The position numbers and the translations under genes were made by a program. DNA of 64,000 bases from Candidatus Hydrogenedentota bacterium (lineage in GTDB: Bacteria > Hydrogenedentota > Hydrogenedentia > Hydrogenedentales > SLHB01): contig CAVUWV010000018.1 of assembly GCA_963745075.1 (NCBI GenBank), positions 128,001 through 192,000 on the forward strand. The letters run 5' to 3'. The notes below the pieces were generated by a model. That model searched no databases. It was not told where the DNA came from and was given only the letters and a program-made list of their open reading frames with translations. Positions 1 through 64,000 of this stretch are shown in pieces. How positions within the stretch are numbered: position 1 is the stretch's first letter; each line of letters starts with the position of its first letter.

Positions 1-485
1 CGCGTGAGAAGGTACAGCCCGAGTGCCAATGCCATTCCGATCGCGATCGCCAGAATCGCCAGAAGACCGCGGTTGGGCAGCCGCAGCGTGATCAACCCGA
101 GCAGTCCCAAGCCGACCGTCACCGCCATTTCGAGGATGCGATCCACGACGATCCAGGCGCCCATGCGCGCGTGACGATGTTTACGAATCAGCAGCGGCGA
201 CAATTCGCCGATGCGGCCCGGTGACCATTCTCCCGCAGCCTTGGAAAGGAAGAAGACGCCGATGGCGTTATTGCCCTTCCCGAGCACCAACCGCCACTTG
301 ATGACGCGTACCCACAGGCCGGCGGCCGTCACGAGCGTTGTCGTGAGAAACCAGGGGATGTTGACGCCGGCGACCGCATCGCGAAGCCGCCCCCACCCAA
401 TGAACGATACACAGACGAAGTAGACCGCAATGCCGACGGCCCAGAAAACTACGGTCCACCACCGGGACCGGCGGAATGGCGCCAT
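1..485 (-). CDS. Lysylphosphatidylglycerol synthase TM / UPF0104 (flippase-like) membrane protein, 3' end outside the window
   Basis: Manual translation from ATG at 485: MAPFRRSRWWTVVFWAVGIAVYF...LWVRVIKWRLVL...SPGRIGELS...IVVDRILE. It has the RxxxW, PGRxGE and DR motifs and is hydrophobic throughout. Confidence 0.75.
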   Translation of the reverse strand, partial: MAPFRRSRWWTVVFWAVGIAVYFVCVSFIGWGRLRDAVAGVNIPWFLTTTLVTAAGLWVRVIKWRLVLGKGNNAIGVFFLSKAAGEWSPGRIGELSPLLIRKHRHARMGAWIVVDRILEMAVTVGLGLLGLITLRLPNRGLLAILAIAIGMALALGLYLLT

Positions 486-504
486 GGGTTCTACGGGTTC
501 AATG

Positions 505-1539
505 CTAATGCGTGTGCTCTCCGGGATGCGCCGGATCGGCGAATTCCTTGTAATGCTCTTTCAACACGTCCCGGCCGAAGTCCCCGTCGAAATCGCGCCA
601 GACCGTATGGATGTGGTTCGCGTCGTTCTGCGTGTTGTCGTATTCGATGATGAATGTCGGGCCCTGAATACGATAGTAGTGTTTCTGGCCTTTTTCCAGG
701 CCGCCCATCCAACCGAACTTGATCTCTGCGAGGCCCGCCGCGCGGAGCTTCTCGAGCCGTTCGTGGGCGATCTCCGGCCGCTGGCAACTTGCGTAGACTT
801 GAATCAGCGATAGCATCAGGCCCTGTTGGTCCTCGTTCAGCTGACCGTAGGCCACCCCTACGTCCTTTTGGATTGCCGCTTCACGTTGTGCCCCGGTGAG
901 AATCTCGGGCGGGGCCGCCGGGTGAAGTACGCAGATCGCACGCTGCTCGTCGTTCAGCGATTTCACGAGCTGGCGTCCCAGATCCTCTTCCGCCCCCAAG
1001 ACGCGGGTGCCGGCCATGGGACCGGTCTTTACGTCAGCGGGGTTCGCACCTAGAAACTGCGGTACCGTCGCCACGAGCACGCCGTCCACGACGGTCCAAT
1101 GCAGCGAGACGTGGTGCCCTTCAAAGCGAAGACCCCAGGTTCCATCCAATGAGGGTTCACCGAAGAAGGTGAAGTAATACTTCTCGGGGTCGCGAAAATT
1201 GCTGCCTTCCATCGCGCGAAGCACGTCTTCCAAGCTGCGGATCGTCTCGACTTTTTCAAAGCCTTTGGCGCTTAATGCGGTTTTCAGCACGGCGAGCGCC
1301 AACTCCTTTTGTTCGTCCGTCATCCGATTCAACGGGAGTCCGGCGCGGTCCTTGGGGACGTAGTGCCAGTTCAGACGCTCCTCGTCGTTGAAAGGGAACA
1401 TGGCCAGCGCACGCTGATCCACATCGAGGGAATTCAGTAACGCGGTCGAGGATTGAACCAGTTCGTCCACGGCCGCCGCGTGCGCGTTCCCAACCAAACA
1501 AAGCAAACAGACCAAACCACCGATCGTTTTCCATGTCAT
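505..1539 (-). CDS. DUF3500 family secreted protein
   Basis: Signal peptide; motifs WHYVP, RFEGHHVSL, PQFLGANP and YYRIQGPTFIIEYDNTQNDANHIHTVWRD. Confidence 0.85.
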   Translation of the reverse strand: MTWKTIGGLVCLLCLVGNAHAAAVDELVQSSTALLNSLDVDQRALAMFPFNDEERLNWHYVPKDRAGLPLNRMTDEQKELALAVLKTALSAKGFEKVETIRSLEDVLRAMEGSNFRDPEKYYFTFFGEPSLDGTWGLRFEGHHVSLHWTVVDGVLVATVPQFLGANPADVKTGPMAGTRVLGAEEDLGRQLVKSLNDEQRAICVLHPAAPPEILTGAQREAAIQKDVGVAYGQLNEDQQGLMLSLIQVYASCQRPEIAHERLEKLRAAGLAEIKFGWMGGLEKGQKHYYRIQGPTFIIEYDNTQNDANHIHTVWRDFDGDFGRDVLKEHYKEFADPAHPGEHTH

Positions 1540-1879
1540 CGATTACGCTCCCACCCGTTGTCCCGTATGCTTGCAGTGCGCGCCGCGCGCGAAGAAGGCC
1601 GTATCCTACCGTTTTGCGCCCGCGCAATGCCAGGGGATCGCAGCCGACGGCGGGGCAATCGCAGTTGGTGCATGCTAAATCCGTTGACGCTCCGAACGCC
1701 GCCGGGCTGGTGCCTGGCGCTCCCAGTGGTCCCACATGACCGTGCTCGTGTGAGGTCAGGTAGTGGGATTGCCCTTCATCCGACGGGTGAATCATGTGCG
1801 CCGGGGATGCTACCATACCGGTCCCGAACAATCGGCCCTAAATTCAATACGAAAGCGTTCCACGGAGTGAATACTGTCT

Positions 1880-2575
1880 ATGCTCTCGATTCTGTTCAGC
1901 GTTCTGCTTGTGACTGCGTCCCCTGCTGCGGATGCTCCGCAAGGCACGTCAAACCCGTCACCGGCGGAGACGAACGAAAAGGAGTGCCCAGCCGTGACGG
2001 ACGGGATCGAGTGTAAAGCGCGACCGTTGACTGACGCCGAGGCGGCGGTGCTCGACGCCCACTACTGGGATGAGTGGGTGGGCGACAGTCTCGCAGTCTG
2101 GGTTTCCGTCGACGAGCAGATGCTCCGGATTATCGAAAACCGGGAAGTTTTGTGGGAAGCTCCTTGCGCCACGGCGGAAAAGGGCACGGGCTTTATCATG
2201 AACAGCATGCAGACGCCGTTGGGTTGGCACAGCGTCAAGCGCAAGATCGGCGACGAGGCACCATGGGGACAGGTCTTTCGCGGCGCCCAAGCGGTCAAAC
2301 AAATTTGGAAACCCGGTGACGAGACGGACGAGGATCTCGTGCTGACGCGGCTGCTCTGGCTAACGGGGGAAGAACCCGGCGTCAACCAGGGCGGGAATGT
2401 GGATTCATACAACCGTTACATCTACATCCACGGAACCAACGACGAAGCCAAGATCGGCACGCCGTCGTCGCACGGGTGTATCCGCCTGCGCAACGACGAC
2501 GTGATCGAGGCGTACAAGCTCATTCCCACGAATGCGCGCGTGCTCATCACGGAAACGCAGGGTAAAGACAAATAG
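1880..2575 (+). CDS. L,D-transpeptidase (YkuD family)
   Basis: Signal peptide; TPLG motif and the catalytic IYIHGT...SHGCIRL motif. Confidence 0.9.
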   Translation: MLSILFSVLLVTASPAADAPQGTSNPSPAETNEKECPAVTDGIECKARPLTDAEAAVLDAHYWDEWVGDSLAVWVSVDEQMLRIIENREVLWEAPCATAEKGTGFIMNSMQTPLGWHSVKRKIGDEAPWGQVFRGAQAVKQIWKPGDETDEDLVLTRLLWLTGEEPGVNQGGNVDSYNRYIYIHGTNDEAKIGTPSSHGCIRLRNDDVIEAYKLIPTNARVLITETQGKDK

Positions 2576-2600
2576 CGTCCCGGCGTAACATGCCGTTTGC

Positions 2601-2630
2601 TCGTAATCGTAATCGTAATTGTAATCGATG
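2601..2630. repeat. Short tandem hexamer repeat (TCGTAA)n between convergent genes
   Basis: tcgtaa tcgtaa tcgtaa ttgtaa tcgatg. A degenerate complementary tract gattacggagactacgat lies at 2705-2722. Confidence 0.7.
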
Positions 2631-2715
2631 AGATTGTGCCCCCCCGTCGAATTCGTACATCGGTTTTTGCTTTTCCATACTGGTACCGAATACGTACCAA
2701 AGTGGATTACGGAGA

Positions 2716-3609
2716 CTACGATCCCGAGTACTCTTCTTTCGACTGGCAGTCGAAGAGCCGGTTGTCTTTGGGGCCGAACCACCCGACGCCCCAACGCTGG
2801 TTCTGGCCGCCGAAGATATTGGGCGTGTCTGGCGCCCAACCGTATTGTTCGCACGTGACATGCCCGTCACACCAGACCACATTGGCCGTCATGTTATGAC
2901 GGAAATGGATGCTCGGGGACGAGTAGCCCCAGAGTTCGTTTCCGGTGGGCTCGTCGGACGTCACGAAGTACGGGGGTTCCAGAAATCCGTATTCGACGAG
3001 ATACCCGTTCTCCGGCATGGCCGCGTCCGCGAACATGATCGTGTTGGAGGGATTGAACACGCGGGAATCCTGGGTAGTTTGCGTCGGCGCGGTAAGGTAA
3101 TCATTCCGGTAGTAGGAACCACCCACGTACGATGCGTTGTAGCCGTATCCGCCCGTGCCGGACTCGAACGCGTTGGGCACTTCGCCCCGGCGGCGATACT
3201 CGAAGAATACGGGGCATTCCTTCACGCGCCCATCGGCCAGGTATTCGGCAAGCGGTCCTTTCTTCGGATCGAAGTCCGAGTCGGGGCTGGCCGTTTCCCG
3301 CACCCCGTGCCAGCGGACCCGGCCGCCGAACCCGTCGTTGATATCGGGGGCCGCAGGACAGTACCGGCCATCGTTTTCGTTCGCATACATGGTGTTTGCG
3401 AGGTACAACTGCCGCAGGTTGTTGACGCACTGCATCGAAAGCGCTTTTTGCCGTGCCCGGCTCAACACCGGCAGCAAGAGGGATGCAAGGACACTGATGA
3501 TCGCGATGACGACCAGCAGTTCTATCAAAGTGAATCCCGAGAATGGCGTGAATTGGCGGTACGCATGCGCGCCGCAGGTGCTGTGACGCGACGGTCTTTT
3601 GCTTAACAT
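2716..3609 (-). CDS. DUF1559-type prepilin N-terminal cleavage/methylation protein with C-terminal H-X9-DG motif
   Basis: [29 protein letters not shown]...CVNNLRQL; C-terminal [23 protein letters not shown] upstream of ATG 3609 (ORF track starts at 3627). Confidence 0.9.
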
Positions 3610-3767
3610 TCGGTTTTTCCTCCCCACTTCCGCAAAGTGCGTGTTCGCACGCGGTCGTATCGGTCATTGAAGCTCGATGTTCTCGCGGAAAAGTGGGCAG
3701 GAAATGGGTCGAAAACCGCGTCTCCTACTGCAACTTTTCCTCGAAGTTGCCGCAAGAACGGGCACCC

Positions 3768-3925
3768 ATGGCAGGTATTCTGGCTCCCGGATCTCCCTAC
3801 TCGCCGCGCCTTCCCATCCCAATGGACAGTGGCATTCTGCGGTTTTCGTCCCCGGTTACAGCAGCGGGACTGCGACGGACTCACACCGTGCTTCCCTGGC
3901 GCAATGGATGCAAAAACAGTGTGTG
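3768..3925 (-). promoter_or_regulatory. Cobalamin (B12) riboswitch, gene-proximal copy
   Basis: Minus strand reads AGGGAAGCACGGTGTGAGTCCGTCGCAGTCCCGCTGCTGTAA...GCCACTG...GGGAAGGC...AGCCAGAATACCTGCC (B12 box). The 5' boundary is approximate. Confidence 0.9.
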
Positions 3926-4124
3926 CCGGGCTACCTCCTTTCAGGCGCGTGGCCGCGTTGGTTGATGGATTCCATGGACGGAATCCAAACAAATTCCATG
4001 CTGTGCGAAGGTTTTGGAAACGGGAATTGCAGTCAGGGGTGGGAAGAACTTACGATCCAAGGTGTATGGATCATCTTCATGCCGCGACCGTTCCGCGAAG
4101 TCATCGCACATTTTCATCACGCGT

Positions 4125-4281
4125 GGGCAGGTCTTCTGGCTTCCGAGTCATCCTACCGGCCACGCCTTCCCATCCCCCCGAATGGTGGCACGTTGCGGCT
4201 TTCGTCATCGGTTACAGCAGCGCGTCTGCGACGGATTCTCACCGTGCTTCCCTTGACCCATGCGCTCAGGTTCAACTGATA
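4125..4281 (-). promoter_or_regulatory. Cobalamin (B12) riboswitch, promoter-proximal copy
   Basis: Minus strand reads AGGGAAGCACGGTGAGAATCCGTCGCAGACGCGCTGCTGTAA...GCCACCA...GGGAAGGC...AGCCAGAAGACCTGCC. Confidence 0.9.
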
Positions 4282-4287
4282 AACGGC

Positions 4288-4316
4288 AGTATACGCCACA
4301 TGGCCGGGGGTGTCAA
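4288..4316 (-). promoter_or_regulatory. Sigma70 promoter for the riboswitch leader
   Basis: TTGACA-17 nt-TATACT on the minus strand. The predicted start near 4281 coincides with the 5' end of the first aptamer. Confidence 0.8.
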
Positions 4317-4513
4317 TGCAAGCTCAAGACATAAGTTTCCCGCCAATCGCAACACGCCCACGCCAACCGTTGCTTTCCCGCGGTGCGCGTCCTGTGGTAA
4401 TTTCCTTTTGACGCCTTTGGCACCAACGGAGTTCTCATCATGCAGTGCGGCATCTTCGCTCGGGGGCATCTTCCGTATCGCGACCCGCCGCGTACCCTTG
4501 GGGAGCTTTATCG

Positions 4514-5915
4514 ATGAACACCCAAACCGTCGCCGAATTGCTCCTGGGGCATGTATCCACGCTAATCGGGCTGGGACTGGGCCTTCTCTTGGTCGCGCGC
4601 ATCATGCGGCAGCAAAGCCGGCCCGCGGTGTCGATCGCATGGCTGCTGTCGATTTTTCTGATTCCGTATATCGGCGTTCCCGCGTACCTGCTCTTTGGCG
4701 GTCGGAAGCTGCACCGCACAGCCGGGAGGAAACCGTACCTCTACGACGGCCGCCCCGAACGCACGGAATCGGACCCCGGGAACCACATCGAGAAGGTCCT
4801 TTCGACAGCCGGAATGCCGCCGGCACGCCGTGAAAATCTGGTAGAGGTGATTGCCGATGGGACGGAAGCATACCGCCGGTTGCTGAAGATCGATCGACGA
4901 GGCTAAGCACAGCATCGACATCATGACGTTTATCCTCGGCCGCGACGACGTGGGCAAAGCGATAATGGAGCGCCTGACGGCGCGGGCGGCGGAGGGTGTC
5001 GAGGTTCGATTATTGCTCGACGCTTTGGGATGCCTGTGGAGCCGGGGACGCTTTGCCGATCCACTGCGCGACGCGGGAGGGAAGGTGGGTGTGTTCATGC
5101 CCGTCCTTCCATTGCGCAGAAAGTGGTCCGCCAATCTACGCAACCATCGTAAGATCGCCATATTCGACGGTGAAACGGCGGTCATCGGCGGTATGAATCT
5201 TGCTTCGGAATACATGGGCCCTGAACCGGATTCCGACCGCTTCATCGACACGTCGACCGTGGTGCGAGGTCCTGCGGTGCACGATCTCGCCGTTGTGTTC
5301 GCAAGCGACTGGGAGTTTGCTACCGAAGAACGGAACGTCCGTCATCCCCCGGCGCCTACGAACGTCGATTATGGCGACGCGGTTGCGCAGGTGGTGGCGA
5401 GCGGGCCGGACGTGAACGGTGATCCGTTGTACGAGGCCATTCTGTGCGCGACGTACGAAGCGAACCAGCGGATTTGGATCACAACCCCCTATTTTATTCC
5501 GGATGAGGGACTGCTGAAGGCCATACTGCTGCAAGCCCGGCTGGGGCGGGACGTGCGGGTGGTGCTTCCTGCGAAATCGAATCACTATCTCGCGGATCTC
5601 GCGCGGGGGCGGTTCCTTCGCGAGCTGGAAACCACCGGGGCGAAGATCTACCTTCGCGAAAGCAAGATGATCCATGCCAAGCACATCCTCTTCGACGATC
5701 ACCTTACGGTGGTTGGCACGGTAAATTTCGACGTGCGCAGTCTGTATCTCAATTATGAGGTGGCCATGTTCGTCTATTCTCCGTCCGAAATCACCCGGAC
5801 GGCGGATTGGATGCAAACGTTGATGCGGGACTCCGTGCCTTATACTCCGGAGAAGGTCGGATACTTCCGGCAATGGGCGGAAGATTTGGGGCTGTTGGTG
5901 TCGCCGTTGCTGTAG
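4514..5915 (+). CDS. cls: Cardiolipin synthase (PLD family), frameshift at about 4890
   Basis: N-terminal PLDc_N membrane segment (AWLLSIFLIPYIGVPAYLLFG); two HKD motifs (RNHRKIAIFD, IHAKHILFD). Removing one base in aagatcgatcgac joins ORFs 4445..4906 and 4923..5915. Confidence 0.85.
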
Positions 5916-5997
5916 CGTGGAGGCTTGACTTTGAAATCAAGGGAGACGGAGATCAGCCGTGAACTTTTCGCGGATGAGATCGTATAAAGGAGAGACC

Positions 5998-7710
5998 ATG
6001 GTTACGCAAATCTTCAAGCGCATCTTGCTGAGCGGACTTGTGTTGCTCGGCAGCGCGGCATTCGCAGCCACGATCGAGTTGGACGCGATCTCTCCGGCGG
6101 CGCGCGTGCGGCCGGAGGGGATCGTGGACGGTGACGCTGCCGCGTCGATTGCCGCCGCGCGGGGCGAGTATGAGTCCTTTCAAGTTGTGGTGACGGCACG
6201 GGATGGGAACCTTCAGAAACTGAACGCAGACGTGTCTCCCATGCAGAACGCCGAGGGCGAGGAATCCCCGGGAATCACCGTCACGGTGTATCGGGAAGCG
6301 TTCATTCCCGTCCGCCACTCGGCGCCCCGTGCCACGGAAGCGCCGGGACTGATTCCCGATGCGCTGGTCCCCTTTGTCAATCCATATACGGGCGAGACCA
6401 TTCCCGAACCGAAGTGGAGCGGCTCGGACCAGGTCGGGCCCCGGTTTGGGGCTTCCCAGTTTGAGGTCTGGCAGGATCAACATCAGCCCCTGTGGGTGGA
6501 TGTATGGGTCCCCCGCGACGCGGAGCCCGGCCTGTATTCCGCGACATTGACGGTCAAGTCCGGCGACATCGCAGCCGAAATGCCCATCACGCTCGAGGTG
6601 TGGGACTTCGCGCTGCCCGAAGGACCGACCCATGAAAACCATTTCGGCGGATTCGGAGGCGTGGCCGGCTACCTCGGACTCGATCCGAAGTCGGACGAGT
6701 TTCTCCAAATCGAGGCGCGTTACGACGAGATGATGGCGAACCATCGCTTGAATCCGCCAGTGCCGTCAAACGTGCACCCGGATGTCAGCGACGACGGGAC
6801 GGCGGACTTCTCGCCCGACGTGGATGAAGCCCTCACGGCGTTCGTGCAGCGGTATCACGTGACCAACATCGACATCCCGCGCGCGCCTTTCGGCGACATT
6901 ACCGGCGCAAACCGCGAAAAGGCGATCAACTTCTACCGTTCCTGGTACGCCTATCTCGCGTCCAAGGGATGGGCCGACCGTTCCTATCTCTACATGCTGG
7001 ACGAACCCAACGACGCGGAGGCATACGAACGGGTGCGGGCCTTGGGCGCAGTCGTGAAGGAAGCGGAACCGCGCCTGCGCAAGCTCGTAGTTGAGCAACC
7101 GTACACGCAAGACCCCGCGTGGGGCACGCTGGACGACGCCATCGACATCTGGTGTCCCCTCTTCGGGTTCATCGACGAAGCGAGCGTGGACCGCGTGATC
7201 GCCCAAGGCGACGACGTGTGGAGTTACACGGCCCTGGTGCAGACCGCGCCACCCTATCATCCCATGTACGAACGCGTGAAGGACGACTTGCCGCCGTTCT
7301 GGGAACTGGACTTCCCCGTGCTGAGCTATCGCATCGCCCCGTGGCTGAACCGCCGGTACCACATCACCGGCCTGCTCTATTGGTCCAGCGTGTACTGGGG
7401 TAGCCCGGATCGCGACCCCTGGGACGACCCCGGCTTCCGCATCCGCTGGAACGGCGAAGGCGCCTTGTTCTACCCCGGCACCGACGCCGGAATCGACGGC
7501 CCCATCGCCTCGATCCGCCTCAAAAACCTCCGCGACGGCATGGAAGACTACGAGTACTTCGCGATTCTGGATGAAAAAGGTCTCAGCGAAGAAGTGAACC
7601 TTTGCGTAGGTGAAGCCGTACCAACATGGGGAACTTGGGCTCAGGATCCTGCACGGCTTGAAGAACTGCGGCACAGACTTGCGGCGACGATTGTGAGACA
7701 AACTCGCTGA
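5998..7710 (+). CDS. Secreted DUF4091 / GH123-like glycoside hydrolase
   Basis: AGGAG RBS; signal peptide; AARGEYESFQ, YMLDEP, GLLYWS and NGEGALFYPG...SIRLKNLRDGMEDYEY. Confidence 0.8.
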   Translation: MVTQIFKRILLSGLVLLGSAAFAATIELDAISPAARVRPEGIVDGDAAASIAAARGEYESFQVVVTARDGNLQKLNADVSPMQNAEGEESPGITVTVYREAFIPVRHSAPRATEAPGLIPDALVPFVNPYTGETIPEPKWSGSDQVGPRFGASQFEVWQDQHQPLWVDVWVPRDAEPGLYSATLTVKSGDIAAEMPITLEVWDFALPEGPTHENHFGGFGGVAGYLGLDPKSDEFLQIEARYDEMMANHRLNPPVPSNVHPDVSDDGTADFSPDVDEALTAFVQRYHVTNIDIPRAPFGDITGANREKAINFYRSWYAYLASKGWADRSYLYMLDEPNDAEAYERVRALGAVVKEAEPRLRKLVVEQPYTQDPAWGTLDDAIDIWCPLFGFIDEASVDRVIAQGDDVWSYTALVQTAPPYHPMYERVKDDLPPFWELDFPVLSYRIAPWLNRRYHITGLLYWSSVYWGSPDRDPWDDPGFRIRWNGEGALFYPGTDAGIDGPIASIRLKNLRDGMEDYEYFAILDEKGLSEEVNLCVGEAVPTWGTWAQDPARLEELRHRLAATIVRQTR

Positions 7711-7754
7711 GCGTGCGTTACCACGCGGTTTGTGCTCGCACGAGGAGGTTGGCT

Positions 7755-8804
7755 ATGGTCACTTTGCGGTACGAACTGAGTATTTCGTGGGGCGCCTTAT
7801 GGGTTCTCGTCGTCCTTCTACCTACGGGATCGACTGCGGCGCAAGACGCGTCCCAATCCCCCGCCATTGTTGACCAACGATTGGCTACTGCGCTCTCGTA
7901 TGAAGTCGTGGGAAAGCCCTATACACAGGAAGAAGACGGGAGCGTTGTGATTCATCGTGATCCCGAAACAATTGTCTATCGAGGCGCCACGGTGGAGCGC
8001 GATGAGAAGGGCTTTACCACCATCACAGCGGAAACGGTTGAGCTGTATATCGATCACAACGATGGCAACGGCGATCAACTTGTTAAGACAATCGATCATC
8101 CTCAAAAACCTACTCGCTTGCCTCCTGCTGGCGTAACTCCTTTCGGGGTCATCTCTGATTTGGTATTTGAAGGTCATCCCGTGTGCTTTGAGTGGTCAGT
8201 GGTCGACCAAGACGATGCGGCAGACGAGCCGCGGCTCACGGGTGTGCTGGGGTCGAAGGACGAGCGGATCGGAGATGTCTTAGGCCACATTGTGTCGCAG
8301 GTGCCGAACGAATTGCGTTGGGTGACAATTTCGGAGATCCCGTGGCTTCTTCCTGCACAAGGCCAAGCGGTCGAGAGTGATTTGGATGAAGAGCTTGCGC
8401 TTGGAATAGACCATGAATCAGCGTGGGATGCGATTAAAGAAGTAACGACCACCGCCAACTCAGCTGGCACCCACATACACGTCAATACGGGCTTCCTGCT
8501 GGGACTGTCCTCTCCGCCGAGGGCGTTTGTTGAGGAACAGACAATAGATATTCCCCCGGGCTCTCGTACGGTGCGAGAACTGTTGAGCATGATCGCTTAC
8601 CAGTCACCGGTAGCGGTCGCTTACCGTTACACGAACAGTTTCAGCACAGGAAAAGATAAGGCGTCCACCGTGCGTCAAGGCGTTCTAATGATTGAGGTCT
8701 TTGAACGAGGCAAGAAGCCAGGGAAGACACGGGACAACAGAATGACTCCTGACGAATGCGGATGGTGGGAGCAAGAACTCGCACAGGCCAGTAATCCGTG
8801 GTGA
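7755..8804 (+). CDS. Hypothetical exported protein
   Basis: GAGGAGG RBS before ATG 7755; signal-peptide-like N-terminus; about 350 aa; no recognised motif. Confidence 0.6.
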   Translation: MVTLRYELSISWGALWVLVVLLPTGSTAAQDASQSPAIVDQRLATALSYEVVGKPYTQEEDGSVVIHRDPETIVYRGATVERDEKGFTTITAETVELYIDHNDGNGDQLVKTIDHPQKPTRLPPAGVTPFGVISDLVFEGHPVCFEWSVVDQDDAADEPRLTGVLGSKDERIGDVLGHIVSQVPNELRWVTISEIPWLLPAQGQAVESDLDEELALGIDHESAWDAIKEVTTTANSAGTHIHVNTGFLLGLSSPPRAFVEEQTIDIPPGSRTVRELLSMIAYQSPVAVAYRYTNSFSTGKDKASTVRQGVLMIEVFERGKKPGKTRDNRMTPDECGWWEQELAQASNPW

Positions 8805-8825
8805 AGGCGCGAAACAGTTAGAGGG

Positions 8826-10350
8826 TCACCCTTTCAATTCAGCGTCCACGGCCTTGTACGGCGATTCCAACGCCGTCGGCAAAAGCGAATACACGCTTCA
8901 AAACGTTCTCGATAGCTTTCGTGCGCCGACGTGTCAGGGGTGTAGGGTTCCGTTTCAAAGTTGACTCGGCCGACGGCGTCCTGGATATCGGAATAGATGC
9001 CCGCGCCGATGCCGGCGAGGATGGCGACGCCCATGAGGGTGACTTCGGGGTTGGTGGTGATCTCGACGGGGAGGCCGGTTACATCGGCTTTGAGTTGGAG
9101 CCAGAGCGGGTTTTTCTGGCCGCCGCCGACGACGCGGAGGCGGTTGGGGGTCTGGCCGACGGCGTCACCGATGGCGGCGATCTGGCGGCGCAACTGGAAG
9201 CACAGGCCTTCCAGGGCGGCGCGGACAATTTGTCCGCGGGTGGTCATGGTTTGGATGCCGAGGATGGTGCCCAACGCGTTGCGGCTGGCGTCGGGACCCA
9301 TCCCTCGCAAGAAACTGGGCAGCACGTAGACACCGTTCGACGGTACTTCGGCTTCGCGGAACATCACCTCATAGACACTGTCTTCGGCAACGTCCCGATA
9401 GAAGTTGTCGCGCACCCATTCGGTCACGCCGCCGGCGATCATGAGGCTTTGGCAGATCCATTGGCCCGGCAGGGCGTGGCATTCGAAATCGAGACCGTTC
9501 GCATGGTGCTCCGGGGTCGGCCGGAACGCATCCACCGTGGCGATGAGGATTTCCCAGGTGCCGGTGATATCGATCCAGATGTCGTCCTGCGCCACGCCGG
9601 CGCCCAGCACGCCGATTTCGCAATCGTGGCCTCCGGTAACCACGGGGGTCCCGGCGCCAAGCCGGTTTCCGACGCTGCAATTGCTGTGACCGCGCCGATC
9701 TGTGTGCCTGCCTCGCTGGTCGGAGGAAGGATCGACGGATCCACTTCCGCCGCCTCGAGCATTTTCGGAGACCACGTGCGCGTCCCCATGTCGAGCAGCA
9801 TGGTCGTTGAAGCAACCGTGCACTCGGTCGTGAATTCGCCTGACAAGCGGAACGCGATGTAGTCCTGCACCTGAAGCCAGCGATGGGTCTTCTTCAGGAT
9901 CTCGGGGTGGTTCTGACGAAACCAGAGCAAGCGGTTGGCGGTGTTGATGTGGTAGTTGTGATACCCCGTGATTTGGAAGATCTCCGCGTCCCCAACGCGA
10001 CGGTTCATCTCCGCCTGTTGGGGAATGGTTCGCCCACAGTGCCAGCTCACGAAGGGATACAGATGCGATCCATCGGCAGCCAGAGGAATACCGTCCGCGC
10101 CAAACCCGGTACACGCAACGGCTTTTACCCGGGACGCGTCCCCAACCGAATCGAGGCATTCGCGGATGCAGGCGCACACTTTGCCCCAGATGTCTTCGGG
10201 GTCCCAGACCATCCAAGCGGGTTCGCCCTGCGGGTCGGGAACGGGGCCATTCCGCCGATCGGCAACAGCAAGGAGTTTGCCTTCCGGGGAAAACAGGCCA
10301 GCCTTGATCCCTGTGGCGCCTACATCGACTCCCAAAAGTACATCGCTCAT
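8826..10350 (-). CDS. FGGY carbohydrate kinase (fuculokinase/xylulokinase-like), frameshifts at about 9651 and 8894
   Basis: GVDVGATGIKA, ASTTMLLD, VVTGGHD, TGTWE, RAALEG, VVGGG and QLKADVTG split over frames. The alternate-frame C-terminus is VYSLLPTALESPYKAVDAELKG*. Confidence 0.85.
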
Positions 10351-12668
10351 CCCTCGTCCTCCCCGTTGGTACCGCGATCGGAGCCGGCCCCGGTGGGATT
10401 ACCCGAATCCGCATCATCCTCCGCGCCGGGCGCTTGCGGCGGCGTGACGTGCAAGATATGCGTTTCGCCCAACTTCATGGGGAACGTCAACTGCCGCTTG
10501 TCCAACCACCCGACATTGGTGTCGAGCATGTCCTGAACATCGTACCGATCGCCCATGTCGATCTCATGGTCGCCGTTGCTTCCCGCGTGAATGGCGAAGA
10601 CCTGCGGTCCGAAGTGATACAGATCGTCCCCGCCGGATTCGGGTTTGGCGTAGATATGCTCTTCGAGGATGGTCAAGATTTCGCGAAGCAAATCGGCCGG
10701 CAGCGCGGGGTCGGCCACGTAAATCGAGGCCCAGCCCTCCTCAAAGAACTCGATGGCAACGCTCGTCTTGCCGGAATCGCGATACTTGGCCAGCGCTCGG
10801 CCTTCCTCAGAATCGATGTAAAATAATGGATACCATTCGCCCGAGGCCCCGAACTTCTGGCCCTTTTCGAGCCACTTTCCGCCGTCCAGTATAAACTCAG
10901 ATCCTGCAATGGCAGGTTTCTCGAAGGCAGCCACATGATGCCCCGTGATTAGACTGATATCCTTGGCCGGATCGTCGCCTCCAATGTAACCCGGAGCATA
11001 CATCCAAATCGCCGCGGCGTTCTGGTCGATCAGCACGGAGTGAAGCTGCTCTCGATCCTCCGCGTCGAGATGGAACGCGTTGGTGAAAATGTATGCCATG
11101 GACGGCGCTGCTTTGCCGTTCAGAACGTCCTGAAGCAGGCAGAATTGGGTGGGTGCGCCGGATCGAAGAGCCGCATCGCGGACTTGTGTGAGGAGATTCG
11201 TGTTCAGGGGATCATCGCAGCGCTGATAGAACCGGCTGGGTTCGTCCACGACGACGGTCACGCCGACGCGCTTTTCCGGGGTTGGGTATTCGACAAACCC
11301 GGATCCCTGCGCGAGGTTCTCGGCCGTCCAAATGGTTTGATATGCGGTGCGCATCTTGCCGAAACTGTCCCACATGCGGGGTTCGAGGAGGGTCCCGACG
11401 CCGTCCACGTCGGCCCAAAGCAGGCCCAGACCGTGGGCGAGCGCCCCGGCGTAGTTCCGGCGCTGCACGTTGAGTACATCTTCCGTTCGAAGTCCTTCGA
11501 TCCGTTCCGTCTCCCCGCTTACGGCGTTTCGCGAGACGCCGGTGCGGGTGTCGTCCACGATGTACCACTGTTTCCCGTGGCACACGGCACTGTCCACAGG
11601 GCCCATGAACCCGCCGGCCCCGCCCAGGCCGCGGTCACGGTAGGATACGGGGCTCACAAAGCCATCGACAACTCCGTCCAGCAACAGCCCCAGGGCACAG
11701 TGACCGCTGGCGTTGGAGGTGTATTCAAACGAATACCCGTAGGGGACCAGGACGTCGAAGACCCGGTCGCTGGCCTGATGAACGTGGGCCGCGAAGGTGG
11801 AGATGGCGTCGGCGGTGCTCTCCGAAACGTAGCGCAGGTAGTCGACGTATACCCGGTCTTCCGGTGTTGAATAGAAGACATGTTGCGTATCGCCGGTATC
11901 CGGTTGTGGAGGAATCTCGACGGCGTCGAAACCGGTTCCCGCCTTCCCCCACGCCTCGCCCAGAGCGGCTTCGCTGGGATACTGCGTGCGAAGCCAGGAT
12001 TTGAACCCCGTGAGATTGGTCTCGGATCGGTCGTATTCTTCGCTGTGGCGCCACCGGTCCTCTTCCAGCGCACCGATCACGAGTCCCGTAACGCGGTCGC
12101 CCCGGGCGGAACCGGCGATCCCCTGAAGCAGCTCCGACAAGGCTTGGCGTCCCGCGTCCAGCCACTTTTCCGACGTGACACTGGGGAATACGCCGTCCGA
12201 AGCGGCCGCGTCGGGATAGGCAACAAGCCAGGCGTCCGGGGGATTTAGTGAAATCGCCAGAATGATGTTAGCCTCGGGATCGGCCTCCTCGATCTGGTCG
12301 AGGGGGTATAACGTTTCCGATACCGTAGGACCCTGCTCCGGCCACGGCATGGCAACGCGGAACGCATAGTCGTGGATACCGGCTTTGGCGGCCAGGGTGA
12401 CTTCGCCCACGACCGCATCGAGGTCGGCACCGGGCTGGATGCTTGCGTACAAATACAGGGGGGGCGGTGGTGGAGTTGCGGGATGCGGTGATCCCGATGC
12501 GGACTGCGGCGCCGCTTCCCCGGATGAGGTCTTCTGCAATACAGACGGCTCGGCCCCGTCCCTGGAGCCCAGCCACAGGCCGGCAATCCCTGCGAGGACG
12601 ACGATGCCAATCGCACCGGCGACCCGCAGATAGATGCTGAAGTTTTCAGACGGTCCGCGTGCCGACAT
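10347..12668 (-). CDS. Membrane-anchored GH42/beta-galactosidase-like protein, possibly catalytically degenerate
   Basis: N-terminal TM helix and Pro-rich linker; FKSWLRTQYPSEAALGEAWG, SPVSYRDRGLGG, DDTRT and WMYAPGY resemble PVC-type GH42-like proteins. Confidence 0.6.
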   Translation of the reverse strand: MSARGPSENFSIYLRVAGAIGIVVLAGIAGLWLGSRDGAEPSVLQKTSSGEAAPQSASGSPHPATPPPPPLYLYASIQPGADLDAVVGEVTLAAKAGIHDYAFRVAMPWPEQGPTVSETLYPLDQIEEADPEANIILAISLNPPDAWLVAYPDAAASDGVFPSVTSEKWLDAGRQALSELLQGIAGSARGDRVTGLVIGALEEDRWRHSEEYDRSETNLTGFKSWLRTQYPSEAALGEAWGKAGTGFDAVEIPPQPDTGDTQHVFYSTPEDRVYVDYLRYVSESTADAISTFAAHVHQASDRVFDVLVPYGYSFEYTSNASGHCALGLLLDGVVDGFVSPVSYRDRGLGGAGGFMGPVDSAVCHGKQWYIVDDTRTGVSRNAVSGETERIEGLRTEDVLNVQRRNYAGALAHGLGLLWADVDGVGTLLEPRMWDSFGKMRTAYQTIWTAENLAQGSGFVEYPTPEKRVGVTVVVDEPSRFYQRCDDPLNTNLLTQVRDAALRSGAPTQFCLLQDVLNGKAAPSMAYIFTNAFHLDAEDREQLHSVLIDQNAAAIWMYAPGYIGGDDPAKDISLITGHHVAAFEKPAIAGSEFILDGGKWLEKGQKFGASGEWYPLFYIDSEEGRALAKYRDSGKTSVAIEFFEEGWASIYVADPALPADLLREILTILEEHIYAKPESGGDDLYHFGPQVFAIHAGSNGDHEIDMGDRYDVQDMLDTNVGWLDKRQLTFPMKLGETHILHVTPPQAPGAEDDADSGNPTGAGSDRGTNGEDEG

Positions 12669-13545
12669 ATGCCGCCAACAGCCGCAGGGGTTCCGCGCGC
12701 TCGTCGAAGGGGGCTAAGTGCCCGATGGCCTCTTCAATAAGCCCCCGGGCTTTCGCTTTGGCGCCGTCCACGCCCAAGTGGGTCGAAAACGTCGCCTTGG
12801 CCTCGTTCTCGTCGGGGGCGCCCGCGTCGATTAGATCGTCGGTGATTTGGAATGCCAACCCCAGGCTCAGTGCATATTGTTCCAGCCGTTTGACGTCCTC
12901 GTCGGAGAGTCCTGCCAACCGCCCCGGGATAGCAATGGAGGCCAGGAACAAGGCGGAGGCCTTTTGGATGTAGATCTGCTCCAACTCTTCCAGGCTGGGA
13001 TTCAGATCGGCCATGTTCAGGTCGATGTGCTGGCCGTGAATAATCCCCTCGGTGCCCAGGACTTCGGAGAGAATCTGCACGACCTCGGCCGTTGCGTCCG
13101 TGCCGCACAGGCATTCCGCGTTGCGCGTCACGAGGTGAAACGCGCTGGAGATCAGGCCGAAGGCCGCAAGAATCGACGTGGCCTCGCCGAATTTGTGGTG
13201 GGTACACGGTTTTCCGCGACGATGGGGAGCGTCGTCCATGGCAGGCAAATCGTCGAGAATGAGGGACGCGGTGTGCACGAATTCGACGGCGCAGGCCGCG
13301 TCCAACAGGTTTTCCGGGGCCGTACCCGCAATGTCAGCCACGGCCAGAGCGACGATCGGACGCAGCCGCTTGCCGCCATCCAAGGTGGCGTAGCGCATGG
13401 CTTCGTGCACACCTTTGGGTTCTTTGTCGGCCGGGAGCAGGCGTTCTTCCAGCGCCTTTTCGACCATGTCCTTGCGCGTGCTCAGATATTCGGTTAGATC
13501 CAGACCAACCATGGTGCTTTCCATTTCGCCGGGAGGGGCTGCCAC
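12646..13545 (-). CDS. ispA: Polyprenyl (farnesyl/geranylgeranyl) diphosphate synthase; true start may be 13524 or 13512
   Basis: GGKRLRP, SLILDDLPAMDDAPHRRGKP (FARM), GQHIDL and GLAFQITDDLID (SARM). Confidence 0.85.
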   Translation of the reverse strand: MAAPPGEMESTMVGLDLTEYLSTRKDMVEKALEERLLPADKEPKGVHEAMRYATLDGGKRLRPIVALAVADIAGTAPENLLDAACAVEFVHTASLILDDLPAMDDAPHRRGKPCTHHKFGEATSILAAFGLISSAFHLVTRNAECLCGTDATAEVVQILSEVLGTEGIIHGQHIDLNMADLNPSLEELEQIYIQKASALFLASIAIPGRLAGLSDEDVKRLEQYALSLGLAFQITDDLIDAGAPDENEAKATFSTHLGVDGAKAKARGLIEEAIGHLAPFDERAEPLRLLAAYVGTRTV

Positions 13546-13565
13546 ATGACTCGCAGCCTATGGTG

Positions 13566-14888
13566 TCATTCCGTCGGTTCGATGCGAAGCCAGCCGCCGA
13601 AGTCTTCGTATGCGCCGGTTTGCTCCGCTCGAAATATGTGCTTGGCGATAAATGTCACGTCGCCCGGTGAAGTATCCAGTTCTTCGGTGTCGGTCCTTGT
13701 CGTTTTGAGGACCGAGAGTAGCCGTTCCCCCTGGTGAACTTCGACATTCGTATCGCCGAATTTAGGATAACAATTCGTGTGCGTGACCCGCAACGTGCCG
13801 CCACGGGATTTATACGTTGCCATCCGTGACATGGGCTGGAAAGACTGTCCATTGATGTTGCGGGACTGATACCACCCGTCAACGGGAAGTTCGACGCCGT
13901 GGAAGAAGAGGCTATCTCTGCGCACCATAGGCCAGAAGGAGCCGATCGTAAGGCCCCGTTTTCGAGCTTCATTCCGGGCGATCGTTGCGGCCGGCACGTA
14001 GGCCAGCCCCGCAAACCAGGATCGCAGGTGCGACCAAACCCGCCAAGGCTCGCCATCCAGCAGGGCCCGCCCGACCGCCTTGGCCTCGGCGCGCAGGTAG
14101 GCCGGCACCACGCTCGTGACGCTCGACGCGGGGAAGTTGCGCAGGATGAGTCGCAAGCGGTTTCGGGTGTTTCGGTAGTATTTGCGGCGGAGGTTGGCCC
14201 CCTCCCCCATGGTCGCGCTGAACTTGTGACGGACGGCAGCCGCCGGGCAGGACCACACCTCGTAGCCCGCGTCCCAAAACCGGAGACTAAGATCGAGGTC
14301 GTCGAGGTAGATGTCGAAGTCTGATGGCAACAAGCCTGTCTTGCGCAGGGCATCGCAGCGTAGGAGGCAAGCGCCTCCGCACAGGCCGAGGACCTTGCGG
14401 GGTTCGGCCCATTCCGGCCCGTCGATGCGGCCCAGTCCGAGGTCCCAGCCAACGCCGACCAGGGAGCATTCAATGCCCAGGGAATTGATGATATCGGGCT
14501 GGTCGAATAGGAGCATTTTTGGCGCAACACCGCCTATTTCGGGTCGGGACTCTGCAAATGAGACTAATTGTTCGATGCAATCGGGGGCGATGGCGGTGTC
14601 ATTGTTGAGGAGAAAGACGTAGTCCGCGTTTGCATCGAGGGCGCGTTCCATGCCGACGTTGTTGCCGCCGGACCAGCCGAGGTTCGCGCCGCATTCGACG
14701 AATTCAACGCGATCATCGTGGCCGAACTTAACCCTCACAAACCCGACGCTGCCGTCCGTGCTTGCGTTGTCCAGCAAAACGAACCGCGCATTTGTGTACG
14801 CGCTTGCACAGAGAGTTTCGAAGCACTCCTGCAAGTGCTCCATCCCGTTCCAGTTGATGACGAGAACATGTACCAACGGTTGCGACAT
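13566..14888 (-). CDS. Glycosyltransferase family 2 with C-terminal extension
   Basis: VINWNG, DNASTDGS, NLGWSGGNN, LLNNDT and YLDDLDLSLR. Confidence 0.9.
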   Translation of the reverse strand: MSQPLVHVLVINWNGMEHLQECFETLCASAYTNARFVLLDNASTDGSVGFVRVKFGHDDRVEFVECGANLGWSGGNNVGMERALDANADYVFLLNNDTAIAPDCIEQLVSFAESRPEIGGVAPKMLLFDQPDIINSLGIECSLVGVGWDLGLGRIDGPEWAEPRKVLGLCGGACLLRCDALRKTGLLPSDFDIYLDDLDLSLRFWDAGYEVWSCPAAAVRHKFSATMGEGANLRRKYYRNTRNRLRLILRNFPASSVTSVVPAYLRAEAKAVGRALLDGEPWRVWSHLRSWFAGLAYVPAATIARNEARKRGLTIGSFWPMVRRDSLFFHGVELPVDGWYQSRNINGQSFQPMSRMATYKSRGGTLRVTHTNCYPKFGDTNVEVHQGERLLSVLKTTRTDTEELDTSPGDVTFIAKHIFRAEQTGAYEDFGGWLRIEPTE

Positions 14889-14960
14889 ACTATCCGGGAG
14901 TATAACAGAGCGGATCGCGGGCCAGCGAAACCTCGCGCGTTACCGAATGTCCCGATCAAA

Positions 14961-17003
14961 CTACTTGTGCTTGGGAAGCAGTCCGATTTCATCAAATGGG
15001 ATCGGCTTGAAATCCGGGAGTTTCTTGTACACGACGGAATCAGTTTTCAAGGCGAAATTGCCGGCAGCCATATCGACGAAGCCCGGGTCCTGGTCGGTTA
15101 CGAAGTTGTCGTGTTCGTCCCAGTTGCCTTTGATAAAGTTGCCACACTGGACGGCCACGTTCAAGGTCGCGAGATTCAGACGGGGACGGTCGTTGGGTTC
15201 CATAAAACCAACGAGGTCGGGGTATTTGGTAGTGTAAGGCGGCTTCGTGATGTCGACCTCTTTCAACAAGCGTTCCTGCCACAAGGGGGCGGCGACGTAG
15301 TCCCACCACCGCTTGTCGTCCCACGGCACGGCGCCGATGGCGCGCTTGCAGTCAATGAAGATGTTGTTGGTGACCGTGTTGTCGTGACCGCCGTGAATGA
15401 AGACCGCGCCGAAGTTGCCGCCGGCGGCGTTGTAGAAGACGTTTCCCGTCACGATCTGTCCGCCCGAGCCGTCATCGAAGTAGATGGCACAACTTCCGTG
15501 GGTCAGTTTGCTTCCGATGTCGTGCCAATAGTTGTTTCGGATGATGGTGCCCCGTTCGGACGGATTCCGTCCCATGTAGAAGGCGCCGCAGTCGTCGGTT
15601 TCCATGCCGCTGTGATGAATTTCGTTGAATTCAATGATGTGGTCATTACCGCCCAACCCGATGGCCTGGTGCGGCGCGTCGTGGATGAGGTTGTGTGCGA
15701 GGCGAATCCCCACGCCGTTCATGTGAACGTTGTACGCGTGCGTGCGCTGCCGCCGTGAAATGCGCCAAATGTGATTGTTCTCGACGACGTGTCCGCACGG
15801 GGTCAAGGTCTTGCGGTCTCCCCCGCTCACGTGAACGCCGCCGGTTCCGGTGTCGTGGATATCACATCCGGTAATGGTGTGGTTGGTCCCATCTTTCACA
15901 ATGATACCGGATAGGCCAGTGTTTCGAACCGTGCACGATTTGATCGTCACGCCCTCTCCCCCGGTCACTTCGATTCCGTTCCCCACGCAGATTTCCACGG
16001 TGAGGTTGGCAAGGGTGACGTGCGACGCATCTTGCAGGGAGACGACGGGGGTCGCCAGCGTCGACAACACGATTTGCGCGTCGGTTAACGGCGCGGGCGG
16101 CCAGAAATACAATAGTCCTTTATCGCGATCGATGTAATATTCACCGGGTTGGTCGAGTTCTTCGAGCAAGTTCAGGGCGTAGTAGCGGCGCGCCGCCGGG
16201 TTACCACTGCCGATGCCGTAGTGGTGTTGTTTCGCCAGGGTGATTTGATGGTGTTCGGTATCGATTGCAGCGACCTTAATGGTCTCCGCACTCCAATCGA
16301 AGCACCAGTATCCATGCAGCCAGACCGCGGGAGCGGACCGCCATCGCGAGGGGCGGTCGCCTTCGTACTCGAACACCCCGGGTTTATCCGACGCGTAGTT
16401 GCGCCAGGGGGCGGGTCCGCTCTCGATGACTTTGGCGATGGTCGCCCAGCCCTCGTTGGGCCAGCGGGCCAAGTTCATGCGGTCGCCGTTGAAAAAGAGT
16501 TCGGGCAACGGCGGCGCGTTCTCGAAGTTATCGGGGAACGTGCCCAAATCCGTTATGTTTTCGGCACCGAGATTCATGACAAGGACGTTATCGCGGGCCG
16601 CAGGTTCTAATCGATCCAGTACGGAATGCTCGTCGATTCTCTGAAATCCCTGCGAAGGAAGGTCTCGGCCACCAACGAGACACACTCCGTCCGCCGCACC
16701 TTTGTAGGTAACGGGCGATTCTGCGCTTCCACCGTCTTCAGCGGTCAGGTTCCAGGTTTCGGAGAGATGGTAGCGACCCGATTGAAGAACGACATCGACG
16801 GGTTGGGGCTTCCAGTCCAGCGTTTGCCGCAATTGCCGGACGGCGTTCTGCGCGCCATTCAACGTCGCGAAGGGAGCATCCGCCGTTCCGGCGTTTGCAT
16901 CGTCGCCCTGCGGAGCAATGTAAAGCGTGGAACAAAATGCCGTCACTGGTACCAACAAAGAAACCACGAGAACTAACGTCAACGACTTCATGCGTAACTC
17001 CAT
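14961..17003 (-). CDS. Secreted right-handed parallel beta-helix protein (GH141/lyase-like)
   Basis: YIAPQGDDANAGTADAPFATL, LARWPN, NLLEELDQPGEYY, DCGAFY, IYFDD and beta-helix repeats. Confidence 0.85.
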   Translation of the reverse strand: MELRMKSLTLVLVVSLLVPVTAFCSTLYIAPQGDDANAGTADAPFATLNGAQNAVRQLRQTLDWKPQPVDVVLQSGRYHLSETWNLTAEDGGSAESPVTYKGAADGVCLVGGRDLPSQGFQRIDEHSVLDRLEPAARDNVLVMNLGAENITDLGTFPDNFENAPPLPELFFNGDRMNLARWPNEGWATIAKVIESGPAPWRNYASDKPGVFEYEGDRPSRWRSAPAVWLHGYWCFDWSAETIKVAAIDTEHHQITLAKQHHYGIGSGNPAARRYYALNLLEELDQPGEYYIDRDKGLLYFWPPAPLTDAQIVLSTLATPVVSLQDASHVTLANLTVEICVGNGIEVTGGEGVTIKSCTVRNTGLSGIIVKDGTNHTITGCDIHDTGTGGVHVSGGDRKTLTPCGHVVENNHIWRISRRQRTHAYNVHMNGVGIRLAHNLIHDAPHQAIGLGGNDHIIEFNEIHHSGMETDDCGAFYMGRNPSERGTIIRNNYWHDIGSKLTHGSCAIYFDDGSGGQIVTGNVFYNAAGGNFGAVFIHGGHDNTVTNNIFIDCKRAIGAVPWDDKRWWDYVAAPLWQERLLKEVDITKPPYTTKYPDLVGFMEPNDRPRLNLATLNVAVQCGNFIKGNWDEHDNFVTDQDPGFVDMAAGNFALKTDSVVYKKLPDFKPIPFDEIGLLPKHK

Positions 17004-17078
17004 TACAAATGCCTTTCTCCGTGGTTCCGTCTATTAATCGCCACCGTCATAGACGGGTCCAAGATGTAGTCCTCACGT

Positions 17079-18377
17079 TTACTGCAATCTGCGATTCCAG
17101 CCCGGTTCGGTGGGATGAAGTGATTTAATGTCGGTTGCAAGCGATATCCCCGCGCTCTGCAGTATCTGTCTGAACTCCAGCCCTGGAAGCCGATCGAAAC
17201 ACTCCACCGTGATGCGGTAACGCTCATTTCGGATGGCGTCGCCGTCGCCGAGTTGCACCGCGTCCTTCAGCGGTTGCGCCTGCTTTCTGACCTCCGCGAA
17301 AAAATCCGGCCAGAAAGCGGGTCCATACTGGCGCTCGCATTCGGCGAGAATGTACGCGTGGATGCGATCCACGAGATTCGGCTGCACATCGGGTGGCAGA
17401 ACGTACCCAGAAGCTACGTAGCGCTGAAAGGTGTCCGCCTGGCCTTGGTACGTATCCGTCCAGGACTGGAGAAAGACCGGGTTTGGCGCGACCGTCTGGG
17501 TTGCCTTCATGCCGATGCTCCAGCCGACCATTTCCCAACCGAACTGGGCATGTGTCGCTGCGACGAAGTTATGGGCCATCTCCTCGATATATCCCGAAAC
17601 GTGCGGGACGTGATATTGCGTCCATTCCGGATGCTGGTCCAATTGGAGGTTTTCGTCGTCATAGTAGATGACGCAATTGCTGGTGCCGCCAAAGGCTTCC
17701 TTGCTGCCTTGGGGAAAGTTATACACCACGATGACGTATTCCGTATCGACGCCGACGGTATCGTGCAATGCGTCGTAGGCGCGAACGAGGTATGGAAAGA
17801 CGATGCCGGCGGCCTCTTCACGACTTTTCGGGGCAAACAGCCAGACATGTTCGCTGGTCAACAGGCATCCGGGCCGCCCGATTGCCCCTTCGAACGACGG
17901 GAGGTCCGGGTACTTCAGCGAGGGATTCAGCGTCTGACCTACGGGTGTCACGGCAGCGGTCTCGACCGGAATTTCGTCGGTAGCAGCCGACGGGTTTGGG
18001 ATCATCGCCCGTTCAATTTCCCCGGCCGTTTGACCGTGGCCATTGGCCTTGGCGTAGTCGAGGGGCGTCTTCCCCTGTGCGTCTTTGCGGTTGGGATCGG
18101 CGCCCCCTTTGAGCAAGGCGGTGACGGTTCCCACGTGCCCGTTTGCCGCAGCCAGATGGAGCGGAGTCTTGCCCTCTTCGTTGGGCGCATTCGGATCGGC
18201 GCCTTCCCCCAGGAGTTGTTCAACGGAGCCCAGCTTTCCGTCACGCGCCATTTCGTGCAGGGGCGTTGTGACGCCGGTGGAAGGAGAGGATTCGGAAAAC
18301 CGGCTTATAACGAGCGGCAAGAGCAAGAGACAAAGAACGATTCCAACAACCACACCGAGAATGACGTTTCGGTTCAC
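17079..18377 (-). CDS. Membrane-anchored ankyrin-repeat protein with a C-terminal peptidase-like domain
   Basis: N-terminal TM; TPLHEMA, GKTPLHLAAANGH and GKTPLDYAKANGH ankyrin repeats; EEMAHNF motif. Confidence 0.75.
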   Translation of the reverse strand: MNRNVILGVVVGIVLCLLLLPLVISRFSESSPSTGVTTPLHEMARDGKLGSVEQLLGEGADPNAPNEEGKTPLHLAAANGHVGTVTALLKGGADPNRKDAQGKTPLDYAKANGHGQTAGEIERAMIPNPSAATDEIPVETAAVTPVGQTLNPSLKYPDLPSFEGAIGRPGCLLTSEHVWLFAPKSREEAAGIVFPYLVRAYDALHDTVGVDTEYVIVVYNFPQGSKEAFGGTSNCVIYYDDENLQLDQHPEWTQYHVPHVSGYIEEMAHNFVAATHAQFGWEMVGWSIGMKATQTVAPNPVFLQSWTDTYQGQADTFQRYVASGYVLPPDVQPNLVDRIHAYILAECERQYGPAFWPDFFAEVRKQAQPLKDAVQLGDGDAIRNERYRITVECFDRLPGLEFRQILQSAGISLATDIKSLHPTEPGWNRRLQ

Positions 18378-18431
18378 GATTCACCTCCCCTTCCGCGGAT
18401 CGACCGCAGGCTCGTTTGACCGGAATCACGC

Positions 18432-19619
18432 CTACAAAAAGACTTGACCTTCCCCCCGATACGTGGGAAACTCCTCGACCACCGTGCCGTCTGAAATCCC
18501 CAGTAATAGATTGAATCGCTCGCACATCTCCCCTGCCTTGGCATAGCGCATGAACACCGGGTCACCGAGACCCAGTTTTTCCGGACCATTGTAGCGGATT
18601 GGGGTCTGCACCTCGCCGGCGCCTTCGAGGGGAAGCAACGCGGCGCCCTCTGGCAGGTACGGCCTCGGCATCTTGTCTTTGCCCACTCCCGACGCGACGT
18701 AGCCCCCGCCGTGACAGGTGAAGATGCCGGGGACCGGCACGCGCGTGATTTCGATGGCGTACCCCACGGACGGCGAATGATGAAACCCCGCGTACCAGTC
18801 AAAAAGAACCGGCGAGAAGAATCCGGAACCGACCGTAACCTCGGTAATGCAATCTTCCTCGGCCGTCTTCTCCACGCTTCCGGTACCGCCGCCGTTGATG
18901 AAGGAAAGTTCGACCCCTTCGGCGCGAATGGCACTCACAATGGCCGCGCGGCGTTCGCGAATCTCGGGCAAAGAACGTTTCTTCAAGAATCGAATGAGGC
19001 CGCTCACGATCGCGCTGCCGGGCGAGTAGTCGGGAACCCCGGCGATCTGGGCCTCGTACCCCATCACGCCATCCAACCGGACATTCTTGGCTGCGGCGAT
19101 CCGACGGCACAGTTTTACTGCCTGTTCGGGCGTCTTCACCGGCGACCGTCGCACGCCGAAATGAATGCCAGGAAAGCTGGTGGCCAAATCGATATCCAGA
19201 CAGAGGGGGATTTCGACCCTATGCCGGCGGCCCAGCGTGTCGAGGCAACGAACGTGTTCCTCGCAATCGACCATGCAGCAGATACGCTTGCCGCGTTGGA
19301 TCTCCTCGCCAAGCCGTGCGTCGTCCGCCTCGTGCCAGACGGGATAGGCGACAAGCAGGTCGTCGAACCCCTGCTGACTCAGGAACACCACTTCGCGGGC
19401 GCTGTAGGCCATCACGCCGAAATAGGGCGCCCCGAACGACAGGATGCGTTCCAGCAACGGCACGCAGCGGAGGGATTTCGAGGCGATTCGGATGCGTTTA
19501 CCGCCGGCGCGCGCCGCGATGTCGCGGATATTGCGATCGAAGAGGTCGAGGTCTACGAACGCGAGCGGCATCGGCCATCCGGCGACGGCTTCGCGGTAGT
19601 ATGCGTAGGTTCGTTCCAA
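18432..19619 (-). CDS. PLP-dependent fold-type III amino acid deaminase/aldolase (D-serine dehydratase-like)
   Basis: IRIASKSLRC (PLP lysine), FGVRRSP, GVMGYEAQIAG, NGGGTGS, EGAGEVQTP and PTYRGEG. Confidence 0.85.
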   Translation of the reverse strand: MERTYAYYREAVAGWPMPLAFVDLDLFDRNIRDIAARAGGKRIRIASKSLRCVPLLERILSFGAPYFGVMAYSAREVVFLSQQGFDDLLVAYPVWHEADDARLGEEIQRGKRICCMVDCEEHVRCLDTLGRRHRVEIPLCLDIDLATSFPGIHFGVRRSPVKTPEQAVKLCRRIAAAKNVRLDGVMGYEAQIAGVPDYSPGSAIVSGLIRFLKKRSLPEIRERRAAIVSAIRAEGVELSFINGGGTGSVEKTAEEDCITEVTVGSGFFSPVLFDWYAGFHHSPSVGYAIEITRVPVPGIFTCHGGGYVASGVGKDKMPRPYLPEGAALLPLEGAGEVQTPIRYNGPEKLGLGDPVFMRYAKAGEMCERFNLLLGISDGTVVEEFPTYRGEGQVFL

Positions 19620-19831
19620 CGTATGACGGAGCCTTTCGTTGTCAGTTCGTAGCCGAAGTCACCATTCTCCATAGCGTATTCAGCGCATTCAACTCGGGGT
19701 GGACTTCGGTCACGGCTCCACGCATAATGATTGCTGCTGCAAGGTGTTCTTCGGACGGTATTCCCGTATCCGATCGGTCGGGTGAAGTACACCGTAAATT
19801 CGCAGCACGCACAACCAACAGGAGATGTGCC

Positions 19832-20732
19832 GTGTCGCATCAGAGTTTTGTCACGACGACGCGGGGACTTCGTCAGAGAAAGCCCTCCCATGATTCTGTT
19901 TGAGAAGTCCAAACGGATCGGTGTCTGGAATCCAAGCGAGCTGGACTTCAGCCAGGACAAGAAAGACTGGCAAAGCCTCAACGATATCGAGCGGGACGCC
20001 ATTCTGCAGTTGACCTCGCTGTTTGCGGGCGGCGAGGAGGCGGTCACGCTGGACCTGCTTCCGCTGATTCACACGATCGCCCGTGACGGCCGCGTGGAAG
20101 AAGAGATCTATCTCACGGCCTTTTTGTGGGAAGAAGCCAAGCATACGGATTTCTTTGCCCGGTTCGTCACGGAAGTCGCAGGCGTTGACACGGATCTTTC
20201 TCATTATCAACAAGAGAACTATCGCGCACTGTTCTACGAAGCCCTCCCAAAAGCGATGGAGGCCTTGGAGACCGATCCGTCGTTGACGGCTCTTGCGCGC
20301 GCGTCGACCACGTACAATCTGGTCGTGGAAGGCATCGTCGCGGAGACGGGATATCACGCGTACTTCCTGGCACTGGACAAACAAGGCATCCTGCCGGCCA
20401 CGCGCAGGGGCGTGTTGCACGTGAAACAGGATGAGGCCCGGCATATTGCTTACGGGATTTACCTTTTAGCCCGGCTCATGTCGGAGGATCCTTCGCTGTG
20501 GGACGTGGTGCAGGACACCATGAATGAACTGCTCCCGGTGGTGATGGGTCTCATTCACGAGACGTTCACGCGGTACGAGACGCCGCCCTTCGGCGAGTCG
20601 GAGGAAGTGTTTGCCGCCTACGCCATGGGGCAGTTCCAAAAGCGGTTGGACCGGCTGCAGCGGGCGCGAACGATGACGGAAGCTGAGGTGGACGAGATGA
20701 CGGAAGCGCTGATCGAAGCGGACGACGCGTGA
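19832..20732 (+). CDS. R2-like ligand-binding oxidase (R2lox, Mn/Fe ferritin-like), frameshift at about 19874
   Basis: WNPSELDFSQD, GGEEAVTLDLLP, EEAKH, YNLVVEG, AETGY and DEARH. An RBS plus GTG at 19832 gives MSHQSFVTTTRGLR, which joins RESPPM after removing one base. Confidence 0.85.
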
Positions 20733-20737
20733 TCGAG

Positions 20738-21367
20738 TCAAAGTCCGAAGTGGCGCAAAACGAGTTGGACGCCTTCCTCGCCGAGCCAGATGATCCCTCC
20801 GTAGTAGATGAAGCAGGGCAACGCCGCGCCATACCCCAGCAACACAAAGAGGCCGTCGCGTTCGAGCAAACCGAGACCGGTCAGAAAGATTGGCAGGGCA
20901 ACGACGGTGTTGCTGAATGGCACGGGCAAAGGAACGGGAAGCGCCAGAAGAAGCGCCATCAGCAGGATATAGACCGCGTGACAACGGCGGACCCAGTGGG
21001 TGTTGGTCAATACGAGCCACCGCGGGCGCAGGAATTTTTCCAGGGTTTTCGACACACGAATCAGGCGGTGGACGATTCGTTGGAATCGCGCGGACGGGAT
21101 GGGGCGCTCGCGGAGAGACCTCGGTATCCACGGCGTTCGGCCGAGGGCAAGGAACAAACCGAGAAAGGCGAGGATTAGTCCGAACGGTCCCCCAAGAAAG
21201 GGCGGCGCGACCGGCAGGCTAAGCGGAAAACTGAACAACACGATCATCAGGGCGTGACCACGAACGGGGAACGGCTCCAGGATTTCGCCCAGATATACGT
21301 AGTCCTCACCGGCCCGCGAAAGTAACGTGTTGAGTTCGGCTGAAAGGGTTTCTGAAGGAGTTTTCAC
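20738..21367 (-). CDS. exoD: ExoD family exopolysaccharide synthesis membrane protein
   Basis: PWIP, EKFLRPR and LALPVPLPVPFSNTVVALPIFLTGLGLLERDG; start taken at GTG 21367 (ORF extends to 21439). Confidence 0.85.
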   Translation of the reverse strand: MKTPSETLSAELNTLLSRAGEDYVYLGEILEPFPVRGHALMIVLFSFPLSLPVAPPFLGGPFGLILAFLGLFLALGRTPWIPRSLRERPIPSARFQRIVHRLIRVSKTLEKFLRPRWLVLTNTHWVRRCHAVYILLMALLLALPVPLPVPFSNTVVALPIFLTGLGLLERDGLFVLLGYGAALPCFIYYGGIIWLGEEGVQLVLRHFGL

Positions 21368-21454
21368 TACGTGCCTGCCTCGAACTGAATCGCGGGGATT
21401 ATGCCTGTCAAACGCGCTATAAACAAGACGAAATGACACAAAGGAGAATGTTGG

Positions 21455-21961
21455 ATGAGCAACTCACACGTCGCACTGTATCGACAACAACTCGGCATGT
21501 GCCATAGCGAGACCAGCCGCGTCGCGGGAACGGTTCCCGAGAACGTTCGGTACCGGCAACTCGCGGAGGGCAAAGCGCACCCGCTGTGGTTGGTCGGGCA
21601 TTTGACGAATACCATCAACACGGTGGTCATTCGGTGGATGCTTGAGGATGACCAGATTATTCCGAAAGGTTTCGGGCGGCGATTCGCGCCCGACTTCGCG
21701 GGCGGCAATCCGATTACGAGCAACGCGGCCGATTATCCGGCGTGGAATGAAGTGGTGGACTTGTACGATCGCAGCATGAAGGCCGCGATCGACGGATTGG
21801 AAAAATTGACCGACGACGATCTTCCTCAGCCGCTGCGCGGTGATGTGCGGGAACAGATGCGCGACTTCTTCAGCAGCAATGGGAAAACGCTCAACATCAT
21901 GGTCCTTCACGACTCCTACCACCGCGGCCAGATCGGAATGTTGTCGAAGTTGAATGCGTAA
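21455..21961 (+). CDS. DinB family protein
   Basis: AAGGAG RBS; HPLWLVGHL and HDSYHRGQI histidine triad. Confidence 0.85.
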   Translation: MSNSHVALYRQQLGMCHSETSRVAGTVPENVRYRQLAEGKAHPLWLVGHLTNTINTVVIRWMLEDDQIIPKGFGRRFAPDFAGGNPITSNAADYPAWNEVVDLYDRSMKAAIDGLEKLTDDDLPQPLRGDVREQMRDFFSSNGKTLNIMVLHDSYHRGQIGMLSKLNA

Positions 21962-21964
21962 ACG

Positions 21965-22264
21965 TCATTCTGCGTCGTAAATCTGCACGCGGGACCAGAA
22001 CGACGAGAAGTTCTTGACGAAGGCAAGGTGCACTTCGTGTTCCTGATAAATATCGTGGCCGGAGATGTCTTCAAGCACGACGGTGAGCGCGAAGTCGTAG
22101 CTCGAATCCACGACTGGTCGCTCCGGCGTGGCGGCAGGCGTACCAATAAACATTTCCCGCACCGTCTCGATCGTCCGCAGGGATTCCAGTCCGCCGCGAA
22201 AGGCTTTGCGGTCGTCAGGGGTCAATTCGCTTTTCAGCCAGAAATACACACTGTGTACGAGCAT
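21965..22264 (-). CDS. Dabb (stress-responsive A/B barrel) protein
   Basis: MLVHSVYFWLK...VVDSSYDFAL...YQEHEVHLAFV...VQIYD. Confidence 0.85.
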   Translation of the reverse strand: MLVHSVYFWLKSELTPDDRKAFRGGLESLRTIETVREMFIGTPAATPERPVVDSSYDFALTVVLEDISGHDIYQEHEVHLAFVKNFSSFWSRVQIYDAE

Positions 22265-22365
22265 ACGGGTCTCCCGTTGGTACGATTTGGTCGTATCTGA
22301 GCGCCGAGAATACGACACGCAACACCGCTGCGGCAACCCTGACGCCTCGCTGGGGATTGACTCCA

Positions 22366-22394
22366 TTGACCCAGAATATGACGCGGGCTAGACT
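22366..22394 (+). promoter_or_regulatory. Putative sigma70 promoter for the GH36 gene
   Basis: TTGACC-17 nt-TAGACT about 60 nt upstream of ATG 22456. Confidence 0.55.
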
Positions 22395-22455
22395 GCTCTG
22401 CTATCGACGGTTTGGAGAATGCGGTAATTGAAGCGCTGCCAAAGGAGTACGACCT

Positions 22456-24840
22456 ATGAAGAAATACTGGATGGGAATCGTAATGATTGTTCTGTCCGTG
22501 CAGGTTTTGGCAGCGTCTCCCATGTACCGGCCGGCACAGGAATACCGGACGACGACGGCCGCATCGTATGAGATCGCGATTCAGAAGAACGGTCGCATCG
22601 ATGTCACGCTTCGGACGGGTGACCCCGTGTTCATGAACGTCTACCCCATGATCTGGTTTGCGGACGAGGACGAGCCGGAGCCGCTTGCCACCGACGGCCG
22701 GTACACGACGCGGGAGGAAGTCAACGATCGTCTGGGCAAAGGGCAGGGCGTGGTCATGGACTACAAGGGATGCGAATGGAACCATTGTGTCTATCCGACC
22801 GAGCCTTACTTCACCGTGCAAGTCGCGTATACAAACACGTCGAAAAAACCGATTCGCATCAAGGCGCTCTACCCCTGGGTGACCGGCGGAACGCTCGGCC
22901 TGGGAAAGAATGCGATGAGCGGGGTTACGTTGGGCCTGAATACGACCGACAGCGTGACGCTGCAAGGCGGGAAGCAGTTTCCGGGGGATGTGACCATGCC
23001 GGACCTCGTCCGCGGACCGGTACGTTCGATGTGGAACATGGGAACGTACAACGCCGTGACCGGCCGGTCCCTCATCGCGGGCTTCCTGGTTGACACTACC
23101 GCATATACGCGCATTGAGATGGCCGATCCGGTGAACCGCGAGGGGGAATTGAGCCGATATGAAACCTTCACCGCAGAATGCGTCTACGATCCGCCGGTCG
23201 AGTTAGCTCCGGGCCAGAAGCTGGTGTCCGAACCGTTGTATCTGGCCGTCGCCGAATCCAACCCGCTCGAAGGGCTGGAGCGTTTTGGGAAAGCCATGGC
23301 ACTGGCCAACAACGTGAGCCCAGCAAAGCCGTTCATTCCCCATGGCTGGGATTCGTGGAGCACGTCGTTTCGCACCGACATCAATGAATCGAGGATGATC
23401 GAGAACCTCGATTTCGTGGCGAAGCATCTCAAGCGGTACGGATGGGATCACTTCGCCATTGATGATGGATGGCAGATCGCGCTGGGCGACTGGGACGCCA
23501 GTCCGGAGCGGTTCCCGAACGGGATGAAAGCCATGGCGGATCGCATTCACGAAAAAGGCATGACGGCAGGACTGTGGATCGCGCCCTTTAAGGTCGACGT
23601 TAATTCGCATCTGGCCCGGGAACATCCGGAGTGGCTAGTAGGGCCGGGCGATCAGGGGCGCCTGGTCGTCGGGAAAGACGAACGCATCCTCGACGTGACC
23701 ATTCCGGAAGCGTATGTGTGGGCCCGGGATACGGCGGCGAAAATCGGCAACGAGTGGGGCTTTGACGCCCTTGTCGAAACGGACTACATCTATTATCTCA
23801 CGCTGGCCGAATCCTATTCGCGTCCGGACATGACGCGCGTCGAGGTGATGCGCTTGGGCATGCAGGCCCTGCGGGATGGTTTGGGCGACCGAAAGTTTAT
23901 TATGGGACTGCCGCCAATGCCCATAAACGGAGTCTACACACAAGGTATGCGACTGGGCACGGACTGCGCGCCGGTTTGGCGGCAAGTCCCTGGCGAGTGG
24001 CCGTTTGGCTGTGTGGATACCCTGACGAACGCGGCGCGCCGGTATTACTTCGCGCCGTGGATGTGGAGTCCGGATCAAGACTGCGCGTTCTTTGCGAAGG
24101 AATCTACCCGGAAACGGTGGGACGTTTCAGACCAACCGGAACTGACGTTGGACCAAAGTGTGGCGTGGCTGACGGGCGCGGCCTTGACGGGCGGCGCGAT
24201 CAAGATTGGCGACCGGTTCACGGAATTGACCAACCAAGAGGTTGACGTTCTGCGCCGCCTCCTCCCCACGCTGCATCGTCCGGCCCGCCCGGTGGACTTG
24301 CTGACGAGTGACAATCCGCGGATTTGGTCGTTGCCCATCCAGTGCGATATCGGCGACTGGTCTGTCGTGGGCTTGTTCAACTGGAACGAGTCCAGTGCCC
24401 AGACCGTCGATGTGAACTTCCGGGATTTGGGTTTGGTCAACGGGAAGTACTACACGGTGTACGGTTTCTGGAACGAGACCTATTACGGGACGGCATCCGG
24501 CCGACTGTCCGTGTCTGTCCCGCCGGGAAGCGTGCGTCTGCTGTGTTTGCGTCCGTACGAGGATCGGCCGATGTTTCTTTCGACCGACCGGCACTACTCG
24601 CAGGGGGCGACCGATTTCACAGCACTCGATTGGGACGCGCAACGGCGCATGCTGACCGGCACATTCGACGGGATTGCGGATACTGCCTACACGCTACGCG
24701 TTCTGGCACCGTCGCCTTACGAGATGAAACAGGTCGCCGTATCCTGCGGAGACGCGACGACGCGGATGGACGACCGCGTGCTGGTCATACGATTCCACTG
24801 CGACGAGGCCGGTCCGGTGAACTGGCAAGTAGAATTCTAG
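22456..24840 (+). CDS. Secreted alpha-galactosidase-like glycoside hydrolase (GH36)
   Basis: AAGGAG RBS; GWDSW, FAIDDGWQ, RFPNGMK, AGLWIAPF and MRLGTDC. Confidence 0.85.
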   Translation: MKKYWMGIVMIVLSVQVLAASPMYRPAQEYRTTTAASYEIAIQKNGRIDVTLRTGDPVFMNVYPMIWFADEDEPEPLATDGRYTTREEVNDRLGKGQGVVMDYKGCEWNHCVYPTEPYFTVQVAYTNTSKKPIRIKALYPWVTGGTLGLGKNAMSGVTLGLNTTDSVTLQGGKQFPGDVTMPDLVRGPVRSMWNMGTYNAVTGRSLIAGFLVDTTAYTRIEMADPVNREGELSRYETFTAECVYDPPVELAPGQKLVSEPLYLAVAESNPLEGLERFGKAMALANNVSPAKPFIPHGWDSWSTSFRTDINESRMIENLDFVAKHLKRYGWDHFAIDDGWQIALGDWDASPERFPNGMKAMADRIHEKGMTAGLWIAPFKVDVNSHLAREHPEWLVGPGDQGRLVVGKDERILDVTIPEAYVWARDTAAKIGNEWGFDALVETDYIYYLTLAESYSRPDMTRVEVMRLGMQALRDGLGDRKFIMGLPPMPINGVYTQGMRLGTDCAPVWRQVPGEWPFGCVDTLTNAARRYYFAPWMWSPDQDCAFFAKESTRKRWDVSDQPELTLDQSVAWLTGAALTGGAIKIGDRFTELTNQEVDVLRRLLPTLHRPARPVDLLTSDNPRIWSLPIQCDIGDWSVVGLFNWNESSAQTVDVNFRDLGLVNGKYYTVYGFWNETYYGTASGRLSVSVPPGSVRLLCLRPYEDRPMFLSTDRHYSQGATDFTALDWDAQRRMLTGTFDGIADTAYTLRVLAPSPYEMKQVAVSCGDATTRMDDRVLVIRFHCDEAGPVNWQVEF

Positions 24841-24874
24841 AACTTTAACACCCCCCCTATCGTTTCCGACCGTT

Positions 24875-24938
24875 GTGGTGCGGGCATCCCTGCGAGCCGA
24901 CGCCATCAGACCAAAAGCAGTCAGGATGGCCGCACCGC
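24875..24938. repeat. REP-like imperfect inverted repeat between convergent genes
   Basis: gtggtgcgggcatccctgc ... gcagtcaggatggccgcaccgc. Confidence 0.6.
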
Positions 24939-24968
24939 AATTTGACCACGTGGTTTTGTTTGAGGTGC

Positions 24969-26114
24969 TTAGTTCTTCAGCTTCTTCCGGGTGAGACGGT
25001 GGATTTCCCACGCGATGGCGCAATTCACGATACCGGACGGCGGCAGTATGGGAATGTCGTATCCTTCGAGCGTGACGCATGCGTCCGACCAGGGCCACAT
25101 GGGATCGATCCAGAGGACGCCGGGGTCGTTGACGTAATCGCGATTTCGCAGAATATCCACGTAGACCACCCGCGCGCCGGCCTCGCGACCCGCTTTGAGT
25201 AATCCGTTCGGGGGATGCTGGTAGCCGATATGGATCAGCACGTCCCCTTTGGAATACTTATCATCGGGCGTTTTCAGATAGGAGAACCCCGAGTTCCAGA
25301 CCCCGGACTGAAAATCCTTTCCAATTTCGGTGTGCTGGATTTCGTCGGGAACGAAGTGGCCCATGCCGTACATGATGACGTGATGGCCGTCGTTGAGCGC
25401 GTCCGCCGCCCAGGTCGCGGCTTCGTTGAAACCGTCGCGGTCTTCCTGGTCCGCGCGGAGGAGGATCGCCTTTACACCGTCCGCGTATCGGTTTCCGAGC
25501 ACGCCCGCGGTGATAGGCGGTACATCATTTTTTTCATGCCAAAATACGCCTTCGCGCTGATATTTGTAGATGCGCGGGAACCCGCCGGGCAGTCCGATTG
25601 TTTCGTACATGACCGGCATCTTGTCGAGCCGCGTGAGGGCGCCGACCAGTTCGGCGGAGAATATCCATGCCGGAATGAGATTGGCGAGGGTCGGCGAGAC
25701 ATCCGCATCGGCGGCATGATTCGGGAACCATGGCGGGTCGTTGCTCGCGGGTTGCGAGCCGAAGCCTATCACTAGAGCGCCCGAGCCGGTAATGTTTGCG
25801 GGAACTTCCACCCCGGGCTCGCCCCCGAATAAGACGACATCTCCCGCTTGGGGCGTGTTGTTGCCGAGGTTCTTGATGAGCATGATTCCGCCGGCGCGAC
25901 CCGACAACTCGCTCACCCACGCCGGGTAACCCGCCGCCCATAGCGCGCCGCCATCCGCCAATCGCTTCGCGGCGGCGTCGGCCGGCGCCTTCATGTCGGG
26001 GATGTCGGCCCGGCATGCGTGGAGAGCGGCCACGGTACGTGTGAGATAGGATGAATCAGGCTCGGCGTGAGCCGCGACGGCCAACGCGGTAAACATCAGA
26101 GTCCATCGAACCAT
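24969..26114 (-). CDS. Exported hypothetical protein with two degenerate SIS-like (sugar isomerase) domains
   Basis: Signal peptide ending AHA; AAKRLADGGALWAAG..ELSGRAGG and AADALNDGHHVIMYGMGH; PPSG near the C-terminus. Confidence 0.55.
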   Translation of the reverse strand: MVRWTLMFTALAVAAHAEPDSSYLTRTVAALHACRADIPDMKAPADAAAKRLADGGALWAAGYPAWVSELSGRAGGIMLIKNLGNNTPQAGDVVLFGGEPGVEVPANITGSGALVIGFGSQPASNDPPWFPNHAADADVSPTLANLIPAWIFSAELVGALTRLDKMPVMYETIGLPGGFPRIYKYQREGVFWHEKNDVPPITAGVLGNRYADGVKAILLRADQEDRDGFNEAATWAADALNDGHHVIMYGMGHFVPDEIQHTEIGKDFQSGVWNSGFSYLKTPDDKYSKGDVLIHIGYQHPPNGLLKAGREAGARVVYVDILRNRDYVNDPGVLWIDPMWPWSDACVTLEGYDIPILPPSGIVNCAIAWEIHRLTRKKLKN

Positions 26115-26166
26115 GGGGATTTCCTCTCATTGCTATGTCCGATTGATGTGAGTTTCGGAGAATGGT

Positions 26167-26859
26167 CTACCGCTCGACGGTAATCCGAAGCGTACCCGGA
26201 AACTCCGCCTGAATCTGGCCAATCAGATCTTCAACCGTTTGCTTGCGGCGGGACAAGATGTCGAAGGTCATATCCGTGCGTTGCGTCTCATCGTCGTCCG
26301 TAACGCGCAAGCGTGCCGCCATAACGACATAGCCCTGGCGCTCAATAAATCGCTCGAGATCGTTGATGCGTTTGGTCCCTCCCGCAACCCGTACGCTCAA
26401 GGCAAATTGCACTTGTTCGGGCAAGAGGGCGCCGACGCGTTCGAGAAGAAGAACGGAGAGCAGGGCGAAGACGGTAGCAATGACGGCCAAGGCGTAGTAC
26501 CCGACGCCGATGGCAATCCCGAGCACGGCGACGAACCACAACATGGCCGCGGTGGTGAGACCACGGTGGATGCTGCCCTGGTTGATGATGGTGCCGGCGC
26601 CGATAAAACCGATGCCGGTTACGATGCCCGCGGCGATACGTCCCCGGTCGAGCCAGACGTGGGCATCGCTGTTGTTCCACTCGGCGGCGAGGATGTCGGA
26701 CACGACCATCGCCAAGGTGGCACCGAGACAGACGATGACGTGGGTGCGTAGACCGGCGGCCCGGCCTTTCCGTTCGCGTTCCAGGCCCAGCGCGCCCGAA
26801 AGCGCCAACGCCAACGCAAACTTGCCCGCATAATCGAGCGTATCTGTTGGAAATTGCAC
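26167..26859 (-). CDS. MgtC/SapB family membrane protein
   Basis: GLERE, AGLRTH, RIAAGIVTGIGFIGAGTI and GLTTAA; start at GTG 26859. Confidence 0.9.
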   Translation of the reverse strand: MQFPTDTLDYAGKFALALALSGALGLERERKGRAAGLRTHVIVCLGATLAMVVSDILAAEWNNSDAHVWLDRGRIAAGIVTGIGFIGAGTIINQGSIHRGLTTAAMLWFVAVLGIAIGVGYYALAVIATVFALLSVLLLERVGALLPEQVQFALSVRVAGGTKRINDLERFIERQGYVVMAARLRVTDDDETQRTDMTFDILSRRKQTVEDLIGQIQAEFPGTLRITVER

Positions 26860-26925
26860 GTGACATCCTCGCGAGACGCTCGGCTGCTGCCACGCAGCGA
26901 GTCGCCGCAACTTTGACGAAACGTT

Positions 26926-29496
26926 TTATCTCAAGATCGTATTGAACTCGTTCTTCTTCTCTTCGACGGGCGCCGTCCCAACCTTGGCGCGGCGCTGCTC
27001 GATTTCCGGTCCGGTGGCGCCGCGCTTCTCGGCTTCGTCGAGGTATCGGCGCGCGGCGGACAGATTGTCGCTGGCAACGGCGATGTCGCACAGCACCAGC
27101 CACGGTGCGGGGCTGTCCGGATACTTCTGGGTAGCCTCATTCAGGTATTGATCGGCGAGAGACACCGCCTTCATCGACATGGCGATCTTGGCCAGACTCA
27201 CGAGAGGCAGCGCCGCTTCCGGGGTTTTTCCTGCGGCGGCTTCCAAATACGCGCGCGCGGCATTCCACCGGCCCATCGCGCCGCAGCGCTGGGCCAATTG
27301 CATCCACGCAGAAGGTTGACCGGCTTCCGTTGCAGGGGCCTGTGGCCAATGATTCAGGAAACCCTGCTCATCCTCCGCCATAGCGCGACAAACGCCCATC
27401 ACTATCCACGCTTTCGCGTCGCCGGGGTGGTCGGCCAGCATCTGCGATAAGAGGTACGAGGCCTGAATCAATTGTCCCCGGCCCAGCAGCACCTCTGCTT
27501 CCAGTTGCATTCCTTCCAGGCTTTGAGGGTCCCTCTGGAGCTGCGTGCGTGCTTGCTGCTCCAATTTGTTCAGGGCGGTCATGGTGCGACGTACGTTTTC
27601 GAGTTGTTTCTCGGCAGGCGCGTACTTCGTAGTGGAAACGATATCGCGTAGTTCTTTTTCCGCAGCATCGAGATCCCCCGTTGCTCCCAACAATGCGGCC
27701 AACTGCGTTCGTAGCTCGGGCGGCAACGTGCCCAATTGTTCCGCGCGCCGGAAGTAATCGATGGCGAGGAGCCGGTCATTCATCCCGCCGGTGGTGTTCG
27801 CCCGTGCCAAGAGGTTTAACGCGAGCTGCGCGGTGTAGTCGAAGTTGCCGGGGTCGCGCCACAGGGCGTCGCGAATCAAATCGACGGCGTCGTCGCGCTT
27901 GCCGAGAAAGCTCGCGCACCGGCCCAGCAGATATAGAGTTTCCGCGTTTTCAGGATTCCGCTCCCGGGCAGTGGACAGGCTGTCTTGCGCGGCGATGAAG
28001 AGTTGCTGCGCTTCTTCCTCCTTGCCTGCGGCGGCGGGTTTCTGTCCTTTCTGGGCGAGGTCAGCTCCTTCTCGGATCGCGTCGACCGCCTTGTCGTAGT
28101 AGAGTTGCCCGAGACGTTCCAAGGGGAACGCAGCCGTCTGCGTATCGATCGCGGCGTCCTGCCAGAGGGACTGGGGATCCAGCCAGACGCGATTGCGCAG
28201 AAACGTGCCCGAGCCGGACGCGATGAGCAAGATGACGGCGGCTGCCGCTGCTGCGAGTTGTGTCACGCGTTGGGCCGAGGCCTTCGCGACGAGCCATGGT
28301 ACAACCATGACCAAACCGCACAGGGGAAAGTAAAGTCCGCGCTCGGAAAACGGTGCGGAGGCGGAAAAGGATAATGTGGTCCATGCGAGCCCCGCGACAA
28401 ACCAGAGTAGTCCCAATCCCACCATGGAACGATAGGTGATGAAGAGGACGGCCACTCCCAGGATAACCATGCCAGTCAGCAGGGTCAGTCCGGCGTGAAC
28501 GGATTGATCGCGGACGATATCGCTCGAAACGCGCGGCGGTAGGTTGTGGTCCACCGTAAGCGCGGTCGGACTGAGCGTTGATTCGAGCCCGTCCATGAAA
28601 GCTGCGGCCCGGTCAACATTGGTCGCTTGGGGGGCAGAACTGACCAACTCTTGGAAATCGGGGGTACGGGGCTGGCCTGCAAACCAGACGACGAGTAGCA
28701 CCCCAAGCAGGCCCCAATAAGCCGCGTGGACGACGACCCGGCGTAAAGCGTGCCTACCATGCAGAATCCAGTCGACGACCAGAACGAACACCGGAATCAG
28801 CGCCGCCACGTGGTTGCAGTACCAAGCCAAAAGCATGCTCGACAGCGACAAGGCGAGCGGACCGATTCCGAATCCTTCTTCACGTTCGGACGCACGAACG
28901 AAGAGCAGAATCGCGAGCAAGGAGAAAAAGGCCAGTAACAATCCCGACCGTCCCACAACATAATCCACGCTCTCGGTAGCCACGGGGTTCAGCGCGACAA
29001 ACAAACCGGCAAGCATAGGAACGGGTTCGGGAGTCCCTCGGGGCAACAAGCGCCTGCAAACCAGAAAGACCAACAGCGCGTTCAATGCGTGCAACAGAAT
29101 ATTGATCGCGTGGAAAAGACCGGGACTTCCGCCGGAAATTACCCAGTTTGCCGCGTAGGTCAGCATCGGCAGCGGAGCGGACGGCTGGACGCTTAATGCT
29201 TGCGGTACCGTAGCGATCCGATGGGCGTTCGCGTTGTCCACAATGACCCGCTGGTCCAGGTAATGGAATGGGATCGAAAATGCGTTTGAATAGGCGATGA
29301 CGGCGACGATTAAAACCAGAAAGCCGGCAATCCAGACTTGGGCCGTATCGATCCCTTGAAGTCCTTCGAAACCCGGTTTCGTTTCGGGTTCCTCCGGGGC
29401 GGCGGGTTCGAATTCCGGCGACGCCGGTTCAGCCTCCGAAGTATTTTGCTCCGGCTCCTCGGGAGCCGTTTCTTCGTCGCGTGGATCCTCAGCCAC
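26926..29496 (-). CDS. TMTC-like GT-C membrane protein with C-terminal TPR repeats
   Basis: FHAINILLHALNALLVF, NPVATESVDYVVGR, SERGLYFP and RNRVW...LWQD, followed by many TPRs. Confidence 0.8.
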   Translation of the reverse strand: MAEDPRDEETAPEEPEQNTSEAEPASPEFEPAAPEEPETKPGFEGLQGIDTAQVWIAGFLVLIVAVIAYSNAFSIPFHYLDQRVIVDNANAHRIATVPQALSVQPSAPLPMLTYAANWVISGGSPGLFHAINILLHALNALLVFLVCRRLLPRGTPEPVPMLAGLFVALNPVATESVDYVVGRSGLLLAFFSLLAILLFVRASEREEGFGIGPLALSLSSMLLAWYCNHVAALIPVFVLVVDWILHGRHALRRVVVHAAYWGLLGVLLVVWFAGQPRTPDFQELVSSAPQATNVDRAAAFMDGLESTLSPTALTVDHNLPPRVSSDIVRDQSVHAGLTLLTGMVILGVAVLFITYRSMVGLGLLWFVAGLAWTTLSFSASAPFSERGLYFPLCGLVMVVPWLVAKASAQRVTQLAAAAAAVILLIASGSGTFLRNRVWLDPQSLWQDAAIDTQTAAFPLERLGQLYYDKAVDAIREGADLAQKGQKPAAAGKEEEAQQLFIAAQDSLSTARERNPENAETLYLLGRCASFLGKRDDAVDLIRDALWRDPGNFDYTAQLALNLLARANTTGGMNDRLLAIDYFRRAEQLGTLPPELRTQLAALLGATGDLDAAEKELRDIVSTTKYAPAEKQLENVRRTMTALNKLEQQARTQLQRDPQSLEGMQLEAEVLLGRGQLIQASYLLSQMLADHPGDAKAWIVMGVCRAMAEDEQGFLNHWPQAPATEAGQPSAWMQLAQRCGAMGRWNAARAYLEAAAGKTPEAALPLVSLAKIAMSMKAVSLADQYLNEATQKYPDSPAPWLVLCDIAVASDNLSAARRYLDEAEKRGATGPEIEQRRAKVGTAPVEEKKNEFNTILR

Positions 29497-29599
29497 TGGT
29501 ATTCGTCCTTCACAATTCGTTGCCAGGAATAAATTCTTCTATTGCCCGTAGATTGCGCAGTATAGTCCAATTGGGAGCCGGGATAAAATGCGGTGGTCC

Positions 29600-31048
29600 T
29601 CATGAGCAACGTCGACGGAAGGCGGTCACGAGCAGAATCATCCCCATCCCTATCGTGGCAAAGGCTGCCACCGGCTCCCAATGCGGAACTGCCCTGCGGA
29701 GTTGGAGCACGGCCGACTTGTCCGACGTAAGCCGGGTGGGGTGTTGCGTGATGTCCCATCCAGCAATCTGGAGTTCATCATCCGGATCGAGGGTTACAGT
29801 TACCGGCGGCTTTCCGCCAGGTTCGTAGACGGCAATCGAAAACCGGACCTTTGAAGGGGTGACGGCGGGTTCAAAGCGAATGGTTGCGCCGTCGCAGGTG
29901 ACTGCGCCGTGTTCGGGAACGCGCAATTGCCGATCCGGAGAGTGGGCGACGACCTCATATAGCGTAGATTCATCCGGACCGATCGCGGTCGCGGAAGGAA
30001 GGACTTCGTCCAAACGCACGGTGAGGCTGGAATCCGGCGACGACCAGGTTTCGCCTTTGGCAAGGTGCGCATCCGCGATCCATTCGCCGTTCCGCGACAG
30101 CCGAACCTGCGCCTTGCCGGGCTCCCACGCGGCGACATGGAGAATCAACGGCAATCGGGTCAGGTCTTCGAATCGGACGGGGCAGTCCTGGGGAACTTCG
30201 TTGAGGGCGATCCAGCGATGTTCGGATATCCCGTGTCGGTCGATGGCAACTTCGATCGCGGACGTGGGTCCGTCGACACCCGGGTGGTTGTCGTTACGGC
30301 GAATCAGCGTGACGGAGGAGCCGTCCTCCATGGCGAGTCCCGAGCCGGGTTGAAAGGATGACAGCCATTCGGTGGTATCGCCTTCGGCCACGCCCCAACG
30401 GGCAAGGTCACCTTTCGCGGTACTGTCCGAAAGGCTCTGCTCGGCGGCGCCCGGTGAATCGACCCACGCAAAGTGCAAAGCGGTCCGATCAGCGAGACGG
30501 ACCCATGCGCCGTTCGGAACGACAACGGAGTCGGTCGGCAGTTCCGTCCCGCCGACGGCGACGGTCAGAGCGGCCATGGGAGGATTGCCCGGGGCGGCGA
30601 CCAGCCCGCGCCAGGGTCGCACGTTTTCGATAGTGAATCGTTGCGCACCGATGCGGAAACCCGTGCCGGGAGCGGCATTCACGCGCTGCACGCCAGCCGG
30701 CGTTTTGATGGATAGGGTTCCTTGGAGCGCATGCGGTGTGATGGTTTTGCCCTTGGTGATCGCAATCGCGAAGGGCAGCGCGGCCACGTCGTAGTACTGG
30801 TTTTCGTCGATCCAGCCCGATGCGTTGGAAGGCGCGGCAAAGGGGATGTGTTTCCCCAGCATTCGTTCTACGCGCGCCTTCCACGGCGCCTGCGCTTCGG
30901 AAGGGAGGGCGATTGCGACCGCTTCGGCGGTTTCGGTTTGAATGCGGATGTCGCCGGTAAAGGTTTGATGCCAGGTGTAGACGAGGCCACTTGTGCCGGC
31001 AGCAACGCACATTACGGCGAGAGCGGCTTGCAGGTACGGTCGAACCAT
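29600..31048 (-). CDS. Hypothetical protein with N- and C-terminal TM helices (weakly ResB-like)
   Basis: 482 aa; large beta-rich region between two TM helices. Confidence 0.55.
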   Translation of the reverse strand: MVRPYLQAALAVMCVAAGTSGLVYTWHQTFTGDIRIQTETAEAVAIALPSEAQAPWKARVERMLGKHIPFAAPSNASGWIDENQYYDVAALPFAIAITKGKTITPHALQGTLSIKTPAGVQRVNAAPGTGFRIGAQRFTIENVRPWRGLVAAPGNPPMAALTVAVGGTELPTDSVVVPNGAWVRLADRTALHFAWVDSPGAAEQSLSDSTAKGDLARWGVAEGDTTEWLSSFQPGSGLAMEDGSSVTLIRRNDNHPGVDGPTSAIEVAIDRHGISEHRWIALNEVPQDCPVRFEDLTRLPLILHVAAWEPGKAQVRLSRNGEWIADAHLAKGETWSSPDSSLTVRLDEVLPSATAIGPDESTLYEVVAHSPDRQLRVPEHGAVTCDGATIRFEPAVTPSKVRFSIAVYEPGGKPPVTVTLDPDDELQIAGWDITQHPTRLTSDKSAVLQLRRAVPHWEPVAAFATIGMGMILLVTAFRRRCS

Positions 31049-31115
31049 GATGGGTGAACGCGATCCATGGGGGTGTTATCTGCGCGAAGTTTTGATGACA
31101 ACGCTATTGTCGCAA

Positions 31116-34100
31116 TTACTTTGCGGTCGCTTCAACGGAAGGCGCAGAATCCTCGGACGACGCAGTCGGCAGTATCTCGGCGAGGTGCGCGGTGAACGTA
31201 TACAACGTCGGAACGACGACGAGCGTGAGCACCGTAGCGAAGGTCAGGCCGAAGATCACCGCCACGGCCATGGAGCCCCACCATTGGCTTGACTCGCCGC
31301 CGATGGTCCAGTGGAATTCGCGGAAATTGAAGCTGATGCCGAGGGCCATCGGAACCAGACCGAGAATGGTGGTGATTGCCGTTAACATGACTGGACGGAA
31401 CCGCGTCATCCCGCCTTCGACGACCGCATCTTCGAGCGACAATCCGCGGTTGCGAAGCTGGTTGATGAAATCGATCAACACAATGGCATTGTTGACGACC
31501 ACCCCGGCAAGGCTGATCGCCCCAATCCCGGTCATGAGAATCCCGAAAGGCATGTGGAAGATGAACAGCCCGAGGAAAACGCCGGCGAGGGACAAAATCA
31601 CCGAGCTGACGATGATGAACGGTTGCAGAATCGAATTGAATTGAGCGACCAACACCAGTGTAATCAGCAAGATAGCTGCGGCAAACGCGCGCGCCAGAAA
31701 ATCTTCGGTTTCGACCGTGTCTTCGTTTTCGCCCGTATACGCAACGGTGTATCCGGCGGGCAGCGGGAAATCTTCCATCGCTTCTTGAACTTTGCCGAGC
31801 ACTTCCTGGCCCGACTTCCCGGCGACGACATCCGCCGAGACTGTCACGGTCCGGTTCCGATCGATTCGGGTAATACTCCCTAGCCCCGCGCCCTGTTCGA
31901 TGTGTGCCACAGTGGACAATGGAACGGGTTGACCGTTGAGGTTGATGAGATCCATGGACTCGATATTGGAGAGGTCTTCCCGGAAGGCTTGCGGGAAACG
32001 GACCATCACGTCGTATTCCTCGTCGCCCTCGCGGTAGTCGCCGGCCTTCCGGCCTTCCACGGCCGTCTGCACGGTCATTCCGATAAACGATGTATTCAAC
32101 CCGGTTTTCCACGCCTCTTGCCGATCGACAATGACGCGCACTTCCGGCTTGCCTTTGTTGTAGTCGTCGCGCAAATCGACCAGACCGGGGACGTCCCTAA
32201 TATGTTCGCGAATGTCTTTCGCTAATTGCGAAAGGGTATCAAAGTCTTCTCCACTAATCTCGATGTTGATCGGCGGACCGGTGGGCGGGCCCATCTCCAT
32301 CTTTTCGATGCGCACTTCGGCGCCGGTTGCATTGGCGAGATCGCGGCGGACGTCCTCGACGATCGTACTGGGCATGACGGTGCAGTCTTCCAACTTTGGG
32401 AAGTCCAGTGTCACCCGGCTCAGGTGCGTCGTGTTCGCCCTCCGCTCTCCGTAGAGGCTCACCCCCTGCGACCCGACGTTGGCGATGATGTGTTCGATAT
32501 TGTCGCGATAGGGCTCGAGCACCTCTTCCACCAAACGCACGTAGGAATCGGACGTGGCCAGGTTGGTGCCTTCGGGGCACTTGATGTCGATGTTGGCCTG
32601 GGGCGGTTCGATGGTAGGGGTAAACTCGAATTCGGCGTGCGTGAGGAATTCAATGGTAATTACGACCAGAACCGTGACAGCCAGGGTAATTGTGATGGCA
32701 CGCCACCGAATGGCCGAGCGGAGGAGCGCGCCGTAGGCATGGAGGATCGGATGGCGTTCCACGCGACCGTCTTCGACCGCCTTCACGCGGGCTCGCATGA
32801 AGCGCCCGGCGAGCGCGGGGTTCACAATAAGACCTACAAACAAGGAGGACGACAAGGCCAAGGTGACGGTCAGGGGCAGGTATACCATGAACTTGCCCCA
32901 GATACCGGGCCAGAAGAACATGGGCGCGAAGGCCGCGACGGTGGTCAAGGTCGAGCCGATGATCGGCCACGCGACCTCGTCGACGCCTTGCTTGGCTGCC
33001 GCAACGCGATCGAGCCCCATCTGCATGTGCCGGTAGATGTTCTCGACCACGACGATCCCGTTGTCGACGAGCATCCCCAAGGCGAGGGTCAAGCTGAACA
33101 GGACCACCATGTTCAGCGTGACGCCGAACATATACAACACGAAGAAGGTGATCAGCATAGACACGGGGATGGCCAGGGCAACAAACAAGGCGTTTGTGAA
33201 ACCCAGAAACACGAAGATGACCGCCAATACGAGGATCAAACCGCTAAGGATACTGTTTTCGAGCTCGGTCACCATGTCGCGCACGAACGTGGATTCGTCC
33301 CACGTCATGGCAATCGTCATGCCGCTGGGCAGATCTCGCTTGAGCTGGCCAAACAGGGTGTTCACTTGGTCGGCGATGCGAATGATGTTCTCGCCGGACC
33401 GCTTGGAGATCGCCAGGGTAATCGCAGGTTGACCGTCCACGCGCGACAAACTGTCCAAGTCTTTGAATCCGTCCTTTACGGTGGCGATGTCGCGCAGGTA
33501 GACGGTGCCTTCCGGTCCGGTTTTCACCACCAGACTTTTCAACTCGTCGGGCGTACGAATTTCCCCGGGTGTCCGCATCAGGAATTTTGCTTCACCGAGA
33601 TCCATGGATCCGCCGGGGGTGTTGACGTTTTCGAGCCGGGTGACTTCGACGAGTTCGGCGAGGGAAATGCCGTATTCAGCGACCCGCGCGGGGTCCACTT
33701 CGATCTGAATCTCGCGCTCGACACCGCCGATAATTTGCACATCGAGGACACCCGGAATGGCTTCGATGCGGTCCTCCAAGTCATCGGCAATCTCATTTAG
33801 CACGGGAAGCCCGGCGTTCCCCGTCAGAGACATGAGCATGATGGGAAGTTCGCCGAGATTAATTTCACTGATGATGGGATCGTCGGCATCCTCGGGTAGA
33901 TCCTGCTTCGCCAGATCGACTTTGTCACGAACCCGCTGCAGGGCGTCTTCAATGATCGTGTCGGGCTGGAACTCGATATTGATTGTGGAAACGCCTTCGA
34001 CGCTCGTGGAAGTGACCTCTTTAACGTCGGACAACCCGGTCAGCTTCCGTTCGATCGGGACCGTAACGAGGGATTCGATGTCCTCCGGCGTGACGCCTTC

Positions 34101-34253
34101 GTAGGTGACGGTGACGTTGACGAAGGGAACGACGACTTCGGGGTTCGATTCCCGGGGCAGGACCATATAGGCGTAAATGCCGGCAACAGAAATGATGAAG
34201 AGCAACACGATAACGGTGGTGCTTCGGTCTACGGCGAAGTTGGTGATCTTCAC
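31116..34253 (-). CDS. RND efflux permease (AcrB/AcrD/AcrF family)
   Basis: LGMLVDNGIVVVENIYRH, GVVVNNAIVLID and RFRPVMLTAITT; 1045 aa. Confidence 0.95.
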   Translation of the reverse strand: MKITNFAVDRSTTVIVLLFIISVAGIYAYMVLPRESNPEVVVPFVNVTVTYEGVTPEDIESLVTVPIERKLTGLSDVKEVTSTSVEGVSTINIEFQPDTIIEDALQRVRDKVDLAKQDLPEDADDPIISEINLGELPIMLMSLTGNAGLPVLNEIADDLEDRIEAIPGVLDVQIIGGVEREIQIEVDPARVAEYGISLAELVEVTRLENVNTPGGSMDLGEAKFLMRTPGEIRTPDELKSLVVKTGPEGTVYLRDIATVKDGFKDLDSLSRVDGQPAITLAISKRSGENIIRIADQVNTLFGQLKRDLPSGMTIAMTWDESTFVRDMVTELENSILSGLILVLAVIFVFLGFTNALFVALAIPVSMLITFFVLYMFGVTLNMVVLFSLTLALGMLVDNGIVVVENIYRHMQMGLDRVAAAKQGVDEVAWPIIGSTLTTVAAFAPMFFWPGIWGKFMVYLPLTVTLALSSSLFVGLIVNPALAGRFMRARVKAVEDGRVERHPILHAYGALLRSAIRWRAITITLAVTVLVVITIEFLTHAEFEFTPTIEPPQANIDIKCPEGTNLATSDSYVRLVEEVLEPYRDNIEHIIANVGSQGVSLYGERRANTTHLSRVTLDFPKLEDCTVMPSTIVEDVRRDLANATGAEVRIEKMEMGPPTGPPINIEISGEDFDTLSQLAKDIREHIRDVPGLVDLRDDYNKGKPEVRVIVDRQEAWKTGLNTSFIGMTVQTAVEGRKAGDYREGDEEYDVMVRFPQAFREDLSNIESMDLINLNGQPVPLSTVAHIEQGAGLGSITRIDRNRTVTVSADVVAGKSGQEVLGKVQEAMEDFPLPAGYTVAYTGENEDTVETEDFLARAFAAAILLITLVLVAQFNSILQPFIIVSSVILSLAGVFLGLFIFHMPFGILMTGIGAISLAGVVVNNAIVLIDFINQLRNRGLSLEDAVVEGGMTRFRPVMLTAITTILGLVPMALGISFNFREFHWTIGGESSQWWGSMAVAVIFGLTFATVLTLVVVPTLYTFTAHLAEILPTASSEDSAPSVEATAK

Positions 34254-35323
34254 TGGACGGTTTCTTGGACCTTGACCGGCTCGCCGGGCCGCACGTCACG
34301 CTGGCCCACGACGATGAGGCGGTCGCCGGGAGCGAGGCCCTCCGTAATCTGCACGGTGTCCCCCTGCACGACCCCGATCTCGATGGGACGCAGTTGGGCA
34401 ACGCCGTCTTCTTCCAAAAACACGTACCGCCGGTCGTCGAGCAACATGGCGGAAAAGATCGGGATGACAATCGCTTCCGGATACACCTTTCGCGTCAGTT
34501 CGGTGCGTGCGATCATGCCCGGTTTCAAACAGCCGTCGGGGTTGTCCAGCGCGATTTCGGTGGTGAAGGTGTGGGTCGTCAAATCGGCTGTGGGGGTAAT
34601 CGTCTCGATGGTTCCGTCGAAGGCACGGCCGGGGTACGCGTCGAGCTTCACCGGCACCTTGTCCCCCACCGTGAAATACGGAATGTCCCGCTCGGGGATA
34701 CCGACTTTGACCTTGACCTTCTGCAATTGCACCAGACGAACCAAGGGCTTCCCGGGATCCACGAACTCGTCCTTCTCCTGAAACACCCGGTCGACTACGC
34801 CGTCAAACGGAGAGGTGATGGTGCTCTTGTCGACCTGAATACGCGTGGCGCGCAAGCTGGCGGACGCAACGTCCCGGCTGGCGACGGCGTTGTCTTCATC
34901 CTGCTGCGTGGAGGCGCCGCGTTGGCGCAGCCGCTGGATGCGCTCGAATTCCTGCGTGGATAGGCGTGCCCGGGCCTCGGCTTCTTCCAGGGCGGCCTGA
35001 AGCGCTTCGCTGTCGATGCGGAACAACTCCTGGCCCTTGGTAACGGAGTCACCGCTATCGACCCCCTTCCAGTCGATGGGACCTGCGGTCTCGGCGGCGA
35101 TGGTCACGTCTTCCCACGGGTAGACGGTACCGGTCAACGTGAGGCGGTCCCGAAGCTCCTGGGCTTCCAACACCTTTACTTTGACGTTGGGAACACGCTC
35201 CGCCTGGTCTGTGGTGTCACTTGCGGAAGCTTCCTGGCGTCCCAAGCGTGGCATAAGAACGATGACCGTTCCGGCAGCCACAATGGCTACGCATACGCCT
35301 AAACTAATCAACGCCTTCTTCAT
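34250..35323 (-). CDS. RND periplasmic adaptor (membrane fusion protein)
   Basis: ITSPFDGVV, LKPGM and GLAPGDRLIVVGQ; 4-bp overlap with the permease. Confidence 0.9.
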   Translation of the reverse strand: MKKALISLGVCVAIVAAGTVIVLMPRLGRQEASASDTTDQAERVPNVKVKVLEAQELRDRLTLTGTVYPWEDVTIAAETAGPIDWKGVDSGDSVTKGQELFRIDSEALQAALEEAEARARLSTQEFERIQRLRQRGASTQQDEDNAVASRDVASASLRATRIQVDKSTITSPFDGVVDRVFQEKDEFVDPGKPLVRLVQLQKVKVKVGIPERDIPYFTVGDKVPVKLDAYPGRAFDGTIETITPTADLTTHTFTTEIALDNPDGCLKPGMIARTELTRKVYPEAIVIPIFSAMLLDDRRYVFLEEDGVAQLRPIEIGVVQGDTVQITEGLAPGDRLIVVGQRDVRPGEPVKVQETVQ

Positions 35324-35395
35324 AGTGTCACTCCGCTGCGCAGATAATCCGTGCGCCCGGCGCTATGCTGGGATTATCAACCCCACGCGAAAACG

Positions 35396-36037
35396 CTACT
35401 GCATTCCCCCATCGGCTGGAACGCGTACACGGGCCCCGTCCAAGAAGATATCGACCAGTTTTTCCCCTAACGCGGTCGACAATTCCATGTGCGGACGGTT
35501 GGTCTTCGTCATAATGTGCATATCCATCATGCCGCAAAATGCCATGGCAAGCGTGTCGGCCTCGTAGCCGGCGAAATCGCCGCTTTCGATCCCTTCCTGC
35601 ATAATGCTGCGAATCCGGGTGAATCGCGATTCCCACAGTTCGTCTTTGTCGAGCTTCGGGGCCTGATGCCGCGGGGCGAAGAACGTGTGAAAAATCAGGC
35701 GCACGACCGTGGGCGATCCTTCGGCATGTTCGAAGATGTTGCAGATCAGAACCTTGAGCCGTTGCCGATACCCGGCGACACCCGCCAACACCCGGTCCAT
35801 ATCCTCGACGAGTTCGGCGAACCAGGACTCGACCAATCGTCGGAAGAGGTGCTCTTTATTCTCGAAGTAGTAGTAGAGCACCGGGCGTGTAACTTCTGCC
35901 CGCTCAATGATTTCCCGAATACTGGTGCCCTCGTAGCCTTTCTCCGAAAAGAGGCCGAGTGCGCTTGCCAACAAGCGCTTTTCGGCCTCGTTGGCTGTAC
36001 TCACTTCGTCCGGAATTCTGTCGATTCGTGTGGACAT
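35396..36037 (-). CDS. TetR/AcrR family transcriptional regulator
   Basis: LFSEKGYEGTSIREIIERAEVTRPVLYYYFENKEHL HTH; GGAG RBS before ATG 36037. Confidence 0.9.
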   Translation of the reverse strand: MSTRIDRIPDEVSTANEAEKRLLASALGLFSEKGYEGTSIREIIERAEVTRPVLYYYFENKEHLFRRLVESWFAELVEDMDRVLAGVAGYRQRLKVLICNIFEHAEGSPTVVRLIFHTFFAPRHQAPKLDKDELWESRFTRIRSIMQEGIESGDFAGYEADTLAMAFCGMMDMHIMTKTNRPHMELSTALGEKLVDIFLDGARVRVPADGGMQ

Positions 36038-36075
36038 TGTAACTCCGTTCACCCCCAAACTCTCATCAGCACAAT

Positions 36076-36105
36076 ATCTTAGTGGTCCACCGGCTCTCCT
36101 GTCAA
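36076..36105 (-). promoter_or_regulatory. Putative sigma70 promoter of the tetR-MFP-RND operon
   Basis: TTGACA-18 nt-TAAGAT; the near-palindrome GTGGACCAC in the spacer could be a TetR operator. Confidence 0.5.
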
Positions 36106-36258
36106 CGGCGGCAGTTTTGGTATCCGCAAACGTTTTCGCCCCCCTTGATTCGGACCTACCAGGAAGTATACACGAATCTCGACGGCAAATGCTTTCCACG
36201 TGATTCGTGTTTTGGGAGTGATACGCGTTTCCCAAAACGATGGATGGCATCTGTTACG

Positions 36259-36287
36259 TTGACACGAGGAGAACTTCGGAATAAAGT
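36259..36287 (+). promoter_or_regulatory. Putative sigma70 promoter of the peroxidase gene
   Basis: TTGACA-17 nt-TAAAGT. Confidence 0.6.
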
Positions 36288-36440
36288 GTTGGGAGTAATA
36301 AGTGGGACCTGAGAACGGTTCCGGATACCTCGCGGTGTCGTTGCAGAACAACGATCCGGTTCTTCGGGGGAAGAGCGGATTGATTCTGGGACGGGGAGGA
36401 AATGGCCGGATACCGGACGAGCGTGGTTCCAAAGGGGGAT

Positions 36441-37832
36441 ATGACCATGTCGCGAACGAAGAAGCGCCTATTCATCGCCGTCGTTGTTGTGCTCTTACTG
36501 CTCCTAGCCATGCCGGTTTCGAACCTCATTGTGGGGCTTCCGCAGAACAATGCGATCGCGTCGATTGTCACCAACAACGACACGTTTGCGGAAGCGCGGG
36601 ATGTGATGGCCCAGAAGTGCGTCAATTGCCATGCGGAAGACTACGTGCTGCCCAAGTATGCGTTTCTGCCGATTGTCAAGGGGATCATCGAGCGCGATAT
36701 CCACGTTGGCACGGAGTACATGGATCTCGCCAAGTCGCTTCGGACCGAGCCGGGCACTCCGGTATCCGAGGTGGTCGTTGCGAAGATCGAGCAAACGCTG
36801 AATGACGGTTCGATGCCGCCCAAGCCGTACTTGGCGTTGCACTGGAACGGCGCGCTCACCGAGCCGGAGCGGGATGGCATCATGAATTGGATCCGTTCCG
36901 TGCGCACGGCCAATTACGCCACGGGCACGGCGGCGCCGGCATTCGCGAGCGACATGCTGCAACCGGTGCCCGATTCGGTCGACGAAGACCCGGCCAAAGT
37001 CGCCCTTGGCGACAAGCTGTTCCACGACACGCGCCTGTCCGGCGACAACTCCGTTTCGTGCGCAAGCTGTCACTCGCTGGACAAGGGGGGTACGGATCAA
37101 CGCCAATACGCGCTTGGCGTAGGCGACACCGAGGGCGGCATCAACTCGCCGACCGTGTACAATTCGGGACTGCATTTTGCCCAATTCTGGGACGGCCGCG
37201 CGGCGAATCTGGAAGAACAGGCGGATGGGCCCGTGAACAATCCCGCCGAGATGGCGAGCAACTGGCAGGAAGTTTGCACGAAGCTCAATCAGGACCCGGA
37301 GTTCATCGAGCAATTCAATGCGGTGTACCCGGAAGGCCCGTCGAAGGAGTCTATGATCGATGCGATTGCGACCTTCGAACGCACCTTGGTTACGCCGAAC
37401 AGCAAATTCGACCGGTACCTGAAAGGTGAAACGGATACCCTGAACGCGGAGGAGCTGAAGGGCCATCAGCTCTTCATGGAATTCGGCTGCGCGACCTGCC
37501 ATGTTGGCAAGGCGATGGGCGGCCAGTCCTATGAGAAAATGGGACGCACGAAGGATTTCTTTACGGGCCGCAAGCTCACCGATGCGGACAACGGCCGGTA
37601 CAACGTCACGAAGGACGAAGCCGACCGGCACAAGTTCAAGACGCCGACCTTGCGCAACATCGCGGTGACCGAGCCGTACTTCCACGACGGTTCGACGAGC
37701 GACCTCGAGGAGGTGGTTCGCGTCATGGCCGAATACCAGATCGGCAAAACGATGACAGACGACCAAGTGACCGCCGTGACGGCGTTCCTGAACACACTGA
37801 CCGGCGAGTATAAGGGGAAGATTCTCCAGTAA
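36441..37832 (+). CDS. yhjA: Tri-heme cytochrome c peroxidase (YhjA type)
   Basis: Three CxxCH motifs (CVNCH, CASCH, CATCH); N-terminal TM and haem-binding domain (MPP..Y..HW); QFWDGRA, FKTPTLRN and PYFHDGS. Confidence 0.85.
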   Translation: MTMSRTKKRLFIAVVVVLLLLLAMPVSNLIVGLPQNNAIASIVTNNDTFAEARDVMAQKCVNCHAEDYVLPKYAFLPIVKGIIERDIHVGTEYMDLAKSLRTEPGTPVSEVVVAKIEQTLNDGSMPPKPYLALHWNGALTEPERDGIMNWIRSVRTANYATGTAAPAFASDMLQPVPDSVDEDPAKVALGDKLFHDTRLSGDNSVSCASCHSLDKGGTDQRQYALGVGDTEGGINSPTVYNSGLHFAQFWDGRAANLEEQADGPVNNPAEMASNWQEVCTKLNQDPEFIEQFNAVYPEGPSKESMIDAIATFERTLVTPNSKFDRYLKGETDTLNAEELKGHQLFMEFGCATCHVGKAMGGQSYEKMGRTKDFFTGRKLTDADNGRYNVTKDEADRHKFKTPTLRNIAVTEPYFHDGSTSDLEEVVRVMAEYQIGKTMTDDQVTAVTAFLNTLTGEYKGKILQ

Positions 37833-37842
37833 GACGTTACCG

Positions 37843-37877
37843 GTAGGCGAGCTTTCCATCGCGGGGGGCTCGCCTAC
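37843..37877. terminator. GTAG-flanked inverted repeat (REP-like, possible bidirectional terminator) between convergent genes
   Basis: Perfect 10-bp arms gtaggcgagc / gctcgcctac. Confidence 0.55.
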
Positions 37878-39811
37878 GTATTTTCCGCGAGCTGAAACTG
37901 CACATCGTACAATTTCTTGTAGAGCCCCCCTTGCGCGAGTAATTCGGCGTGCGTTCCCTGCTCGGCAATTCGCCCTTGGTCGAGGACGAGAATCCGGTCG
38001 GCCCGTTGCACCGTGGAGAGACGGTGCGCGATGACTAGGGTCGTGCGCCCGACGACGTTCTCTTCAATCGCCTGCTGGATCGCCCGCTCGCTTTCGGAAT
38101 CGAGGCTCGAGGTCGCCTCATCCAGGATCAGGATTGCGGGATCCTTAATTACGGCGCGCGCGATGGCAAGCCGTTGGCGTTGTCCGCCGGATAACGAACC
38201 GCCGGACTCGGCGAGCACGGTGTCGTACCCGTCCCGTAACTGCTCGATGAAGCCGCTGGCATGGGCCGCACGCGCGGCGGTGGCGATCTGTTGTTCGGTG
38301 AAGGACCTGGAACCAAACGCGATGTTTTGGGCAACTGATTCGTTAAATAGGATGGATTCCTGCGTGACGATTCCGATCTGCCTGCGAAGGCTCGCGAAGG
38401 TCGCCTCGCGGATGTCGGCGCCGTCGATCCGGATTACGCCGCCGGTGACGTCGTAGAAGCGCGGGATCAACTTGGCCACGGTAGTCTTTCCCGCGCCGCT
38501 GAATCCGACGAGAGCCACCATCTCCCCTTTCCGAATCTCGAAACTCACGCCGGCCAACACATCGCATTCTCCGTCGTAGGAAAAGCGGACGTTGTCGAAA
38601 CGGACAGATTCGCGCAAGCGCGGCAAGTCGGCCGCGGAGGGTTTCTCTTCGACGTCGGATTTCAAATCCACGAACTCGAGGACACGCTCGGCACTCGCGG
38701 CGCTGGCCTGGATCATGTTGTTGATCAGCGACAGCCGCATGATGGGGTCGAGCAGCGCAGCGAGGGCGCCCACCAGGATGACCAGTGCGCCACTGTCGAG
38801 TTGGCCGGACGCGACGGCGTTATTGCCCACGAACAGGAACACGACCAGCCCCAGTACAATCAAGAGCTGCGTGATCGGCGCAATACTGGCGTCCGCCCGG
38901 ACCATCTTCTTGAGTTGCAGACGGAGGTTTGCCAGATGCCCCTCCACACGATCGATCTGGTGCTCCTCCATGGAAAACCCTTTCACGACCGGCATGCCTC
39001 GGACCGCCTCGGTAACGGTGCCGGCCAAGCTCGCGACATTCTCCAGGGAACGGCGTGCGCGCTTTTTCACCTCGCGTCCGATTCGGAAGATGGCGTATAC
39101 GATCGGGGGTAACACGATCCCGGCGAGGAGCGTCATACGCCAATCCACGGCGAGCGCGATGATGACACATACCAGGGCTCGAATGGGCTCGCTGAACACG
39201 CGCACGAACACGTTGGTCAGGCCGCGGTTCACCATGAAGGCGTCGTTGGTGAAGCGCGATACCACCTCGCCGGTGGTGTGTTTTTCGAAAAACAGGAGCG
39301 ACAGGTTCATGACGTTGCGAAACATGTCGCGCACGAGCCGGATCGTAATTGAGACTCCCAGTAACCCGGCGGTATAGCCTTGAATGAACCGGGCTACGCC
39401 GCTCGCGGCAGCAAGCGAAACAAGGGCTGTGGCGAGTACCGCCAATGCAGTGGTTCGCTCCGCCCGCATCTGAGCGACGATTTTTCGGAGGGCGTCATCG
39501 ATGGCGTTCGGAGCCCATCCCAAATGGTTTTCCAGGGAGGTGCTCACGGTATGGATTTGCGCGATGGTGTGCGCGACTTGGTTGTCCACGGCCGCCTGTT
39601 CGCCGAAGACGATGCGCACGACAACGCCGATGGCCACGATCATGCCGCCGAAACACGCGCCCGCGATGATGGCGAAGAACAGCGAGGTAAACAGGAGTGT
39701 CCGGTGGTTCCACGCGTATGCGATCAGACGGGGATAGACCTTCCAGGCGTTGCGCCGTGGGCGGCGCTCACCATCTTTCTCGAAACTCGATACGGCGCGA
39801 ACGTTAAGCAT
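37874..39811 (-). CDS. ABC transporter, fused permease and ATPase (MsbA-like)
   Basis: GFSGAGKTT, LSGGQRQR, ILILDEATSSLD and IAHRLST; N-terminal TM domain. Confidence 0.9.
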   Translation of the reverse strand: MLNVRAVSSFEKDGERRPRRNAWKVYPRLIAYAWNHRTLLFTSLFFAIIAGACFGGMIVAIGVVVRIVFGEQAAVDNQVAHTIAQIHTVSTSLENHLGWAPNAIDDALRKIVAQMRAERTTALAVLATALVSLAAASGVARFIQGYTAGLLGVSITIRLVRDMFRNVMNLSLLFFEKHTTGEVVSRFTNDAFMVNRGLTNVFVRVFSEPIRALVCVIIALAVDWRMTLLAGIVLPPIVYAIFRIGREVKKRARRSLENVASLAGTVTEAVRGMPVVKGFSMEEHQIDRVEGHLANLRLQLKKMVRADASIAPITQLLIVLGLVVFLFVGNNAVASGQLDSGALVILVGALAALLDPIMRLSLINNMIQASAASAERVLEFVDLKSDVEEKPSAADLPRLRESVRFDNVRFSYDGECDVLAGVSFEIRKGEMVALVGFSGAGKTTVAKLIPRFYDVTGGVIRIDGADIREATFASLRRQIGIVTQESILFNESVAQNIAFGSRSFTEQQIATAARAAHASGFIEQLRDGYDTVLAESGGSLSGGQRQRLAIARAVIKDPAILILDEATSSLDSESERAIQQAIEENVVGRTTLVIAHRLSTVQRADRILVLDQGRIAEQGTHAELLAQGGLYKKLYDVQFQLAENT

Positions 39812-39882
39812 AATTATCCTGCGCTACGGTTCCGCGCCCGACCGCCGGTCCCGTAGCGCGAATCGTAATCGCGTTCATGGTT

Positions 39883-40671
39883 TTATTCCGCATCCGGTTC
39901 GCGGGAGAAATCGCGGCGAAGGGCTTCCAATCCGCCGATGAATTCCTCAGTCATGGGAAAGGGCCCCGGATACGGAAGATACTTTACGCTCTTACGGTTC
40001 AATGAAATCACCCATCCCCCCGGAACATCGTGTTGTCCCGGGAATTCAATGAACAATGGCACGCCCGCGTCAAACGTCTCGTCGGTCTTGATGCCGCGAT
40101 CGGCCAAGTCATCCGACAGGTCCGTTCTCAGTTGATATAGCGTATCGGACCCGGCCGTACCGGTTCCGTCTGCCACGGTGATATCTCCATCGAGCGATTC
40201 GCCGCGTGCCAGGCGTTCGCGGTATGCGGCAAGCAGGGCCCGACCTTCTTCGTCATTGGATACGGCGTGGCCCAAGTAGACGAATCCGGGCGTGTCGTAG
40301 ACATCATGCATCGTGAACGCGCGATAGCCGTCGAGATAGCTGAGCAAAAGCGCCGCATCCTCGTCGACAGTCAGACCGGTCACGCGTCCGTCTACGAGAT
40401 ATCCGCGATGGCCCACGCCCGGTTCGGGCATCAGCACCGCACCTTCCGAGCTGACCGGGGGCAGTACACCTTCCCGGTGTTGCGCGCTCATGGTGACGGC
40501 CAGCCCGAGACTCGACGTGGAATACGCCCCGTCGATCCGGTCGTCCACACCCGCGCGCGCATTCTTCCCCACACCGAGCAGGATAAGGGTCGGTACGATA
40601 AGTCCCAGCAACAGGACCGATTGACGTGTTGTCCATGGGTGATAGGAGAATTCTCTATTCGTTCGCTGCAT
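39883..40671 (-). CDS. Degenerate DUF1559-like membrane-anchored protein
   Basis: Single TM; LGLAVTMSAQHREGVLPP aligns with [18 protein letters not shown] of the 2716..3609 protein; C-terminal H..PGG..YPGPFPMT. Confidence 0.55.
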   Translation of the reverse strand: MQRTNREFSYHPWTTRQSVLLLGLIVPTLILLGVGKNARAGVDDRIDGAYSTSSLGLAVTMSAQHREGVLPPVSSEGAVLMPEPGVGHRGYLVDGRVTGLTVDEDAALLLSYLDGYRAFTMHDVYDTPGFVYLGHAVSNDEEGRALLAAYRERLARGESLDGDITVADGTGTAGSDTLYQLRTDLSDDLADRGIKTDETFDAGVPLFIEFPGQHDVPGGWVISLNRKSVKYLPYPGPFPMTEEFIGGLEALRRDFSREPDAE

Positions 40672-40673
40672 CT

Positions 40674-41747
40674 TTACACCTTAAGAAGGATCTGTTTGCG
40701 ATCCAGGAAGATAGCGATGCTGCCCAGAAACACGATGGGCAAGACTCCGACGAGCAAAAGGGTCCAATACGGCGACGCGTTCAAGAAATCGCGGTCCAGC
40801 GCGTTCAGGTACTGGTCGACGACAACGAACGCCAGGACGTAGACCAACAACAGGTTTTTCCCCAGCGAACTCAACAGGGGAAACCGGATACCGACTTGCT
40901 CGAAACCAAAGCACATAGTCAGCATCAATCCGGAGATACCGATGGCAAACAGGGCCAGCGACGCGGTTACGTCATGGTGTTCGGCGGGCTGGAGCCAATC
41001 GATGCAGTAACAGGCCACCAAAGAGTAAAAGGAAATGGGCGCCACACGAGAGCGAAAGGCGGTTGCGAAACCGTCGGGATGAGTCCACACCCATTGAGCA
41101 AAGCAGGTTGAAACGATGGCGACTCCAGCCAACCCTACTGCGCCGAAGGGGAACCGAAAGAGGTCGAGGGGTCCGTCAATAAATCCGTAATGGTGAAAGA
41201 ACGGCGAGGCGTACAACACGGCGTGGACCGCGAGCACGGCAAGTCCGAGCAGGAAGCGGTAGTTGGCATTGCGCACCAGCCAGATCGTGAGATAGGCCGC
41301 GAAGGCGCCAATCGCAAGTTTCGCGAGCGTGCTTCCGTAAAGCACCTCGTCCCAACGGATCTCATGGCGGTTGGGATATGCCACGATCGCCTCGATAACC
41401 GAAAGCATGAACAAGAGCAGCACCCGGCGAGCGCCGTACAAGGCGGCGGCGAGCCCCCCCTTCTTCTGGATGCGGCTCGTAAACGCGAGGTAGGCCACAA
41501 ACCCCATAACGAACATAAAGATTTGCTGCCCGATGTCGATGATAGTGATCAAGGGAACGGGGCCGCTGTAGTACTTGTAACCGTGGTTCAAAAAGGTCGG
41601 GCCCAACTGGGGTATGCCAAGAATCGGGTCGCCCGAAACTCCGTAGGTGATCATGGAAAAAATGTACACGATCGACACGAGACCGCGACTTTGATCGAGC
41701 CAGTCGTATCGTTGATGCAACGCACCGCCAGTCCTGGATTCTGACAT
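40674..41747 (-). CDS. Multi-TM acyltransferase-like protein (HGSNAT/DUF5009-like)
   Basis: RYDWLDQSRG, IDIGQQIFMFVMG and LGKNLLLVY; about 10 TM segments. Confidence 0.65.
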   Translation of the reverse strand: MSESRTGGALHQRYDWLDQSRGLVSIVYIFSMITYGVSGDPILGIPQLGPTFLNHGYKYYSGPVPLITIIDIGQQIFMFVMGFVAYLAFTSRIQKKGGLAAALYGARRVLLLFMLSVIEAIVAYPNRHEIRWDEVLYGSTLAKLAIGAFAAYLTIWLVRNANYRFLLGLAVLAVHAVLYASPFFHHYGFIDGPLDLFRFPFGAVGLAGVAIVSTCFAQWVWTHPDGFATAFRSRVAPISFYSLVACYCIDWLQPAEHHDVTASLALFAIGISGLMLTMCFGFEQVGIRFPLLSSLGKNLLLVYVLAFVVVDQYLNALDRDFLNASPYWTLLLVGVLPIVFLGSIAIFLDRKQILLKV

Positions 41748-42033
41748 GATTGTAATGCTGATACCCCGAAGATTCTTCCGGCCCGTCCCGCCCTGGAACT
41801 TTCGGACGAGTATAGTCGGCGAATAACCTGTGGCGCAAAAGCACGCGACGGTCGAGCCTCGCGATAAATCCCCTGCAGCGTCACGGCGCTCCGGAATGGC
41901 ATACTTTTTGAAAAAATCGGCGGCTTCTGCGACAATTAGCCTTCAATTCCCAGGGGTTGCTTCGCCGGCATCTGCGGTGTGCATCGAACCCTTATTTCCT
42001 GAGATACTGCATAAACACACATGGAGAAGTTCC

Positions 42034-44673
42034 GTGAGAAGTGATGATATCCGTGCCAGTTTTCTGGAGTTTTTCCGGGAACGCGGGCACACGGTGGAAC
42101 GCAGCGACAAGCTGGTGCCAGGCAACGACCCGACCCTGCTGTTCACGAGCGCGGGGATGGTGCAATTCAAGCCGTACTACACGGGCGAGGTGCCTGTGCC
42201 CTATCGCCGGGCAGCGACGTCGCAGAAGTGCCTGCGCGCCGGCGGCAAGGCGAACGATCTCGACGAAGTCGGCAAGACGGCTCGTCACTTGACGTTCTTC
42301 GAGATGCTGGGCAACTTCTCTTTTGGCGACTATTTCAAGCAGGAAGCCATCGCCTGGGGATGGGAATACTCGACGGAGTTGCTCAAAATTCCTGCCGACC
42401 GAATCTGGATTTCGGTGTTCGAAGATGACGACGAAGCCGCCGAGATCTGGGAGAAAGAGGCCGGGGTTCCGGCGTCGCGAATCGTCCGGCTCGGCGCGAA
42501 AGAGAACTTCTGGGGACCGGCCGGCGATACAGGCGCCTGCGGACCTTGTTCGGAATTGCACTACGACCGTGGCGAGGCCTGGGGTTGTGGCCGCGCAGAC
42601 TGCGCGCCGGGCTGCGATCACTGTGAACGCTACCTGGAATACTGGAATCTGGTGTTCCCCCAATTCGACCAGCAGCCGGACGGGTCGCGTCCGCCGCTGA
42701 AGAATCGCGGAATCGACACGGGAATGGGCCTCGAACGCCTCGCCGCGCTGTTGCAGGACGAGGAAACCGTTTTCGACACAGACGGCATTTTCCCCATCAT
42801 CGAATCGACGCAGGCCTTGACGAAGGCCAAGTACAAGGACAATCCGGCTCCGTTTCGCGTAATCGCCGACCATGCGCGGGCGCTATCGTTTCTGATTGCG
42901 GACGGCGTGTTGCCCGGTAATGAAGGCCGCGGATACGTCGAGCGCCGTCTGTTGCGCCGTGCCGCGCGTTTCGGCCGCGAATTGGGACTGGAAAATCCGT
43001 TCCTGCATCAGGTCGCCCAGACGGTCATCGAGAAGATGGGCCACCACTATCCGGAACTCGTCGAGAGCCGCATTCAGATCGAGAAGATCATCCTCACTGA
43101 GGAGCAGCGCTTCCAAAGTACGCTGGCACGCGGTATGGATCTGCTTGAGGATGCCTTCGGCAAGCTCGACACGCGTGGTTCGAAGATCGTCCCGGGCGAG
43201 GAGCTGTTTCGCCTGCACGACACCTACGGGTTCCCGCTAGACCTGGCGACTGATATCGCGACGGATCGAGGTTACGAAGTGGACCGCGAAGGTTTCGAAA
43301 CGGCGATGGCACATCAACGGCAACAGGCGCGCAGCGCCTGGGCCGGCAGCGGCGAGCAGGCCCTTGCGCCGGTTTACCGGGTCATTCACGAGAAAGCGGG
43401 TGACACGGAGTTCGTCGGATACGAGGCATTTCAGTCGAGATCCAGGATCCTCGCTATTGTCCAGGATGGAAAAGAAGTCGATGCGTTGTCTGTGGACAAA
43501 GAAGGCGAAATTATCCTGGACAGGACGCCTTTCTACGCCGAATCGGGCGGCCAGATCGGCGACGTGGGGACGCTGGACAGCGCGGAGGGCAGCGCCCACA
43601 TCTCCACCGCGAAAGCATTGGTCGGCAAGATGACGGTGCACTACGCCCGCGCCACGATGGGCGGTCTCAAAGTCGGCGACACGGTCGAGGCGCAAGTCGA
43701 TCTGGATGCGCGTACCGCCACGCAAGCGCACCACACGGCAACGCACCTCTTGCAGGCAGCACTGCAAAACATTCTGGGGGACCACGTGCAGCAGGCCGGA
43801 TCTTTGGTTACCCCCGAGCGGCTACGGTTCGACTTCACCCATTTTGAAGGCATCGACAGCGAACGGCTGCTGGATATCGAGCGCATGGTGAACCAATTCA
43901 TTCGGACGGATACGCCGCTTTCGATTACGCACATGCCGTTGGCGGAGGCCCGGGCGGCCGGCGCCATGGCCTTGTTCGGCGAGAAGTACGCGGACGTGGT
44001 TCGCGTTGTAAAGGTTGGCGACATCAGCATGGAATTGTGCGGCGGCACGCATGTCCCGAGCACGGGCGTCATCGGGTGTTTCACGGTGGTCAGCGAATCC
44101 TCCATTTCGGCGGGCGTGCGGCGCATCGAGGCCGTGTGCGCGGAACCCTGCATCGAGGTCTGGCAGGCACGCGAGCGCGCCTTGGCCCACACCGCGCAAC
44201 TACTGAATGCCGGCGCGGATCAATTGGAAGCGCGCGTCAAAGCGCTCATGGAAGAAAACCGAAAGCTCCAGCGCGAGGTGGCGAAATGGAAACAGGCCGC
44301 CGCAACGGGCGGCTCGGTGGACTATACGTCCCAGATCCAGGACGTCGACGGGCTCAAAGTGCTTGCCACGGAAGTCGATGGGCAGGACGCGGAAGGTCTT
44401 CGGCTGGTCATGGACAAGCTGCGGGAGCGGGTGCCCTCGGGCGTGGTCGTTCTCGGAAGCGCCGCCGAGGGCAAGGCTTCCTTGTGTGTGGCGGTGTCGA
44501 AAGATTTGACGGGTAAGATTAAGGCCGGCGACATCGTCAAACGCCTCGCGCCGATGGTGGGTGGCGGCGGTGGCGGCCGGCCCGACATGGCCCAGGCCGG
44601 CGGGAAGCAGCCGGATAACGTGCCGGAAGCCATTCGCATGACTCCCAGCGTCATCAAAGAACTGATCGGGTAA
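42034..44673 (+). CDS. alaS: Alanine--tRNA ligase
   Basis: DPTLLFTSAGMVQFK, TFFEMLGNFSFGDYFK, IDTGMGLER, HTATHLL, ELCGGTH and GGGGGRPDMAQAGG; GTG start at 42034. Confidence 0.98.
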   Translation: MRSDDIRASFLEFFRERGHTVERSDKLVPGNDPTLLFTSAGMVQFKPYYTGEVPVPYRRAATSQKCLRAGGKANDLDEVGKTARHLTFFEMLGNFSFGDYFKQEAIAWGWEYSTELLKIPADRIWISVFEDDDEAAEIWEKEAGVPASRIVRLGAKENFWGPAGDTGACGPCSELHYDRGEAWGCGRADCAPGCDHCERYLEYWNLVFPQFDQQPDGSRPPLKNRGIDTGMGLERLAALLQDEETVFDTDGIFPIIESTQALTKAKYKDNPAPFRVIADHARALSFLIADGVLPGNEGRGYVERRLLRRAARFGRELGLENPFLHQVAQTVIEKMGHHYPELVESRIQIEKIILTEEQRFQSTLARGMDLLEDAFGKLDTRGSKIVPGEELFRLHDTYGFPLDLATDIATDRGYEVDREGFETAMAHQRQQARSAWAGSGEQALAPVYRVIHEKAGDTEFVGYEAFQSRSRILAIVQDGKEVDALSVDKEGEIILDRTPFYAESGGQIGDVGTLDSAEGSAHISTAKALVGKMTVHYARATMGGLKVGDTVEAQVDLDARTATQAHHTATHLLQAALQNILGDHVQQAGSLVTPERLRFDFTHFEGIDSERLLDIERMVNQFIRTDTPLSITHMPLAEARAAGAMALFGEKYADVVRVVKVGDISMELCGGTHVPSTGVIGCFTVVSESSISAGVRRIEAVCAEPCIEVWQARERALAHTAQLLNAGADQLEARVKALMEENRKLQREVAKWKQAAATGGSVDYTSQIQDVDGLKVLATEVDGQDAEGLRLVMDKLRERVPSGVVVLGSAAEGKASLCVAVSKDLTGKIKAGDIVKRLAPMVGGGGGGRPDMAQAGGKQPDNVPEAIRMTPSVIKELIG

Positions 44674-44677
44674 TCTC

Positions 44678-45121
44678 GTGGACGATGGACGCATCATGGG
44701 TCTGGACGTGGGAGACGTGCGAACGGGTGTGGCCTTGAGCGACCCGATGGGTATCATCGCGCAGGCCCATTCCGTGATCGACGCGAACCCTCCCGAAGGG
44801 GCGGTGGACGCCATATCCAAGATCGTGGACGAGCAGACCGTCATCGAAGTGGTCGTGGGGCTGCCCTTGAATCAGCGGGGGGAGCGCGGACCGCAGGCTG
44901 AAAAAGTCATGACGTTTGTCGAGCTTCTGCGCGGAAAGCTTTCGGTCGAGGTTCGCACGATTGACGAGCGATTCACCACGGCCGGTGCGGAACGTTTCCT
45001 GATCGCGGCTGGCGTCAAACGCAAGGGCCGCAAGAAGGTCATCGACAAAGTTGCGGCGCAGCAGATCCTGCAAACCTACCTGGACCGGCGGAGCCGGTTG
45101 CAGGCACCCTCGGACGGATGA
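44678..45121 (+). CDS. ruvX: Holliday junction resolvase-like protein RuvX/YqgF
   Basis: MGLDVGDVRTGVALSD, VVGLP, DERFTT and IDKVAAQQILQ; follows alaS. Confidence 0.95.
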   Translation: MDDGRIMGLDVGDVRTGVALSDPMGIIAQAHSVIDANPPEGAVDAISKIVDEQTVIEVVVGLPLNQRGERGPQAEKVMTFVELLRGKLSVEVRTIDERFTTAGAERFLIAAGVKRKGRKKVIDKVAAQQILQTYLDRRSRLQAPSDG

Positions 45122-46260
45122 GCGAAGCAACACTGCAAGAATCCCCCAAACGCGGGCGCCGTTCGTGCCTCGGGTTGTTCGTGCGAACGGTAATCTACAG
45201 CGCCGCTTTGGTGGTGCTGCTGGCCGCAGTCGGCGCCTTGGGCGCCTATATGGTATACGACCACGTCACTCGCCCGGGGGTCGGCGGAGCTGCGGTGAAG
45301 CTGGAAGTGCCGGAGGGCGAAACCGGCGCGCAGGTTGGCGAGCTGTTGGCCCGGGAAGGATTGGTGTATCACCCCTGGTTCTTTCGTCTGGCGATCCGGT
45401 TGGACAAATCGGGCAAATCGATCAAGCACGGAACCTACGAACTTCAGCACGGCCTCTCCCCCACCCAATTACTGCACCGGCTCCAGGAAGGGCCGGACAT
45501 CAACGTGTCGGAGTACAGGCTCACCATCCCCGAAGGGCTGACCCTTCAGCAGATGGCGGAATTATTTGACGACCCCCAGGCGTTTCTTGCGGCGGCGCGG
45601 GACCCGGCCCGCATCGCAACCTTGGGAATCTCGGCCCCGACCCTCGAGGGGTTTCTCATGCCGAATACGTATTTCTTCGCCGAGAAACCCGCCGAAGCTG
45701 ACGTGGTCGACCGCATGTTGCACCACTTCCAAGAGGAATACGCCCGTTTGGTCGCAGAGATTCCCGGCGCCACGACGCGGGATTTGATGGAAGTGGTCAC
45801 GGTGGCGTCGCTGGTGGAGGAGGAGTCGCGCGTCGAAGAAGAACGGCCGCTGGTGGCCGCGGTCGTGTTCAATCGCATCAAAGCGGGCATGCCGCTCGAC
45901 ATGGACTCCACGCTCCAGTACGCGCTCACCAAATACGGCCAGCGGCTGCTGGATCGTGACAAAGAGGTCGATTCTCCTTACAATACCTACCGCAACGCCG
46001 GATTGCCGCCGGGTCCGATTTCCAATCCGGGAGTCGCATCGTTGCGCGCGGCGCTGCAACCGGCGGATGTGAACTACTTGTATTTTGTGTCCAATGCAGA
46101 CGGCAAGACGCATACCTTCAGCGCGACGCTGACCGAACACAACCGGGCGGTCGCGCGATTTCGCCGCGAGATTGCGGCACAGCGCCTCGAACAGAAGAAA
46201 CAGGAAAACAATGCCGAGCAAACCGACAAGACGGAAGAAACACCCACTGTTGCCCCGTAA
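45118..46260 (+). CDS. mltG: Endolytic transglycosylase MltG
   Basis: TIPEG, LEGFLMPNTY, ASLVEEE, SPYNTY..GLPPGPISNPG and YLYFV. Confidence 0.95.
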   Translation: MSEATLQESPKRGRRSCLGLFVRTVIYSAALVVLLAAVGALGAYMVYDHVTRPGVGGAAVKLEVPEGETGAQVGELLAREGLVYHPWFFRLAIRLDKSGKSIKHGTYELQHGLSPTQLLHRLQEGPDINVSEYRLTIPEGLTLQQMAELFDDPQAFLAAARDPARIATLGISAPTLEGFLMPNTYFFAEKPAEADVVDRMLHHFQEEYARLVAEIPGATTRDLMEVVTVASLVEEESRVEEERPLVAAVVFNRIKAGMPLDMDSTLQYALTKYGQRLLDRDKEVDSPYNTYRNAGLPPGPISNPGVASLRAALQPADVNYLYFVSNADGKTHTFSATLTEHNRAVARFRREIAAQRLEQKKQENNAEQTDKTEETPTVAP

Positions 46261-47023
46261 CCGGGTGATGGTCGCAGTGACCAATCACGTCGACTACGAG
46301 CTGAAATGCGCGCGGGACTACGGTCTGGGCTGCGAAGTCCAGATGTTCGGGCTTCCCGAGTATCTGTCCGTCGATTCGACGCCGGTTCTGAAGCGCATGA
46401 TCAAGCGCGTCGCGGCGATTAAAGGGCCCATTGGGTGTCACGGCCCGTTTATCGACATGATTCACTACAGTTCCGACCCGGAGATTATGGAGGTGTGCCG
46501 GCTGCGGTATTTGCAGGCCTTCGACGTTGCGGAGGCGTTGGGCGCCCGGTACCTGTTGTTTCACAGTCAATACAACCCCATCATTCGGGTGCCGGTGTAT
46601 CCGGAGGTCTACCATGAGTATAGTCTCCGGTTCTGGCCCGAGATTGTCGAAGAGGCCGAAGAGCGCAAGATTCCCGTCTACGTTGAAAACATGTTCGATG
46701 ACACGCCGGACCCGATCTGCCGGGTTGCGGAGAGTCTGAATTCGCCCTGGTTCAAGCTGTGCCTCGATGTGGCGCACGCAGACATTCATTCGGATTTGGA
46801 TATCGGCGCGTGGATCGACGCGTACGGCGATTTCCTGTGCCACGTGCATCTCAACGATTGTCATGGCGTGCTGGACGATCATCTGGGTCTGGGACAGGGC
46901 GTCCTCGATATTCCGCGCGTGATTGCCAAGCTCAAGGCGACGGGGTTGCCGCTGACCTATGCTCTGGAGACCGGCAAACACACGGTGGCAAGTCTACGGT
47001 ACCTGCAGATTGCCAAGCGATAA
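46211..47023 (+). CDS. Sugar phosphate isomerase/epimerase (xylose isomerase-like TIM barrel); start uncertain
   Basis: HGPFID, VENMF, CLDVAH, HVHLND, DDHLGLGQG and ALE metal-binding motifs. Confidence 0.85.
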   Translation: MPSKPTRRKKHPLLPRNRVMVAVTNHVDYELKCARDYGLGCEVQMFGLPEYLSVDSTPVLKRMIKRVAAIKGPIGCHGPFIDMIHYSSDPEIMEVCRLRYLQAFDVAEALGARYLLFHSQYNPIIRVPVYPEVYHEYSLRFWPEIVEEAEERKIPVYVENMFDDTPDPICRVAESLNSPWFKLCLDVAHADIHSDLDIGAWIDAYGDFLCHVHLNDCHGVLDDHLGLGQGVLDIPRVIAKLKATGLPLTYALETGKHTVASLRYLQIAKR

Positions 47024-47035
47024 CTGACATCGTTC

Positions 47036-47491
47036 GTGACGCAAGGACCCACCGCCATGGAATCGGCCGAAGACCTTCGTCAATTGCTCATCGGGCTGAT
47101 GGTCGGCTTGACGACTATCGGTATCGTCAATTCCCTATGGTTTGGATGGCACTTGCGCGAATATGTGTATTCGACGCCTCGAATCGAAACCTATCGCGAC
47201 CTGGATCGATTCAAAGGAATCGTGTCGACTCAAATGTACGTAACGCTGGCCCAGCTCGCGTTTCTGATCCTGCCGTACGCGGTATTGGCGCTTGGGTTCT
47301 TCTGGTTCAAGGTTCTCGATAAGTCCGACGTCGTCTACCTGCTGGTCCCGTCCGTGATATTCGTCGCAGTGGGACTTTACTTCAAGCGTATTGAAGACAA
47401 GGCAACCGAACTACCGGTGGCGGGCGAATTCCGGGATGAATTTCGGCAAGTGGTCAAATCGTGGACGGAGGATCGATTGCCAAACTGGTAG
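47036..47491 (+). CDS. Hypothetical membrane protein (about 3 TM)
   Basis: 151 aa hydrophobic ORF, co-directional with the operon. Confidence 0.65.
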   Translation: MTQGPTAMESAEDLRQLLIGLMVGLTTIGIVNSLWFGWHLREYVYSTPRIETYRDLDRFKGIVSTQMYVTLAQLAFLILPYAVLALGFFWFKVLDKSDVVYLLVPSVIFVAVGLYFKRIEDKATELPVAGEFRDEFRQVVKSWTEDRLPNW

Positions 47492-49846
47492 CTACCCCTG
47501 GGGATCGGTCTCATCGGGTTCGTCTCGTGCATCGGCCGCAGTCGCATTCAGGGTACGGCGGACCTGCGTGCAGAGTGTCAGCGGTGTAAACGGTTTCTGG
47601 ACGAACACGGCTTTCCTGCCGACCGGTCCCTGGAACAGCGCGGCGGTTCCCGTGTAACCCGACATGAATATCACGCGAATATCGGGCCGCTGGCGTCGAA
47701 TCGCGTCGGCGATCTCGGGGCCGGAGAGTCCGGGTACCACGACGTTTGTTAGCAGCAGGTGAACCGGGTCGGGATAACACTCGGAAACGCGCAGCGCACC
47801 GTCTCCCGTCCGCGATTCGAGAACGGTATACCCCTGTTCCTTCAGGATGCGTTTTGTCAATAGCCGCACGCCATCGTCATCTTCCACTACCAGAATCGTT
47901 TCATCGCCGGAGATTGGGACCTTTTGCGGCGCGGTCTCCGTGCTGCGTTCGGCCGCGTCATCAATGCGGGGAAGATAGATCTTGAAGGTCGTTCCCTTTT
48001 CCGGTTCACTGTAGACGGTCACATTTCCGCCGCTCTGTTTGATGATGCCGTACACTGTCGAAAGGCCCAGACCGGTGCCCTTGCCCTCGGGTTTCGTGGT
48101 GAAAAACGGCTCAAAGATCCGCGCGCTGATTTTTTCGTCCATACCACACCCGTTGTCGCTCATCGCGACGGACACGTAAGGCCCGGGGCGCACGTTCAGA
48201 TTTTCCCGGGCATAGGCGGCGCCCAGATCGACATTGGCCGTTTCGATGGTGAGTTTCCCGCCACCGGGCATCGCATCGCGCGCGTTGACGGCGAGATTCA
48301 CGATCACCTGTTCGATTTGACCGGGGTCTGCTTTTACCTTGCCTACGTCGGGCGCGAGTTTGGTGACCAGATCGATGTCTTCACCGATCAATCGTCGCAT
48401 CAACTTCTCGAGTTCTAGAACCGTATGATTGACGTCGAGCACGACGGGTTGCAGGATTTGGCGGCGGCTGAAGGCCAGTAGTTGACGCGTTAAGGCCGCG
48501 GCGCGCTCGCCCGCTTTGTGGATCATCTGCAGATCGTCGGCAACGGGATGTTCCTCGCCCAGGGTCGACGCGGCGAAGTCGGAGTACCCGAGGATGGCGG
48601 AAAGGAGATTGTTAAAATCATGGGCGATGCCGCCGGCCAACTGCCCAATCGCTTCCATTTTCTGAGCCTGAAGGAACTGGCCTTCGAGTTCACGCAGGGC
48701 GGTTTCGTCGATCAGGTACCCCCGAATCTCCGTCAACCGCTGGTTCTCATCGTAGGTGCCGATCACATTGCCCACGACGCTCAATTCACGCCCCTGCAAG
48801 GTCCGCATGCTGAGCCGGTGATGTTCGAGCCGTTTCTTCTTTCCAAGGGCTTCGAGCAAATCGTTCCAGTCGTCGGGAAGCATCAAGTACTCGGACAGAC
48901 CTCGACCCCTGGCCCGTTCGACCGTTTCCGTTTCAAACATGTTCACGAACGAAGAATTGCAGTCGATCACTTTTCCTTCGGGGCAACACAGGAAATCTGC
49001 GGCGAAGTCTTCCTCAAAGAATCGGCGATAGCGCTCCTCGGCGGCGCGAATCTGTGTAATCTCATGATGGGACACGATGGCCCCACCATCGGGCGAATCC
49101 AGGGCCGAAACCGTCATGACGAACCATTGCCGCTCGCCACTGGCATTCCGGGACTCATATTCGATTTCGAAGGTGGTCTGGCGCTTTTCGAGCACGGCCC
49201 GGAGTTTCGACCCCGCGTCCGAAGGATAGGCAGCCCGGCCGATCGATACTGCTTTTTCCAATGCGGCAACGTAGTCCTCTCCGATGCCGGTTTCGGTGAG
49301 GCCGGCATTCCGTTGCGCGGCGGCGAACTCGCGCCACGCGTCGTTTACGGTTAGAATCCGGCCGTCCCAGGCGAGCACCGCGATGCGGTCGGGAAGCGAT
49401 CGCAAGACGCTTTGAAGGAGCGCATCCCTTTCGCGGACGGCCGCTTCACTTTCCCGCTGCGCGACCACGCGATCGCGCAACTCGAGTGCGCTGCGGAGCG
49501 AGGGCCCGAGCCGGACAAGCTGTTCTTTCAATACATAGTCGGCCACGCCCAGCTTCATGCAGCGAACGGCTGTTTCTTCGTCAATGGACGCGGTGACGAT
49601 GATAAATGGAACGCCCGGCGACGTTTCCCGAGCCAGTTCAAACGCTTCCAGCCCCGAGATATCCGGCAGGTTGTAGTCGGACAAGATTACGTCTGGAGCC
49701 TCGCGAGACAGAGCATCCTCATAGGCCTTCCGAGCGGCGACGTGTGTGATGGACACGTCCAGTCCGTCACGACGAAGCGAACGTTCAATGAGTTCTGCGT
49801 CCGTAGCGACGTCTTCCAACAACACCAATCGAATCGGCTTGTTCAT
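47492..49846 (-). CDS. Hybrid sensor histidine kinase REC-PAS-PAS-HisKA-HATPase-REC (CckA-like)
   Basis: [42 protein letters not shown] and [16 protein letters not shown]-terminal REC reads LLLTNVV. Confidence 0.95.
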
Positions 49847-49921
49847 CAATCGATACATGCCTCGCAAGCGATGCCCGGTTCCCACGCGCCATCGGCCACG
49901 TCACCCTCGATCCGAGAAGTC

Positions 49922-51322
49922 TCAGGAGGCCGACAGCGTCCCTCGACGCTCGCTCGGGGCGGCAAGCGTGAAGTAGAACGTGGCGCCCTGGCCCGGGACA
50001 CTCTCGGCCCACACGTGTCCGCCGTGGCGCTGGACCACATTCTGAACGAGTGCCAATCCCACACCGGATCCCTCAAACTCTTCTTTGCGATGAAGACGTT
50101 GAAATACCTTGAACAACTTGTCGGCGAATTGCATGTCGAAACCGCACCCGTTGTCCCGCACGTAATATGCCACGGCGCCGTTTTGGCGCTGACTTCCCAC
50201 TTGAACGCGCGGTTCGCAAGACTTCGAGCTGAACTTGATCGCGTTGGCGAGGAGATTGGACAAGACTTGGCGCACCGTGGATCGATCGCCATTCGCTTCC
50301 GGGAGGGGATGAATTTCGATGCTGGGCGTCGCCGTATCGAGCCCGATCGTAAGTTCCTCCCAAACTTCTTGGGTCAGCTTCGCCATGTCAACGGGCGCAA
50401 TATCGAGTGCTTGCCGGCCCGCACGGGAGAACGTGAGCAGGTCGTCGATCAGTTGCCCCATCTCTTTCGTGCTGGACCGGACCACGTCCAACAACCGATG
50501 CCCTTCGGGGTTCAAGCTATGGGCATGGTCCTCGATGAGCATCCGCGAATAGCCTTCGATAGCGCGCAGCGGAACCCGGAGATCGTGTGAAACGGAGTAG
50601 GAAAAGGCGTCCAATTGCTCGTTCGACGCGGTGAGGCGCTTGTTGGCGAATTCCAGTTCATCGTTGCTTTCCTGCAACGCCTCCTCGATTCTCCGGCGTA
50701 GTCGCAGATCGCGATGGATCGAGATCCCCGAAAGTACGGCGCACAAGATTGCGAACAACCAACCGGCGGTCACGACGCCCAGCGTACGGATGCCGCCCCG
50801 GGTAGCGGACGCGTTCAGGCCTGCGAGAAGTACGCGCTCGTGCTCTTCGAAGTCGCGGACGATTTGCACGCTGTCATGCATAACCTGTAAGCCGCGTCCT
50901 TGTGATGCCATGGCTTCCACATCATCCGTGCGGCCATCGCGCCGCGCCGCAATCAGTGCGTCGAGAAATGCGAGCTTTTGTTCCACCAATGGTTTGAGTT
51001 GGTGTAACCGCCCGGATTGTTCCGCATCGCCGGCGCTCAGGGTCTGGAGTTCGTTCAAGCGGGCTAGGACGGTGGAACGCCGGTCGTCATATTGGGTCAG
51101 AATGGATTCCGGTCCGCCGAGGGCATACCCACGAGTCTGGCTCTCGAGCCGGAGGAGTTGAATGTGCAGATCTTCGATGGCCCGCAGGACTTCGTACGAG
51201 TGGTTCAACCGCTGGGCGCTATCGAGCAGACTCCACCCGCTCAGGCACGCGGCGCCGCCCAAGGTAATCATGAACCCAAGACCGATGGCGAATCCCAAGT
51301 TAACCTTGCGCTCGGTGGTCAC
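49922..51322 (-). CDS. CHASE3-domain sensor histidine kinase
   Basis: TM-CHASE3 (LESQTRGY)-TM; FSYSVSHDLRVPLR, NLLANAIKF, DNGCGF and GSGVGL. Confidence 0.9.
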   Translation of the reverse strand: MTTERKVNLGFAIGLGFMITLGGAACLSGWSLLDSAQRLNHSYEVLRAIEDLHIQLLRLESQTRGYALGGPESILTQYDDRRSTVLARLNELQTLSAGDAEQSGRLHQLKPLVEQKLAFLDALIAARRDGRTDDVEAMASQGRGLQVMHDSVQIVRDFEEHERVLLAGLNASATRGGIRTLGVVTAGWLFAILCAVLSGISIHRDLRLRRRIEEALQESNDELEFANKRLTASNEQLDAFSYSVSHDLRVPLRAIEGYSRMLIEDHAHSLNPEGHRLLDVVRSSTKEMGQLIDDLLTFSRAGRQALDIAPVDMAKLTQEVWEELTIGLDTATPSIEIHPLPEANGDRSTVRQVLSNLLANAIKFSSKSCEPRVQVGSQRQNGAVAYYVRDNGCGFDMQFADKLFKVFQRLHRKEEFEGSGVGLALVQNVVQRHGGHVWAESVPGQGATFYFTLAAPSERRGTLSAS

Positions 51323-51810
51323 GATTTCACACTCCGGTCCCGTGGCGATACGTGAACCAGCCCACATCGACGATGGGACAGGGCGCGTCACCGAACACGC
51401 CATCCCACGCACGATGCAGCAACGCCCTTCTACCAGAAATATGGTACACTAGGTCCGAAAATGCGTCAAATATTTTCTCATGTATCGTCAGTGTGGCCTC
51501 CGTGCCAGGTATTCGCGCCAGTCGCCCGCCGTCGAGGGCAGTACGCCCGAATCCGAATTGCCATAGACCGATTTGCACAACCGATTTCACGTGCGGCCCG
51601 CCCCCGGCATGACTCTCGAGGAGTACCAGGAGACGCCATTTCAGCCGACACGATACCCTGTCGGTGGGACCTTAAAGCCGCATCAATCTTAATATTATCA
51701 CTACAACAAGTCAACCAATTCTGGTTTAACCGTAGTATAAGACACATAAATTCAATAAAAACACTTTTGTGATTGCACCTTCCCTGAAGCAGATACTCGG
51801 GGGATGGGGA

Positions 51811-53173
51811 TCAAGATTGGCCGGGGGAGTCGTGGGTAATCTGATCGTAGGGGCGGCCGAAGATGTGGGTCGTCCATTCGCGGCCGGATTCCCAATCGAC
51901 TTGGGCGCACTCCCAACCGGAATACAGCGAGATGGCCAAAAGCACACCGAGGAAGATCCATTGCCAAGCGACCCGCAGCCGATTCAGGAAGGGTGCGCCC
52001 ATCAGCAGCAGCATCGGCATGGCGCCGATCAACCAACGGAATCCGTAGGACTCGCCGCCGTAGTTGTTCGTGCGGGTTACGTAGTAGAAGACGATGGTTG
52101 CGGTAACGGCGCCGCCGGCCAGGGTCGACGCGCGCCAGGGCGCCGAGCGGTTGCGTGAGGCCCACAGGATAGCCGCCGGCCCGGCAAGCAGAATGGGGTA
52201 CAAGGAAAAGATGCCGGCTCGTCCTAACAGCATGTGGAAGAGGTAGGTGCCTTTCGGCTCGTTCAACGCGTCGATTCCCATGGGATGACGCCAGTAGGAG
52301 TCTTCGTAAAGGTACGTCTCCTTGCGCATTTGAACGGGCAAGGGGCTTCCGGTCGCGAGAACCATGATGATGAAATGAACGGCCAATGGCAGGAGCGCTC
52401 CCGTCCCCGTCCATAGGACCGTCTTCTTGGGGTATCGCACCAGCAACGCGATCCCGGCAGCGGCAACAAAGGCGGCCATGGGCAGGTCGATCGTTACGGC
52501 AAGGGCACCGGACAATCCGAATGCAGCAAAGCGCCAGGGGGCAGCAGCGAGACGGCCGCTCCCAATTCCGAGGGCGAAATACATGGCCACGACGAGGAGG
52601 CCCGCCGCCGGCACGTGGTTGCTCAGCTTGCCGCTGTATCCCCACAACTGGGTGCCGAATGCAAGCGCAAGCAGGAGAAACGCATGAACGCCGGGTCGAA
52701 TTTGCATCATCGAGAGCGTCTTCGAGAAGAAGATCAGCGCGAGGATATAGCTTCCGCCAACCAACGTTAGGGTCATGACGAACACGATTTGGGGCAGGTC
52801 GGAATCCCGATTCAGGTCCCAGCCCAGCAGCGCATGCATGACCTCGTATTCCCCAGTCATGATCAGGGGGAGTATGGGAGGTTTGCTCGAGATCGAGACG
52901 TCCGTCGCGCACGACGCCATCTGAAAAGATGCCCCGCACCATCACCTTGTCGATTGTCTGGGGTCCGAACGGATTCGGTGTGTCGCCGTCGGGATTGTCG
53001 ATGAACCAGGAGCCGTACTCAGTCAGACTGTAGACGGTAGCCAAGCGGCTGATTGCGTGGTCGCCTTTGACGCCTTCACGCGCTTCTTGAAGCGCGAGTA
53101 GCACGGCGACACCGATGACGGCGTATTCGAAGAGGGTCCAGCCCCAGGCCGTCCGTTCCGGTGCGGGTGTCAT
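51811..53173 (-). CDS. Multi-TM GT-C-like glycosyltransferase, frameshift at about 52894
   Basis: N-terminal part SRLATVYSLTEYG..ID..TIDKV joins ISSKPP...SNH...NYGGESYGFRW after removing one base in ctcgatctcg. Confidence 0.65.
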
Positions 53174-53287
53174 GGGGACTCACGACTCTGTCGTCGCGGC
53201 GGGATACGCGAGGCAGGCATCCACCTGCGTGGCCGCAGTATTACCCGTGGGACGGAAAGTCCCCGCGTCCCCATGTCGGATTGCACG

Positions 53288-53905
53288 TCAGCGCCCCGTA
53301 ATGGTTGACCATGCCCGATTAAACCAGTTCCCTTCCTTCTCTTCTGCGGAGACGGTGCGTTCCACTTCTTCTTTGGCAGGGACCCACTCGCCGTTGACCA
53401 TTTCCTCGGTCTTCTCCGCGACGAAGAGACTTCCGACGCGATGCCAGCGTTGACTGCGGAGTTCGAACGTGAGGGTTTCTTCGCCGGTATCCCGGAGGAA
53501 ATTGGAGTCCGCCACCGCCTCGTCGCGTTTGCGATGGAGTTTGGTGGCGAATCGCTGTTTGGGGAGTTTGACTTGGGCGATGTAGGGAACCGTCCGGGAC
53601 TCCTGTTCCTGGATATCGATCTGCATGTTATCCGCGCCGTCGGGGTAGACCGAATACTCTTTGTAGTAATAGGGTTTGCGCTTGATGACCTGTCCGCGCC
53701 CGTCCTCACTGCCTTCTTCGCGAACGTAATCGCGCACCAAATCCCGCAGTTCCGCTTCGTAGCTATCCTTGGAAACGGTCTCCGAGACCATCGCTTCGGA
53801 CGAGGCGTTGTCGGACTTGTGCCCAAACCGCGCGCAGGCCGGAACCAGCAGAAGGATGAGTGCGAGGGACACCAAATGCATTGGGATGGACTTTGGAATC
53901 GGCAT
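53288..53905 (-). CDS. Hypothetical lipoprotein
   Basis: Hydrophobic stretch ending LVPAC (lipobox-like); GAGGAG upstream. Confidence 0.65.
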   Translation of the reverse strand: MPIPKSIPMHLVSLALILLLVPACARFGHKSDNASSEAMVSETVSKDSYEAELRDLVRDYVREEGSEDGRGQVIKRKPYYYKEYSVYPDGADNMQIDIQEQESRTVPYIAQVKLPKQRFATKLHRKRDEAVADSNFLRDTGEETLTFELRSQRWHRVGSLFVAEKTEEMVNGEWVPAKEEVERTVSAEEKEGNWFNRAWSTITGR

Positions 53906-54139
53906 GATGTTTCGAAGGGCTCCTCTTTGCGTCGTGATCGACACCATTCCGTAACGTGGCAGTCTGCAACCAGTCAGGCCCGAACGGCACAACACGAACG
54001 ACCGGACTGAAGGAACGGCCGCATCTTATCACAGGGGTAAGGAAGGATTCACGAAAACGATACTTGAGTGGAAAGCGAGCGAACCGCCAAGGGATAGTGG
54101 CCCGCGGCAGTCGGATCTTCCCACTGCGAGCGTGCCACC

Positions 54140-55207
54140 TCAGGGCGAAGTGATTGGCGCGTTGCCCCCCGCGGTATAGGTAAGCAACCGGTTCTCCCGC
54201 GAGGTGTCTTTCAATTGAACCTGATTCCCGCGGATATCGACCACCTCGAAGCGATCCTGAATTGTGTCGCCTCGGTGTACCTGTACGCTGGACCCCGTTC
54301 TTCCCTGGCCGTTGCGCGCGCTCAACTGGAAGGTTGCCGTGTTGCCCTGTACGTTCTTCAAGACCATCCGGTAGGCAAACGAATCCTGGTCGATTTCCTC
54401 CTTCAACGGGGCGAGCGACGGGTCGATTTTGAAGGCCTGGTTGACCAAGGTAGAGGCACGAGAAAGGTCGTGCTCGGTCCACTGTTGAGGATACTGGGCA
54501 TTGTGGATCATTTCGACGACCCGGGCGCGCGCTTTCTCAACGATGGAACGGTTTTCGGGATGATCCTCTTTGCGCAAGGCTACGAGGGCTTCCTTCAAGG
54601 TTGCCATCGGATCCGCATTGTTCGCGAGCATATCTTCCGCCGGGTTATGGAACTGCCGATCCAGCAAGGGCGCCGGCCGGTTGATGTAGGCGATGACCTG
54701 CCCGCCGCCGAGATAGAGGATGACGATCGCCGCGACGAGCCCGGCGAACACACCGACTTTCCGGATCCAGGAAGGCTGTTGTTGCACAGCCGGGCGCGCA
54801 TAGGAAGGAGGGCTCGATGGCATTGCGAGGGAAGCGAGCGCCTGGCTGCGCTCGTCCAATTCCGGCAACCCCGATTCGTGCTGGGGCGCGTTCGAGTCAA
54901 ACTGTGATTTCTTCTTGCCCCGGATGCCGAACACGGAGCGTTTCGCGGTCGTGTCCTCGGGCGGATTGCTTTTGAATTCCGTCTCGGAACGAAAGGCCTC
55001 CATGGCCTCCATGACACTGCTGGAAGGGGCGTAGTGCTTGATGGTTTCGCCGCCAAGGTCGTCAATGGTGAGGCTTCGTGTTTCATCGCGTGGCCGGCCG
55101 ACATTCTCGCCGCAGAACCGGCACTTTACCGCAAGCACGCTGATCTCCATGCGACAGCTTGGGCATAACCGCATTTTCTCATTATTTCGGGCAGTGCCGG
55201 AATCCAA
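54140..55207 (-). CDS. Zinc-ribbon, single-TM hypothetical protein
   Basis: CPSC...CRFCG N-terminal ribbon; central TM; AGGAGG RBS before TTG. Confidence 0.75.
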   Translation of the reverse strand: MDSGTARNNEKMRLCPSCRMEISVLAVKCRFCGENVGRPRDETRSLTIDDLGGETIKHYAPSSSVMEAMEAFRSETEFKSNPPEDTTAKRSVFGIRGKKKSQFDSNAPQHESGLPELDERSQALASLAMPSSPPSYARPAVQQQPSWIRKVGVFAGLVAAIVILYLGGGQVIAYINRPAPLLDRQFHNPAEDMLANNADPMATLKEALVALRKEDHPENRSIVEKARARVVEMIHNAQYPQQWTEHDLSRASTLVNQAFKIDPSLAPLKEEIDQDSFAYRMVLKNVQGNTATFQLSARNGQGRTGSSVQVHRGDTIQDRFEVVDIRGNQVQLKDTSRENRLLTYTAGGNAPITSP

Positions 55208-55531
55208 TGTTGAGCCTCCTGCCTAGCCGAAATGAACCCGAACGTTCGGCTGTTACGGCTGCTTCGCCCGGCAAAATGGCGCGGCAGCCTTCTCTGCCAT
55301 GTTGCACCCGCGACGGGTGTTGCCAGCACTACCCCCAATCCGGCAGTGGGTCCAAAACCAAGTGCTTCGATGACAATGGCTTACATCAAAACCGCATCAA
55401 GCAGGCTCGCCTGTAACACGGATATAGTAACGGAGAACCTGAAAAATTACAAGTTCTTCCCCGCCAAAGTGCGAACACTCCGTAAACGTTTAATACCATC
55501 TAATGTACAAGAGTTGCATCGGAGAGCCCGG

Positions 55532-56293
55532 TCATCCTTTTCCCAGTATGCGAAGCGTGTCGGAAATCGCCCGATCCAGCGAATCGTTCGTTTCAGGCGA
55601 TACGGGAACCGTCTCGGTGCATCCGCATTCAGAGCACTTAAACGCCCGGCCCGAAACGCCATAGGCTTCACGGACCTTGTACAGCTTCTCCACTTCTTCG
55701 GATTCGAGACGCCGCACACGGCCTAGGAGATGGGCGGTCAGCATGGTTTCCGCGGCATGCTCGATCTTCTCCATCTTGTGGAGGGCGTCGAAGACATCAA
55801 CACCGATGGTCAAGGCGCCGTGCCGGTCCATCAGCAACGCATCGCACTGTCGAATGAGATCCCGAATGGCTTTCCCGCCTTCCGGAGTCGCGGGGGTCGC
55901 ATATTCCGCGGTCGGAACGCCGCCGATGGTGTATACCACTTCCGGTAACACACAATCGGACAAGGAAACTCCGGCCAGCGTAAACCCTATGGCCTTCGGG
56001 GGATGGGCATGGACGACCGCGCTCATCTCGGGGCGCTCTTCGTAGGCCGCGAGATGGGTGAAGAATTCGGAAGTCACCCGCCCGTCGCCGGAAATCTTGT
56101 TGCCCTTGCCGTCCGCGATTACCAAGTCGCGTGGATGCATATAGCCCTTCGAGACGCCGCTGGGCGTGCAGACATAGCGGTCGGGACCAATGCGAGCGCT
56201 GACATTGCCGTCGGTGGCGGCCACCAGGTTCTTCTCATAGAGCCGGCGGCCGGCGTCGCAGATGGCCTTGCGAATGTCCAGTTCCGTCTTCAA
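55532..56293 (-). CDS. Class II aldolase (FucA-like) with C-terminal encapsulation peptide
   Basis: DGNVS, TPSG, SEFFTH, VVHAHP and HGA; tail CSECGC-linker-DSLDRAISDTLRILG (amphipathic helix). Confidence 0.9.
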   Translation of the reverse strand: MKTELDIRKAICDAGRRLYEKNLVAATDGNVSARIGPDRYVCTPSGVSKGYMHPRDLVIADGKGNKISGDGRVTSEFFTHLAAYEERPEMSAVVHAHPPKAIGFTLAGVSLSDCVLPEVVYTIGGVPTAEYATPATPEGGKAIRDLIRQCDALLMDRHGALTIGVDVFDALHKMEKIEHAAETMLTAHLLGRVRRLESEEVEKLYKVREAYGVSGRAFKCSECGCTETVPVSPETNDSLDRAISDTLRILGKG

Positions 56294-56562
56294 TGCTCGA
56301 TCTCCACGTGGTCAACAATACCTACGATAGTACTCCGGACGGGCGCCTCGGGTTCGTTGAACATGAAGCGTGCCGAACTGCCTTCCTGCATCAAGAGTAC
56401 CAAATCCCCCACCCCGGCTTGAACCCGGTCCACCGCAACGAAGGGGGAGCCTTCCTCGGCGCCGTCCAGATCGACGTGTTTGACCATGAAGGTCTTCTGT
56501 CCCCGATAGAAGGAGTGCTTTTGCGTGGATATCACCTGTGCGACTACGCGGGCCAATTTCAC
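56290..56562 (-). CDS. BMC-P pentamer (EutN/CcmL family)
   Basis: MKLARVVAQVISTQKH, VAVDRVQAGVGD, EGSSAR and IVGIVD. Confidence 0.92.
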   Translation of the reverse strand: MKLARVVAQVISTQKHSFYRGQKTFMVKHVDLDGAEEGSPFVAVDRVQAGVGDLVLLMQEGSSARFMFNEPEAPVRSTIVGIVDHVEIEH

Positions 56563-56981
56563 GTGGCTGACCTTTCTCGATTCAATCCCTGACGCTTTAC
56601 CCGCGTCAACCAGCCGCTAGTGGCCCCATAGAGAGCGCCCAAGACAAACCATTGAATCCCGCCGGCGAATAGAACGTAAAGTGCCCAAAGCAGCGGCGTG
56701 ACCTTCACGTAGTGATCCAACCGGAGTATCGCGTTGATAAGAAGAATAGGAAAATCGACCAATAGTAACATCTGGTCCTGCCATCGTACCGTGTGTGAGA
56801 AAATTTCACCATCCCACATGAGGATCGGGACAAACAACGTATGCACGACTGCAAAACCGACCCCACATCGTAGCGGTCTCCGGGGAACCCATTCCCTTAA
56901 TATGCGTGACCAGTACTCGGACGTGAGGTAAAGGGACGCGAAAACTACGAACAACGCGCAGATGGTTACCCCGTCGGCCAT
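56559..56981 (-). CDS. Small hypothetical membrane protein (3-4 TM) inside the BMC operon
   Basis: Hydrophobic 140 aa ORF; GAGGA RBS; its TGA overlaps the GTG of the next BMC-P (GTGA). Confidence 0.65.
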   Translation of the reverse strand: MADGVTICALFVVFASLYLTSEYWSRILREWVPRRPLRCGVGFAVVHTLFVPILMWDGEIFSHTVRWQDQMLLLVDFPILLINAILRLDHYVKVTPLLWALYVLFAGGIQWFVLGALYGATSGWLTRVKRQGLNRERSAT

Positions 56982-57088
56982 TAGCTTGCTCGTTCCTCTT
57001 CAACCAACACGGACGTTTGGAATCACCAACCCTCAATTATTAGACGCTTTAGACCCCGGAAAGGTGACATTTGTTCGGAGCCGGCTGC

Positions 57089-57352
57089 TTATTGCGTCAC
57101 TTCATCTACAATGGCGACAATCGTCAAATCCGCCGGATTGAACTTGTCCGGCAGGGGAAACGTCGCTTCACGTCCCTGCGCCATGAAGACCCGCTCCCCT
57201 TGGTTAACGCCGATGGCATCGCAGGCGATGACGGGCTTTCCCACGGCTTCACTATGCTCGTCAATAGGCTGGACGATCAGGAACTTCACGCCCTGAAACG
57301 CGTCGAGCCGCTGACTCGCGACCAGCCGTCCAATGACCTTACCGGGTATCAT
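57089..57352 (-). CDS. BMC-P pentamer (EutN/CcmL family)
   Basis: GKVIGRLVASQR, ACDAIG, QGREA and DLTIVAIVD. Confidence 0.9.
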   Translation of the reverse strand: MIPGKVIGRLVASQRLDAFQGVKFLIVQPIDEHSEAVGKPVIACDAIGVNQGERVFMAQGREATFPLPDKFNPADLTIVAIVDEVTQ

Positions 57353-57358
57353 TCTGCC

Positions 57359-57917
57359 TTACCACGCATGCTTCTTTGTCAGATATTCGTAAATTTCCGG
57401 ATAGGGGTTAGGAATCACGACGCGCTCGACCAAGTCTGCGCCCGCGATGGCGGCTCCCGCGTCGACCGAAGCCTCCACGTCCGCCACGTCGCCCACGAAG
57501 GTCGTGTACCCTTTGCCGCCAATGTGATTGGCGAGGTGAAGCACAATGAGCGTGATGGGCGCGGCCTTGCATGCGGCGTCGGCAGCCTCGACAATCATGG
57601 CGGCGGACCGGGTCTCGAGGACGCCGACGGCGTCGAGCTTCGGAACCGGAGCTTCACCTCGGAGCGCGGGAAGCACCTGCTCGTGGAGGTTGGCCAGCAC
57701 GAACGACTCCACGACGGCGTCAGGGCCGGCCTTTTCGACGCCTGCGCGCACGGCCGCCTCGACGGCCGCGACTTCGCCGGTTAACGAGGGACATGTACTT
57801 GCCGGGCGTAATCGGCCGGGATTCGATGAGATCGACCGGCGCGGCCTTCACCATGGCATCGCTCGCGCGGATACCCGCCGCGATGGTGGTGTATTCGACC
57901 ATGCCTAGAACGGACAT
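57359..57917 (-). CDS. BMC-T single-layer trimer (PduT-like), frameshift at about 57784
   Basis: [27 protein letters not shown] joins TGEVAAVEAAV..LHEQV..GVLET..AADAACKAA..GGKG..GDVADV..VIPNP after removing one A. Confidence 0.88.
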
Positions 57918-57954
57918 AGGGATGCCTTTGCCACGGGACGTGGCGAGAAGCCCT

Positions 57955-57990
57955 TGGACTGAATGGACGATATGGACACTATGGACGAAG
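57955..57990. repeat. Four 9-bp tandem units with a TGGAC core
   Basis: tggactgaa tggacgata tggacacta tggacgaag. Confidence 0.65.
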
Positions 57991-58075
57991 AATACATCAG
58001 GCGCATGCCCCCGCCATTTGAGTGCGTTTCCACTTTAGCATCTTCATCTCCTCCAGCCTCCGGACTCCAGCCTTC

Positions 58076-59419
58076 TCAGACTATCCTAAACGAATCCACC
58101 AGCGTGCACCGGCGTTCGCGGGTGAAGCTGATGGGCGAGGTCATGCCTTCGCCGGTGGGGCTGGCGATGGTGAAGGATGTGTAGCCTTCCCCGCCCATGC
58201 CGAGACCCGCGAAGGTTGGTCCGTTCTTCACGAAGATGGAGCAGTTAATCAGGCGCGCCATCGTACTCAGTTTATCAATGTTGCGGGAGTGCATCGTCGC
58301 CGTGTGGCGGCGACCGCCCTCGTAGGCGACGGCGAGTTCGATGGCCTCGTCCACATTGGACACGCGCACAACAGGCATGACGGGCATGAGTTGCTCGGTC
58401 CAGGGCAACGGGTGGTCACGGTCGACTTCACAGATGGCCAGCCGCGTCTCCGGCGGCGCGTCAATGCCGATTTCGTGGAGGATGAGGTTGGCGTTCTTGC
58501 CGATCCAGCGTTTGTTGATGACACCACAGCGTCCGTCGCGCGACTCGAAGATGACGTCGCAAAGCCGTTCGATGTCTTTCCCCGCGACCTCGACGCAGCC
58601 ATGGGCGACCATGTGCCGCTTCAATTCGTCCGCGACAGCGGCGACGACCACAACTTCTTTTTCCGAGGTGCAGATGATGTTGTTGTCCAGCGATGCGCCG
58701 TCCACGATGTCCTTCGCCGCCTTGGGAACATCAGCGGTCTCGTCGACGACTGAAGGCGGATTTCCTGGACCAGCCGCGATGACCTTCTTGCCCGAGAGCA
58801 TGGCTTCGCGCACCACGCCGGGTCCTCCGGTCACACAGAGCAGCGCAACGCCGGGATGATGCATGAGCGCCTGCGCGGTGGCGATGGAGGGATCGGCGAT
58901 GGCCGTGACAAGCCCGTCGGGTCCACCCGCATCGACCACGGCAGCGTTGAGGACTTCCACGCACCGAATCGAGCACCGCTTGGCACCGGGATGGGCGTTG
59001 AACGCGACCGCGTTTCCGCCGCTGAGCATGGCAATGGAATTGTTGATGACGGTTTCCGTCGGGTTCGTCGTCGGGATGATCGAACCAATGACACCGTGGG
59101 GCGCCCGCTCCATCAGCATCAGACCGTGGTCGCCACTTTTCGCCCGGGGTTCCAAAATTTCCGGGCCGGGCGTCTTGATCGTGACGAGGAGGTTCTTCTT
59201 GACCTTGTCTTCGGGCCGGCCCAATCCGGTTTCCTGAACGGCCAGAAGCGACAGCTCTTTCACATGGGCCATGGCCGCCGCGCGCATGGACTCGACAATC
59301 CGGTAGCGCAGATCGAGCGAGCATCGTTCCATCTGCTCGAAAGCACGCCGTGCCCGCGCGACGGCGTCATCGACGCCGGGTTCGCGTGGATCCGTTACAG
59401 CACTTCCTGTTTCACTCAA
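58076..59419 (-). CDS. CoA-acylating aldehyde dehydrogenase (EutE/PduP family)
   Basis: PTTNPTET, TGGPGVV, AGPGNPP, DNNIICTSEK (catalytic Cys), EQLMP and GEGYTSFTIASPTGEG. Confidence 0.93.
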   Translation of the reverse strand: MSETGSAVTDPREPGVDDAVARARRAFEQMERCSLDLRYRIVESMRAAAMAHVKELSLLAVQETGLGRPEDKVKKNLLVTIKTPGPEILEPRAKSGDHGLMLMERAPHGVIGSIIPTTNPTETVINNSIAMLSGGNAVAFNAHPGAKRCSIRCVEVLNAAVVDAGGPDGLVTAIADPSIATAQALMHHPGVALLCVTGGPGVVREAMLSGKKVIAAGPGNPPSVVDETADVPKAAKDIVDGASLDNNIICTSEKEVVVVAAVADELKRHMVAHGCVEVAGKDIERLCDVIFESRDGRCGVINKRWIGKNANLILHEIGIDAPPETRLAICEVDRDHPLPWTEQLMPVMPVVRVSNVDEAIELAVAYEGGRRHTATMHSRNIDKLSTMARLINCSIFVKNGPTFAGLGMGGEGYTSFTIASPTGEGMTSPISFTRERRCTLVDSFRIV

Positions 59420-59446
59420 GGTCCGAAGGCTTCCTCTGTTTATCCC

Positions 59447-60239
59447 TTACTCGAAGGCGGACGAAACGATGCCGACCACCGCGAGCGTCCCATTATACGT
59501 AAAATGAGCGATCACGCTCGGAAGAATCGAATCATACCGTTGGCGCAGGTAGGTGAACACGGCGCCCATGACGGTAACAACGGCAATCCCGACCCAATCA
59601 CCGTAAAGTTGCGGCGTATGAATCAGTCCAAACCAAAGCACGATGATGCCAAACGCCACCGGAACCCCGGTCAGACGCCGCAGGGACGGGTACACGAATC
59701 CCCCGGTAGTAAATCTCCTCGAACGGCGGTACCAGAATCATCATCACCAAGAACAGGGGCGACAGGGACGGCTCGCCCCCTTCCTCTTCCGGGTTTTGGA
59801 GCGCGAGGTCGATGATGTACCCCTTTCCATTGGCAAAGAAGTACATAAGAAATCCGGCCATCACGGCGGCGACCGCGCCGAAAGCAACACAACGCAATGC
59901 CGTCTTCCACGGGATGGCGCGAACGGCAAAGGCCGTGCGGATCGAATGGCGGTACTTGCGGCACGCGAAATACCAGACCACACAAAGGGTGGCGAACCAC
60001 GACAGCACCAGCGTTGGAAGCAGGTATTCCATACGGGGCGTCATCGCGTTCGGTTGAAAGCCCGACGCAGCGAGCATGATGAAGGCGGTCAGAATGCCGA
60101 GAACGATTTCGACAGCCCAGATGATGCCGATGGCCTTCAGAAAGTCTTTCCAGCCGACGTCCCGAGGAGGTGAAGGCTCGACGACCGGTTGATCGCCTTG
60201 GGCATCGTCCGCAGGTGTGCGTGGCGACTCAACCGTCAT
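59447..60239 (-). CDS. CPBP (CAAX/Abi type II) intramembrane metalloprotease, frameshift at about 59701
   Basis: PPFEEIYYRG (EExxxR), WFGLIH (FxxxH) and AHFTYN (HxxxN). An extra G in a G-run splits ORFs 59598..60284 and 59447..59695. Confidence 0.88.
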
Positions 60240-60525
60240 GCTTGCGCCATTTGGTTTCGCCGTCGAGGTCCCACGAATCGACAATCGCCATGATGACGGC
60301 GTCGCAGGGACGGTCCCGCGTCGCTTCGGTCATGCGCGCAGAACTGCCGGTCGCGACGAGCACGACCTCGCCGACGCCTGCGCCGACGGCGTCGACGGCC
60401 ACCACGTATGCGCCCGTTTCCTTCGCTTCGAGGTCGAGAATGCGCACGACGAGGAGCTTGCGCCCGTCGAGGGACGCTTCCTTCGCGGTGGAAACGACGG
60501 TTCCGGCTACACGGCCAATCTGCAT
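60229..60525 (-). CDS. BMC-P pentamer (EutN/CcmL family)
   Basis: AAGGAG RBS; MQIGRVAGTVVSTAK, VAVDAVGAGVGE, GSSAR and DAVIMAIVD. Confidence 0.95.
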   Translation of the reverse strand: MQIGRVAGTVVSTAKEASLDGRKLLVVRILDLEAKETGAYVVAVDAVGAGVGEVVLVATGSSARMTEATRDRPCDAVIMAIVDSWDLDGETKWRKHDG

Positions 60526-60553
60526 ACTCGCTCCTTCTACCGGCGAAGAATGA

Positions 60554-60717
60554 GGAACATCCCCCTGATCCCCCTTCCAAGGGGGAATGGTTCGTAACGC
60601 TAAGCGTTGCGTTAGGGGCAACGTAGACTTCGGATAACGCGCCAGCGACTACTTGAATACCAATGGCATTCGCTGTGCGCCATTCCCCCTTTGAAGGGGG
60701 ATCAAGGGGGATGTTCC
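60554..60717. repeat. About 165-bp element with about 37-bp terminal inverted repeats (MITE/REP-like), copy 1
   Basis: ggaacatccccctgatcccccttccaagggggaatgg ... ccattccccctttgaagggggatcaagggggatgttcc. Confidence 0.85.
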
Positions 60718-60733
60718 GCCCGTTGTGAATAAA

Positions 60734-61039
60734 CTACCGCTTCGATTCTTTGGCGGCCTCATCTTTGCGGCCCAGGGGCAACGCCGTGTCCACGTTCGTG
60801 TGCGGACGCGGAATGATGTGGACGCTGACCACTTCGCCAACGGCGCGGGCGCCCCGTTCCCCGGCTTCGCACGCGGCTTTGACCGCTGCCACGTCGCCGC
60901 GCACGATGGCGGTCACATAGCCGCCGCCAATCTTCTCGTAGCCGACCAGTTCCACCTTGGCCGCCTTGACCATGGCGTCGGACGCCTCGACCATCGCGGC
61001 GAATCCCCGCGTTTCCACCATTCCCAGTGCATCAGCCAT
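60734..61039 (-). CDS. BMC-H hexamer shell protein
   Basis: [46 protein letters not shown]. Confidence 0.97.
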
Positions 61040-61158
61040 CGCGTTTCTCCCGTTAACCCCTGCAAACTTGTAATGCCATGTTTGGGCAGACTCTTAAACC
61101 CTGCCCCGCTATCTTAATCGGAGACAGCAGAGACTACAGCGACACCAGAGACGTGAAC

Positions 61159-61785
61159 TCAACGTCGCTCCACATCGCGGCCGGAGAGACCTTCGAGCGA
61201 ATGGATCGCGGCTTCGCTGCCGACAACCACGTCCGCCTCTTCACCGCCGAGGTAAAGACGCCCGAAGTTGCCGAAAGGCCGAATGTCGACCAGGGTAACC
61301 CGGCTCGCCTTCTCCGCCTCGTTGGCTGCCAGTATAGCGTAAAGGGCGGGCTGCGTCTCCAGAATGAATAAGGTCTGCCCGGCGAGGAGCATGGACCCAC
61401 TCCGATTCTTGTTGATGAGTGAGGCGTGGTACGGGTCGACCTTGCGGATGACTGTGCTGGACGCGATGCGCGGTTTCTGGCGGTCGGACTCTTTCAGTCC
61501 AAGCGCATCGAGGACAGCCTGGCCGGCTTGGCGGACGTTGGCCTGAGATTCGGAGTGAACCTCGAGAGTCCCGAAACTCCGTTCGACGACCTGGATGGCG
61601 GGCCGCACGTCGGTCGCTTTCACGGCGATGTCGAGCAGCCGAACGATTTCCATTCCCGGCGCGACTTCGACAAAAAGATTGGCCATCCCCGCGACGGGCA
61701 TGTAGCCCTGCACGGTGGAGGCCATGAAGGAAGCCAATTGCTCCTGCAAACTGTCGAGAATGATGTAGCTGCGTAACTCCGCCAT
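61159..61785 (-). CDS. BMC-T double-stacking permuted trimer (CsoS1D/CcmP-like, BMC-Tdp)
   Basis: LRSYIILDSLQ, VEVAPG, QVVERSFGTLEVH, LINK, LETQPA..AANEAEKA and FGRLYL. Confidence 0.92.
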   Translation of the reverse strand: MAELRSYIILDSLQEQLASFMASTVQGYMPVAGMANLFVEVAPGMEIVRLLDIAVKATDVRPAIQVVERSFGTLEVHSESQANVRQAGQAVLDALGLKESDRQKPRIASSTVIRKVDPYHASLINKNRSGSMLLAGQTLFILETQPALYAILAANEAEKASRVTLVDIRPFGNFGRLYLGGEEADVVVGSEAAIHSLEGLSGRDVERR

Positions 61786-61852
61786 GAACCTCCGTATGAA
61801 CTTCTCGCCTTACAGTCTTCGCGCATCTGCGAGTTGCAGGGCTTTCGAATTC

Positions 61853-62014
61853 ACATCCCCCTTGATCCCCCTTCAAAGGGGGAGATGTGACCAATTCCGT
61901 CGATAGATATATTCTGTTGCGCTTCGCCCAGAACGTCGGCACTTCGTTGGCCGCAATGCGCAACGCAAAGCGTTGCGAACATTTCCCCCTTTGAAGGGGG
62001 ATCAAGGGGGATGT
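61853..62014. repeat. About 162-bp element with about 36-bp terminal inverted repeats, copy 2
   Basis: acatcccccttgatcccccttcaaagggggagatgt ... acatttccccctttgaagggggatcaagggggatgt. Confidence 0.85.
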
Positions 62015-62052
62015 TCTTCAAATCTCGTTAGTACAACTCCGCTACCTAGCGA

Positions 62053-62985
62053 TCAATATACCGGCGTGCACCAGTGGGCATACTTCGCGACTTTGCCCTG
62101 AACGATCTGGAAATACAGTTCCTGCAACTTCTTCGAGATCGGACCCGGCTCGCCGTTGCCGATCTTCCGGCGATCCACGGATCGGACGGGAGCAACCTGC
62201 GCGCCGGTGCCGGTGAAGAAGACTTCATCGGATACATATAACTCGGTGCGTGAGATGGAGCGTTCGATAACCGGCAACCCCAACTCCTCCGCCGCGATCT
62301 GCAGGACGGTATTGCGCGTGATACCCACGAGGATATCGGCCGTGGGCGGTGTGGTGATGAGGGTGCCGTCCTGCACGATGAACAGGTTCATGGCGCTGCC
62401 TTCGGCGACGCTACCGTCCTCGCGGAGGAAAATGGCCTCGTCAAACCCGGCCTGTTTGGCTTCGCTCGACGCCAGGGAGGAATTGATGTAGCTGCCGACG
62501 GTCTTGGCGCGGCTGGGAATGGCGTTGTCGGACAAGCGCCGCCAGGACGACACGACGACGTCGAGTCCGGAATCAATGTCGACGTAGTCGCCCAGCTTCA
62601 TGATCCAGCAACAGAAACTGCTGTCCACGTCGTGGAGCTTGGGTCCCAGGGAGTGTTCGCACTTGTACCCGATGGGCCGGATATAGACCCCCTCGCGGAA
62701 TTCCGACCGCTTGACGAGTTCGACGCAGATCTTTTCGATCTCTTCCCGGGTCTCGTTGACGTTCATGCACAGAATGGAGAAGTTGCGCACGAACCGGTCC
62801 ACGTGTTCCTTGAGCCGAAAGATGAGGATGTTGTTGTTGTCCGGGCAATGATAGCCGCGAATCCCCTCGAACAGCGCCGTTCCATAATTAAAGGAATGGG
62901 TCAGAATGCTCACGTTGGCCTTCTCGATGGGGACGTACTCCCCCTCGAAATACGCAATCGGACCCGGTTCCATCTTTTTCGCCAT
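62053..62985 (-). CDS. ilvE: Branched-chain amino acid aminotransferase
   Basis: YGTALFEGIRGY, RAKTVGSYINS, EGSAMNLF, ILVGITR and EVFFTGTGAQV; ATG at 62985. Confidence 0.93.
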   Translation of the reverse strand: MAKKMEPGPIAYFEGEYVPIEKANVSILTHSFNYGTALFEGIRGYHCPDNNNILIFRLKEHVDRFVRNFSILCMNVNETREEIEKICVELVKRSEFREGVYIRPIGYKCEHSLGPKLHDVDSSFCCWIMKLGDYVDIDSGLDVVVSSWRRLSDNAIPSRAKTVGSYINSSLASSEAKQAGFDEAIFLREDGSVAEGSAMNLFIVQDGTLITTPPTADILVGITRNTVLQIAAEELGLPVIERSISRTELYVSDEVFFTGTGAQVAPVRSVDRRKIGNGEPGPISKKLQELYFQIVQGKVAKYAHWCTPVY

Positions 62986-63225
62986 GAATACGACTCCCCA
63001 ACTAAGGGCGCACGGCCCTTGGACTTTCGAAAACCCCGGCCTGGAGCAAGTAAGGACACCTATTCGACCCAACCCGGCTCCATGCACACGCGGACCGGGC
63101 ACTTGCGCTCAGTCGCTGCACGCGGGATCGTACCACTCTAGTCGCGGCGATGCACGGAGTCAATTCTGGGCAGGGTGGCGGTACGGGGATAGACGGTATG
63201 GACGGGAGCGATGACCGGCGGAGGC

Positions 63226-63261
63226 ACCGGTCCCACAACCGGTCCGACAACCGGTCCCACG
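63226..63261. repeat. Three 12-bp tandem repeats
   Basis: accggtcccaca accggtccgaca accggtcccacg. Confidence 0.75.
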
Positions 63262-63334
63262 CATGGCACGATGCACGTCACCCACGGCGGCGACTTAAAT
63301 CATGCACTTCCGGCACATGTTTACCATTTTCCTG

Positions 63335-63364
63335 TTGACATACTCATTACTATCGTGCTAGAGT
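63335..63364 (+). promoter_or_regulatory. Putative sigma70 promoter
   Basis: TTGACA-18 nt-TAGAGT with a TG extended -10. Confidence 0.5.
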
Positions 63365-63429
63365 TCTTCTGTTGGGCGGCGTGTCTATGGGGTTTGAGCA
63401 GTGATTTGGGTGCAGGCGGTAACGTAGAA

Positions 63430-64000
63430 ATGGGGGAGCGTGTAATTAAAAAAATACTATGGATCCGGGGATCTAACAAGAGTTTCCCAGCGATGGGCAT
63501 TCTGGCGCTGGCACTTACCGCGGCTCTGGCCATCCTTCCCGCCGCAGCCACTGAACTCAATGAGAGCGATGCGGCCATCGCATCGTCGCTTATCGGAAGT
63601 ATTGAGAACCTCGCGCCGGACGAGACTCCGAGGGTTCGAGTGGACAATCGCGGGGTTGTAACCCACTTCGCCGCGCCGCGAGGACGTTCCATGACCGTAG
63701 AAGGGGCGCTGCCGGACGACGGCAAAGACCAGCGGGCGCTGAAATTCGTCGAAACCCACGCGCAAGCGCTGGGGCTCGCCAGCGACCGTGTCTCCCTGAA
63801 CGTCCACGCCATCACGACGACCCCGGAACGTTCGTATGTGCGCATCCGGCAACAGTACGACGGGATCCCCGTCCACGGCGCGGAAATCGTCATGCAGATC
63901 CAGCCGGATGGCACGGTGAAGTCTTTTCTGGCGGATATCATGACGGAAACCGTCGGCTTGGACGCAGACCCCGCGTCCACCGAACCGGCGCTGGGTGCGT
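63430..64000 (+). CDS. Secreted M4/M36 metallopeptidase precursor (FTP propeptide), runs off the window end
   Basis: Manual translation: signal peptide MGILALALTAALAILPAAA, then ALKFVETHAQALGL...SYVRIRQQYDGIPVHGAEIVMQI (FTP-domain signature). The start may be 63493. Confidence 0.75.
   Translation, partial: MGERVIKKILWIRGSNKSFPAMGILALALTAALAILPAAATELNESDAAIASSLIGSIENLAPDETPRVRVDNRGVVTHFAAPRGRSMTVEGALPDDGKDQRALKFVETHAQALGLASDRVSLNVHAITTTPERSYVRIRQQYDGIPVHGAEIVMQIQPDGTVKSFLADIMTETVGLDADPASTEPALGA

Follow-up and report, generated by a model that had tools for sequence, protein, structure and literature searches.

Intramembrane proteases of the CPBP family are defined by the motifs EExxxR, FxxxH and HxxxN/D, and the family has long been annotated as bacteriocin self-immunity or 'Abi', with CPBP proteins serving in bacteriocin immunity. 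In SpdC of Staphylococcus aureus the catalytic residues have been lost. With its structure in complex with the glucosaminidase SagB (6u0o), SpdC provides an example of the CPBP fold keeping a soluble partner at the membrane. Further described members are Methanococcus Rce1, of the type II CAAX prenyl endopeptidases (PF02517; 4cad), and the myxosortase-type proteases MrtX, MrtS and MrtJ, which are reported to cut C-terminal sorting signals (PMC11980579; bioRxiv 10.1101/2023.06.07.544157).

Among bacterial microcompartments (BMCs), the closest described systems are the PVM and PVM-like loci, which comprise three BMC-P genes, BMC-H, tandem BMC genes, an acylating aldehyde dehydrogenase (AldDH) and a pfam00596 aldolase (PMC8217296, PMC4207490). 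The name 'Hydrogenedentes' occurs 12 times in the supplements of the BMC catalogue, ten times in file 3 and twice in file 4, with FRAG6 and FRAG7 loci and a FRAG7 row among the passages retrieved (PMC8217296). By term search, neither the text nor seven supplementary files of the catalogue mention CAAX, CPBP or PF02517, and neither 'protease' nor 'membrane protein' occurs in its main text (PMC8217296). Full-text literature searches likewise returned no published account of a BMC locus that contains an intramembrane protease or a CAAX protease. The initial annotation of the DNA considered here also knew of no BMC type with an intramembrane protease as a component.

Layout of the microcompartment operon

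The final 10 kb of the window (the whole stretch of 64,000 nucleotides that was analysed) represent a single minus-strand operon (Table 1), a PVM-related microcompartment operon of the aldolase/AldDH kind from a bacterium of Candidatus Hydrogenedentota. All five BMC-domain matches in the genome fall within this locus. The gene content is shared with the PVM and PVM-like loci down to the three BMC-P genes, BMC-H, tandem BMC, acylating AldDH and pfam00596 aldolase; unlike in those systems, however, no PduL/PTAC was found in the genome (89.7% complete), and two membrane-protein genes reside within the operon. One of these, TM140, is inserted between two BMC-P genes that adjoin in most relatives. 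The other encodes a CPBP protein and separates AldDH from a BMC-P gene whose orthologues in relatives are 80-91% identical. The aldolase possesses a C-terminal extension resembling an encapsulation peptide, an extension that is missing from the aldolases of BMC-less relatives.

The surroundings of the block are informative as well. In five of eight loci examined in BMC-less relatives the aminotransferase, aldolase and zinc-ribbon genes are kept together as a backbone, with the remaining three being without the aldolase. Hence, the shell/AldDH block is itself a present-or-absent insert at that junction. ZnRib355 was also considered as a candidate substrate or regulator of the protease and rejected, being found in 51 of the 54 genomes of the family regardless of BMC or CPBP.

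The CPBP start codon sits 11 nt inside the end of the BMC-P gene, and 27 nt separate the CPBP stop from the AldDH start, exactly as the initial annotation had placed them. Scanning 55000-63500 for regulatory signals recovered three promoter-like sites, against 2.3 expected, and nine terminator-like sites, against 6.6 expected, with no outstanding site of either kind at the BMC-P/CPBP/AldDH junctions. As the CPBP start overlaps the BMC-P stop and the end of the gene abuts or overlaps the AldDH start, co-transcription and co-translation with the neighbouring genes are probable.

Table 1. Features of the operon, in operon order, with positions in the window
Feature	Position	Strand	Evidence or remark
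Class IV aminotransferase	62053-62988	minus	First gene in operon order
CcmP-like tandem BMC shell gene, 208 aa	61159-61785	minus	Pfam PF00936; NCBIfam CcmP model 273 bits, below the cut-off of 340
BMC-H shell gene	60734-61039	minus	Pfam PF00936, 8.4e-30
BMC-P (EutN/CcmL pentamer), directly upstream of CPBP	60229-60528	minus	Pfam PF03319 (EutN_CcmL), 1.1e-29
CPBP gene, whole	59447-60239	minus	ATG 60239, stop TAA 59449-59447
CPBP N part, frame A	59700-60239	minus	ORF, alignment with intact orthologues, hydropathy
CPBP motif EEIYYR	59720-59703	minus	
Frameshift site, run of 5 G where 4 is in frame	59700-59704	minus	DNA alignment with four orthologues and a read contig
CPBP C part, frame B	59447-59698	minus	Pfam PF02517, 3e-13, 50.3 bits (cut-off 22.4)
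CPBP motif FGLIH	59632-59618	minus	
CPBP motif HFTYN	59506-59492	minus	
Acylating AldDH, BMC-type	58076-59419	minus	TTG start 59419; Pfam PF00171, 1.5e-33; NCBIfam PRK15398, 627.6 bits (cut-off 403)
Second tandem BMC shell gene, split by a 1-nt insertion	57359-57917	minus	Comparison with three intact orthologues, 185-225 aa
BMC-P, second	57089-57352	minus	
TM140, 140-aa membrane protein	56559-56981	minus	Four predicted transmembrane segments, no family
BMC-P, third	56290-56562	minus	
Class II aldolase	55532-56293	minus	Pfam PF00596, 5.3e-45; last gene of the BMC block
ZnRib355, single-pass zinc-ribbon protein, downstream	54140-55207	minus	

Identity of the CPBP protein

The first part of the gene closes in EEIYYRG, while FGLIH and HFTYN fall in the second. 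The three catalytic motifs noted in the initial annotation are all present, but the gene that carries them is split over two frames by an extra G. By hydropathy and alignment, the N part opens with some 38 predicted cytoplasmic residues, followed by three transmembrane helices, an acidic loop and finally EEIYYR. The PF02517 match of the C part covers profile positions 26-92 of 93; the N part alone escapes detection, since only profile positions 1-25 lie in it. All tested orthologues score 62-69 bits with this profile, and orthologues and homologues taken together 55.7-87.4 bits. In an alignment of 26 sequences of the subfamily, E184, Y187, R188, G189, H216, R241 and S246 (numbering of the orthologue from genome G003) are invariant, with E183, F212, H254 and N258 being conserved in at least 90% of the rows. 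By profile as well as by motifs, the gene is a member of the CPBP family.

An AlphaFold2 model, computed for the G003 orthologue rather than for the window protein (pLDDT 87.7, pTM 0.82), displays seven long helices, with the motifs on helices 4, 5 and 7. When the model was compared with the PDB using Foldseek, the top two matches were both structures of CPBP fold, Rce1 (4cad) and SpdC (6u0o), at probabilities of 0.99-1.0, an E-value of 0.12 and TM-scores of about 0.5. Shared with the Rce1-like family are a Pfam match above the cut-off and motifs on transmembrane helices; the predicted fold is polytopic and helical, with 4cad as its best PDB match at these scores. The differences are that this bacterium is not expected to have a prenylated CAAX substrate, and that the window gene is located inside a microcompartment operon and passes no NCBIfam equivalog model; its highest score, 62.7 bits with the CPBP part of the ABC-permease fusion model ABC_perm_CPBP, compares with a cut-off of 435. 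The myxosortases are of the same superfamily, and the catalytic helices of the CPBP protein weakly match the models MrtS, MrtJ and Mrt_core; the scores of 25-37 bits are however far under the cut-offs of 75-130, and the locus showed no protein bearing a C-terminal sorting tag. SpdC, the second-best structural match (probability 1.0, TM-score of about 0.5), differs in that all catalytic residues are retained in the window CPBP subfamily. As judged from these comparisons, the gene is genuine and encodes a predicted intramembrane endopeptidase of the CPBP/Rce1-like (glutamic) type, about 263 aa long and probably polytopic.

Pfam detects no BMC or EutN shell domain in the CPBP protein. The N-terminal helix carries the motif W.DL..A..IIW, which is common to the copies in BMC operons and to homologues outside BMC loci, and hence does not represent a BMC encapsulation peptide. 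Apart from one loop insertion, itself present in two non-BMC homologues, the protein revealed no sequence feature specific to the BMC copies. With neither a shell domain nor an encapsulation peptide, and with presence at this junction in six of 22 genomes (see below), the protein does not have the attributes of a core BMC component.

Occupants of the junction between BMC-P and AldDH

The initial annotation had pointed to a survey of gene neighbourhoods for a conserved CPBP gene at this position. We searched 135 Hydrogenedentota genomes with AldDH, recovered 22 with an orthologue of at least 70% identity, and read the DNA from BMC-P to AldDH in each. CPBP occupies the slot in six of these, all from related and uncultured bacteria of soil, namely the window genome (G000), G002, G003 and G004 of genus g1, and G015 and G112 of genus g11. 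In the five genomes beyond that of the window the gene is intact (264-272 aa) and in the same place; a seventh genome, G001, which is outside the slot count, holds a CPBP fragment after BMC-P, cut by the contig end. An unrelated soluble gene of 165-180 aa without a family fills the slot in three genomes (G012, G113 and G114), and a HepT/MntA toxin-antitoxin pair (Pfam PF01934, PF01909) in one (G111). The slot is empty, with BMC-P and AldDH overlapping or at most 92 nt apart, in 11 genomes, including G030, the sole genome of another family, and the locus is rearranged in G119, with no BMC-P upstream of AldDH. Conservation of CPBP at the junction thus holds for two genera, but other occupants or an empty slot are found in 15 of the 22 genomes.

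The turnover is rapid. Genus g11 alone harbors three occupant types, and in a quick AldDH tree the state of the slot changes at least five times over 20 rows, with the empty state being basal. A profile of the in-slot CPBPs detected no member of the subfamily at E<=1e-8 in G111, G113, G114 or G012, demonstrating that the microcompartment locus persists without CPBP in the four genomes with other occupants. The 165-aa gene was found in four of the 135 genomes, three times in the slot and once, in G021, away from BMC genes.

Where CPBP is present, on the other hand, its placement is strikingly constant. Across the two genera the in-slot proteins have diverged to 34% identity, with the junction and the overlap with the BMC-P stop retained (11 nt in the window and 16 nt in the second genus) and with the 3' end abutting or overlapping the AldDH start. 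Since junction position, BMC-P overlap and catalytic residues are all kept in two genera, the gene is a stable and probably co-expressed operon member in this subclade; such retention exceeds what is expected of a neutral passenger and counts against the view of CPBP as a hitch-hiker. Conversely, with relatives having the slot empty or holding unrelated genes, CPBP is most likely an accessory addition and not an organelle component. From the layout, we regard it as a lineage-specific accessory gene in a variable slot, presumably co-expressed with its neighbours.

To place these copies in a wider setting, we considered the subfamily outside the survey. A scan of the genome collection yielded 34 subfamily loci, five Hydrogenedentota loci among them repeating the operon context, and a metagenome scan added three further operon copies, all near G112. 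A genome devoid of BMC domains contributes locus L051 (corresponding to G080), where the order is aminotransferase, CPBP, aldolase and zinc-ribbon protein. Other Hydrogenedentota homologues neighbour URO-D-like genes (G116 and G122) or HisG and NDK (G098). Beyond the phylum, 16 full-length homologues with 28-40% identity were recovered from MAGs labelled Planctomycetota, Phycisphaerae, Proteobacteria, Polyangiaceae, Acidobacteria or uncultured bacterium. None of their fetched flanks contains a BMC gene, and at the nine loci with annotated neighbours these are unrelated (MscK, FliM, FTCD, QRPTase, SPFH and others). The initial annotation had named two signs that would speak against an organelle function, BMC-P directly adjoining AldDH in related genomes and CPBP orthologues in unrelated contexts; the former is seen in 11 of the 22 genomes, while the latter applies to more distant homologues. 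In a quick tree, the six BMC-embedded CPBPs lie on one side of a branch with a support of only 56, and grouping the G080 copy with the BMC-embedded copies is not rejected (p-AU 0.44). A single origin of the BMC-embedded CPBPs is compatible with these data.

CPBP also changes three to six times faster than its neighbours. Between G003 and G004 its dN/dS is 0.42 (dN 0.050, dS 0.118), compared to 0-0.05 for five neighbouring genes, and between G015 and G112 its dN is 0.55, versus 0.08 for AldDH. The catalytic C part compared between the window and G002 displays a dN/dS of 0.08. Purifying selection on CPBP is thus relaxed but real, with constraint where it matters and drift otherwise.

Collectively, these observations bear on whether the protease serves the organelle, the first of two options, processing or tethering versus passenger insertion, that the initial annotation had offered. 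A dedicated accessory in g1 and g11, made together with BMC-P, would anchor the organelle at the membrane or trim shell or cargo, for example cargo now that the AldDH of the clade is without an N-terminal targeting helix. Congruent with such a role, position, overlap with the BMC-P stop and catalytic residues are conserved in two genera, and the g1 operon has TM140 as a second membrane protein, a possible sign of an organelle variant linked to the membrane. Moreover, the AldDHs of the slot-variable clade all lack the N-terminal IEAVVRxV helix that is present in five more basal orthologues, and SpdC, solved with soluble SagB as stated in the title of 6u0o, shows that the fold can act as a membrane scaffold. 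However, 15 of the 22 loci of the same type are without CPBP in the slot (one more being rearranged), four of these hold other genes, and the genomes concerned by the latter are without the CPBP subfamily. The AldDH helix is also missing where the slot is empty (G024, G013, G115, G118 and G021), CPBP evolves far faster than each adjacent BMC gene, and nothing in its sequence is BMC-specific beyond the loop insertion common to two non-BMC homologues. A complex prediction for BMC-P and AldDH of G003 with CPBP as the partner (score 0.01, mark 0.32) weighs neither way. The survey hence favours the passenger option of the initial annotation over a dedicated organelle role, which we consider unlikely. 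More doubtful still is a specific version of it, a membrane-associated microcompartment in one lineage, where the protease together with the vertex protein and, in g1, TM140 would dock or mature the organelle.

The identity of the other occupants hints at a different explanation, in which the slot gathers selfish or defensive genes and CPBP acts in immunity, as a self-protection or conflict cassette. The HepT/MntA pair is found in the identical slot of G111, with its MntA matching the PADLOC candidate defence family PDC-S09 (1.8e-32), and both the rapid turnover of occupants and the fast sequence evolution of CPBP are in agreement with this notion. Nevertheless, PADLOC provides no match for CPBP, the 165-aa gene or TM140, with three CPBP orthologues returning no PADLOC-DB 2.0 family at E<=0.01. 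No bacteriocin, toxin or mobile-element gene adjoins CPBP, and the homologues of other phyla reside among housekeeping genes. We therefore judge a role in conflict to be rather improbable.

Frame break and the most probable reading

The split of the CPBP gene is due to an extra G in the minus-strand run CGGGGGATT (59704-59700), where four in-frame orthologues read CGNGGNTT. In G002-G004 the homologous site is CGC/CGT GGC/GGA, without a run. A 188-nt read-derived contig from the public run X1 spans 59584-59772 and lacks one base at 59700, being otherwise identical to the window, although it reaches a depth of just 2.6 and X1 is not certain to stem from the source sample. The CPBP gene is not the only one affected. 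Compared to three intact orthologues, the second tandem BMC gene carries an additional A at about 57781 that splits it; this position, like most of the operon, lies outside the coverage of the X1-X4 contigs. Mapping onto the genome the syntenic ORFs of relatives with a length of 150 aa or more, we found four of 23 gene regions in C18:170-212 kb to be split over frames compared to intact orthologues, with five shifts in total; among the 23 rows, two or three represent antisense artefacts. The apparent pseudogenes of this assembly are probably for the most part artefacts. Considering the read contig without the extra base, the in-frame orthologues and the similar splits in neighbouring genes, the CPBP frameshift is probably an error of an indel-prone assembly, with the gene most probably being intact in the organism. 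The true inactivating frameshift that the initial annotation had allowed for is contradicted by the X1 contig.

Two other accounts of the break were weighed. The G run could be a site of programmed frameshifting or of phase variation that controls the production of active protease, as the break is placed in a homopolymer between motifs 1 and 2, and the metagenome copy L117, a gene of genus g11, is broken about ten codons on, in a T run. Yet the other copies examined are in frame and without a run at the homologous site, the breaks of the window and L117 are at different sites, and the assembly has like breaks in unrelated genes. Furthermore, runs of five to six bases are short for slip-strand switching. 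A conserved programmed frameshift is ruled out by the four in-frame orthologues, with the X1 contig also being without the extra base, and switching at the run in general appears exceedingly improbable.

Alternatively, the frameshift may be real in the strain and CPBP a passenger that is being lost, as in sister lineages. The dN/dS of 0.42 in the closest pair and the replacement by other genes inside genus g11 are in line with decay, and so are the two frameshifted copies, each broken at a homopolymer soon after motif 1; as L117 carries a homopolymer indel of its own (T6 to T5, ten codons past motif 1), real decay in some strains is possible. For the window gene, however, an intact allele exists in the otherwise identical read-derived contig, and neighbouring essential-looking genes of the assembly are split likewise. 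In addition, no second lesion is present in the gene, and the C part is strongly constrained, with its dN/dS of 0.08. Decay as the explanation for the window copy is accordingly unlikely.

Aggregated, the reading that we prefer, with a probability of roughly 0.6, is that of a genuine and probably intact CPBP protein, being a lineage-specific accessory or hitch-hiker in a variable slot and not needed by the microcompartment. Ancestrally, BMC-P would have been coupled directly to AldDH, and in one subclade the slot would then have been filled and refilled by unrelated genes, i.e. CPBP, the soluble 165-aa protein and HepT/MntA. To judge from the layout, CPBP is probably transcribed and translated with the operon on induction of the microcompartment. 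By analogy with its family, the protein would insert into the cytoplasmic membrane, where the Glu-Glu-Arg / His / His-Asn site may cleave a substrate in a peptide segment close to the membrane; no CPBP substrate is identifiable in the locus.

If CPBP is only a passenger, it calls for caution, as a gene in the core of a conserved operon, even one that is translationally coupled, is not necessarily part of the encoded machine. The main by-product of the analysis is the slot itself, one junction in an otherwise rigid operon at which a single genus alone has had three or more unrelated occupants. Such turnover of genes within operons has rarely been documented, and the slot could serve as a natural insertion-tolerant site for engineering these organelles. 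Should the protease instead act on the organelle, it would represent the first membrane link for a metabolosome. Were the still less probable membrane-associated microcompartment true, sugar uptake would be linked to encapsulated aldehyde metabolism in a first membrane-coupled metabolosome, and the junction between BMC-P and AldDH would be a cassette site for swapping organelle accessories between lineages.

Occupants of the slot between BMC-P and AldDH

The junction between the BMC-P and AldDH genes, which holds the CPBP intramembrane protease gene in the window, is taken in three genomes of two genera by a gene for a soluble protein of 165-180 aa, belonging to no known family and recognizable by YKVYLT..LARLAG.VF.. 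close to its N terminus. A fourth copy of this gene is found in another Hydrogenedentota genome (G021), remote from BMC genes. In the BMC operon of G111, the same slot is occupied by a HepT/MntA toxin-antitoxin pair, the MntA of which matches the PADLOC candidate defence family PDC-S09.

Coordinates of the features (G, genomes; L, fetched loci of relatives; C18, contig of the window)
Feature	Location	Strand	Details
Intergenic elements	window 60551-60717; 61853-62020		~168 nt each
Soluble-protein genes in slot	L027:2853-3353; L028:2796-3335; L036:931-1425	-; -; +	165-180 aa
HepT/MntA pair in slot	L030:2811-3450	-	PF01934 + PF01909 (Pfam)
Aldolase C terminus with extension	window 55532-55630	-	
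AldDH N termini compared	L034, L035, L038, L040, L041 vs window 59330-59419		
TM140	window 56559-56981	-	140 aa; 4 predicted transmembrane segments
Tandem-domain BMC gene, split	window 57359-57917	-	1-nt insertion vs intact orthologues
Split genes beyond window	G000:C18:198180-200821; 201000-202030		basis: intact G003 orthologues
BMC-less backbone loci	L085/L100 (G080); L131-L138		

Terminal helices of aldolase and AldDH

Where the aldolase is encoded beside BMC genes, its C terminus is extended by ~30 aa. The extension has a CxxCxC stretch and ends in an amphipathic helix, LDxAIxDTLxILGxG, resembling an encapsulation peptide; it is missing from the orthologues in six BMC-less genomes, whose aldolases measure 221-230 aa. 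An N-terminal helix (..IEAVVRxV..) like an encapsulation peptide is present in five AldDH orthologues (G120, G022, G023, G019 and G030), and absent from the other 15, including every orthologue from an occupied slot.

Local insertions and assembly quality

The membrane protein TM140, without a family match in Pfam, NCBIfam or PADLOC, is encoded by a gene inserted into a pair of BMC-P genes; in most relatives, the members of this pair lie next to each other or overlap. Only G003 and G004 conserve TM140 in this position (48-56% identity), and G002 lacks it, all three being congeneric with the window. The intergenic spaces of the operon moreover hold two elements with terminal inverted repeats of 30-36 nt, based on CCCCCTT..AAGGGGG hairpins. 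Counting copies no shorter than 140 nt, the genome has at least 28. The elements probably represent a REPIN family.

An extra A at ~57781 splits the tandem-domain BMC shell gene, the orthologues of which are intact in G002, G003 and G004 (185-225 aa); the insertion is probably another assembly error. Two further genes of the same contig are broken over two and three frames, respectively, relative to G003, which supports an indel-prone assembly.

The shell/AldDH block within a conserved backbone

Genome G080, where no BMC domain was detected anywhere, has a lone CPBP gene at the junction of the flanking backbone. BMC-less relatives keep this backbone, consisting of aminotransferase IV, aldolase and zinc-ribbon protein genes, so that the block of shell and AldDH genes constitutes an insert, present in some genomes and absent from others, at this junction.
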